This document shows, in pieces, positions 1-64,000 of a stretch of DNA of 64,000 bases. The translations under genes and the position numbers were made by a program. The notes below the pieces were generated by a model, which saw nothing but the letters and a program-made list of their open reading frames with translations, was not told where the DNA came from and did no database searches. This DNA comes from Octopus vulgaris (taxonomy: Eukaryota), in assembly GCA_951406725.2 (NCBI GenBank), contig OX597818.1, forward strand, positions 12,772,001 through 12,836,000. Reading direction: 5' to 3'. Position 1 is the first letter of the stretch, and the number at the start of each line of letters is the position of its first letter.

Positions 1-1482
1 TGCCTACAGATTGCTTGCAGTACATTTGGGCTGCTTGATTGGATGCTTAATGAGACTCAGATATTAATATGAAAACCTGGAAGATACTATCCAGCACACA
101 TAAATTCCAAATCAACAGTGTCGTAGAAAGCCTCTACCTAATATGAAAACAAGGCGGCAGAGGCTTAATATCAAACTAGACTGCCTTTGAATATCGTATC
201 ATGTCCCTTCAGCAACATCGTTTAACCGCCAAGTTTTGAAGTGCATCCTTTGACCAAGTTTGCACACATGAGGCTGATAACATCATGAGACTTGGAAAGA
301 AATTCCTAGAGCAACATTCCTTGTGTGATAACTTTGAATACATGCCCAAAGAAGTCCCATGACTATCCTGCAACCTATCATCAGATGAAAGGATGAACGT
401 ATAACATGAAAAGACCATGCATGGATATGTTAGTAGAAAGCCCTGAGATGATAGTAACATTGATCATCAAAGCAGTCTATCATAAACCAACAACCGGATT
501 AATACCTCTTACTTTGAAGGGTATGTGTTTGCAATCCAGGAGCAGAAAATATAAACCAATACCTGATGTACAAAAGTAACAGAGAAGCAGGAAAAGTAAC
601 GAGATGAGTCAACCTATGTAGAGTTTGTGGTGTTAACACCGACGACATCACCTACGTCATAAGCAGCTGACCAAAAATGTCACCACGGTATTTCCTAATG
701 ATGAGACACGATGTTGTGGTTAAGTCGCTGTATAATGAGATCTGTCGGAAGGATAACCTTGAAACCAAAGAAATAAGAATCTACAGTGTGGTGGAAGCCA
801 TAGCCACTCATAATAAAAAGGAGTACCGGTGGAATATCCCAGATTAAAGCTCAATAAAATGTAAATATAACAACGTAGACATAATAATTTGGGATTCTGA
901 AGAGAAAGTGTGTACAGTTGCGGAAATCAGTTACCCAGCGGATGTTAACATAAAGATAAAGATCAGCGGAAAGGAAAACGCCTACGCCGAATTGTTGAGA
1001 AATCTACAATTACTCAGCCCATATTACATGTTTAGGTTTATACATGTAATTATTGGGGCGCTGGGATATATAACACACTAAGTATCAATCTTGAGAAATT
1101 AGGCTTCTCAAAACCAGGAAGGAGTAAGCTGAGTTGTGAACTAAAGATTCAGGCCATCACTGGAATTGTAAAAATCTCTAACATTTTCCGTAAGTTTATC
1201 ATGTACGTATATATGAGAATGTTTAAACATGCAGCTACATGTATGAGAATACATACATAAAACGAAACATACAAATCTACACATGTCCATCCATCCATCC
1301 ATCCATCCATGCAACCATCCATCCATCCATCCATCCATCCATCCATCCATCCATCCATCCATCCATCCATACATACATACATACATACATAAAAAAATAC
1401 CCTGTTGATGTTAAAATTCCAGTGACGCAGTCTTAGATCTAAGTTAGAAACAGGCTCTTAATTGCTTGAAATAAAATTAATA
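1..1482 (+). pseudogene. Degenerate 3' part of an RLE-type (R2/R4/NeSL-like) non-LTR retrotransposon with 3' UTR
   Basis: Manual translation gives FEGYVFAIQEQ (~513-545), zinc knuckle CRVCG...ITYVISS* (617 onward), RHDVV (704), DIIIWD...EISYP (878-936, PD-(D/E)xK endonuclease) and IIGALGY (~1049). Stops and frameshifts are present. The 5' part is less certain. Confidence 0.8.
1287..1390. repeat. (CCAT)n(CATA)n microsatellite
   Basis: Seen directly; it explains the MDGW/IHPS ORFs. Confidence 0.95.
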
Positions 1483-1516
1483 ACGATATATATACTTACA
1501 AACATACACACGCAGT

Positions 1517-1550
<34 letters not shown>

Positions 1551-2640
1551 TACGCAAACACACACAAGCTCATATATGTATGTATATACATATATACATT
1601 TATATACATATACAAAAATCTAACTATATATAGATATACATATATGCACGTTTGTGAGTGTGTGTGCAATTAATTCTCTCAAACTGTTTCTGTGTATATG
1701 TTAGTCTTTGTGAAATTAGTATAGCAATGCTTCAAAATATGCACAAATATATGAGAAGTGCAACCTACATCATCTTTCAAATGTTATTGGCATCACTACA
1801 TGATTGCAACACTTCAGTATTCTTTACATATGTTTTGTCAAATGGTGTCAGGTTACTGGTACAAATGAATTATGAATTCACAAGAAGCCCAAACAGGAAT
1901 TAAATTTCTTCAAGTATATAAGAAATCCAAAATTTCCTCAAATTCTATAGATAGTCTGTATTTTCACCATCATCAAATCGTTAGCTGAAAATTGATATCT
2001 GCATACCTTTGTACAAGCTACAGGTTTGTTGTATCTAAATAATGTGAAACGCTGCTAGGTTCATAAGTAATTAACAACGACCAGCTGTTTAACTCTTGTG
2101 GCAATGCCGTTATAACCTGTCATAAATAATCAGTTTTTCTACTTCATTAATCGTATTGCTTACAGTGGCTGGGAAAATATAAATCATGGTGAGTTAAACT
2201 GATGTTTTAATGATAACTGAAATGGTGTTGCGGTATCACATGTTGTTATTTTCTTTGAAGCAACATCAAATTGCGTTAATTCACTAAGAGTGGAAGCTTA
2301 TTACAATAATGCTCTTCAGAAGTATCATTATCATTCCATTCTTCTTAGATCATAGTAATTTATTTCTTCTTTTAGACTTCCTTGACTCAGTTTGGCTCAT
2401 CTCTCGATAAAACGTATTATATATATTATCGTTGGCACTGTAAGGTTTAATGTGATTACAATATACAATGATTGCACACTTAATGAATAACAAATGAATT
2501 GCCGTCTGTTGTATGTCGTCATAATAATGTCGATGCAACCATAACAGTCTTTTTTTACTTATATGCTAACAGAATTAGAATCTACATAAAGTGAAATCTG
2601 AATTTACGTATGTGTTACGCCAGTGACATAAGCATACACA

Positions 2641-2919
2641 GATGTACAATATATACGCGTAATATAACAATGATATCAGAGTGTACATATATCTAATATA
2701 AACGAAATACACTTGCTGGTGCGTTGTTGAAGTAAAAATCAATTGCCAACGAAGGCACATGGCTTAGTGGTTCGATTCCTTTAGCATACGCCGGTGTACA
2801 ACATATACGCGTAATATGACAATAATATCAGAGTGTACATATATTTAATAGAAGCGTTGTTGAAGTAAAAGTCAACTGCCAACGAAGACACATGGCCTAG
2901 TAGTTCGATTCCTTTAGCA
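2641..2919 (+). repeat. Diverged tandem duplication (~150-bp offset) ending in a SINE head remnant
   Basis: tgtacaa.atatacgcgtaatat..caat.atatcagagtgtacatat...gcgttgttgaagtaaaa.tcaa.tgccaacgaag.cacatggc.tagt.gttcgattcctttagca occurs at ~2643-2786 and ~2794-2919. Confidence 0.85.
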
Positions 2920-5592
2920 GGTGGCGTGTTGTGTTCTTGAGCAAAATGCTCCATTTTACGTTGCTCTAATGCTGTATGTCGACCAACAATAAATTCACCG
3001 TTTCATCTGCGTATCGTAAAAGGCTATTGAAAGAGGTTGAAGTCGGATTTGCTTTCTGACCCAGTAAAATACTCACAAGCGACGTTTACCTAAATGGATT
3101 TGTAGGTTGTGGGGTTGTCGCCTGTGTAGTGCTAAAGTGTCATCAGCCAGGGAGAGGGAATCACTAACAAATGGTGGATTCAGCGACATGCCGTTACAGT
3201 CGCTTTTAACATTTTTCTTTTCAATTACTACCCCTTTAAATTGACATTGAGAATAGATTACAACAAAGACAGCTACATTGTGGCTGTTAAAGTCACCAGG
3301 TTCAAAACGTTGCTTCGAAAATCCCGGGCCTGGCTGACGGAAAGAGCACCTAATTCTTACAATCATTTGTATATATTTTTTTCCAGTATACAAAGTGTAA
3401 TATAATGTAGCTTAAACATTACCATCTAAAAACAAAACAACCAGTTCCATGAAGTTGAATGCTGGTCTCCGTGAACATAAGTAATTTCAATAATTTGAAA
3501 TTATAAGTTGCTTGCTTAATGGAAATTTGGGAAAAATCATACACTGGAGATCAACGATGGAACTGCAGTCCTCCTTTGTAAAATTTCAATGAACGCTCAA
3601 GTTCTCATTGCTTTGCAACGGGAAGTAATCTCATTCACCGATTACCAGAACGTCTCTGCTCTAAGTGATCTATTAGTGTGGATGATTCTGTGTACATATG
3701 CGTGTGACTGCGTTTTGGGTATCCTACTTGATGCACTACTCTTGATTTTTAGAGCGTAAGACTCAGAAAATTAAATATTATTTTAGCATAGCCTTAATTT
3801 ATTTGTATTAAACACACACACATACGAATTAATGCTGGTGAATATTTTTTCGAAATATTTTAGAGAATACGGTTTTGCATTTTTATATTATAATTGAGAG
3901 TCACATTCCCAATCGAATTACATTTCTGTAGAGAAGCTAGAAGACGAAGATTGATAAGGGTACAAGATTGTAGAATTTCTGCTCTCAAAATCCTTTCTAT
4001 TAGCAACAGATAGGTTGCTGGCAGTGATGAGGTACTTTTAAGAGTAGCATGAAATATATCGAGGGAAGGAATATAAAGAAATTTTGAAGACTTAAACAAA
4101 TTCAGTAGCAAGAATTGGGGAAAAAGCATCAACATGGACATCGTTTTTTAATAGGAAACTGTACACGGCTGTTAAGCAATTCAGGATGCCAATAAAGAAT
4201 GGTGTTTTGTTGAACAAGTCAGAGGGACTGATCCAAGGATGGAAAGATTATAAATAATTAGAAAGAGTATGAATAAGAGTAGTATTTCGGTTGCATGTAG
4301 AATATTTGTTAAACGAAAAGAAACGGTTGGAGTTTTGATCGCTGGATGTAGGATACTTGCATCAAATGTTTTCATGATGACGCTGCCACATTACTACAGT
4401 TGCGAATTTGTTAAATGTTTAGATTCGTGGATGCAGAAGGTGGAGTAAGCATCTTGCAGTACTTGCCTGTGGCAACGTACTTGTAAGCTTATATGTTACA
4501 ATCGAATAGAGTCTTCAGAGTGGCATATTGTTATGCTAAATAAAAAAAAAATCATCTGCTGCTGTTTAATCGATGTTGATGGTCTTTTTTGGTGCTAGGA
4601 TGGTAGATACAGATATTAGAAATTAGAAGCCGACCATTGCCTAAGGTATATAAGAAAATTTGGAATTGCTATGTTATTAACCTAATTGTAATAAGTGGTA
4701 TGTAGTGTAACAAAATTCTAAATGGATGATCGAAAACATGAATTTACTGATTCTAAAGAAAGCTTATTTGCTCCTCACAGCAACGATCGTTGGAACAGTA
4801 TTAGATACCAAAATTTGAAAATGGTAGATTGGTATCTAGAAATAAAAAATCAGCACGTAAAAACAGCATTAATTCCAAAAGGTATGATTTCGGAATGGAG
4901 AAAACTGAATAAAAATAAGTAATAAGAATAAAAAATTAAGTAATTTTGAAAATAATAAATCAACACAAAATAAAAGAAAGACACTCGAAGTAGTATAATT
5001 TATGTCCACAATTTTTCTGTGTATGGTAATGTGCTAAATGACATAAAGAAGCATAAATCAATGGCTATTGATTTTAGAGATTAGAAGTCGACAAAACTGG
5101 GAAGAATCTCAGAAAAAAACGGGAAAATAATATATCTAACCAAAACCAAATTATGATATTACGGTGACGATGTAAATCTCCCACTTCATCTCCATAGCAT
5201 CACGTACACTTATTTCTAGATACTTTGAATATTCTTTGAATCTCGGCGTTTGGTTCACTTTACAATTTCGTTCTTTATATTTACAAATCAGAAACGTTTC
5301 TAGTTAATCGTCAAACACTCATAAGTTACAGAATTCACCGGACGAAATTTTCTAGGACAGTTAAAAGGCTTCGAGGATATTTGGCTGGACGTAAAAATAA
5401 AAGAAATGTTTAAAATGACAAATTTATTTGCTTTTTATATTCCGAATATTTTCTTTACATTGTAGTCTGTTAGTGTTAAACTTAATATTTCAACAGAAAA
5501 TTACAACTGAATGTTTATAATATATAAAGACACAAAACTTTTAGAGACAGAAGCAGTAGTAATTGCAAATGGTAATATTTAACTCCATTTAA

Positions 5593-5772
5593 AGCGGAGA
5601 GCCGACAGAATCATTAAAGAGCCGGGTGAAATGTTTAACGTCAGTGCATCTGTATTTGCATTCTAGATTCAAGATCTGCCCAGTTTTTCTTTGCCTATCA
5701 TCCTTTCGGAGGTCAATAGAATAGGTGCCACTTGAGTATTGGGACCCATGCAATCAATTTACCTAATCCCTC
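5593..5772 (+). mobile_element. tRNA-derived SINE (family A), interrupted near its 3' end by a MITE
   Basis: Homologous to the copies at 17561, 22625 and 26843 (shared core like gcct.tcatcctttcgg.ggtc.ata.aataggt.cca.ttgagta.tgg). The SINE tail resumes at ~6093 (ccctcctcaaaattt). Confidence 0.7.
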
Positions 5773-5774
5773 TA

Positions 5775-6090
5775 CCATGAGAAAAACTCTCATATTGACC
5801 ATCGGTTCGTAAACACACTCTTGTTTATATCGCTAGCGGGGAGATAAAACTGTGTCGAGACTATCACATCACGTCGATTTCGGCTTTCTCTGGTCTTCTC
5901 AATGACGAACGCCCGAATGCTAGATATAGCAGCGATGTATCTCCGTTACCGATATATAGGATCGTAGATCTGGAATGGGCAAGTGATTTGGTGGTCTTGG
6001 TGTCGACAATGGCGAAGGATTTATCTTCGCTAGCGATATAAACAAGAGTGTTTTACGCGCCAAAAGCCAATATGAGAGAAACACTCATGG
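5775..6090. mobile_element. MITE (non-autonomous DNA transposon) with ~70-bp imperfect terminal inverted repeats and TA flanks
   Basis: Left end ccatgagaaaaactctcatattg...acactcttgtttatatcgctagcg; right end cgctagcgatataaacaagagtgt...caatatgagagaaacactcatgg. TA at 5773-5774 and 6091-6092. Confidence 0.85.
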
Positions 6091-6589
6091 TACCCTCCTC
6101 AAAATTTTGTGTTCTAACTGCACATATGATTTTAAGTGAGGATAAAAACTTAGCTATATAATATACGTTCTATTTTATTGGTTACGATTACAATCACTTT
6201 ACTTCTATAACGTCCATTAATAGTTGTCCATTGAACGGAAGCAAAGGTAGACAGAGGTACATTAATTTCAAATCAAATATTATGTTGACATGTCTTTGCA
6301 AGTAGATTCAATGTAGCACTTATTACACAGACATTCGTAATGCTACATGACATAAAAATTGCATTCTTAAGGCATTATCAAAGCTTGGTCCCTACAAAAA
6401 TCTAGTTTGAAACATCTAGCGAATAATTACATTAATTGGACAACGCTTCATCTTTGTTCTAACATAATTTATTTTACATACAAAGATATACATGGTCGTG
6501 GTCGTGGTTGTCATCTTATTCCCCCTCTCCCTCCTCCTCTTTCCCACATCGCCCAATTTTCCCTTCCCGCTTCTCATCCTCCTCCTCAT

Positions 6590-8210
6590 CATTTCACGTC
6601 CATTCTTCATGCTGGCCTGAGCTTGGCGGTTTGACAAGAACTGGTCATCTGCAGAACTGCATGGGCTCCGTGTCTGTTTTGGTACGGTTTCTGCGGTTGG
6701 ATGCTCTTCCTCACGCTAACCACTTTACTCTGTAAAATGATTGGTTTTATGCACCACCGGTACGGGCACATTTTACATGATTCTCACACCCACGAGCACT
6801 CAACTGAAGCGGGATATAGGGGATATGCCTATATGCAAGGACGACCACGAATTAACTTAGCTTGACGTGTCTCCTCAAGCACAGCAAACCGCCAGAAGTC
6901 TCAGTCCCCCCTCCTCCACTCTGTAAGGCTTTTTTATCACTTCGTCCTACATCTTCCTGGGTCTAACCCTTCCACACTTTCCTAACACAAGTAGAGCTCG
7001 GAACTTCCTGATGCAACTGTTTTCATTCATACACATTACATGACCTACCACCGGAGTCTTCCCTCTTGCACACTACATCCGATGCCTCGATTACCCAGTT
7101 TTGCTTTGAAATGTACACTCTTGTATATGCACACTGACACTACTTATCTAATGGAGCAGACTGGCTACAGTTCTTTCAAGTTTCGCATGTCCTCAGCAGT
7201 CACAGCCTATGTCTCACTTCCATGTAGCATAGCTGTTCGTGCTTACAATCTACCGCTCACTCTGAGCGAGAGGTCCTTCGTTAGTATTCTGTGCTTTTGG
7301 AACACCCTCCAACACTGCTAACTTGGTCATCCATGTAACGGAAAATGTCAACTACTTTTAAAGATCCCTTCCACTAATATTTTAGGGAGTCTGGTGTTTA
7401 ATGTGCCTGCATATCTTCCACATACAAAGACATCTTTCTATATTAATCTTCCAGTGATAGCGCTGCACGTTTATGTGTCCATAGCTTGCACTGAGTAGAG
7501 TATGGAGTTTTTCTCAACAATTTCTACATTTTCTGCATATGAAACAGGGCACTGTCTCTGGAGGGAGCTGCTAGTTTCTGTTTTACTACTTATTAGGACT
7601 TTGGCTAAATTAACTCAAGGCCCTTTAATTCTAGGTCTTGCCTTCTATACCTGAAATTTCTTCCCTAGTACGTGTAGTAATTCAGCGATAAGAACAAGAT
7701 CATCGGTGTAGAGGAATTCCCCAAAGCAGCCAATCCTCTGTAATAGCCTGGAGGGCTATGATAAATAAGAGGTGACTGAGAACCAATCCCTAATTGTACA
7801 CTAAATTCCTTGCTATGCTCATTGGCATATTTCATCTTACTGACAGCATCCATGTACATGGCTTTTACAACTCTCAGTAACCCTCATCTATCCCTAGCTT
7901 CGGCATTGCTCACTAGATAGGGGTGAGGGAGTCCCTGCCGAAGGTTTTCTCCATGTCAACAAACGCCAAATACAGTTGCATCAGTTGTGCTTCTACCTGG
8001 CATCTGATGTAGGCTAATTCTCTTTCTAATTAATTGAACTATGACCCTTTCTGTAACTTTTATCACCTGGTACAGCAATTTGATGCCTCTGTAATTATTT
8101 CCGTTTCAGGCATCACTTTTGCCTTTAGGACAGTTGACTATAATGCTGCTACATCAATCCTTGGGTATAACTCACTCGGGGACAACCTAATTAAACATAC
8201 AGGTAACTAG
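6590..8210 (-). mobile_element. Degenerate 5'-truncated RTE-clade LINE (RT plus 3' UTR)
   Basis: Minus-strand motifs NNYRGIKLL (~8075-8100), LYLAFVDMEK (~7947-7976), FLYTDDLVLIAE (~7682-7717), MLHGSET, RLRW*.HVM and GRVRPRK. Many stops and frameshifts. Confidence 0.85.
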
Positions 8211-9529
8211 GTCAAATTCCAATCCGCGTATCAATCGTGTGAAATATGAAATTTCTATGTATGTTGATAGTGTGTTGTATACGCTACATAATATACGTAT
8301 AAATATTATGACCCCAATTTAAAATTAATGTATAAATTATTATTCAAATCCCCCCTTTGCAGATGTTTTGACACTCGTCTTAAATATGTTAGGAATAAAT
8401 AATCGCATTGGCCCCAGCGGCACAGTGTACTGAAATGATAAATCATATTACTTCTCCGAAAGTAGTTTATTTACCATAGGAAACATTTCAAATTATTTCA
8501 GAAAACAAGAAAGTAGAGTGTTTTTTTTTTTTACCGAATACGACGTATTATTTTACATTCTTTCTATATATACATAAACAAGCACTTATCACGGTGCACC
8601 TCTCTCCCCACCACTCGTGTATTTGTATATACATTTGCATGAATTTATGTCAACATTCATATAATATTCTATCTATAAATTTGTTCATATTATTTTACAT
8701 AATCAACTTTATCCACAAAAACAAGAGTGAATATTCAAGAATAATAGAAAATATCATTCGATACGTACGTATTTGCTCAAGAAAAACTCGTCACTCTTGA
8801 GGCCTGTTTTCGTCGAAATATAGAAAGTAAAACATTTGCCTACATTTGATACACGAACATGGTATTTATTTTGTGGAGGATAATATAGGCTAAAAGTGTT
8901 GTTGAAGTGGAAAATATAATACTTCAATGCATACGAAAATTTTATCATGTGATTCGCATTTACAAGGAATGAAACTTTTCTAAACTTCTTAAGTTCTAAG
9001 AGGAGAAACCTTGAGTAGGTATACAGAGAAAAAGTCTAAAACTCTACGCTTTTTGAATTTCATTTCCTTTTTTTCTTTTCCTTTGCTGTTAGAAATTCAT
9101 AAATGATTACGGTTGTATTGGAAATCCATATTCAGTTTCTTTATCAAAAGACCAAAAGTAAAGTAAAAAGGAAATTAAACACTATTTTCCGCATGATAAA
9201 GACGAAAAGTAACATGATTATCATACGAAGCAGCCTCTCTTTTACCGGTATGATGAAGGTTTTGTTTAAATTAATACGATATTGGAACTTTTACTTACAT
9301 CTAAAATTTTGCAACATAATACGCGGAGCTAGGAATTTACTTGTGCTATGCAAATGTCTCGCATTTCTGTTAATGATAAATAGCACCCCGGACTAAAGAG
9401 CTACTTGTAATGACTTCAACTGATTAGATTATGATTCAGCGAACAGAAATATGTACACGTGCGCGCACACATGTTATAAATTATATATGCGTTTGTGTGA
9501 AGGGATTGACATAGAAGAAAAAGGGATAC

Positions 9530-10065
9530 AATGAAAAGATTGTGTCACAATCTTTTCATTCACACATTGAATTTGGTGATACTAGTTGCGGATTCTAGCT
9601 CGCTCTGATACTGAGTTGAGTTGATGCCTTCTAGTATCTCAAAATTCAATATATAATCATTTATGATTATAGTATTCTACGCTGAAGAGAAAAGAAGTTC
9701 TTGGTAAGATAGAATTATTTAATATTTAATTCTTATGCTTTCCTAAAAACTTGATTTCGAAACGTACGTCCGTAGATAACTTAAAATTGTATGATAGATT
9801 GCCGTCAATTCATTCCCTCTTACCTGTTTGTGTCTGCCTTCCAATTGCTGTTTTTACTGAGATCTCCCTTTTTAGTAGAAGAAATAGCTATAACTCTTTG
9901 ACTGCTATTTCTAAATTCGGTATGTGGTAAGGCAATTCGTTGCCAAACCCTTTATTGCTTAGTATTACTTAAATTTTCCTCGAATGAGGCTTTTACATGC
10001 CGAAGACTACTTGGTGTAATTGATAATTATTCCAAATTAATTAATTTCACCCTTCATTATTACGG

Positions 10066-10068
<3 letters not shown>
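9530..10068 (+). mobile_element. Penelope-like terminal-repeat (pLTR-type) element carrying a hammerhead motif and ending in (TA)n
   Basis: Contains the hammerhead at 9676-9776, starts near a 31-bp palindrome (9530-9560) and runs into (TA)n(TAGA)n. Boundaries are inferred. Confidence 0.6.
9676..9776 (+). ncRNA. Type I hammerhead ribozyme motif (intact core)
   Basis: Stem I tctacg(9676-81)/cgtaga(9771-76); CTGAAGA 9682-88; long stem II gaaa...tttc (9689-9758) closed by G-C; GAAA 9759-62; palindromic stem III acgtacgt; GTC triplet 9768-70. Confidence 0.85.
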
Positions 10069-10161
<93 letters not shown>

Positions 10162-10214
10162 TATAGATAGACAGGTAGATAGATAGATAACTAGATAGAC
10201 TGATAGACTGATAT

Positions 10215-10245
<31 letters not shown>

Positions 10246-10250
10246 CATAG
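10067..10250. repeat. (TA)n(TAGA)n microsatellite
   Basis: Seen directly. Confidence 0.95.
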
Positions 10251-10829
10251 ATACATTGTTTGACTTAAATAATTGTTTCTGTGCGGTGTATGAATTTATA
10301 AGCATTTTTATATCTTAGTATCAATTCGTTTCTTATATGTCTAGTGCATCTTCTTCCTATCTGTACTGATTCACCAATAAACTTTTCCATAAACCGTTCC
10401 TCCTTTTTTCTTGTATCAGTTTTAGCATCTTATATCTTAGTGTAAATTCAGCCCTTATGTACGGCCTGTTTTTTCTTATTCTTCACCATTTCATTCTTCG
10501 GCTTAGAACTTTTTCATATAAACTAACCTTCTATCTTTAGATAAATAGAAGTCGTCTGAACATTACTTAATTTAATACCAGTCGCCCTCTTCTAGAATAT
10601 ATACAGATAATAACCTTAGGAGGTTATGTTTTCTAAACACCACCTTTCCTATTGAAGATAAGAGGTAAGAGTCTTTCCATTACGTGCGCTGGCGTATGTT
10701 TTAGATATACATTTCTGTTACTATAATTATATGATTAAGTTTACCGTTTAATTTATGACTTCTTAAGTATTTACTGTTAACAGTTTCCTGCGAATGTGGC
10801 ATGCATATATGTATGTGTGTCTGTTTGTG

Positions 10830-11080
<251 letters not shown>

Positions 11081-11104
11081 TATGAGGAGTGCATGAGAGA
11101 TATT

Positions 11105-11990
11105 GCTCTTTTCTGCATCTAGTATCATTGTTACGTGTATTTGCCCATCTAGTTCCTGAAACAGCTTCTTTTGATTTATTTCAAACACTCTGTCTTGCTT
11201 GAACAGTCTTTTCCTATTGTCATATTTTTCTAGTTTTGCTTTGATTCCTACTACACTTTGTTTCTATTCTTCCAGTACCACATTATCACCTTTATCTCTT
11301 ATTCTATATGATCTTTCCAGCATTATTCTTACGCATTCGTTCTGCAATTCCCCTCTTCTCAATCTAGCAACTTGCCCTAAATATCGTTTCAACATTCATT
11401 GTTTCTCACAAATTCGTCTACGCCAGTGTGGTCCTTTACTTTCTGTTTGCTGTTTTCTTTTGTATCCAACTCTATCTACAGCAACCTTAGCTGCATCCTA
11501 AACAATCGTGTTAGTTTCAGTTATATTTCTCGTTTGGAATAGTCCAAGAACCGAATCTATCTTTTCTGTTTCGACCTTGAGCTTGCAGCGGTCAGTGTAC
11601 TTCAGGTTGAAGTGGGGCTGCTTGATCTTGGTCTCCTCACTATGTCGTGTCGGTCATCATCATATTTTTGTGCTATACCTCTTCCTATTACTTCTGCTTC
11701 ATTTGCTGAGAATGCATTTACATTTACTCTTTGTTCTACATCTTCACTGCTGCCTTTCATTTTTCTGTTCTCATTGAGCATGATATCTGTTGGTGAAGTA
11801 TTATGTCTATTTTCTACTTTCCTTTTCTCTCTTCTATTTCTCTGTCGGTTAACCACCCTTTTGCTCTTATTTCTCTTGCCTGGTCGGCTAACTGTTGCTT
11901 ACTTGTTTCGAAGAGTCCTATCGCATTCTATTTTGTTTTCATTCGTTGTCGAAATCCCCTTCTGCTGGGTTCACTCCTGATCCAGCATTC
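11105..11990 (-). pseudogene. Degenerate N-terminal fragment of an R4/Dong-like LINE ORF
   Basis: Minus translation KQQLADQAREIRAKGWLTDREIEE and [34 protein letters not shown]. The latter parallels ILAKAQRIRRYKKRQRFFEENKKFSSNPKKFYQELG in the 52.8-55.6 kb element. Confidence 0.7.
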
Positions 11991-12029
11991 AATTATTAGT
12001 AGCACCTGATGTACTACGATTTCAAAATT

Positions 12030-12630
12030 TGAATCAAAGTGCGATAATGACAGTTCTGATGTTTAAACTTTTTGAATTTCTTCGAATGATTTTTGACACC
12101 CCTATGATCAATACCATTTTTCGCCTTTTTTCAATAGGTTGGTTAAGAGTGTTCTTAGCTCATGCATGTTTGGTATGTATTTTTTTGGTAATAGTTCACG
12201 AGCCCTAAGAACTCTTGTAATGTAATATTGTTCGGGCTAGTCATATTTTTTATTACGGTCGATCTTGAAGGATCTGGCTTGCGACCATTTTTATCGATAA
12301 CGTGTCCAAGATACTATATTTCTGGCATGAAAAATTCGCATTTTTTCTCGCTAAGTTTGAATCCATACTCCTCTATCTTCTCAAAAACAATTTTAACATG
12401 TTCCTCAAGCTGGCCTTTAGACTCACTTTTTATGAGTATGTTATCCAAATATGCTGTAGCGAAATCCGTATCTGCAAGCATCGTGTCCATCACCTTTTCG
12501 AAAATACTAGGTGCCACTTTTATGCCAAATGGAAGTCGATTGAACTTATATATTCATTTATGATTGTTTACCGTTAGTAATTTCGAACATTCTTCCTCGA
12601 CTTGTAACTGTAAATGCGCCTCCGACAAGT
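12030..12630 (-). pseudogene. Ty3/Gypsy LTR-retrotransposon reverse transcriptase relic
   Basis: LSEAHLQL...YKFNRLPFGIKVAPSIFEKVMD...AYLDNILI...KLSEKKCEF...YLGHVID...FLGLVNYY. No LTRs seen. Confidence 0.9.
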
Positions 12631-13443
12631 TTCCTCTGGGCTTGGAAGTTTGCGTATTTTGTGTAGAAACGAAAACGGTCCGCCTTTAGACAAAATTACC
12701 TTTAGTCATCTTTTACATACATAGAAATGTTAGTGACGCTGAATATCTACAAACACATGCAAACATGAAGTAATTATGTTTCTACGAAATTTAAACTTGA
12801 AAACGCATAAAAGAATGCAGATAGGTATCTTTTTTTTTTAGTAATATATATATGTTAGGTGACAAAGTTTCGAAACTTCTCTAGGAAAGAATACTCGTAA
12901 GATACGTTTGGCAAAGGACATAGTAAACGGCGCTGGACGACAACTGCAAAGTGACCTGCTATAATATGCAAAGCATAGCATCATATTTATTGTTTGGATT
13001 GAAGTTTAACTATGCATTTCTGTCCCGTCTTGTCGTACTACAGTTAATCATAGTGAAAAATTATGGAATGATTTTAGAGATATATCCCCCCCCCGCAAAG
13101 AAAAGTTCAGTGAATGATATAAGTAACTCTAAAGAGTCAAAGATTTTGGCAGCACAAACTTTGTACAATACTGATGTTGCAATAATGATGACGATATTGT
13201 TGCTGCTGTTCTTTAAAACATTAGTGAGCAATGAAGAATAGACTGGATTTCTATTTCTCGCATATGAAACGACTGCATACACTTTCGTTGGATTGAGACT
13301 CGAAAAATCATATATTCAAGTGGTGTTAGAGTTGATGGTGATAACACTAAGAATGATGGTACATATTGTTGATTTGGGGCTCGATAGCGAGTATGTTGAC
13401 GATGATAATGGCAACAACGACGGCGACGACGAAGAGATAACGG

Positions 13444-13462
13444 TGATGATGACGACGACGAA

Positions 13463-13545
<83 letters not shown>

Positions 13546-13555
13546 CGACGATGAT
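13444..13555. repeat. (GAT)n microsatellite
   Basis: Seen directly; it explains the poly-M/H/I ORFs. Confidence 0.95.
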
Positions 13556-14024
13556 TAACAAGCCACAGTAAAATATTTGTATGCAAGTCATTTGCTCTAA
13601 TATTTGTCTTGTCGATTATATGTTAGTCCATTACCGGACGTATGTAAGTTAATTTGAGTTTTGCGGTGCCACAGGAGGAAAACAGGAAAACGGTCCAGCG
13701 CAGCGTGATGAAAGCAGTAATTGCTATTCGCCTTGTATATGAGGGGTTATAAATTACCAATTAACGATAGCGAGTTGTTAGGTAGAATGTTTGGTAGCTC
13801 CTTATCCCAGTGCTATACAAATTATTTGAACAATGCCGAACCAAAACCATTGTCTAATAAAACATTTGTAAATCCTGTAAGAACTAATTACGGCGGTAAA
13901 TCAAACGAAGAAAAAAAACCAGAGGTTATTGCTATTTATTGGATGCTGCACACAAGAATATAAATATAAAGACAGATAGAGAAATAATGGACGACAGAAA
14001 AACGAGGGTGAGCTACAGCGACAG

Positions 14025-14064
<40 letters not shown>

Positions 14065-14093
14065 ATTTATGTATGTATATATATATGTACATA

Positions 14094-14153
<60 letters not shown>

Positions 14154-14973
14154 GTGAAAGTGTGCGGCATTATGGTGGACAACGATCGATTGTTATGGTG
14201 ACAAATGAAAATGCTGTTAGATAAAAAAAAAATTCCGGGAGAATATTGTTTAAATATCTGTTGAGGGAAGTTGGAAGTTATTCTAACTTCAAAATACATG
14301 GCTTCGAATAAATCTCTACCTATCTACTAAATTGTCTCTTTTATCTATAACATTGTTGTAGAAAAAGTTAAAGTAATATTTTAAATGAACAATGACTTTG
14401 TTAATGTGAAAAATTCCGGTGTTTCTCAACCTAGATGCAAAAACATCAAAACATCAAAATATTAAGTAAAACTTTTATAATGGAATTTGTTGTATGAATG
14501 GAATTAATGACGCAGCTCAAACACATAGGGGTTGTAATGCTATTATTCTCTTTGATGTTTGCTAGAGCAGGTCTAGTTAAGAAGATTACACTAATATTAT
14601 AATCAATGGACGTGCCAAAATCACAAGCATAGTTAGATCAAGGTAATAAAAATAAAAGTTAAAATATTATCTTCACAAAATCTTTGATATGATATAATCT
14701 TTAATATCGTCATCATGGCTATCAACTATTTCAAGAATGAACTAATGAGGTAATTCCTGGATGAAGTCTTGATCTGCTAAAAATAAGAGCTGTTAATCTA
14801 AGGGTAAGTGAACCTTCTCGTCTAATATGAAAGCGACACATGAGATAAAGTAGTTAAAAATCCCCTCTAAAACGGATCTACGGAAATGCTTGGAATGCCT
14901 TTCATAGTACGTGTGCCCAGTCAATACTGTGCGCAGCCAAAGAGCAGTAACATACAAATGAATACCATAATAA

Positions 14974-15087
14974 TACTGTTCTATATTTTAGAGATGAGGA
15001 ATTCTGTACATTATTTACATTACTTACATTGGACGGATATATATGTCCTCACCTAGTATGTTATTACCACAACGTTTCGGCTGATTT
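14974..15087 (-). mobile_element. Truncated pLTR-type remnant retaining only the 3' half of a hammerhead motif
   Basis: Minus strand reads cagccGAAACGTTgtg followed by an AT-rich tail. The CUGAnGA half is replaced by LINE sequence at ~15088. Confidence 0.45.
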
Positions 15088-15366
15088 ACACATATTCTGC
15101 AGTTGTTATATTTCTTTTCATTACATGTTTTTGGTAATTTCTGGAGGGGAGGCTTTGGTTTTGTGCTGCAATTAAAAATCCCTGTCTCTGCTTTGAGTCC
15201 TGAGCTTCTCAACGATTGATGGGATTTTTATTTGTCTATTTCTTTTGCATATAGTTTAGTCCAGTACTTGCCATGAAGGGGCTTTTCTTGCCATCGTTTT
15301 ATCATGGTCCGTTGCTGTTCTAGTTTTAGTTTTGATTTCATTTGCTTTATAGCTTTTGTTTTGTTT
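15088..15366 (-). pseudogene. Fragment of the same Dong-like LINE family as 52845-55642
   Basis: Aligns by eye to ~53505-53790 and encodes TKAIKQMKSKLKLEQQRTMIKRWQEKPLHGKY and RSSGLKAET. Confidence 0.92.
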
Positions 15367-15632
15367 TCTTCTTCTTCTTCTTCTTCTTCTTCTTCTTCTT
15401 CTTCTTCTTCTTCTTCTTCTTCTTCTTCTTCTTCTTCTTCTTCTTCTTCTTCTTCTTCTTCTTCTCCTCCTCCTTCTTCTTCTTCTTCTTCTTCTTCTTC
15501 TTCTTCCTCCTTCTTCTTCTTCTTCTTCTTCTTCTTCTTCTTCTTCTTCTTCTTCTTCTTCTTCTTCTTCTTCTTCTTCTTCTTCTTCTTCTTCTTCTTC
15601 TTCTTCTTCTTCTTCTTCTTCTTCTTCTTCTT
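15367..15632. repeat. (CTT)n/(GAA)n microsatellite, ~265 bp
   Basis: Seen directly. It begins where the LINE has its short poly-Glu GAA tract. Confidence 0.95.
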
Positions 15633-15782
15633 GGATTTCGCATCAACAAGGAACAATTCCTAACGCAAGGGACTATTGCAAGTATCACAAAGTATTTTAG
15701 TTGTAATCGTACCAAATCTGACAACTCTCACTACCCATTAACTTAATGATTATCTTGCTTAATAACGTGTGTGTGTATCTAT

Positions 15783-15924
<142 letters not shown>

Positions 15925-15977
15925 TCATTTTGCGACAATGTGTTGATGCATGTAGAAAGAGTCGTAGTGTCACCCAC

Positions 15978-16200
15978 AATTAAGGTGCTTGAGTAGGAGT
16001 TTTACGAGTCCAATAGCTGTTTCTGGGGAATTAGTGGTCCCCGATAATACTTATAACTTGATTTCATAATCAGATATCACCAGCCTCCGTCTTTAGGGAA
16101 GAAGTTTACCACAAAATCCCCAGGAACAGCTGATGGACTCGGAAAACTCCTACTCAAGACCCTTAATTACTGATATAGCTTTCATTCTGTGTTAATCGGA
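15978..16200. mobile_element. pLTR-type remnant with ~60-bp inverted arms and a decayed hammerhead
   Basis: Arms 15978-16038 and 16108-16168 are imperfect reverse complements. The minus strand reads tcc-CTAAAGA...GAAAC-agct-ATT-gga (core mutated). Confidence 0.6.
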
Positions 16201-16379
16201 CTTCTTTTATATATATACATATATACATTTTTGTATTAAATGTATTTAAAACATTTTTCGTTTTATCAACTTGACTAACTTGCTTTTACTTACATTTACT
16301 CCCCTACCTGCTCAAGTTCAAATCTATTGAGCACTGTGAAATGTTTCTATATAGAGAATACTTGTCTCTAACTAATAAA

Positions 16380-16419
<40 letters not shown>

Positions 16420-17560
16420 CACGCGCGCGTGTGTGTGTGTGTGTGTGTGTATCTGTTTGTGTGTGAGGGCGCGTGTGTGAGATTGTGTGGATGCCCCGGA
16501 GTGTATGCTTCTATGTGTTTGCGTGTTGGCATTAGAACTACAAACTAAAATAAATCTGATGATAACTTAGTATGTATATATATTTTTGTTTTAGTTTGCA
16601 TGGAATCAATATTTTAGACATTCAATTCTGTTTGAAGGAGTAGGAAACTTTCTCCACCATTCAGCTAACCACAACGTATTCCATCAGAATATTTCATTTT
16701 AAAAGAATATTTGTATGTACTTAAAATGCTAATGGTGCACAGAAAAAAACTGTTATCATGGATTACGTAAAACAAATCATTATATAAAGAAACCTATTTA
16801 AATTCAATGTTTTCGTATACCCACCTTATTTATTCCAAACTTTAGGGATAGCCTCCTCTTAATCAAGTGGGATATTGAATGATACTGGGGTCCATTTTAC
16901 ATGGGGCTAATTTAAAAATTTTATCTCCTTTAAATATGTATTCTGTTTCTTCCTACATATACTTATAGATAAGTTCCCGAGATTCACCGTATAGAAGACA
17001 TTATTAAAGCTCAAAAGATTGAAGGTTAGATTCTGATATCTTTGCTGGGAATCATTCCACAAGGTAAAGAAAGGCTACAAAAAGGATCACGTTAAGCGGG
17101 TATAGAGGCAATATTGCGGATACACAGATTATACACATGAAATATATTAAATATATTAAACACCAACTACAAAATTAGTACATATGTATTCATGCAAAAC
17201 GAGAGGAAGCAAAGAGGGGGAGACTTTCAGAAGATGAATTTTTATGTAAACCATATAGGTATTTATATTAATAGGTCTAACTTACAAAGAATACAAACGA
17301 CAAAGAAAAAGAGGTGGAAGAAAGGTGTTATAAGTCCAACAACTATTTCCGGGGGCTCGGCGATACATAATAATGTTGGTAGATTTAGTACACCACAAAA
17401 TGATGCCGTATGGATGCAATTAACATCGGGTGTTCTGTTCTTTCCTGGATAGCAACATATTTCACGTAACCTATATTACATTAAACGTCAATATCAAGAT
17501 GTTAAAATACACATATACACAAAAACACACATTTATATATAACTACACACACATACATTA

Positions 17561-17764
17561 GTTTCAAATTTTGGCACAACCCATTAATTTCTGGACAGTT
17601 GATTACATTGACTTCAGTGCTCAACTGGTACTTAGTTTATTGACCCTGAAAGTATGAAAGGCAAGGTCGACATCGTCGGAATCTGAACTCAGAAAGTAAC
17701 GACGAACGAAATAATGCTAAGCATTTTTACCGGCATGCTATGGATTCAGCCACCTTGTTACCTT
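17561..17764 (-). mobile_element. tRNA-derived SINE (family A)
   Basis: Reverse complement contains ttctgagttcagattccgacgatgtcgaccttgcctttcatac..gggtcaataaactaagtaccagttgagcactg, homologous to 22660-22800. Confidence 0.8.
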
Positions 17765-20379
17765 ACACATACACATATATTGAGAAACATAAGCTACAGT
17801 TCATATTAAATTGATCTGATTTAGCCCAAGCAAATGCTTAATTTTGCACACATTGAGTTTTTATTGTTATGTTAAATATATGTAAAATATATAGTAAACT
17901 ATGTATTTTTTACTATGTCTGATTCACTAAAGATTTACTCTTGCAATTTCATCGAACTCCGTAACTAGAATGTCGGTCGTTAAATTAAAAGAAATATAGT
18001 TATGTAATAAAACATCTAGCTTGCCATGCAACATTAAATGTAACTCCAAGTGATCCTGAAATAATATTGATAAGAAGGTTTTATTTCACACTCAGTATAT
18101 AGATGCTGTTTTAATTGGTTTTGACCTCAAGGCAATTTAAGGATAAAATCATATTTATGATTGTATATTTCGCAATTGTCTCTTAAATATGGATACTTTT
18201 AAACAGTTATCCATATGAATTTTCCGAAAATTCACCCGCTAGGATTTACAAATTCAGTGTATGTTCTCTTAAGAGACATATCCAATCGAAATAAAACAGC
18301 TGATAATATATATATGTATATATATTCATTCTTTAACTATCCAATAGTTGCAGTACACTTGGTCATTCATTGTATTTTTCTCCTTTTAAATTTCAAATTT
18401 TAAAACTCGTTTTCCCGAGAATGTTTGCACTTTGCATATTGTTTGCTTTTAACTCGTCAATCATATTAGATTGAAAAACAGAATTACGTTCTCTGCTTTA
18501 GTTCACTGCCAATAAATCTTGCACCAATTAAAGTTGTTGAAGTTAGTGCAAGTTTACAATCAATGTATTGTCTTTAAAAATGTCTCCCTACTGAGGATTC
18601 ACAAAAAGACTTATCACTGACAATCAAGTTAAATTTGATTTACAATATTTTCCCATTTTTGAAACGTTAAACATAAGTAACAGTCGAGTATTACTTTTTA
18701 TGTCTATGCTTATTCTGATCCACTTTCTATATATTTAAGTAAGTAACAAAAGCATTCTATCTGTATTAAAAAATATTCTATTTAGCGCTAACTTTAATGA
18801 GTTTTCATCTGATGTTATAGCAAACCAAAGCTTTCATTTTTATTTTCAAGAGGTTTTGGGTGTCTTGAAATACCCATAGTTAAATTCATTAATCCTCATG
18901 CTGAAAAAAGAAATTTAACGTTATAATATAGTATAATAGAGACCCAGCCTAAATACATTGTCTTTGTATTCTTTCTCTTATGTTCATATTACATAATGAC
19001 GAAAGAATGTGTTATCGACATATTTGTATAAGAAAAATGTATTCGTATAAAATGCGTAACGAGCAAAGCATTCTAAAGGAAGAGTATATCAATTAATTTT
19101 AGAAACAAAAAATATTAGATAAAGTCCATTGCTAGAAAAAAATAGCTTAAAACTAATGCTGTCAAGATGATATGTGAAACAGAGTGCCCTCAGTTATGAA
19201 CTTAGTTGAAAAGGCTTAATTGAAATATAACATAACATTACAAAGGGCCAAATTTCTATGAGTCGTACTGCTGAAGCATTGTCATTGTTAACGTATTAAA
19301 ATGAAAATGTGTTGATGATGTCACATTTTAAATTAGATTTTGAAAAAATATGCATCACGTTTGACACGTCTAGTCATCATGTAACCTAAGGGCTTTCCAT
19401 TCATCCATCTGCCTAAAATAATCTAGCAGACTGAACAAGCGAAGACTAAAACTAATTGTCCTGTTACATTTCTCCCTTTCTTTTTCTCCATCAGCATATT
19501 AAAACGGAGGTCAGTCATTCATCTTGGTGATTCCTCATCCAATTCTGCTTTCTCTTGCAAACCGATACAGTTCTAATTCAAATTTCTTTTTCTCACTTCC
19601 ACTTCCACTTCCTATTTGCCTACAAATCTGTGTCTTGTATCTGTTAAGATTCCATTACTCCAAATATTGCACAATGAAACGCATTCATAGACATTGGTTT
19701 TCTTCCAGCGAAAACGGTAGCAACTCATCCTGGAATCGGTTCCTTCTAAAGGTTGATGCAATTTACAAACAAGTAGCTCTGAATACTCTAACGCAAAAAT
19801 TTCATCATAGTGTTCCTTTCATTAAGAAGGTCTACATCATTTTTTTAATTTTCTCAGGAATAGCCCCTAAAATACCAACAACCTTAACAGAGCAATTGAC
19901 ATTCGATGTCTTTGGTGAAGTACACTTTATTGAAAGCGGTTGGGCCCTGACCTCTTGTTTATACAGAAGAATATGAAAACTGGATGCTTTAATCTCTTCA
20001 GATGATAATGTGTAATCAGATTACACTGATTGCCCGGGAGTAACTTTGAAGGAAATCTTGCCAGTGAAGTCGCTCAAGCAAACGGTTCACTTGCTCAAAT
20101 ATGTGAATAAGGATCAGGTTTTCACTTCAAATTGATTTCAGTGTGAATAGTTTATAAAATTTGAAAACTGTTACTTAATCATACGAATTGCCATTGTGGT
20201 TTGTAATCGCTAGTGAACTTTGATCACAGTAGTTCTATAATACTCAGAGAGTTCGTGAAATAATTAGCTGTGATCAAATATAGTTGTTGTTTCAGTTATA
20301 ACAAGTCTACGCCAAGATAAGTGCTATATTGTACACTTTGACAGGAAATGTATCATAGGTGCAGTATTATAGAGCGGGC

Positions 20380-21050
20380 ATGTTATATTTTCTCATATAT
20401 TGTATGTTTTGGTACGAATGTAGATTTTTGTTGTTCATGGGAACAGCAAACAATAAGGACTCGATCTGAATGGAATAAGGGCTGTTCCGTGTTACCCAAA
20501 GGACCTTTATCGTCTCTAGATTTATTATAACTAGCAGAAAGATTATTTTCAAATTGTACCCTTCTACCTTAAATGTGGTGAATAAACAAGTTGATGTAAA
20601 TATGACGATAAAATTTGTGTAAATAAACCAGCGCGATAACCGCGTGGATGTCTGATGAAACAATAAGTATTTTTCACACTGTCCAATAGAGGGATACACT
20701 GTGACAAGGAAGTTATAGTTTCTCTATCAATATTTTCCTTATAACAATTTATAAAACGATTTTTAGTCAATCTATGGTAATTTCGTTCTGTAATAAACAT
20801 CAATGTTCATGAAATACAGTCAAAATTTCTCACTGCTGGCAACCATCTACTAGTATGCAATCTTTTCCCCGATAAAAATCTTTATTTAATTTTCACTAAT
20901 CCATGTGACAGAAAGTTATTTAAGCTCAAACTATCGCTTCCATATTGTTTAGTTTTCGATCAGGGCTTTTTCCTCTTTCAGCCTTTTTCAAAATTCCATA
21001 TTTCAAAGATATACCATCACTCAAATCATACTTATATTTGATAGCACCAA
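20380..21050 (-). pseudogene. Possible very old DDE-integrase (Ginger/KRBA2-like) relic
   Basis: Scattered minus-strand peptides YKENIDRETITSLSQC, VEGYNLKI and RSSPYCLLF occur in the expected order. No clear catalytic residues. Confidence 0.25.
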
Positions 21051-21435
21051 ACTCTTAATACTTGTTCATTTCCAAGGCAATTACAATAACTAACATAGCT
21101 CTTGGTTTCTCTACTACACGTATAATCTGCCCGTCTAGAAAGAATCTTGTACTTCATGGTTGTTGCAAGATGCATAAGAAATAGAATATTTTTCTTGTAG
21201 GCAATAATGAATGGTGAGAATGAGACGTTACTCAGTAAGAATAAGACTAGATTAGATATATACGACAAACGAGTGAAAGTCTTTTTTTTTATTCAATGAT
21301 GACTATATCCATGAGAAATTAGATTTAGGAGTAACGCTTTCAACAGACAACCACGCTCATTCACAAACGCACGCTCACAGGGAAAGATGGAGAGTGAGAT
21401 TGTGTGTGTGTGTGTGTGTTTTGTGTGTGTTTTTA

Positions 21436-21484
<49 letters not shown>

Positions 21485-22624
21485 AATGAGATAGGAGGCT
21501 AGATTGATAGATCGATACATACGCAGAAACATTCCCGTATAATACCAATTGTGGCTGCTCCACATTTAAGAATGTGAGGTGGAAATGAAGATTTAGTTGT
21601 TATTGTCCGCATGATTTAATGATCTCATCAAGGCTCATTTGTTGGCTTGCATAAAAAATTTTGTTACAGAGTCGGTTGTAATAGGAATATGTTTTTAAAG
21701 TTATGATTTTCATCCCGAATGTCTCAAGACGTTCTTTTAATAAAAATGTTATTATCTCCTATCGAAAATATATATCACTTTACAAAGAAGATATTGCAAA
21801 GAAATGTTCGGGAGAAGGAACGATCTATTAAGTAGACAGCACTGTCTTCTCTTTATGACCCGGTCAGAAGGGGAACACTAAATTGAACATCAACAAAATC
21901 CGAACTCAGGACGTAAAGGGGGAATTACTTAATATAGCATACTATATTTTAACAATACTTTAGTGCTTCTGCTAAATCACTCGCTTGATTTCCCTATAGA
22001 AAAGTGAGTTATATTTTGAACAAAGGATATAAGCGAAATTCAGTAAAACACAACTGCTGGTTCCTCCATCCATCTGACCACTTACCACTCTAATATTGAC
22101 ATTAATACTAAAGACAGAATTATATTTAATTTCGGAGTCATACTTTTCTTTTGGGAGTCGACTTCATGTGAGAGTGTGCTGCAAATGAAGCAATTATGCT
22201 ATAAATGAGGGATTTTTTAAGAATGCAAAAAATAGTTTTATAGCTATTTCTTGAATTATCACTATTTTCGTCACAATTTAATAAAATCGCACGCTTATAA
22301 CTGTTATTTTGCAAGCATAAAGTATAAAATTGCACATCGTGGAAATTTTGTAAAATTTTAAACTGTATTTAAGATATTTCGTTAATGTTTAATTAGCTAT
22401 TATAGACCTGGGTGCATTTTTATGTAACTATCTGAATATAAACAAATAGAAGATAGTGTAGCAAAAGAAAACTTTAAAACATATCTAGTGACTTGCTTGT
22501 TTCTAAAATGTTCATAATTATTGAGCTAGATAAATTTAGCTCCAGCATCATCAATGTGTATCTCACTGAGCGACAAAGTCATGTCTGATTCAACCACATA
22601 TGTTCTCTTTTTTTAGAAGAAATA

Positions 22625-23042
22625 CTAGCGGAGAGTTATTTAGTTGTATTTCGTGCCCCTCTACGTTCTGAGTTCAAATTCCGCCGTTGTCGACTTTGCC
22701 TTTCTTCTTATTGGGGTCGATAAAATAAGTACCAGTTTTTCACTGGGATCAATGTAACTGACTTAGCTTCTCCATCAAAATTGCTGGCCTTGTGCTAACA
22801 TTTGAAGCAATTACTATTATTATAGTTGTCGTTGCTGTTTTTGCTGTTGTTGTTACTTGCCTTTCTTCTTATTGGGACTTTGCCTTTCTTCTTATTGGGG
22901 TCGATAAAATAAGTACCAGTTTTTCACTGGGATCAATGTAACTGACTTAGCTTCTCCATCAAAATTGCTGGCCTTGTGCTAACATTTGAAGCAATTACTA
23001 TTATTATAGTTGTCGTTGCTGTTTTTGCTGTTGTTGTTACTT
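22625..23042 (+). mobile_element. SINE (family A) whose 3' half is tandemly duplicated
   Basis: B-box-like gagttcaaattcc at ~22670. The unit 22692-22858 recurs at 22876-23042. Confidence 0.85.
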
Positions 23043-23099
23043 TAGTAAATGCTAATTTTTATTAGCAGGTATTTTAACATAATGATTCGTGAAAACATT

Positions 23100-24060
23100 C
23101 TCAAACCCCAACCATCTCCCTTAGGATTCTTACAGTACGTAACATGGTACTTTTCACCAGGTCGACAATCCGAGTTTAAATTCTAGTCTCTTTCAGTATT
23201 TTAGGCAGCATATTGGGGTGTTGTGCGTAGTGCCCCAATTATTAGAAGAATAGTTGTTGTCTTCGTTGTCACTATCCTCAGTTCTCTGGCTAGATCCTGA
23301 TATTTCTGAAGTTATTCAATTTATTTGGTATCGACTCTATCATCATAGGTATTTGCAAAATCTATTATGTTACACTGTCTATTTCGTATTCTATGATGAT
23401 TTCTTCTTCTCTTGCCCCAGTAACATGGTGAATCTTTATGAGAAAATACAATATGATGTCATCATTGTCATTTTCTATCGCAAATTCTAATTCATGTATA
23501 CACAATTTTCCGTTGTTTTTAATCCGCACACTCCTCTAGTACTGCAAAGCACTCTTTTGCCTTCACAGTCATGCATGCACTTATACTCTTTTTGTGATAG
23601 CATACTGCACTCACTCAGAAGGTGGTCAGTGTTTTCGTTGCCTTTTCTGCAGATTATACGTATGCTGAGTTTTGTTATTTACCTTTCTCAGACTTTTTTA
23701 AGAACTTCTTTATGACAGATTATAATTAGTGTTTCTGCCTTTCGTTTCACTTTTATGCCCGTCAACCAGAGCCAGCAATCTTTTCTTCCATATTCCGTGG
23801 TTCCTTGCATGAATTGGCCATGTGGTTCCATTTCTTTCCATTTGTTTGTACTATTGTTCTTCCTCTTCTCTTTAAATTTTTCAACTGCTTCGGCCACTTT
23901 TTCGTGTCTCTGGTTACAGATAATATTCGTCCTTTACTCTGTAGGATATAACTTTACAGAGCCAATCTTTCAGTATTACCAATGTCTTCAGTATTTGGTA
24001 ATTATCCCTTCCCTTCTTTGTAGTTATAATCAATCGATATTCGTTTGTCGGTAGAGTTGG
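23100..24060 (-). pseudogene. Degenerate 3' part of an RLE-type (R4/Dong-like) LINE
   Basis: KWKEMEPHGQF...WLWL...KRKAETLII, then ICRKGNENTDHLLSECSMLSQKEYKCMHD (CCHC and RHD remnants), and terminal LRTVRILR. Confidence 0.8.
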
Positions 24061-24631
24061 TCAGCATCGAAAGACTGAGATTCACAAAGCTAATTAAGAT
24101 ATACTGTATAAAATGTATCACTATACCCTTCCACAGGATTTTTCGAAGATATTTTAAAGCTTCTTTTTGACTTTATCTTTAATATTACTTGGTATAACCA
24201 ATTCAACAACCATATACAGTGTACCTACAGCCTTTGCGCGCATCCAGGATAAATCTTGGGGAGATCAGCGAACTAAACACCATTATCTCTCCCGATGAAT
24301 ATATCAAAACGCGTTTCCTCTTCTTATCTAGCCACATACAAAACATACTGATTGGCACATCTGACAGGCGACTTCTACTATAGAACGAGGCCACTAGTGA
24401 GTGGATTTAGTGAAAAGAAACTAAAAAGAAACCCGTCACAAAGGCACATGTATGTCATGTGTGTATTGTTTTATATATATATATAAGTATACGACAGCAC
24501 TTCTGCAAAAGACCATCGAATAAGTATAACGCATTCAAAGAGTAGCCATTGGGAGAGATTTGTTCGAATAAAATGCTTCATGGCAGCATCCCAGCTTAGG
24601 CGCCGTATAATGATTGAAAGAAATATAAAAG

Positions 24632-24694
<63 letters not shown>

Positions 24695-25769
24695 AAAGAG
24701 AGAGAGAGAGAGATTGTTTATCGATTGAAGTTAGTAGACAAATTCATGAGGACAAATTCATTTCATGACTGAAGCTAAAGAGAAGTAACTCGCCGTCAGA
24801 AAAACAGTATTGGTTCATTACCACGGACTATTTTCCCTTGTAAAACTTATTTGTAATAATTCCATACATAATAGTCCTTTACTTATTTTTGAGCAGTTCG
24901 ATCTCAGTTGTTTTCAACTAATCTTTCTGAAGTGTAATATACATCGTGTGATGTCCGTGTTTATATCATATGATTATTACAAATAACTTCCTCAGCCAAA
25001 TGTTAAACTGCGTAGACTATATATATATATAGTCTGGTTCTTCTAATTTATTTATAAATAGTCTCTAATGTCTGGTCATTTAAAGCATTATGACACTTGA
25101 TTCACTTATCAATAAATAATTGCTGTCATTTTGATATATTTTTTTACATATAGCCTTGAATTATTTCCTCGAAACCTATGGCATTTAGATCTCGTTAACT
25201 TGTAAGCGATATGTTTTATTACATATATTCATTTTTATAAATTAAGCTTTACGTCAATATGCTTCCCATCAATGGGTTATTATTCGTTTTGATATGAGAT
25301 ACGGAATATTGCTCTTGTCAAAGAGATGCAATTATTTATCATTTTTGGAGCAAACCTATGACAAAAAATATCCATGTTATTTATCAGTCTATATCTCAGA
25401 CACAATATATAAGAAGTGCATTATTTAAATTACGATTTGAAGGATATGTTGATATAAAAAAAAAATTGAACACCCGGCTAGAAGGCTTCCTCTCCATTTA
25501 AAGGATAATATCTGGGATATATGGAAAAAAGGGATATAAACTTTATTTAACTTAATGAAGAAGAGTGATTTTGGAATGGTCAACAACAAGACTAAGTTCA
25601 TAGAAAAAACACTTCACAGCAGACAGTCATTAAATATTCAGGGGTTTCTATCTACTTAAGTGTATTGATTTCAGATTTTTCTGATGTTTGTTAACTCTGA
25701 GCAGCCATAAGCTGGCCTGGAAACTGATCTGGTTATCTTAGCTCCAAGTCTGAGGCGAAATTTTTATCT

Positions 25770-26400
25770 GACAATTTTTGGTCGCTGCACATTCTTTCAA
25801 AATACTCAGAGTTTAAAGCGCTGTTCATCTATTTCGTTTTGATTAGCATATAATCTAGTTGTGAATCTAACCCAAATGACAACGGTGGATGTATATAGCT
25901 TGATTGGTTTCTTTTGGAATTTGTTATTTAGACATTATAACTGATTTTCAAGACTTTCAGTCAGATATTGGTCATTTTTGTTCGTTGTTGTTTGGAATGC
26001 GTATTTATAGGTTACAGATCTTTCGAGATAGGCATTCATATCACATCCAATTATGAAAGCGTTGTGCTTTGGTATTTGTGTCACTGATGTGGAAAGAGTC
26101 TGATAAGAATTGGGAACGTCTTCGTCTGCTGTGTTTTTGTGGGTGAATACCATGATATGAGTGATATTTCTCGATGGAACTGAGCAGACGCTAATATTAG
26201 TTTTGCATGGATTTTCATTATGCTGATTAAAGCTTTGCGGGTTAGCGTGATTAGCAACATGCATACAAAGACAATGGAATTCTAAGCTGAGGCTGAGACA
26301 AAACACCATATACTACCAACGTTATGGTATTTTATCTCAACATCGTTGTGATAAAGCTTGTGTTTTGGTACAGGAGGTAACATCAGTATTCAAGAAATCA
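25770..26400 (-). pseudogene. AP-endonuclease relic of an RTE-like LINE
   Basis: AFIIGCDMNA (GDxNA, ~26035-26060), TNKN, SQLDYMLI (~25843-25865) and an SD(H)-like motif near 25785. Confidence 0.7.
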
Positions 26401-26842
26401 GCTCCAGAGTCAAACACAACATACGTGCAAGCAAAACAAAATTTAAAATACACTTTTCGCTATATTCAGTGGGTGCACCCTGAGAAAACTACAACCTCTT
26501 CCTGATAGATTTTTGTATTACTAAATACAGACATTTTGCTTTTTCTTTGGGTAAATTATTCAAATTATTGCACAGATTGATCAATTTTAGCTTCATATTT
26601 TTTATAGTCTACCGTACAGATGTCGTTATCGTGGAATAGACATGCGTTGTTTTGTAGTTTGCATAATGGATTCCAGTACCATGTAGTGAAAGATACGTAA
26701 TTATTTGATTTGAAGGTGCGTAGGGATTTCTTTATTAATTAATGAAAATAAAATATTCAAAATTGATTCGTTACTATGTGGCTTATATTGTCACGTAAAA
26801 ATTGATAGTATTAACTTTTAGTGACATCCGCAAACTGGACCG

Positions 26843-27050
26843 AGGCAAGCTGGCAGAATTGTTAGTACGCGGGATATTGCTTACTGACGTTTTTGTACGT
26901 GTTTACGTTCTGAGTTCAAATTACGCTGAGGCCGACATTGCATTTTATCGTTTCGTAGTTGATAAAATAGGTACCAATTGAGTACTGAGGTCAGTTTACT
27001 CTACATAATCCTCCCCGAAAATTCCTGTCCTTGTCCCAATATTTGAAATC
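26843..27050 (+). mobile_element. tRNA-derived SINE (family A)
   Basis: ggcaagctggcagaattgttag...tacgttctgagttcaaattac...gataaaataggtaccaattgagtactg; homologous to the other family A copies. Confidence 0.8.
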
Positions 27051-28202
27051 AATATTAATTAGCTCTAATATTCTCTTTTATTTTCAAATGTTAAATTTCC
27101 AGTGATATACTTAGAAAGCCACTTGCTTTCGAGCTTGTAATGAAGATATAACAATTATCAACATTTTCTACTACTACCAGACAACAATGTTCTGTTACAA
27201 AATCAAATTGTGGGATTACGGATGTGTTGCATCCGATATGGCTATTGGCAAAATTCAGGCGTGACAGCTACTTGTATCCAACGTTGCAGTTCGTTTAGGA
27301 TATTACAGAATCTGGTTGAATAAAATTGATTTTCATGGCTGCTCTTAGTAATTAACTGCTTTCTTCTCTATTTAAACATGTGCTACTTTAGCATTACAAA
27401 ATGGTCCTCGTTACGGTGGTTAAAAATAATTTGAGCATAGTATATTTGTTAGCAAATACTAAGAATGACATCGATGTTTGAACATTTGTGTGAATCTCTT
27501 TCAATCGACATACTGAATGAAAATAATTGTGTGGCATTACACTTAATTGAGTATTTAAAACAAATCATTGACGACAATTGCATATATATTGAAGAGCCAG
27601 TTGCACTTGCATGTTGAACCATGAGGCGAATGGTGAATTAATGTGGGTATATATAGTAAACATACGATGTTATACTCCGCAAAGCAACAGAAGTGTTGCG
27701 AATAGAAATCCATGTTAAGTATCCTACTCAAACCGTCATGTTGCTATCTTATAGATATATCGAAATGCTGCTCTGATATCACATGATAAAGATAATTTGC
27801 ATTCTGTGAACAATATAATTTATAAGACACATGTACATCATTAGAAGTCAGGTATTCACTATACTAAACAATTAACATGATTGGAACTCAACATCCAATT
27901 TATATAAAAATTGACGAAAATATGAATGAACACATACAATCTATATTTCTCAAATTATATAACATAAGTATCTCAATCTATAAGCTATATAATATACTAC
28001 GATTTTAATTATCATGTATTTATCACCTAATTAAATATCCATGTGACAATAGGTGATATCGAAATAATAGTTGGAGTAAAATATAAAATGAGAATTATAG
28101 AGAAAATGAAAGCTCGATTATGTTGCAGATACGTGTGTGACTGAAGATTATATGTAGGTGTGTTTGTAAACACACACACATGGTCAGAATTGAACTTTTT
28201 GC

Positions 28203-28261
<59 letters not shown>

Positions 28262-29199
28262 CATACGTAAGTCGTTCTAAAGGCAGGAAAAAGATACCTT
28301 CGTATATCTGTCAATAGAGAGGGTATATCATCCGAAGTGTAGAGTATTAGCCTTGATGGATATATAATACTGTACACTTCGGATATATATCAGTTAATAA
28401 ATCGTATGGTATACACTTAGTAGTTTCCCGGTAAAGCACGTTCCCTGGCTCAGTGTTCATTGGGTATTCGATTAATGAGAGAAATGGAAGATAGAAGATA
28501 CGAGACTCTTATTGATCGTAGCCCTGGCATTCATGATTTCTACACAGCTACTCTTTCAGTATATATGACCGTATTTATGTCCGTACAACTGCTATATGTA
28601 TACCAGCGTGACCTAGATAATCGCACCCCAGAATCCTGTCACTTGCTAGTAATAGGCAGTGACTTTATCAATATCTACTTAAGAACTTTTAGATGTCTTT
28701 AGCTTATAAAACGCTCTTCTTATAAGTTACTCTGTACAGAGGTTGTTGGTTTTATTTGTGGTGTTGAATACTTACGGTTTTATCTTCGATTTAGACTTCT
28801 TATTTAGTAATCTTCTCTTGCCTTTCGTTGAATCATTTTAATCTTTTATTTAACATACTGGTCTTCAGTAACACAATATATTTAATTTGATCCTTTTCGG
28901 CCATATTATTCGCACTGTATTTAGTACATGGATTGCAGTGACTGAGATTGTAAGTTTTCCCATTGAAATATGCAATAACCTTCAATGTTTTAAAATTTTG
29001 TCATATTTTATTTTATCCTCAACAATCAATTCACACGTCTCTGAACGGAGTTCCACCTGGTTTATTTCCTTACATTATATACCAGTAAGAGAAGCGAAAT
29101 TCACACCAGAATAAGGCGAATGAAATATACACGCAACTACACACACACACTTGCACACTTGTGTGTGTGCGAGTATATATATATGTATATATATATATG

Positions 29200-29250
<51 letters not shown>

Positions 29251-29253
<3 letters not shown>

Positions 29254-29450
29254 GGTCCCGGGTTGATTCGGGGTTAACCACAGTAAATAAGGTACTCAAT
29301 ACATAGCAGAGTAAAATTAATTTATTATATAGAAGGAGCTTCTACAGGACTAGAACTGTTTCATTCAAGAGAAATCTTCAGGAGCTTCCTGAAGATTTCT
29401 CTTGAATGAAACAGTTCTAGTCCTGTAGAAGCTCCTTCTATATAATAAAT
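29251..29450 (-). mobile_element. ~200-bp palindromic hammerhead element in (TA)n, copy 1
   Basis: Near-perfect palindrome 29320-29450 plus a unique tail 29251-29319. It is the inverted homolog of 36633-36831 and is flanked by (TA)n on both sides. Confidence 0.92.
29381..29435 (+). ncRNA. Type I hammerhead ribozyme motif (mirror core on the minus strand has a weaker stem I)
   Basis: Stem I ggagcttc/gaagctcc (8 bp); CTGAAGA 29389-95; stem II ttc-tctt-gaa with a U-U closing pair; GAAA 29408-11; stem III acag/ctgt; GTA 29425-27. Confidence 0.75.
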
Positions 29451-29479
29451 ATATATATATATATATATATATGTACATG

Positions 29480-29536
<57 letters not shown>

Positions 29537-29632
29537 ATAGAAATAGCAAGACAACAAGAGAATGAAGGCGATCTCGTAATTATGTAAATAGAGGAATTTA
29601 TCTGTAAATGTATGTGACAATTATTCGATATG

Positions 29633-29664
<32 letters not shown>

Positions 29665-32449
29665 CGTGTACAGATATATTCATATACATAGGTATATATG
29701 TACACACACACACATATATACGCATATACATAGATGTATGGATTCGACGCTACTGCGTATTACACAATTCCATAAAATCTACAGAAGAGTAGTTAGATTT
29801 ATTTGAGAGGTATTGCATTTTTGTCTATTTAATTACTATTCATTAATTCTACATAATAGTTGATTGATTAATAATACGCCAATATTGACAAATTTAAGGA
29901 TGCTCTAATTAAACTTCATTAGTGAAAATTCATTATTGAAAGATATTCTATACAATTTTAAGAGCTTCTGCATTTGCATCTTATTGCAAAATATCATTAA
30001 TTAAGACTACTTTAAGAGAGATTAGCTCATCTTAAAATTAATAGTTATATGTAACGTCATTACAATGGAAATAGTAAAAAAATGAATTAATAAATTTATT
30101 TAAAAAATGCATGCAGCGCAGTGTAAATTAACATATTTACACTCATTATATACCTTGTTATATATTATAATTACAAATTACATATCTTCAAATTCCTCCG
30201 CGATAGCATTACATATCCTACATTGAATATGTGGCAACGATATTTTAGGATAAATTAAATTTACTGTACTCTTATAGAAGTTGGTTTCCTTACACATTCA
30301 AGTAAACCAATGTATGTAACTTGTTTCAACATATTATATTCTAAAACAAATGTCATAAAACAAAAATGATTCAGGTTAATCGTTGCTGCGCTACAAACAT
30401 GAGGTAATTGAACACGTATTTAACTCTATATACACTTCTATTTTAACTTTGGATTGAAAGTCATGGCTTGTGACCAAGGCATCACAAACTCATGAAGCCA
30501 TAGTAAACATTAGTGCACATGAGAAACTTACTACAAAACCATTCGCGTTTAGAAACTGCAGGATAATTATGTCCACAGATATTAGTGAAGTCTTCTGTAG
30601 TATATGGCGATAAACATTCTGTAATACTATGTTTCTGTGAAATAATATTTGAATTAATTTAGTGGCCCTCAGGAATGAATAGTTGTGAGAATACATGCGA
30701 TTTCGTAACATTCTCTTCAACTCTCTCTATTTAATTGGTCTCTTATGTTCTTGCCTTCATTAATAAGCCATATAGAGTCACCGTGTATCAATTTAAATTA
30801 GATGTTACTGATGCCCTTCTGCATTCATGAAAATCTTTGTCATTAATGAAACCATTATTTTGTTAGAATTCTACCTTCTTTATATATCCCTCAAATTAGA
30901 TTTTGACCCAATCAATATATAACTCCAAACTCATTCTGGCACCGGCAACAGTTATCATGATTACTTCCTTTTTACAAATGTTCTCCTTCAATAATATATG
31001 CTTATGATTAAAATTCTATAGTTTATCAAAGTAAAGCAAAATTACTCTCCAGTCATAATAAAATAAAATATTTCATTAAGAACCATAATTAGATAGATAA
31101 ATATTATAACAGTTTATGAAAAATGGAAAGTCATATCAGGTTTATTCCGATATTCCATAGGTGTTGTTGATAACGATACTGAATACAATACTTTATAAAA
31201 TGACGAATTACAGTGAATTGTGTTACTACTTACGGCCAACTGCTAGTTTGCATTTAAACCTATACCTAAATTAGAAGTATTTTTTTAGTTCACTGTGTTA
31301 CAACTAGCCACACTAAGGATAATGTACCACGCACATTAGTGAAATTTTAAGACAGACTGGTCCTATGATAGTATTGAATGTCATTCCCGGAACCTACTGT
31401 AAAATATAAATTAGAGGATTTTCGGAATTCTTATGAAATTCCAGATCTTCAAGGGCAGTAGACGAAATTCTATATTAATACAGCTCTAAGCAATACAATG
31501 AGGAAATGAAATAATAAAATATTGAACAATTTATGTAAGATTTGACAGGCAAATAATAATTGAAGTTTATGAATGTAAATGAAAAATGAAAATAATCTTA
31601 TAAAAAGAGATATATTCAATAATGAAATATCGAAAATTTTATTTCATTTAACATTAGTGATACAAAAAGCAAATAATATTTTATGCTAATTACTTTCAGT
31701 AAAACAATTAATAACTCCAGAGATTTCTGAAAATTAATTTATATGCTTCACTAGCTTAAGGTGATGTATTGCTATTGGAATATATGCTTCACTGAAAAAA
31801 GGGTTATTTATTTTACGTCTTTTTGCATTTTATTATATTATCTGGTAAAACAACTCCAAGCTTTCAAATACAAGCTTACCACGTGGAACGAAATGGTCCT
31901 ATGTTATTTAAAATTCCAATATAAATATATCTTGATGTCAAAAATAGTAGCCGATTGATCTAACCCCCAGCTATTGGAATATTATATGAAGAACTACTTC
32001 GCTTCGGAACACAGTTCGTGAAAATAACGAAAAAGAGAGGTAGCAATACGCACCTCTGCCGAAGTCATTTACCCGAACACAAAACCCTGGAAATTCGTAT
32101 AGGGACACTATAACAACCAAAGTTGCCAATTAATCACAATCTCCACTTATTCCTTCACAGTATATCATGCAGCACACTATTGTATGCCGTTTCATGATCT
32201 ATAAAGCAAGCCTACATTACTTGGAAATATTCTCGTTGACCTGCTGTAAGATTAATATTTGGTAGGTTGTGCTGCGTCCAGAGGAGTCTACATTATTTTT
32301 CAGCAAGCTTGGGCATGAACATTTCCCTCCATCTCATCTCCAGACATCCAGCGTAGACTTTAGCAGGGATACTCAAATTTATTTTTTCATACCAGAAATT
32401 TATGTTTGCAAAGTGAAATCATCGATCATTAGGCTATGCTGCTCTTATG

Positions 32450-32535
32450 ATGTATGTATGTATGTATGTATGTATGTATGTATGTATGTATGTATGTATG
32501 TATGTATGTATGTATGTATGTATGTATGTATGTAT
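32450..32535. repeat. (TATG)n microsatellite
   Basis: Seen directly. Confidence 0.95.
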
Positions 32536-32779
32536 GCATGCCTGCAAGTATGTGTGTAAGTGCGTGTGTTTACACACACGCGCACGTACACACACATATT
32601 GACAAGTATAGATATTCGAAACGTAATATTTTGGTGAAAGTGTTTTAACTTTCTTTCCTTGATAGAATAATAACTACACTTCTAAAGTGAATACTGTTTT
32701 ATTTGCAATTTAGACGAAAAGCGAGAAGGTTGTTTTATAAATAAGACTGGAATAGACGAAAATGAAATATATGGCGCTT

Positions 32780-33220
32780 AGAAATATGAGGGCATGAATG
32801 AATAACTTTCCAATATAAGGTAGGCGAATACACCAGGTGAAAGTGAGAATGAACAGGTAGTAGAAGAGAATATGATGTATGAGTTGGGACGTGGAAAGAA
32901 AAATGTGAGATGATGTAAAAAGAATATATGAGATGTTGTCAAGCGAACCATGATAGAATGGCTGATAAATGAGAAGTATTAGACGACGAAAAAGGAGTAT
33001 AGAACGGTTTTAAAGAAAAAGGTAAAGGAAAAATAAACACATACAGAGAAGAACATATCGAAGGGATGCATAGGAAGAAAGAAAGGGATGAATAGAAAAT
33101 TTGATTAGGTGGAGTGTAAATACGAGTAGCTGGGTGTCGATAACGAATAGTAGAAAGGGCGTGAAAAAATGATCGGCCGAATTATAAGCAACCATTGGGG
33201 AGATGGAATGCAGGAGTGAG
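32780..33220 (-). pseudogene. Possible very decayed Penelope-like GIY-YIG region
   Basis: Strong purine/pyrimidine strand skew, and minus-strand peptides PMVAY and CIRLPYIGK in the expected order. Confidence 0.25.
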
Positions 33221-34279
33221 CAATTAACACTTTCTAAGTGAGTATCGTGTCATTCAAAATTTCTTGAAGTCTTTGGGTTATTATAGTGCGTGCTATATGT
33301 AAATTCACTGTGTAAAATAAAATAATGTATATTAAGAAATATAATGCTTTAGAGTCAGTCATTTATAAAGATGCCATAAAGCGATTAAATTGAAACACAA
33401 CATCTGAAATAAGATTAGAAATTTAAAATTAACTAATAAAATGAGTGTGATTTCAATAATTAAAAATGGGAATTGTGAAGTATTGAACATGTATTTATGT
33501 TATGAATAGCTAATCGAAGTGTGGAGAAAATTTGATTGTTGTTAAAACGAGTGGCCGCTGAAATATATTTGAATGGCATAAATATTGCATTTAGTAACTT
33601 TACTGAAAGGAAATCTTTCATCGCAATTTACAATTAAAAACCCACCATAATAAGCTTTCAATCTGATGTGAATTTTAATGTTTAAGCAAGTATTTCCTTC
33701 CAGCATATTTTAGGAATTTAAATATTTCAGTGGTAAACGTTTACCATCAAATCTGCAGATAAATTAGTATCAGTAGATACCTAAGCAATAAAAGACTAAG
33801 CAGAAATTCTACGTAACGACATTCAGTTATCTAACTATTTACATGTTAAAAATTTAGAAAAATATGCTTATTATATTATAGAAACAGCAATTATAATTAA
33901 GATATTAAGGTATTATTTTCTATTGAAAATATTTAAATGTTTGTCCATATTTATGGGAACATTTCAAAGTAACACTGTTTCTACTTCTTCAAAAAATCAA
34001 CTTTGAAGTGATTGTTTGTTTACTTTCGGTTTCCTTGTGTTGTCACCACTCTCATGATTTTGGTCCCAAGTTGAACCCTACATAAATCCTAAATTCTATT
34101 TTAGGATTTATGGGAGTAACTGTCTTTGAAGACTGATATTGTTGATGAAGGGTAATTTTTCTCTGTGTTTACTTCTCTTGCTTTCCATTTTTTCTCGTTG
34201 TTTACATATTTCATGTTATTTGCACCGTTGGAGACGTCCGTAGCCATATATGCATGTGCTTGTATATATATTATATAGA

Positions 34280-34376
<97 letters not shown>

Positions 34377-34391
34377 TAGATATACATATAT

Positions 34392-34600
34392 ATAATTGTT
34401 AAATAGGACGTGAGACGTTTAGGCAAAGCAAACATCTTAAGTCATATACAATATTATTACAGGCAGAAATTCAAAATTCTTGCAGCTGTTTCTAGGATAT
34501 CTTAGAGTACGGGGTATTTTGTCATCAGAGACAAATTTGGGGAAAATATGGAATATGAAAATGGTATATATCAATAAGATGATAACATAGTGAAAGGGGT
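34392..34600 (-). mobile_element. pLTR-type remnant with a decayed hammerhead (34478-34531), ending in (TA)n/(TCTA)n
   Basis: Minus strand reads tct-CTGATGA-29 nt-GAAAC-agct-GCA-aga. Stem II is decayed and U16.1 is replaced by C. Confidence 0.55.
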
Positions 34601-35172
34601 AAAAGAATAAGGATATGGAAAGAGAAAAGAAAAGAGAGGCATAAACGTTCATAGTTCAACTTTCCGAAGTTATAGAAACCAAAGTACGAGTCCTTAGTTG
34701 CAATCCTGCGTATACCCATGAGTGCAAGTCTTTAGGTGCAATCCTGCATATATCCATTTGGGCTAACGTCCTTATATAGTAGACAACCAAAGAAAAAGAC
34801 GCGAACATATCAACGTTCAATAAGAGAATGGTAGCAGAAGTGGCTGGTAATTGGTAAAAGTAGAAAATAAATAGAAAAAGGAGAAAATAAAAAGTAGAAA
34901 ATAAATAAAAAGAAATGTGCATAGAATGCGTTAGGCGGGATGTTAAGGATTGACTATATGATACGGTAATGTGCATATGTGTATGGTGTCTAAGAACTGT
35001 TTGTGGGGTAGCCGAGAAGATAAGAGAGAGGATGATGAGTTAGAGGAAGATAGAGTTAAAAATATAGGGTATAAAAGTAGAGCCAAATGAAAAGGATTTA
35101 AAGAATTTAAAGTAACTTACGTACCGTACCTAATCATTTAAATCACCTGTGAACTAAACCCCCACACTTTGA

Positions 35173-35226
<54 letters not shown>

Positions 35227-35310
35227 TAGATATATATTTATTATTTAATTGAACGCGACGTATCCATTTCCAAGTAAGTTTATATATATACATATATGTG
35301 TATCTATATA

Positions 35311-35355
<45 letters not shown>

Positions 35356-35429
35356 TATACTAAAATGGATAATAATATATTCTCGTATATTCCATCTTCT
35401 ATCTTTCATTTATTATATATATATGTATG

Positions 35430-35470
<41 letters not shown>

Positions 35471-36034
35471 CATGTGTATGTATATTCACGCATACACACA
35501 GATGCATATATGTGTATGTTTGTGTCTGTGTCTTTGTCTCTAGAGTCTTACATTTTCTTGTATGTTATTCCATACAGTATTTCAACCACATATATATGTA
35601 CGTATTGACATTTGATTTCATTTATTTTATTGTCAAGCAAAGATAGAATTGTGGGTTTAATGCTCCTGTTTTCAATAAAATGTATTTTAATCAATTTTAG
35701 CAGACAAACAATAAAGCAAAAATAAAGTTAATTAAAGAAAGCAATAATGCAAAATTTTCAATTATTTTTTTATAGATATGAAGTGAACAATATGCAAGGA
35801 AATAGGAAATAATAGTATGCCACAAAATGAGTTTCAGATATATAAAACAGCAACAAAGAAAATAATTTATCTTTGGCGTATTTAATATTGTAGATCACCT
35901 CCTCCCCACCTTTCGCTGCATTATGTATGAAATAGGAAAGAGACCAATGTATATTTATCATACTATATACATATTAAATGTTTCAATTCTTCATACCTTT
36001 CTGACCTTCTGTGCCTCTTTGCATGGTATGTTTG

Positions 36035-36069
<35 letters not shown>

Positions 36070-36152
36070 ACACAGACATATATATACTCACACATACACA
36101 CATATATACATATATACATGTGTATGCATATATATATGTATATCTTTCTATG

Positions 36153-36203
<51 letters not shown>

Positions 36204-36219
36204 GCATGATTGTGTGTGA

Positions 36220-36515
36220 GGGGGCATGATCTAGTGGTGAGACTGTTGGACTCACGATCGCAAGGATTTGGTTTCAATTCCTAGATCAGGTGGTGCATTG
36301 TGTCCGTGAGTAAAACACTTCATTTCATGTTTCTCTGCGATTACTTCGATACCTGACGCGTGGCACGCAGTGCACCTATTGAGACAACGTCGATTTCATG
36401 GAGAGAGCAAGTTAATGTATGGCATGAACATTTAAACAACTGTAAACTATTCACTTGTTCAGGTCGTCCGGCAAAATGGTGAACGCTCATACGTCGCCTT
36501 CAACGGGAGAATCCG
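36220..36515 (+). mobile_element. tRNA-derived SINE (family B)
   Basis: A-box-like tgatctagtggtgag and B-box-like ggtttcaattcc, then tgtgtccgtgagtaaaacact. The body is homologous to ~48895-49065, and the head to 2887-2970 and 48595-48700. Confidence 0.75.
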
Positions 36516-36632
36516 TTTATGTGCACACACACACTCACACACACATACATATGTGCATATATATTCATAAATATTTATGCATATTTATATATGTATATAT
36601 TATATATATATATACATATATATATATATTAT

Positions 36633-36831
36633 TTTATTATATAGAAGGAGCTTCTACAGGACTAGAACTGTTTCATTCAAAAGAAATCATCAGGAAGCTT
36701 CCTGATGATTTCTTTTGAATGAAACAGTTCTAGTCCTGTAGAAGCTCCTTCTATATAATAAATTATTTTACTCTGCTATGTATTGAGTACCTTATTTACT
36801 GTGGTTAACCCCGACTCAACCTGGGACCTAC
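36633..36831 (+). mobile_element. ~200-bp palindromic hammerhead element in (TA)n, copy 2
   Basis: Perfect 130-bp palindrome 36633-36762 centred on aagctt, then a tail to ...gggacctac. TA-rich flanks on both sides. Confidence 0.92.
36696..36746 (+). ncRNA. Type I hammerhead ribozyme motif (identical mirror copy on the minus strand, 36649-36699)
   Basis: Stem I agcttc/gaagct; CTGATGA 36702-08; stem II ttc-tttt-gaa; GAAA 36721-24; stem III acag/ctgt; GTA 36738-40. Confidence 0.75.
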
Positions 36832-36962
36832 ATACACATATATATATATAATATATATATAAATATATGTATGTATAAATATGTATATATATATATGTAT
36901 GTATGTATATATATATATCTATCTATCTGTACCTATATCTATTTACTTATCAATCTATCTAT

Positions 36963-37038
<76 letters not shown>

Positions 37039-37069
37039 ATATATGTATGTATGTATATCTATCTATTTA

Positions 37070-37112
<43 letters not shown>

Positions 37113-37280
37113 AAATATATATATGTATATATATATATTGGCCTGCTCGCTTAGCCAGCGGGGTGGCGTCATTCGAAGGCTAAAACAATGCGAACGCATT
37201 GTGACCAGCGATGTGTATCAACATCTGCTGGTCTGGTCGGTCACGTGATCACGTGATATATATACATATATATATATATA

Positions 37281-37465
37281 CAATTCAGCGTGGAGGTGTA
37301 AATAAGCCATTTAAAAACACAAAAAATACGTTGGATGTTGTCAGTGAACGCGTCTTTGTATGTGTTTTTTTTTCAATAGCTAATAAACACCTTCCACGCT
37401 GCAATTGTTTTTTTTCATCACAGATGATCTCAGATCAAGTCACTTTGCAAGTAAATCTCTGTAAT
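37281..37465. mobile_element. Short fold-back repeat element in TA-rich sequence
   Basis: caattcagcgtggaggtgt...aaaaacacaaaaaatacgtt pairs imperfectly with aacgcgtctttgtatgtgttttt...acaccttccacgctgcaattg (37281-37407). A related arm lies at ~40480-40529. Confidence 0.6.
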
Positions 37466-37649
37466 ATATATATTATAATATGTATATATATATCCGTATT
37501 ATACCTATCCATATTATGTATATCTGTTTGCTCTCATATCCATATGCCTACATACACGTGCACGTACATATACACATATAAACACACTTACCCCTCTCTA
37601 CATGACAGTCTGAATATAAATATAAACTGTGGGTATGGAGGCGTGATTA

Positions 37650-38352
37650 TCTACTACGTATATTTCCTATGTAGTACTGGGGATGATTCATCTATAAGGA
37701 GGTGCTCCTGTATTTGTCCGAATGTTGGGTTCTTTGGGTGCTTGGATAAAATACGGATGTCAAGTTGACCCATGTTGTCTCTATGTTGGTCCTTAGCATG
37801 TTGGTAGAGTGTTTTCGTCATATTATCTCAAATGTTCATTTAGTCTTTCCGCAATGCTCTTAGATGTCTCCCCTAGGTATGTCATTTTCATGTCTTTACA
37901 AGCACATTCTAGGTATCTTATGCTGTTGACTACATTTCTAGTTCTACAGTTAATGTCAGCGCTAATCCTACATACAATGCAGTTATCATTGTTGCATGTG
38001 GTATTCTCAAAGGTGTACGTCCTACATAGTTGTGATCTGACGGATTTCCCTAGCATTTCAACAATCTTAATGTTGAGTTTGGTCTCCTTCAGAGCTTTCC
38101 TATATCTTCGTGTTACTTCTCCATGGCTGTGGCCTCTACATGCATCACTCTTTAATATATGTCGGTTTTATACCACATGCTCACCTTGTTTGCTTTGTCA
38201 CAAGCTCTTTGTATCTTATTTCAGTTTTTGCTTCTATATCTAGGACGGGTACCACTGGTATCATTACATAAAATATTATCTACTTTCTTTCTAGCACCCC
38301 TGTATACTCGAACCCTATCGTTCTGATAATATCCAGAGAAATGCATCGCATG
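37650..38352 (-). pseudogene. Penelope-like retroelement C-terminal relic (RT thumb, Cys-rich linker, GIY-YIG endonuclease)
   Basis: MHFSGY...GTRPRYRSKN*...WYK, LNIKIVEMLGKSVRSQL, CNNDNCIVC, CRTRNVVNSIRYLEC...YLGETSKSIAERLNEH, then LYQHAKDQH...QIQEHLLIDESSPVLH. Stops and frameshifts present. Confidence 0.9.
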
Positions 38353-40535
38353 TCTGTGACAGTTAGTTTTAAAAAGCCATGTCTGTTTGTTTCGAATTTT
38401 CAAAAACTTAAAACACCTTTTCCACTTTAGCGACTCCAAGCATATAAACATATAGAACAGTGCTTGCGAGCGATTATGTAAGCAATTGTTTAATAGGCTT
38501 TATGTTGTGTACTTTCTCGAGATCAAAGTTACGTTCGGTTCGCCGCTTGTTATATATATATATACTTATGACTTTTTTTTCATTTTGGCCATAAAACTAT
38601 CATGTTGGGTCCATAATTTTTTTTTATTCTTTCAGAGCTGTTTACATGTGCCTTTTTTTACAATAATAATATTGTATTTGATTTTGCATTACGTGACGTT
38701 TTATGCTTAAAATTTTTGAAGTCTTTGACTTAATCGCATAAATAATGGCTTGCTCAAGGAAGCTTGCCTCACAAATTTTACTCCTTTATGGTGGCATGTA
38801 TTGTAGAATTCTTAACTCATGGATTGTGTGCCACCCTGTTTGATTCGCTTATAGATTGCCTGCTTGAAATATTTTCCTAATGCTTCTCACACACAATTTT
38901 CCTCTTTATCTTTGCAATATCGATACTGCTATTTAATTTGGAGCCGGAATTCGAATTTCTCTTTAGCTGAACGAGATATTGATCTATTTATGTTACTATA
39001 CCCCTTAAAATCAAGGCATCTCTTATATTATCCATTTTCATCGTTTTTAGTAAAAAGTTAATGAGTCAGGTATTCTTTCTTGGAACATGCAAATACCGTT
39101 ACTATAATTTTTATGATCAAACATTATGATAACTGCAATCTAATCCTGTGCACAATTGTAACTCAATCTGCCAAATTAAACCAACTTGATTTGAACTTGA
39201 TTTTACATCCTGTGATACAATAAGTAGTATCATATTTCAAAATTGTCACAAATTGACGTTTCAACATTTTATAACTTTTTTTTCCACCGGAATTTTCCCA
39301 ATGCTCACTTTTATTTGCTCATAAAACAAATTCAAATCTTCATCATATCATACAGTATTGGTGAATAGACATTAATGAATACCAGGTAGCGATCATTTTA
39401 TTGGGACATGGACATAGAAGAAAGTCTATCAATGAAGGGAGGTGTCAATTCAGTAAAATATGGGAATAATGTTGACTTAATTCCTAATCCTCCTCTGACA
39501 GCCTACTCTGATTGCCATCATTTTGTACAGCAAAAGGTAGTGTCACCATATATCTCAGCATATTGGTTATTAATCACCATACATTATACATATAAAGTAA
39601 CAATGTTCATCCTCTAATTCGCAAGTTACATGGGAATTAAAGCAATTTCCTTTTCGGCAGATAATGTCATCCACCCGGGTTAATACATTCCAACAGTCAA
39701 CCAGAAATTCTAACATAATCTCTATGGTATTCGATGGTTGAAAACTCTAACAATATTTTCTTTCCGAACCTGCAGGTTATGGTTTCATATAACATATTAT
39801 TTTAACTGTAATAATTTGCATTAAATTGCATTCATATTTTGCATTAATTTAAAGCGTGGTAATACACAAAATAGTTGTATGATCCAAATCTTATTGATTA
39901 GAATGCTTGCTTGTGTGCCAAAGTAAACGGTTTGGTAGTAGTTGGTGTGTGAATTTATAAAAACACAAGCTATTAATTTTAGAAGAAACAGCAGAAACAG
40001 CAGGATTTATTGAACATCTGTATATTAATTTATTTAATTACAAAGGATACGGACATACGAGGAGATCAAACTCTTAACAGTCTTATCCTTTATCGAAGCA
40101 GAAAAAAAGGAAGAAGAAAAGAAAAACAAAATGTCTTGTTTTCCCAATAAGAGCTCATGCAAATGTTTATGAAGTTTGTTTATGATAATTACAGAGGAAA
40201 CCACGCATGTGAGTCTATAAAGACATTAGTGAAGAGTGTTCATTGCATGGTCACCTTCCATTTTTGAAGATCAAATTATCTCTTCAGATTACTGAACACT
40301 ATAGGAAATAATTGATTATACTTAAGACAGCGCTCTAACTAGGAGGTTGTATTCAGTACAGAAAGCATATATTTGTATTTGGCTTGCAAACTTTTAAATC
40401 TGTGCAAAATTATACTTCCAAATATGCTTTCTTAGATTACTCAGTGGCTTTTTGTACACCCCATATAAGATATATATACAGTTTTTGTGTGTTTTAAATG
40501 GTTTATACACAGGAGTCACGCTGCAATTGCATATA

Positions 40536-40596
40536 TACAATTATCTTTTCTATAATTATCTTATCTACAATTATCTTATATACAATTATCTTATCT
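40536..40596. repeat. 15-bp minisatellite (tacaattatcttatc) x4
   Basis: Seen directly, with variants. Confidence 0.85.
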
Positions 40597-41851
40597 AAGG
40601 CGCTATTTGATGAGTGTTGTAACGATTAGTTCAAGCAAAAAATCACAGATGCACATAGTATACAATGAAATAGTCATATTTTAGTTTTCATTCATTCATC
40701 TGTTGTCACTACGTTTTGTGCCCGGATCTGCTGAAGTTTGCTGGAGAAACTGCGTGATCAAATATTTTCCGATTACGAACACGATAAATGCTATTTAAAA
40801 ACAATCTACCATAGACCATATGGTTATATTTACTTTCTTAATTATAATAGATGTGGTTTAAAGCGTATTAGTCTGCTATGGTATGCATACATGATCGAGA
40901 TCGTGTTTGCCCCTTGCTCGTTTATTTATATTTAAAAATACAGATACGTTTTGGACGCGTATATTGATGATCATATCAGGTTTAGATTGAGAGTTACAGA
41001 TAGGAATTCCTACTAAACGACTTGTACACACACACACACACATACACACACACACTCAGACACGCACCACACACACACATACACACACACACTCAGACAC
41101 GCACCATACACACACAGCCGCACAAACACGCTCGCACACGCACACAGTCATATGCATATTTATTCAAATGATTAGGTCGCATATTTCTTGTATTTACAGA
41201 GTAGAAATGTACTTTAATCTTTAATTTGCTAAGAAACTTATAATGTGAAATCATAGAGGTAAGTCATATTCTGTCATAATCTGATTATTCTCTGATCTGG
41301 ATATACATTTGGCAGAAGGCAAGAATATTATTTTACCACACAAGATGTTGAAAAATAATTAGATTCCATTATATAATAAAATATATCATGACACTTTCAT
41401 ATCATCTTCAATAACTTCATGTCACGAAGACAGAAATATAAAAATTATTCCCAATATTGTATTAATATTATTTATGGTTATTGTTGTAAAAACAGTCTTT
41501 AAACAATAGAATCTGAGTAAGAAAAAATATCACTTCTATATATTAAGACTTCTCCGTTGGTCTTCTCTGTTAATAATACAAACGTACATTTTTTCTTACA
41601 AAACGCTGTTTACCAATTATAATCATAATGTCGTATACACAACACTTCCAGGTATACATATACATACACTTCATATTATAAAAGTTACTCAATGCAACTT
41701 TATTGTGCCAAAAGTATTTAGCTATAGGAACTATATAGGTAATGGCATAATACTAATAGTATGCATGTGCAAGTATGTGTATGCGCATATATATGTATAT
41801 ATATAAGTATGTGATGTGCATGTGTGTGCATATATATGTATACACACACAT

Positions 41852-42170
41852 TCTTTTATTATTTTACTTGCTTCAGTCATTTGACGGTGGCAATGCTAGG
41901 GTGCCACCATTTAGTCGAAGAAATTAACCCCTGGAATTATCCCCTGTGAGCCTGGCGCTTATTCTATCAGTCTCCTCTGCTAAACAGCTAAATTACAAAG
42001 ACGCAAACGCACCAACATCGGTTTGAAGCAATGGTGGTGGTTGGACAAGCAGACACACAGACAAACACGCACACACATACATACATACATACATACATAC
42101 ATACATACATACATACATACATACATACACACATACATACATACATACATACATACTATATAGGACGGGC
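41852..42170 (-). mobile_element. SINE (family C) 3' half with internal (CATA)n
   Basis: Reverse complement resembles 49515-49770 and ends gactgaagcaagtaaaataataaaagaa. Confidence 0.75.
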
Positions 42171-42286
42171 TTGGAGGTATTGGTGATGCTGGCAGGTGCG
42201 ATTTTGTGGTTTGCTGCTTTGCCGAGAGAGATCCAGCGCACAATCATATACATACAAACGTACACATACATGCAAACGTACACATA

Positions 42287-43345
42287 CATGCGCTCAGGCT
42301 TAGGCACCTCTGGCTTTACCTGGACGGTGAGCAGGTGTGGTCTCTGCTCGTCCAGCTGTTATTTCCACAGTTCACATCGTTTACCAAACTGAACCGATGG
42401 ATCAAGTGTAGACCGAGGTTGGGTGTGTGGCATGCAGATTGCCATCAGGCACTCGTGCTTCTCTCCCGATCGGGCAACGCCCGTGGCAGGGATACTACCT
42501 CATTCTTCTATAGAGGATTAGTAGAGTTCAAGTGTAACGACGTCCTGGGAGATCCCTAGGCATCGATGAAGATCAACTGGCCAACCTGTTCCAAAGAACA
42601 TTCGAGCTGGGGCCTATGGATAATTACCAAAAGTCCTTGGCCTGGCAATGTTACAGAAGAGCTTTACCTGTTCGAGATAAGCTCTTTCTATATGGGTGTG
42701 CGCCTTAGCCGTTTTTTGAAAGATGTGAGCAGGACAGTGGAACTGTCCTGCACGCGATTGTGCAATGCCCCAAGGTGATTGAGCCCTGGGATTATGTCAA
42801 ACATCTGCTGTCGCATTCGAGAAGAGTACAACTGTCGAGCGAATCTGTAATTAAGATCGTTCCACCGACTTCCCTGAATAGGGAGGAGCGAAACTGTTTT
42901 CTCTCGTTAGTTGCTGTTGCGAAAGAAGTAGTATGGAAGACGAGAGTGAAAGGAATTGCAACAGGCATATTCATCTCCAGTCTCGAGCTAATCGACTTTT
43001 TCGTTTTCCACATGAAACGGAAAAGAAGGCTGGAGAAGAAATGCCTATCGCAAAGTGTGTTTCGTAAACGATGGAAGTCTATAGCAAATATGTTGCGAGT
43101 GAAAGGACCTGGCTAAACGAGAATATAAAAAGGAGAAAGTAAGTTTTCGGTGTGAGTATGTGGTTTGTGGGGTCGACCGCTTCCTCCACTTCGTTTTTTG
43201 AACATCACTCATTCTCATTTAATTGTATATATTTTAATTGTTTGTTTATTCATACGTTTCGCCTCAATCGATACCCTGACTCCGATGTTTGTTTTGTCTG
43301 TCCTCGTATCGTTCCCTCTTTTTCTCAGCCTCATGGTTAATAAAT
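42287..43345 (+). pseudogene. 3' fragment of a Tx1/L1-like LINE with 3' UTR
   Basis: HALRLRHLW...W, a Cys remnant CTRLC, and LVAVAKEVVWKTR...VFRKRW (AKxxxWxxR and FxxRW C-terminal pattern). aataaa at ~43339. Confidence 0.7.
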
Positions 43346-44648
43346 TGACTGGAATTCTTTTAGTTGTCTTCAAAAGTGAAATTGACATCCAATATTTACT
43401 GTGTAAACATCTACTGTGTCTCTCACTCTCTCTTTCTCTTTTACCTCCTTTCTGTCCCTCATCTCTCCTACTTTTGATTTAACAATGTATGTATGTATCT
43501 ATGCATCTAGTTCTCTTGCGATATACGCCGTCACCACACACTGTCTCTTTCATTCTCTCCTTTCTCTCTCACTTTTTTTCCTTTTCCCACTCTCTCTCTC
43601 TTTCTCTCTTACTTCCTCTCTGTCCTCCTATCTCTCTCGCTTTGACACTTTGCAGTGTGACACAAACCACACGTACGTACAAAAACAAAAACTTAGCGTA
43701 TAAATATTATTGAATATTGGTCGGTTTGATCAGAAAAATGTAGCCTCTGATTAAAAATGGGTTCTAAAAATCACCACAAGGCTAAATGCTTGTTCATGAA
43801 GCAAGAACATGAAAACTTTTGCAGAATTTGTAGAACTTACCTGCACATATTGCATTAGTATTAGATATATGGGTGTTTTTATATATACCTGTCTGTGTGT
43901 GTATGTGCATACATGTATACATTAGTGTGTGTTATCTAGTAAATCTTCAATTGAAAGAGTCTGTCGTTTTAATGTTATTGAAATTCCATCTGCCGTTCCC
44001 ACTCAATTGAAACAGAAATTATAATTTTATATTGTGTTGTTCGAGTAACAAAATTGCAGTGAATATTGATGTCGATGATATATATTGCGCATAAATGTTA
44101 GAGTGCAGTTATGTACAAGTGACTGGATATGCTATTTAGATATAATGCAAGCTGAAACATTATCATTTGATTTACGGTAAGTGATGTTGTAGAAGAAAGG
44201 TTTGTTTCCAGGTAAGAAGGAAAGACATCTCTTAAAATATCTAGTAATGGAAAGTATTATACAAATCATTAGATGTACAAATTATTTCTATGAAATAAAT
44301 TTTCATCACATAACATATGTTATGCGAATAACGAATCGTTATCTATTGAGCAAATAGTTGAACATATAGATTATTTGTGAATAAAACTCTTTAAAGTATG
44401 CAGGGATATTTACTTAAGCAATGAATATAGATTTCACTGTATACATATGCTAATCCCTCACATATATAGGTAAATAATATACTAGAACGTATAAATGGAT
44501 ATAAATATGTCAATATGTATGCATACTTTGCAGTCATACAGATACATATGAATATTCCAACATGTTTCTACATATATAAACATATACGCATTCCTGTACA
44601 AAAATACATACATTTATGTATATATGAATCCCACATATATACATCCGG

Positions 44649-44717
<69 letters not shown>

Positions 44718-44819
44718 TACATATATATATACATATATATACATACATATATATACATATATACATATATATATACACCTATTATTAGACAAAACATACA
44801 TGCATAGGTATATATATTC

Positions 44820-44869
<50 letters not shown>

Positions 44870-45959
44870 GTAATGTTTATATGCCAACAGAACGTCCTAT
44901 AAGGATGATGTTACCGTTGTTATAGCTCAAGAAAAACATCTTTTCCAGCTGGCTATCGACACACAGTTTGTGCTCTTTTAGCATTCGCAAGGGAGATCAT
45001 CGCTCCCACCTCTAGCCCTACACGATACTCACTGACCCGGGCTTCTAGGTGGTTACCTGTCCTAAGTGAGAGATAATCACAGGCTAGTGGCAAAAGCCGT
45101 CTCCACTTGCAAATGCTATATATCTTTTAAGCGGTCCACAGCTGCTGATTTCTATAGAGAAAAACAACTTGTTTTAAATCTCACGCACAAGGTAGAGGCT
45201 GGGTGTGTGGTAAGAAGTCCGCTTCACTACTACATGATCCTGGTCAGTAACCCTTGATCGATGTTCTACGTAGACGTTATAATCAACGTAGACGTAGACA
45301 TTTATATCCTCGGCCTGGCCAAAACCTTGTGAGTGTATCTGATAGGTGACGATGAAAGGATATATATACAGATATATGTGTGTATGAGTGTGTGTGTTTG
45401 CGCGCGCGCGCGTGTGTTTGCGAGTGCATGTCTTTGTGTCTATCTTTCACAGTCACTTGACAATGTTTTGTTTACATATCCGTAACTTAGCTATTCGACA
45501 AAAGAATAAGAATCGGTCCTAAAAAGTAGGGGTCGATTCATTCGACTAAAATTTCTTCAAAGTGATGTCCTTGCATCGTCATAATCTAATGACTGAAACA
45601 AGTAAAATATGTATTATCACACACGCATATACTTGGCGAACAGCGAAATAGCTAAGTAGGCAGGTAATGATGTAAATAGATAGACACATAGAGTAACTGT
45701 GGTAAATATAGTGAAAAAGTGGATGTAGATTGCTTATAACGTCTACGTTGATTAAATTGCAGATATTGACAGAGTAACCTTTTTGCTATAGGAATAACTA
45801 TAAGTATAACCGCCATCGCAATCAATCCATTTGAGCCATTAATGAATCCAATCCTTGAATACTGGAAACAGATGTGGAGATGCACTGTTGCATATACACA
45901 CACAAAACGCGAACACACAGACATACAAGAACACACACACACACGCATATACACACACA

Positions 45960-46720
45960 CAACTTTACCTCATTTGTCTTATCAAATCACTGTTACTGAT
46001 CACTTGTTCTTCGCTGAAATAAACAATAAGGAGTGGATTAAAGAGAGCGACAGATTCTAGCTGTGAGATATGGACCATTAACTAGACAAATTCCTCTATC
46101 ACGTGATATGTTGCAAAACATGTGTGTGATCGCGTATTTTCATGATGAAGAAGAAACGTTTCCAGATTTTCCTTCAGTCTTTTCCTTCCATTAGGTTCTT
46201 TAACTGTTTCCAGTATCTTCATGCACCACTCCTGGTCTACAATTACGGCTAAGTGCCTGAAAGATCATGGAGAATAACGCTCTTCTGGTACCATGATTTC
46301 CTTTGCTGATCATTATTTTGTAAACTTCATATGCACTGGGAAAGAATTGTGTTGCCATTCAATGGACTGAACTTTGTTTCTTGATCATAAAAGCAAGGCC
46401 GATTTTCCTCCTGTGTAAAGAAATCGAAAGAAACGTGTTTTCAGGGACTTCAAATGCTTCCAACAGTTCCAAGGAGGCATCCATCATTCCATCCAGAGAC
46501 ACCACCTGCACACATTTTCCGAAGTACCAAGACTTTCTTCATCTTCTGCGATGCATTATGACAACATGCTTGCCTTGAAGCAAGGTCAAAAAATATCTGT
46601 CTACGCGAAAAAATTTCATCCACATGCGGGTGATTCGTGTTATATTATGGTTTCCTACTATATGGTTAACATTTAAGGCCGGTTCTTGTTTTTAAATTTC
46701 TTATAAATGGTATCATTTCT
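45960..46720 (-). pseudogene. Mariner (Tc1/mariner) transposase relic
   Basis: Minus-strand peptides in order: PYSRKP (GRP-like), LRKMCAGGV (RKxCARWVP-like, ~46500), FYDQETK...IEW (~46380), SAKEIMV, LLHHENTRSH (LLHDNARPH-like, ~46140). Confidence 0.75.
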
Positions 46721-47016
46721 GTATTTAACCAGTTGACTTCTTTGTATATCTGACACCTTGCAAAAAACTCATTTGCCATGACATCATAGACGACATTTAT
46801 AGCGTAATTTGCCTGCAATAATGGAAGACAATGTGAAGATTTACCTTACAGGGATAGTTGTTCAACGAAAAAGAGCAATGTAAAAAAACGCATGTGGGTC
46901 ACGTCCACAACCGTGAACATTCGGTCACTTTGTATATATGTATGCGTGCATGCATGTAAGTATGTATACATCTACACAAACACACACACGCACGCATACA
47001 TATATAGGTGTATAAA

Positions 47017-47065
<49 letters not shown>

Positions 47066-47070
<5 letters not shown>

Positions 47071-47268
47071 ATCCAAACATGAGAACACAAACAGAAAACA
47101 CAACAACGCGAGGACGTGGAACAAGTATAGAATTATTGGACGCTCAGGAAAGAAGGAGGGTGTAACGTTTCGAGCAGAGCTCTTCGTCAGAAACATAGGA
47201 AAAGGAAAGATCCAAAGAAGGGAAGACGGAGGAAAAATATCGCCAACGGTACACACGCGGTCACATTT
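47066..47268 (-). mobile_element. ~200-bp pLTR-type element with a minimal hammerhead, between TA tracts
   Basis: GC-richer island between (TA)n runs; it contains the motif at 47160-47194. Confidence 0.75.
47160..47194 (-). ncRNA. Minimal type I hammerhead motif
   Basis: gttt-CTGACGA-a-gagc(tct)gctc-GAAAC-GTT-acac. Stem III is the loopless palindrome acgt. Stem I has one mismatch. Confidence 0.7.
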
Positions 47269-47350
47269 TGAATGTGAATATATTTTTAATATATGTATAT
47301 ATATATATATATACATATATATGTATGCCACACAGCCATTCCTACGCCTA

Positions 47351-47488
47351 GGAGTGTCTGTATGATAAGTAGCTTGTTTACCAACCTCATGGTTCTGGGC
47401 TCAGTCTCACTGCGTGGCACTTTGGCCTCGGGCCGACTGAAGACTTGTGAGTGGATTTGGTAGACGGAAACTGAAAGAAGCCTGTCGT
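47351..47488 (+). mobile_element. SINE (family C) 5' half
   Basis: Homologous to 49361-49518 (cttgtgagtggattt.gtaga.ggaaact.aaagaagcc.gtcgtatata). Confidence 0.8.
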
Positions 47489-48477
47489 ATATATGTATAT
47501 ATATATATAGTTTGATAGCTAGATAGGAATAGAGGTGTAGAGAGAGAGAGAGAGAGGGAGAGCGGGGGAGAGAGATGGGTGTATGTCTGTGTGTGTATAC
47601 CCACCCACACGCACACATGCAAACATACATATACATATATAGATTTGATAAATTTTAATATTTGGTTTAGAGAGAATTCTACTTTAGCTGTAATGGAGTG
47701 CACTGAGTCCTATATTTAATTAATTTTAATTAATCAAAACGTCCAGTTAGTCTTCGGCACTTTGATCAGAAATAGTCATTAGAAAATGAGACTTCACATC
47801 AATGTTAAATTTTAATTAAAATTTCTCAGGTTAATTCATCAAGTAGCGTACTGCTCACTTTACGGAGAGATATAGGAGTGCAGATAGATATATGCTATAG
47901 ATATTGTCCATTTTTATAGCTTTAAGAAAACTTTTCATTTAGATAACGGTTTGCAAATGTTTATATTCGATAACTTTGACTTAATGCATATATATAGATA
48001 TCTTCTGCCCGTTGTGAAGTAAGGTATGTTAACAAACAGGTGGATTACAAATTAAGTAATTAAGTGTACGTTATTAGGCTAGCTTTCCCATTCATTATAT
48101 CTAAGTCCGATTTCATTTCAAGTAGGTCTCTAATGGAAAACGTTACCCATCAATTTTGTGTGGCAATCAAACGCACTAGACAAAAGAATGTGAGCTTGTT
48201 ACGAACAGAATGACGATACGATTCCAAATGATAGAAAGGATAGCTAAGTAACGGGCGGGGTTGTTAAACAGTGTTGCATGTTTCGTCAATCGCAACAAAT
48301 ATATTTACTATAGTAAGTCCAACAATAGCAAATTGCACATAGAAAAATTAGAACTGTCTCTCTCCAGTTATTATAGTTTACTTTTCAGAATGATATGTCC
48401 TTTCTGTGAGTTACTCACGAAAACCTTTGAACCGTAAGGCAATTTACTAATTAAATATTGCGGCTATAATATCCAAG

Positions 48478-48568
<91 letters not shown>

Positions 48569-49145
48569 GTCTATATGTGTGTGTGTGTGGTGTGGAGGCG
48601 CGTGTCAGCATCATGATCGTAAGATTATGGTTTCGGTTCATGGACCGAGTGACGCGTTGTGTTCTTGAGTAAAATACTTAATTTCACGTTGGTCCAATCC
48701 ACTATGGCGTATGTATTCCCGGCTGGGGAACACATACGCCATAGAAACCGGGACACCGGGCCCATGAGCCTGGCTAGGCTCATGGGCCTATATATATATA
48801 CATACATATGATGAATAGATCAACATTTATTTCGGTGATATATATGGTAAAAGTACTTCAATAGTACTCAAAACTATCACACACAATTCGGTCTGTTATT
48901 GGGCGGCACACTTCATCTCACTTTGCGATCACTACGACACATAATGTGTGGTGCACCGTGCACATGTACAGGCAACGTCGATTTGAAGGAGGAAGTGAAC
49001 TAATGTACTGCACAAAAATTTGATTACTATAGAGAAATCACTGGTGTGGAGACTTTTACTCGGAATACGAGAGGATATCTCCATCATCATAATTTTCATT
49101 ATATCGGTAATAATAATAATAACAACAACAACAATAATAATAATG

Positions 49146-49192
<47 letters not shown>

Positions 49193-49360
49193 CAAATAAA
49201 TAGTTTTGACAAATAAATATAAGTCGATAAGTGTGTTTAAATGTTGAGAAGAGTACCGGCACAGTTTAGGCTACCTTTTGTTATCCGCAGTTGTGATACT
49301 CATCCATGGGATCTACTTCAGGCACTCCGCATTTAGCAACAAGCATATAACAATTCCGCT

Positions 49361-49517
49361 GCAGTGGCTGTGTGGTAATTAGCTTGATTACCAACCCCAT
49401 AGTTCCGGGTTCAGTCCTACAGCGTGGCATTTTGGGCGAGTGTCTTCTACTATAGCCACGGGCCGACCAAAGTCTTGTGAGTGGATTTTGTAGATGGAAA
49501 CTAAAAGAAGCCCGTCG

Positions 49518-49548
<31 letters not shown>

Positions 49549-49770
49549 TTGTGTGTGTGTATGTGTGTTTGTGTGTCCGTGTTTGTCCCCCACCATCGCT
49601 TCACAACTGATGCTGGTGTGTTTACGTCTCCGTATCTAGCGGTTCGGCAAAGGAGACCGATATAATAAGTACTAGGCTTACAAAGAACAATTCTGGGGTT
49701 GATTTTCTGGACTAAAGGCGGTTCTCCAGTATGGCTGCAGTCATATGACTGAAACAAGTAAAAGAATAAA
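49361..49770 (+). mobile_element. Near full-length tRNA-derived SINE (family C) with an internal (TA)n(TG)n tract
   Basis: A-box-like tggctgtgtggtaa and B-box-like gggttcagtcc; 3' end gactgaaacaagtaaaagaataaaa. Partial relatives at ~24390, 45310, 52375, 60900 and 63205. Confidence 0.85.
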
Positions 49771-49829
49771 AACTATATAACAACAATCCTGCCAACACTA
49801 AAATTCTCTAGTCAGACATCTTTATGAAT

Positions 49830-49875
49830 GTACCAGAAGAGACCCAGACTGATGGGTCGAAAAATATGTAGTACC
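49830..49875 (+). ncRNA. Decayed minimal hammerhead motif
   Basis: gtac-CAGAAGA-gaccca(gactga)tgggtc-GAAAA-atat-GTA-gtac. Stem II is a perfect 6 bp; there are two substitutions relative to CTGAAGA and GAAAC. aataaa follows. Confidence 0.6.
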
Positions 49876-50816
49876 TAATAAAAATCAAATACGAAATACA
49901 TTCCCCATTAATCAATACCCTTTCTCTCTCTATATATATGACATACAATTTTTAAATACGAGCAAATTTATATGTGCATCCGTGTGTTTGTGTGTGTGTG
50001 TATGTGTGTGTGAGTGTGTATATGTGAATGTATATACGCATGTATGTGTAGTGATGTCCTTTGTTCTATGGGACTGGACGCCCCTACCTCGCACCTCATC
50101 CAGCCATATAAGTTTGGACGATACCATAGTAAGAGTCAGCAAAAATCCGTCGTCAACATCTTTTCGATAGGTTTTATTATTCCAGTACATAATTCACAAT
50201 ACATACCCTAGTACATACCTCATCAAACATACCCTAGTAATACCTCAACCTACATAACCCAGTACCTATCTTATTACTCCAGTATATATGCCGCCTCAAT
50301 AATAACAATCTTTTTCTTGTTTCTCTCTTTATCTTTCACCTTTCCCTCTACATATTAACTCTCCCTATTCACATTTGGGATCACACCTTATAGTAAAACG
50401 CTTCTTGGTTCTCCAAATTTATTTTGTCATTTTTATTTCTTGCTGTTCACCATCCTACTCAGTTGAGCTCAGGAATTTTGTACGATAATGTAAACTTTAT
50501 TAAGGTAACCGCACCTCTATGGTTGGTTACGCCGAGAAGATTTTATTGCGCAATACTTAGGTAATGAAGTACATCTTGTTAAGAAACATATATATATAGC
50601 ATAGATTTTACCTATTCCCCTCACTCAAGTGGGAATTTCATTTGCATTTTAAGCACCATAAGTGAGTTGTATATAACCTATCAACTTATCGAATTTTTTT
50701 GTAACTTCGATATGGGAAAAAGCTTGTAATTCTAGATGCAAATAATTTTTATTGTATTTTATCTGGTTGCCTACCACTTCAAGCTAACAAGTTTCATAGA
50801 GTGGGATAACTGAACC

Positions 50817-50866
<50 letters not shown>

Positions 50867-50877
50867 AGTGTGTGTTG

Positions 50878-50917
<40 letters not shown>

Positions 50918-51353
50918 CAGATAGATAGATGGATAGAGAGGGAGGGAGAGGGAGAGAGAGGTGAGATGAGAAGAAGAAGAAAACACATAGAGAGTTAATA
51001 TAGGGTACAGCTGTCAACACAAGAGATGACGGGAAAAGGGAGTCGAATAAAATTGAACTTTCCAGTCAATCATTTTTCTCATATTGTAAACTGATAAAAG
51101 AAAAATGTTGAGAAATAAATTATAGATGTAATCGATCCACACTGTGCAGCACATTAGATTTAAAACTTTTAAAATAGCATATTAACTAAACGAATATGGC
51201 AACACAGGTATACACTCGCATAGAAAACATACGAAATGTAATTAAATATACGCTGATGCACACCTGTATCAATGTATATGCATATACGCATGTGTGTATG
51301 TATGCACATATATATATGCAAGTAAGTATATGTATACATACATATATACACAA

Positions 51354-51388
<35 letters not shown>

Positions 51389-51524
51389 CATATATATATA
51401 TATACAGATAGATAGATATGTATATATGATGATATTTATATATATATCTTTATTTCTCTATATATATTTCTCTCTCTCTATATATATATGTATACTTTAT
51501 ACATATATGTAGATATACAGATAG

Positions 51525-51599
<75 letters not shown>

Positions 51600-51865
51600 A
51601 CGGGCATACAATAGAACCATATCCATAATGTGAAGATATGTAGATTTATTCGAGAATCCTGACAGCGAGCATGCAGTTTCACAGGCGACTACTTGGATAA
51701 AATCTACATTTTTTATTGTACTCTATACATTTTGAAATGAACGTGTTGATTAATCGTTGTCAAGCGCGAGATTGAGTATGTACATGCCTATATCTGCACA
51801 TACACAAGGATACACCGTATATTATAGAGCATAGACAAAACTATATACAGTGACACAGAGACACT

Positions 51866-51943
<78 letters not shown>

Positions 51944-52246
51944 CGATAATCGTACACAACTGTGACAATTTATCCGGATGCATGCTTGACTTCTTTGAGA
52001 CTATGCCGAGAAGAAAGGACTTTATCAGGAACTAGGAATATAGCATTATGCCATGGTTTCTATGACCTTATTTCTCCACCCGGATGATTTTGTATTCAAA
52101 TAATAAACACCATTGGCTGAAATGTAAATCAAGAATCATATGGAAATAAATCATATTTTCATCATTTTATTCAAACATTTAAATAATCCAAAGTAATCAT
52201 GGATAGCTCCACAAAAACATCGAATGGATACGTTATATGTATGTAA

Positions 52247-52321
<75 letters not shown>

Positions 52322-52325
52322 ATAA

Positions 52326-52377
<52 letters not shown>

Positions 52378-52628
52378 GTGTGTCAGTTGGTCCTCACAGC
52401 ATCTGGTAACAACCGATGTTTGTGTGTTTACGTCCCCGTAACTTAGCGGTTCGGCAAAAGACTCCCATAGAATAAGAACCAAGCATACAAAGAATAAGTC
52501 CTGGGATCGATTCGTTCGACTAGAAGGGCTACTCCAACACGGCTGCAGTCATGCTGTACTGCTTGACATACGAATTCATACATATGTACATACATATATA
52601 TGTGTATATGTAAATACATATATATGTT

Positions 52629-52668
<40 letters not shown>

Positions 52669-52691
52669 ATATGTAAATACATATATATGTT

Positions 52692-52737
<46 letters not shown>

Positions 52738-52754
52738 TTCATCTTCCTTTTCGT

Positions 52755-52757
<3 letters not shown>

Positions 52758-52823
<66 letters not shown>

Positions 52824-52844
52824 ATTATTATTATTATTATTATT
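52758..52844. repeat. (TAA)n tail or target tract of the Dong-like LINE
   Basis: Seen directly, abutting the element 3' UTR. Confidence 0.95.
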
Positions 52845-55642
52845 CAGTATTTTTATTTTTATTTTTATAGCGTGCTTTCACTTCACTACCGAGCGCAGCT
52901 CTGTGTGCCTTGGGTATGTGCTGTGATTTGCTGTGATGCTCTGATGGTTATTGTATGGAAAGTGTTCTGCGTAGGATGTGGGCAGTGCCTAGTAGTGCAA
53001 TTTTCTGTATGTTATATGTGTTTGTAAGTCCTGGTGTTTTTGTTATGTATTTGTCTGAATATTTTTTTATCATGCCTAATGCACCTACTATGATAGGAAT
53101 TGTTTCTGTTTTCAGATTCCACATTCTAGTTACCTCTATTTCCAGGTCTTTGTATTTTGAGAGTTTCTCCATTTCTTTTAGAGACACGTTGTCATCTGCC
53201 GGTATTGATACATCAATTAAAAAGCATTTTTTTCTTCATGATCTCTGACAACTATATCTGGTCTGTTGGCCTTAATTTCTCTATCTGTGTGTATCGGCAT
53301 ATCCCAGAGTATGGTTGCTTTCTCGTTTTCTGTGACCTTTTCTGGTGTGTGTCTATACCATCTTTTTTCTGTTGTTATTCCATAATGTTGGCATAGCTTC
53401 CAATGTATGTAGGTTCCAACTCTGTCATGTCTGTGAATATATTCCTTCTTAGCCAGGACTGGGCAGCTAGAGATAATATGATTTATTGTTTCTTGTCCAT
53501 CTCCACATATTCTGCAGTTACTTGTAATATTTCTTTTCATTACATGTTTTTGGTAATTTCTGGTGGGGAGGCTTTGGTCTTGTGCTGCAATTAAAAATCC
53601 CTCTGTTTCTGCTTTGAGTCCTGAGCTTCTCAACCATTGCTGGGATTTTTCTTTATCTATTTCTTTTGCGTTTAGTTTAGTGCAGTATTTACCATGAAGG
53701 GGCTTTTCTTGCCATCGTTTTATCATGGTTCGTTGCTGTTCTGTTTTTAGTTTGGATTTCATTTGTTTTATAGCTTTTGTTGTTTCTTCATCTTCTTCTT
53801 CTTCTTCTTCATGTTTATTAGGTGGTATGATTTCTTGTTTGTATTTGTCAGCTTCCTTAAATACTGAGAACAGTTTTTTGTTTTGCTCGTGTTTTGCCGC
53901 TATCTGGATCAGTTTTCCTTCCTTCTGAAGTAGATATTTTTGCAGTCCTATGGTGGTTATTTTATAGTAGTTTTCCAGCTGTATAAGGCCTCTACCACCT
54001 TCTATACGTTGTATATATAGTCTTTCTATGTCAGATTTTGGGTGATGCATCCTAGATCCTGTCATTATTTTTCTTGTTTTCCTATCTATTTTGGCCAGTT
54101 CATTTCGTGTCCAGTTAAGGATATTGTAGCTGTAACTTATAACTGGGACAGCTAAAGTGTTGATACCTATTATCTTGTTTTTAGCATTGAGCTCTGTGTT
54201 TAGTATTGATCTAACTCGTCTATAATATTCTTTTTTTATTTTCTCTTTCATTTGTGTGTGTTGTGTCTTATCTAGTTCATGGATTCCTAAGTATTTGTAA
54301 GTTTGGCTTTGGTCTAATTCTTTTATTTCATTGGTTTTATCTAGTGTGATGTTGTTACTCTTAATTAGTTTTCCTCTTTTCATGGTTACTTTGGCGCATT
54401 TTTCTAATCCAAATTTCATATCTATTTCTTTGGTAAATCCATGAACTGTCTTTAATAGTGTTTCCAGCTGTTTGTCATTTGCAGCGTATAGTTTTAGGTC
54501 ATCCATATATAAAAGGTGGCTGATCGTTTTGCCGTAACATTTATATCCGCATCCAGTTCTATTTAGCATATCAGATAGAGGTGACAGTGCCAAGCAGAAA
54601 AGGAGTGGAGAGAGCGTGTCTCCCTGGAATATTCCTCTTCTAATGGGGATGTCTTTGGTTTTCATGAGTCCCTCTTTTGTTTGGAGGTGTAGGACTGTTT
54701 GCCATTTATTCATAGAGTGCTCTATGAATTTTATGATTGTTGGTGCTACTTTGTTAATGGCTAGTGTTTCGAGGATCCATGTGTGGGGGATGCTATCAAA
54801 CGCCTTTTTGTAGTCAATCCAGAACATACTGAGGCCTTTCTTCTTTCTGTGGCTGTCTTCAGTTATGGCTTTATTAATCATTAGTTGATCTTTACAGCCA
54901 TATGAGCCTTTGCGGCATCTTTTCTGCTCTTCTGGGAACAGTTTGTTTTCGTCCAGGTGCTTGTTCAGCCTTTGTGATATCACTGCAGTAAATGCCTTGA
55001 ACATAGTAGGGAGGCAGGTTATTGGTCTGTAGTTTTCTGGTTTTTCTGTTTCATTTGATTTGGGAATTAAGATGGTTTTCCCCTTCGTGAGCCATTCAGG
55101 CATTGTCTCTGGCTCTGCTAGTACGTTGTTAAAGTTTTCAGCCAGCTTTTTGTGCATTCCTGTTAGATATTTCAACCAGAAGTTGGGGATCTTGTCATGC
55201 CCAGGTGCCTTCCAGTTGCTTAGTCTTTGCAGTGCCTGGGTGACCTCTTCAGTTGTTATGGGGGTCCAAAGTTGTTCAGATGCTGAGTTTGTAATTTTGA
55301 TACTCCTTTTTTTTGGTGGTTCGTTCGCTGACCATATCTCTCTCCAGAATTCTTCCTATTCTTCTGCCGTTGGTGCTGCAGTGACTTCTATTTTATTTTT
55401 GCCCAGTTCTTGGTAGAACTTTTTGGGGTTGGAGCTGAACTTTTTGTTTTCTTCAAAGAAGCGTTGGCGTTTCTTGTACCGGCGGATCCTTTGTGCCTTG
55501 GCAAGGATATCTTGCTTCAGCTTTTCTTTTATTTCAGGCAAATCTTTCTCTGTCATGTTATATTTGCGGAGTATTTTTGTTCTCTTTTTGTTGCTCAGTA
55601 GCGTTGATTCTTTGCTGATTTCATTAAGAATCGACAGGTCTT
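52845..55642 (-). mobile_element. Young 5'-truncated R4/Dong-clade non-LTR retrotransposon
   Basis: Single ORF with RT, CCHC and RLE domains, a ~100-bp 3' UTR, and (TAA)n on both sides, matching the established TAA-repeat targeting of Dong elements. Confidence 0.93.
52948..55640 (-). pseudogene. RT / zinc knuckle / restriction-like endonuclease polyprotein with two visible lesions
   Basis: KAPGHD, NYRPITCL, WIDYKKAFDSIPH, GIFQGDTLSPLLF, LYMDDLK, YKYLG, CRICG...HIISSC, RHD, RPDIVV...IDVS...KYKDL, PIIVGALG. In-frame TAG at 55356-58 and a frameshift at the A-run near 53230. Confidence 0.95.
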
Positions 55643-55701
55643 TTCTTCTTCTTCTTCTTCTTCTTCTTCTTCTTCTTCTTCTTCTTCTTCTTCTTCTTCT
55701 T

Positions 55702-55770
<69 letters not shown>
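55643..55770. repeat. (CTT)n(TTA)n compound microsatellite
   Basis: Seen directly at the 5' junction of the LINE. Confidence 0.95.
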
Positions 55771-55772
<2 letters not shown>

Positions 55773-55846
55773 TCTCACAGCCTGGAACCGAACTTGGAAT
55801 CTTGGGGTTTGTAGCCCGCGCCCTTAACCACTATTCCATATGCCCG
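55771..55846 (-). mobile_element. tRNA-like SINE head followed directly by (AAT)n
   Basis: gggcatatggaatagtggttaagggcgcgggctacaaaccccaagattccaagttcggttccagg: A box and B box at tRNA spacing, but no good acceptor stem. Confidence 0.75.
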
Positions 55847-57360
55847 GTAATGTTGATGTAAACAAGGCATTCGATACTGTTAATCGAAATGCCCTGTTGC
55901 TATTTCTAAGGACAATAGTTTGCTAGGAAAATTTGTAAACATGATCAGGGTTTTGTATGAAGATATGAATGCTAGACTTAGTTTTGCTGTTAGGCTTTCT
56001 GAATCATTCACCGTTAAAAATGGAGTAAAGCAAAAAGTTGATACACCCACCCTCTTTGCCCTATACTTTGCTCTTGTGCTGTCACACGCTTTTCAAAACC
56101 CAGAGGAGGGTATTTACATAAAATATCGAACAGCACGGAATGATTTTAATCTGACTAGACCGCAATTCAAGACAAAGGTTGTTACTTCACTCATTACGGA
56201 TCTCTTATACGCTGACGATTGCAATCTAGTCAGTCACTCTGAAATGGGCATGCATTTGACTCAGCTTGTGATGATTTTGGCTTGACCATCAACTTGAAAA
56301 CAACAGTTGTAATGTATCAACCTTCATGTGGTGCTGTTTGAAATACCTCTAAAAGTTTCGTTAAGTGTAAGCTACTTGAGTTTGTTGACTCTTTCATCTA
56401 CCTTGAAAGCTCTGTACTGAATGATAGAAATCTGGACACAAAAATATATCTGCAAATTCAAAGGCAGCACAAGGTTTTGGTGTTTAGGAGTCACGCGTTT
56501 GGTGCCAAAGACATATAAATAACAAAAAAAAAAATTGGCTCTTAACAAATCGCTTGTCTTACTATCCCTGTTGTTTTCTGAAACATAGACGCGTTATGAA
56601 AGATATTTCAAATTGTTAGAACGATTCCATCAAAAATGCCTTCACCGCATTTTAGACATTAAATGGCGCTTTTTTACACCAAACACGGGTGTCTTTCTGT
56701 CTGCAGGTATCTCTTCAATTGAATCAATGATTCTGAAATAAAATATGCGATGGGTTGACAATATTGTTCGAATGGCGGATGAACGCACACCCAAACAGCT
56801 GTGTTATGGCGAGCTTGCAGAGGAGAAATGCAAGTAGTGTAAACCTAAAAATAGATTTAAGAACGACATAACGACTACCATGAAGTCACTTGGAATAGAT
56901 CCAAAGGCCATAGAAACTTTTGCTTCGGATCGAGCTGGATGGCGAATAAAAATGTGGAGTGAAAGCCTTTGAGGAATCTAGAATGACACATGCAAGACAC
57001 AAGAGAGATTTAACGAAGCATGTTATGATCGAGAAGGTGAATCGCAGTAATCTTATTTTAGTGCACAGTTTGTGGCAGACCACGACTTTCTTTTACTGGG
57101 CTCAAATCTCATTTGCGGACCTAAGAAAAACGAACTTCCACCAACTATTCTGCCTATATATATGTGCACACCTTTGAATGCAGTGTATGCCATAAAGTCT
57201 GCAAATCTAAGGGAGGCCTCAAAAGACATTTTAAGATCCACAACGATCAGAACTTAAGTGCAGCTCTTGGTGGTTCAAAGCAGATATGTAATCTATGTTG
57301 GGTTTCTTTTCAGTACACTGTCTGGATTTTAAAAAAGCATATCAGACGTTTCTGATCTTC
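55847..57360 (+). pseudogene. Degenerate RTE-clade LINE (RT to C-terminus) with C-terminal C2H2 zinc fingers
   Basis: VDVNKAFDTVNR, NGVKQ, LLYADDC, ERFHQKCLHRIL, MRWVDNIVRMADERTPKQLCYGEL, DRAGWR, then CTVCG...GLKSHLR and FECSVCHKVCKSKGGLKRHFKIH. Confidence 0.9.
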
Positions 57361-59859
57361 GAGGTGGCATGTGCATTTCTCGCCGTGTGAGTTTATTGCG
57401 AATGAGGTGATAGTAAATTAGTAATGCTACCTCTGTCGTATTTACGTTCCTACTTTACCTACTTTATGATAAATAATGAGAACATAGATTATAAAACATG
57501 AGGCTATATTATTTTTAAAAGCTATATTATAATTTGGGTACCATGATAATGGCATTTCAATATGTGAAAGTTTAAAGGAAACTCAATAGAGAAAAATATA
57601 TAGAAAAATATATTAAAAAAAACGAAAACATATATAACAAAGACTATACACAATGTGACATTACGTGAGTTTTAAATTATTCACTGCACATTAACAGACA
57701 AGACTCGAATAGAGTAGATAAAACAGAATCAATGTTACACAGGACATTTACTTTTACATCGTGTAAATATCTTATTTTACCTAACTTTTGTGTTTAAAAT
57801 TGAATTACACTAAATATTTTGTTACATACTAACTTGCATATTCTAAACCATTCACTAACGCGAGATGTTAGGATTAAAAAAAAATAAAAAGGATTTTTTT
57901 AAATACCTGATATTGTAAATATTGTTCGTATTATACGTAGATAATTTTTCTATGTTATAAAGAAATATATCTGCTATAAATGTTGTATATTGTTATCTGC
58001 TTATGTTTAGAAATTTCAGATGATGTTTTATATATGTATAAGATTTTAATTAAGTTACAGCTGTTTCTTTGATACAATTCACTGTGTCCACACGCAAAAT
58101 ATGGTACTCAGTAGAAGAGGAATGAGTTTAAAAACAGTGTTTAAAAACAGTATTTCTCCAAAATAGCGTACGTACGCAAAACCTACCAAGTGAAGCAGCA
58201 ACAAAATCACGATCGGAAGAAGTTTCTGTATAGACATACGACATATTAGAATTCGTAAACACAATTTCAACTACATATCACTCGTTAATTTTGAAAATGA
58301 TAGTCTATATTTCAGCATATGGTCCTCATTATACGTGAAATTGCACTAGCTGTGGTTACCCTAGCGTTAATTCTCGAATTATGACCAGCAATCAAAGAGT
58401 TAGAATTAATGGGGTCCTACTAATAGAAGCTTAATGCAGCAACTTTGAGTAAGCAGTTATCTTCTAGCCATAAGATACTTGATATTTTTTTGGTTGTTTA
58501 AAAATACTTTTATTTTGTGATGAAGTGTTGTGTTTTCTCATCCTTTGATGTAAACTGTCAAATATATCCCGAGCATCTTGTAGATATACTTATACAAATT
58601 TTGTATGATATATGAATCAATAAGTTATATCACTATACATGACTAAACGAACACAATGTCCCTATACCTAATCTTCAATTGTTACATATTTTACTCGTAC
58701 TACTTATTGAATGAATTTGCTGTTAGCTCTTTCCCTTGAGTTGGATATTTTAGTCATTTTAGTTCAGATATAATCGATAAATCGTATCAAAATAGTATTT
58801 GTAGTTCTTCCTCCCTGTCTCTTTACATTATGAGTTCAAATACTTCCGTGACCAACTCTGTGTTTCATTCCTCCAGTATCGTTAAAAGAATGACCACTTA
58901 TGTGCATGTAGATAATGCCATCGAATAACACCTGTCTTCAAAATTGTTGCAGCTGTAAATAAATTAGAAAGAAATATTTTAATTATGTGTAATTCAGTTA
59001 CTTCAAACTTGGAAATTTTGCGTTTGAGGGTACTTGAGTAATATGCGTTAATTATAAAAGAGTTTACTTTCTTTCATCATCGTTCCAGCAAAGCAGTACT
59101 TATCCGTAAGGGAGATTCAGCATGCAGATATGGCTTGTTTCACTTATTACTCCGGCGTCAAGTGATATTTTTACGAATATATAATTAAATTAATAGCGAT
59201 TAGTTTAAACCAAAAAGTAGTGTGAACTCGTATGTGAAATTTATAACTTGTGGATAAAAAGTCTTTGCTTACGTTGTAGCTATTCAATATTAAATTGCGA
59301 ACATAAGTGAAATATTTTGTTTGTATGTAAATATGTGAGGAATGCAGTACAATTTCTGCCGGCTATTGGAAACATATTAATCTTTTCATTCCAATTAACT
59401 GAACAGAAATACTGAAATATCTATAGCCATAGAAACGAAAGCCCAAACAATATAGAAGTGAGAAATAATGCTGAACTACGAGCGTGGTCGTCAATGGACG
59501 AGACATGTGGTCATTAAATCTTGTCACACAACAATTGTTCATATATAACAACCATGAAGTGTGACTAAATAAACATGCTGATATAAAAAATAGTCAAAAA
59601 TGTAAGAAACAAGAATGAATGACAAATCCCAGCTGGATTTGTGGTAAACACACACACACATGCGCGCACAAACGCATGCATAGACACATAAACACAGGCG
59701 CACCCATATTTATTTGCATAGAGTAGATCTCTTGTTACTGTGAGTTTCAGTTGTGTGTGGACAGAAACTCCAGACAAGTTATGAAGGTATTACGATCCTC
59801 TGCACCCACCGAAGAAACTCTCAGTAGCAAAAGACTGGCTCAAACAAAATCAAATATAT

Positions 59860-60320
59860 AATGAATCTCTACAACGTTATTTCCTCTCTCTTGAAACCAA
59901 GTTGTTCGACTTTTTCTCCCAAAACTTTCTGTTGGAAAGGGCGAATACCCAGAGCATGAAATCCTTAATTATCCAACATCGTCTTCGATGGGCCGGCCAT
60001 ATCAATAGAATGAAACCGTTCTTCCTCAAATCCTCTTCAGCCTATCGGCTCCCGAGAAAAGAGGATAAGAAGCCCCCTTTCAACGCTATACAAATCAGCT
60101 ACATACAACTCTGAAGCAGGTAGGCTTCGATCCCTGGCTTTTGAGTCGACCGAAAGCAACTGTCCTGACAACCGACAAAAATATAAGCAATAACGTCGGA
60201 GTGTTTGAAAGAGAAAATATTAAAAAAAAAAAAAGTTAGATAACGACCGTCACCTACATTCGCATCTGACTAACGCAATCGCATGTTTTACACGAAGATT
60301 TCCCTCATCAGCAACATTTG
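59860..60320 (+). pseudogene. Short 3' relic of an RTE-clade LINE
   Basis: LLERANTQSMKSLIIQHRLRWAGHINRM is a typical RTE post-RT motif. Confidence 0.75.
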
Positions 60321-60390
60321 ACAACGGCTTAATGGTTCAAAAATTGGTGCGGGAGTGGAAATCCTTTCCCGTATTCAAGAGAAGGCGGAC

Positions 60391-60466
<76 letters not shown>

Positions 60467-61151
60467 GATAGACATATGCACAAGCACACACAAACATACA
60501 TATACGTACGTGCGCAAACACACATGTTTATTATACTGAATGTTATATGTTGGAAAGCACATAGTCCGCTATTTGAAGAACTTCGCCAAATTGTGCAAAA
60601 CGTTTTGTGTCGTCTTTCGTCTAGGATTATCAGAAGTATATCTCTTTGCAAATAGGAACGTTCACATTACGTTCTTAAATTCATTGATAAGACGGAAATA
60701 AAAAGAAACTAGGGACATGCTTGCAAGATGGAATGCCATTGAATTTCAAAATCATGTAGGAGGGAATATTTTTCAAATCTTGCACATAATTTAGAAGCAA
60801 GATGGTTAAACATGAGTGGAGCATTTGCAAAAACATTTCAGCATCTCAAATGTGTTTCCTAGTACTTGATACGACTTAAAACTATATTTCATCATTCATC
60901 TTTTATTTACTTCAGTCAATGGACTGCAGCCTGGCTAGGATACCGACTTGATGGGTTTTAGTCGAAGAAATCACCCATAACAATTATATTTCAAAGACTA
61001 GTACTTACTCTCTCGGTATCTGATGTCAAACCGCTAAATTACGGGAGTGCATGTCTGTCGTTGTTGTTGGGGGATATGCATAAAGACATCCCCCCATATA
61101 CACGCATACACACATACACAACCATGCATATGCACACACATTCACACACAC

Positions 61152-61194
<43 letters not shown>

Positions 61195-61448
61195 TGAATT
61201 TACAAGTATAGTGGGGAGAAATTCTCGAAGCCTTCACTGGCAGATTCGACTGAGGAGAATCAGGCAACTTTGGCACTAAATTCAAAATTATGATACCAAA
61301 TTAACCAGCATTACTGTTGCATTCTTGGCGGAGGTAGAACGCTATTCTTGTTCACTAAATGTTTTTCCTATCACACTTGTATTTAGAAATATTTTGACTT
61401 TTATTTATAGCGAAGCAGGTGCTTATGTAGCACCCTAGTATACATACA

Positions 61449-61484
<36 letters not shown>

Positions 61485-62506
61485 TATATATATGTATATA
61501 TATATGTGTGTGTGTGTGTGTGTAGTAGAAATATGTTACGAAAAGAAAATATAAAATACACGTGGAAATGTAAAGGTAAAATATGAAAAATCAACGAAAA
61601 TGCATATTGCAAATAGAAAAAAAGGCTATTTATGACAGGTAACGACAATTGTATACATCTAGATTGACTGCAATAGTAATACGAGTCATAAAAGTCATTA
61701 TTATGAGATGATTATAAGATGATAATAAAGTAAGAGAACAAAACGAACCAATTGTTTACGCAAAGCTATTCATCGTTTGAACAACACCGGTTAATATATA
61801 TGTGTGTGTGTGTGCCCGCGATTGTTTGTGTGTGTGAGTGTGTTTGTGTGTGTTTGTGTGAGTGTGTGTGTCTGTGTGAGTAGATAGCGGGCTTTTGTCC
61901 TGTCTAACGAATCGACTAACATGACTTTGGTCATCTATAACAGAAGACAATTCGCCATCAGTGGAACTGAACACGGAGCTAAGCAACTGAGAATCAAGTT
62001 TCTTGCCAGGTAGCAGTATTGTACATACCGAGCAACCTCCTTACTTTTACATTTATAGAGCTTCTCTCAGTAGTTGAAGCCAGTTTGAATTTTGGAAGGC
62101 TTCAGATATCGGAATTTGATATAAAAGATTAATTGTTAAATAACAACACACTCGCACGTACACTCGCATACAGATGCGCAATCCAACCTCATGCGAATAT
62201 ATTTATGTATCTATACATATTTATGTGTACGTATTGGCGTGTGTATGTATCTACTAATGCATTGCTTCCCATCACTAAACTTTGCATGCAATGTGTTGGG
62301 TTTGACTACAGTGTTAAATAAATTAAATCCCTTGTTTCTACAAATTCGGATCACTGTTATTTCCTCTAAAATTAGTTTGTGACATTGATCTATTCAGCTT
62401 GTTCCTTCAATATTTCCCAATGATTAATACCTGTCCATTATTTTCAGAAAGAGTTCGAAAGTCATTTCGAACTGATTTAGGTGTATTTACACCATTTGTC
62501 TACAAC

Positions 62507-62928
62507 GAGAAATATTCTCCGTGACTAAACAGAGGGAATGACTTCTTAACAAGTCCGAAAGTGCCACTGGTGCTTTCGAACTGGTAATAACATTGTATTT
62601 ATACATATCAATGCTTTGCGCTTCTGCCTAGTAATTTATTTACGCTATTTGCGCTATTAGTCGACGTATGTTGACTGCAATAACATAAGAGAGATTGTCT
62701 CTCTTATTAACTCGTAGCGCCACCATCCGGGTTCCGTGACTGGAGAGGAGATAACCTCTCTGAAATGCTTTCATGTTACAGTCTGAATAGGTTCGAGAAT
62801 TTTCTCCGTGACCAAACACAGTGAATCTCTTATTTACAAGTATGTGCGTGCTAAAGGCATATTCGAACTTGTAATAACGCTACATGCATACTTATCCCTG
62901 CTTAGCGCTCCCATCCAGTAATTTATAT
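62507..62928. repeat. Diverged direct repeat, ~135-bp units ~286 bp apart
   Basis: gagaa...ttctccgtgac.aaaca.ag.gaat...acaagt...ttcgaact.gtaataac...tgctt.gcgct.c...c.agtaatttat at ~62507-62640 and ~62794-62928. Confidence 0.75.
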
Positions 62929-63394
62929 TAGTTGTAATAAAAATCAAAAACGATTATTACAAGAGGCGAATATATATTCAAATTCAGCAATTGTGACGTT
63001 TTTCTGTCACCGAAGGTAGTGGGGCCATATCATCGTTCATTAGGAGACCTCACCTAAAAAAAATCCCAACTATGAGAAGTGACCTAACTCTTTATGTTTA
63101 CCCTAAGATCTAGGGCTTAAGGTCTCTCTGAAGGTCTATCCTGGCCATTATGACATTAATATCTCATAGGAGGCTTTGCTAAATTGTATATGATTAGTAG
63201 AATCTTTTACTTGTTTCAGTCATTAGACTCAACTGTCCTCAGTAAACATATTATTACGCCTGCTACTTATTCTGTAGGTCTCTTTTGCCGAACCGTTTGG
63301 CTACAGGTACATAAACGCACCAAACCAGTTGTCAAATGGTAGTGAGGGACAAACACAAAGACACACACACACACACTCATACATACATAAAGAC

Positions 63395-63427
<33 letters not shown>

Positions 63428-64000
63428 CATACATTCATTCATACATACATACCTTGGATCTAGGTTACAAACTGCTTCTTTCTCTAATGGCTAGAAACCG
63501 TGAAATAAACTGAATAATGACATACATACATAAACACACAGACACACACACACACACACAGAGTACAGTAATAATAATTTTATATTGTGGTATACATCTT
63601 GTAGCATGTTGTTAAAAGCCCGGTCACAATTTGTGGCTAACTGGTGGCAACAAAATTATGGAGGTGTATGCACTTAATTTACTGCAGGAGTTTATATAAA
63701 ATACAAGTGAGAGAAAATGGGATTTACGATACACTTTATTCAAAAGCTTCGCAATCGTTTCCACCTATAATACACTCGTACCTTACCGGTGAAATGCTGT
63801 GCAATCAGTTGTTATGCTTCATAACTGTAGATGCGTGTCCAAAGTTTACTTTTTGTGCTTTCACTTGCCGTTTCGCTTACATCTATCACAATACATTTTG
63901 GTTTCTGTAGCCTACAATACGTCTACATAAGGAACTGTGACATAATGAAAGAAACCTTCTCATAAGAGCAATAGAATGAGATATAAAGGGATAAGGATTG

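Follow-up and report, generated by a model that had tools for sequence, protein, structure and literature searches.

Head-to-head hammerhead palindromes in the octopus genome: insertion footprints of a putative Hydra-clade PLE that favour twin priming

Introduction

The EN+ Penelope-like elements (PLEs) of the Hydra clade are described as possessing the protein motifs DKT, RWK, CxCX5C and CxxC/CxH, as lacking a CCHH motif and as residing in (TA)n (Craig et al. 2021, PMC8557442). For the Poseidon PLE of Anolis, in vitro work has established that both target strands are nicked and extended, that reverse transcription starts at two internal sites bounding the tail and that the strands show no preference for either site (Frangieh et al. 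2024, PMC11167929); the accessible text of that paper draws no link between the two start sites and inverted insertions. Penelope elements of Adineta carry inverted pLTRs with palindromes at the junctions, an arrangement read as the product of antisense self-priming (Arkhipova et al. 2013, PMC3846280), and the minimal hammerheads of PLEs occur as opposite-strand pairs 100-700 bp apart (Cervera and De la Pena 2014, PMC4209133). The origin of the inverted ends and of the tail, the RNA strand that is copied and the role of the hammerhead are stated as open in the available text of these accounts (PMC8557442, PMC11167929, PMC3846280). A proposal of twin priming for PLEs was not found in the literature searched, and subscription papers and supplements may hold one. 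Here, we describe a 199-bp palindromic unit of Octopus vulgaris that compares closely with these systems, together with its relatives in the genome.

Results

The 199-bp unit and its two copies

The window (the whole stretch of DNA analysed, 64,000 nucleotides) carries two 199-bp units that are 95% identical (Table 1), each built of a palindrome with 65-nt arms and a 69-nt tail on a single side, with TA-rich flanks. The sequence-only reading of this DNA had noticed that the two copies differ at N7 of the hammerhead and in loop II, and that the differences are mirrored within each copy; this was confirmed, with CTGAAGA and the loop TCTT in both arms of copy 1, and CTGATGA and TTTT in both arms of copy 2. 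The centres were also as that reading gave them, GGAGCTTCC in copy 1 and GGAAGCTTCC in copy 2, one base apart. In the 2.8 Gb (227 contigs) of genome searched, the perfect centre occurs 645 times and the one-base-shorter centre of the copy 1 type 290 times. Copy 2 is flanked by two GC-richer, SINE-like stretches among microsatellites (window positions 36220-36520 and 37139-37255).

Table 1. Positions in the window of the two units, their parts and the adjoining DNA.
Feature	Position	Strand	Remark
Copy 2	36633..36831	+	Inverted arm, direct arm and tail; shortest head-to-head insertion of the assigned Hydra-clade PLE
Palindrome of copy 2	36633..36762		Perfect, 65+65 nt; tail follows on one side
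Tail-less inverted arm	36633..36699	-	Outer end is start site 2 (putative second cDNA)
Full hammerhead in the tail-less inverted arm	36649..36699	-
Self-complementary AGCT	36696..36699	.	Common to both arms; the A is the putative RNA 5' end
Type I hammerhead motif	36696..36746	+	Read by hand; same position in two sister families
Stem I and CTGATGA	36702..36708 (CTGATGA)	+	Stem I of 6 bp; N7 at 36706
GAAA	36721..36724	+
Stem II and loop II	36713..36716 (loop II)	+	U-U, then stem II of 3 bp; stem III of 4 bp
Predicted cut	36740/36741	+
Tail	36763..36831	+	69 nt, from start site 2 to start site 1
Copy 1	29251..29449	-	Built alike; belongs to the other subfamily, with A at N7 and TCTT in loop II; centre shorter by one base
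Left flank of copy 2	36570..36632	.	TA-rich target
Right flank of copy 2	36832..36900	.	TA-rich target

Identity of the element

A 26-nt pattern from the tail gave 4,848 exact matches genome-wide, and the sample referred to below consists of the first 100 of these listed, all on contig C1 and not selected for arm sequence. About a quarter of the copies (25 of the first 92) extend 5' into a long element rather than a short palindrome, and these led to RT and GIY-YIG-type frames and then to complete ORFs of 713 aa. The hammerhead and tail lie directly ahead of this ORF and again about 5 kb behind it; in the full-length elements the sequence ahead of the ORF is exactly that of the unit, the tail continuing into the 5' UTR and the ATG following 51 nt past the tail end. 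The ORFs have YRDD and VY..YIG motifs, together with DKT, CxCX5C, CxxC and CxH, no CCHH being visible by eye, and carry RWR in the family of the window unit and RWK in two sister families. A Pfam scan of three ORF fragments gave nothing above the cut-off, and 1,116 homologues of the ORF were found at E<=1e-20, some with PF00078, PF01541 and PF26215. Both the coding capacity, a single ORF with RT plus a GIY-YIG nuclease at the C terminus, and the layout, a pLTR tandem with an inverted 5'-truncated copy (79 of the 100 sampled) and a one-sided tail, are those of an EN+ PLE, and the insertions lie in (TA)n, as in the Hydra clade. Because the ORF shows DKT, CxCX5C, CxxC and CxH as given for that clade (PMC8557442), and with the target in agreement, we assign the 199-bp unit to the 5' end (hammerhead and tail) of a Hydra-clade PLE, which represents a family new to a clade already known and has a layout already described.

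Two other identities were considered and rejected. A MITE or palindromic DNA element does not fit a tail on one side only, nor centres and arm lengths that vary. A non-LTR retrozyme consists of head-to-tail tandem units, each with a hammerhead, and no ORF (bioRxiv 10.64898/2026.07.22.740005), whereas the present ones are single units, arranged head to head, and derive from an ORF-bearing element.

The repeat of the element is about 5.4 kb, including a 3' region of 3 kb that is rich in TA and TG; four loci read individually carry about 2.3-3 kb of such low-complexity 3' sequence, so that spread of the element also spreads microsatellite-like DNA containing its own target. Nested within long copies at two loci are other retroelements: a second PLE-type ORF, which has DKG and a CxxC linker, and a LINE of the endonuclease-RT type. 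At three further places, identical truncated units recur in tandem, flanks included, at distances of 221 bp, 388 bp and 2.5 kb, representing either local duplication or an assembly repeat.

A sister Hydra-type family (711 aa, 46% amino-acid identity, 3,674 hammerhead arms) has the same build of site-2 arm, tail, site 1 and TA flanks, and its centre, GCTAGC, 12 nt before the core, is likewise self-complementary. A third family has a longer hammerhead with compensatory changes in stem I and the same GUA cut. A strict hammerhead pattern missed the motifs of the sister families, which were found by eye. The genome also contains at least three more families of Hydra type (about 711, 950 and 770 aa), and for some of them no hammerhead was visible upstream of the ORF.

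The hammerhead motif and its predicted cut

The motif contains CUGANGA, GAAA, UH and stems I-III, and when constrained to this structure positions 36696-36746 fold at -7.3 kcal/mol, compared with a minimum of -7.6 kcal/mol; the core motif arises in 31 of 100,000 shuffles. A hairpin downstream competes with stem I, and the G10.1-C11.1 pair is absent, the base of stem II being U-U here and A-A in the sister family. Rfam gave no match at gathering score in the window and no hammerhead family at E<=10, the sub-threshold matches at the locus being only of the hairpin type. We therefore describe the motif as a hammerhead-like variant with predicted self-cleavage, and do not claim canonical type I membership. 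Recurrent variants in the sample are confined to N7, to three sites in loop II and to one in loop III; the 11 core sites have none, with six scattered minor letters in 873. The earlier suggestion that variation falls at ribozyme-neutral positions rather than in the core was thus borne out.

A search for junctions at the predicted cut gave 49 matches, against 20 at a control position 6 nt upstream, but 26 of the 49 form a single class that can be put down to the strands of stem I matching each other over 6 nt; as this leaves 23 against 20, we claim no enrichment at the cut site. At two individual loci the joint does fall at the predicted cut. In L142 (G000:C18:49340733-49340885), sense 28S rRNA is joined at the predicted cut in both arms, over 86 nt in the tail-less arm and 42 nt in the tail arm, its source being a tandem array on C20 with a period of about 18 kb. 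In L224/L225 (G000:C15:44664090-44664242), a 125-nt unit that extends from the predicted cut across the tail and on into the 5' UTR is repeated in tandem and joined at the sense-strand cut, and looks as if it came from rolling-circle copying of a small circle. The joints of these two loci suggest that cleavage and ligation may take place in vivo.

One-armed losses of a single G beside the cut site (13 tail-less arms and 5 tail arms in the sample) were considered as traces left by passage across the cut; no long copy shows them, short-read contigs do not list them at 1-2%, and they were set aside as probable long-read errors, although this is not proven. Separately, in two public runs whose RNA status is guessed (X8 and X11), A>G differences appear at 12 and 7 places within one locus (L250:2960-3500), reaching 9-19% of depth at three hammerhead adenosines, the cut-site A among them. 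They are nearly absent from DNA runs and have no matching T>C excess, a pattern that looks like A-to-I editing of the sense strand if the guess as to these runs is correct.

Concordance between the arms

The window copies represent two common subfamilies, and the differences between them are subfamily haplotypes rather than copy-specific mutations. Both haplotypes were also found in long non-palindromic copies, and what had appeared as co-variation is therefore subfamily identity carried into both arms. N7 is discordant between the arms in 5 of the 645 perfect-centre palindromes genome-wide, where random pairing would give about half (the first 50 listed comprise 22 T, 27 A and 1 discordant), and, among the 290 with the shorter centre, in 1 of the 100 listed first. 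The same haplotype was found in both arms of 49 of the 52 copies that could be scored at all seven diagnostic sites, compared with a mean of 12.9 and a maximum of 23 in 10,000 permutations, and site-wise agreement at the diagnostic sites was 400/404. In a tree of 13 long-arm copies, seven form their own cherry and the rest lie in a near-identical cluster; four of the 13 long inverted arms are nearer to another copy's arm than to their own, inside a cluster differing by <=5 nt. The arms therefore group by copy, with no left/right split, as the sequence-only reading had expected of palindromes that are regenerated or homogenized. Of the five N7-discordant palindromes, four were readable, the fifth having a truncated arm, and in L309 the two arms come from two subfamilies, differing at three diagnostic letters.

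The other half of that expectation, homogenization by arm-to-arm conversion, is contradicted by the rare substitutions. The 3,507 paired positions that are non-diagnostic and covered in both arms contain 31 one-armed substitutions and a single mirrored one, from which it follows that the mirror is made at insertion and then decays, and is not produced by later conversion. A palindromic master family, MITE-like, with arms kept alike by gene conversion, would account for the existence of one perfect centre and one shorter centre in such large numbers. It is nevertheless scarcely credible, because it is at odds not only with this 31 to 1 ratio and with the near absence of mirrored private mutations from the sample, which is young, but also with centres and arm lengths that vary from copy to copy, with the presence of the same haplotypes in non-palindromic ORF-bearing copies and with the lack of a terminal inverted repeat covering the tail.

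Arm lengths and start sites

The inverted arms of the sample range from short to kilobases long, yet their outer ends fall at exactly one base, site 2, in 47 of 79 and within 6 nt of it in 69. The 5' reach of the two arms was compared in 66 copies, leaving out 13 with both arms over 200 nt: the tail-less arm is longer in 23, the tail arm in 27, and the two are equal in 16. In nine copies the excess of the tail-less arm amounts to between 10 nt and kilobases. Copy 1 of the window is itself among those whose tail-less arm reaches further 5', its centre belonging to that arm, which is the opposite of what fold-back of a tail-bearing cDNA would lead one to expect. A pattern targeted at tail arms stopping inside the tail found 27 copies; every one of these pairs such an arm with a complete hammerhead arm that ends at site 2, and the two arms do not overlap. 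Site-2 arms also stand alone between TA runs at four loci. Among 30 site-2 ends, 22 have a tail-arm partner within 1.5 kb, and no short site-2/site-2 palindrome was present. A search for tails followed by non-A bases returned point variants only, with no read-through.

These measurements bear directly on fold-back, in which the tail-bearing cDNA would snap back at AGCT and copy itself into the second arm, with later central deletions giving the asymmetry. Such a mechanism accords with AGCT being the top joint, with arms that are nearly always of one haplotype and with some centres that fit a 3-nt hairpin loop (the GGAGCTTCC class; locus L035), but a tail-less arm made in this way could never reach further 5', as it does in 23 copies, so that fold-back is not the main cause. 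Whole-arm deletions would be needed for the 27 non-overlapping copies, for the nine in which the tail-less arm is the longer by 10 nt to kilobases, and for the solo site-2 arms, L142 and L309, and copying would have no reason to stop at one fixed site within its own template. We consider fold-back unlikely, and largely refuted by the non-overlapping class. Rebuilding of the palindrome during mobilization, which the sequence-only reading had proposed, is consistent with the grouping of arms by copy, but its fold-back form is not consistent with arms that do not overlap. In the same way, AGCT remains the commonest joint without one arm being copied from the other, and the centres do vary with each insertion, as that reading had supposed, but with arms reaching 5' equally often they do not speak for independent fold-back events.

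Short-read contigs of public runs also show centres joined asymmetrically, arms joined into the tail and centres short of one base, and these are therefore not assembly errors. That the palindromes or their variable centres should be artefacts of long-read assembly is the least credible of the explanations weighed here: the one-armed single-G losses of palindromic copies would agree with it, being unlisted in these contigs, but the contigs show the joints and also both TA-joined ends, and the fixed site 2 is sequence-specific.

The centre and the RNA 5' end

The inner ends of the arms pile up on AGCT: 26 of 100 tail arms and 19 of 79 inverted arms end at its A, and 45 and 36, respectively, within 4 nt of it. 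Where arms are joined after ATAT, the base before this A is G in 42 cases, C in 10 and A in five (n=57), and the G excess spans all subfamilies seen in 30 loci read; in long copies this base is T, C or A. The matched control pattern, placed 25 nt downstream, gave 0 matches. Among 55 distinct loci listed, the nine with G make up the largest class, and only two or three extend further 5' along the template. In L1, an extra G arises from copying of the cap. Given the piling of ends, the extra G and a TATAAA 29 nt upstream, we read the A of AGCT as a capped RNA end, and a capped transcription start at this first base of stem I is likely, although an RT adding an untemplated C would give the same extra G. 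One full-length element (L171) has the AGCT palindrome directly ahead of its ORF. The A is not the sole RNA 5' end, since many full-length copies run 45-290 nt further 5'. The extra-G test in the sister family gave one match, with base A, the ends there being mostly without G, and only 10 of the 27 tail-joined arms have G before AGCT. At six loci, the centres contain short templated repeats or stutter, which are typical of end-joining of two 3' ends.

The sense of these ends is relevant to antisense self-priming, in which an antisense RNA would serve as template and prime itself, as published for head-to-head PLEs with the same layout and with palindromes at the inverted junction (PMC3846280). 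We regard this as very unlikely here, because it is at the 5' end in the sense direction that the extra G is found, the 28S rRNA captured at one locus (L142) has sense orientation and continues the sense strand, the tandem unit of L224 is joined at the sense-strand cut site and the templates used in vitro were sense (PMC11167929).

Discussion

We consider it very probable that the unit is the hammerhead-and-tail end of a Hydra-clade PLE, set in a TA repeat and facing, head to head, a shorter inverted copy of itself, and that this arrangement likely arose in one insertion event in which both strands were nicked and each primed a cDNA on the same sense RNA. The element protein would nick both target strands, and each nicked strand would prime its own cDNA, the first starting at site 1, the tail end, and the second at site 2, 69 nt further 5'. 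For starts on the copies of these sites near the transcript 5' end, the two cDNAs would extend for 136 and 67 nt before running off a likely capped RNA end, the A of AGCT, their 3' ends would anneal via AGCT or another short match, and repair would fill in the remainder. The mirror would be rebuilt at every insertion, and the arms would match since both would be copied separately from the same RNA; variation at neutral sites would then reflect selection on the hammerhead of the source elements, and not on the palindrome. Twin priming is proposed because of the one fixed site-2 end and the pairing of site-2 arms with tail arms, joined with the in vitro data for Poseidon (PMC11167929), and whereas the layout, the identity of the element, the agreement of the arms and the range of junctions are observed, it is from the insertions that we infer double priming, the dimer and the repair route, as well as the cap. 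The pairing of one long and one short arm and the 99% concordance fit one RNA held at both sites, and two sibling RNAs fit too. Central deletions after insertion could be a source of some of the asymmetry, and a short snap-back may well be part of the joining of the two cDNA ends. The footprints favour sense-templated twin priming over antisense self-priming (PMC3846280), fold-back and conversion.

A broader scheme is possible, although we stop a little short of calling it probable: that PLEs integrate by obligatory twin priming, with a protein dimer, one RNA and two fixed starts, of which the inverted pLTR and tail would be the footprint; that the transcript starts at the first hammerhead base, giving 'strong-stop' palindromes by the thousand; and that the hammerhead cuts in vivo, its 5'-OH product being ligated to 28S rRNA or to itself and then copied. 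Twin priming from two nicked strands would explain the long-known inverted ends of PLEs. With its thousands of insertion footprints, a young family of this kind allows the models to be told apart, and it points to precise sites for in vitro testing, namely the RNA 5' end, the two start sites and the cut site. Mirrored neutral variants in such palindromes are no evidence of conversion or of selection on a hairpin.

Comparison with known systems

In the twin priming of L1, a further cDNA is started inside the same RNA from the other nicked strand, and the outcome is a 5' inversion with a microhomology joint. The position of this second start varies, and each cDNA represents a separate portion of the RNA. 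The mechanism proposed for the octopus family shares with it the second nicked strand, the second internal cDNA on the same RNA and the microhomology joint, but differs in that the second site is fixed and both cDNAs would cover the same stretch, leading to an inverted duplication.

The minimal hammerheads of PLEs (PMC4209133) resemble the unit in having a type I motif in the pLTR, a palindromic loop III and opposite-strand pairs, whereas the octopus motif has U-U in place of G10.1-C11.1 and a stem III of 4 bp, and its pairs abut directly. The Adineta Penelope elements (PMC3846280) share the head-to-head inverted pLTR, the tail on one arm and the junction palindrome, and their pLTR has TATA and Inr-like motifs, as does the unit; in contrast to the published reading, the junction spectrum here argues for two sense-templated cDNAs. 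As in Poseidon (PMC11167929), two internal RT starts, here read from insertions, bound the tail, the target is AT-rich, the hammerhead lies just 5' of the start sites and a dimer is predicted; Poseidon belongs to another clade, and the octopus insertions differ from its in vitro products in pairing one site-1 arm with one site-2 arm, so that the lack of a strand preference in vitro counts against the reading proposed here.

The closest likeness is to the Hydra clade (PMC8557442), with which the octopus family shares DKT, an RW[K/R]-type motif, the CxCX5C linker, CxxC and CxH around the last E and N, the (TA)n target, the pLTR hammerhead, the inverted 5'-truncated copy and the one-sided tail. 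It departs from the published description of the clade in a tail of 69 nt rather than 30-40, in RWR for RWK and in a repeat of about 5.4 kb with a 3-kb TA/TG-rich 3' region, and from the octopus element Hydra-1_Obim (PMC8557442 supplement) in its hammerhead; it differs further from that description in its mass class of minimal palindromes, of which the two window copies are examples.
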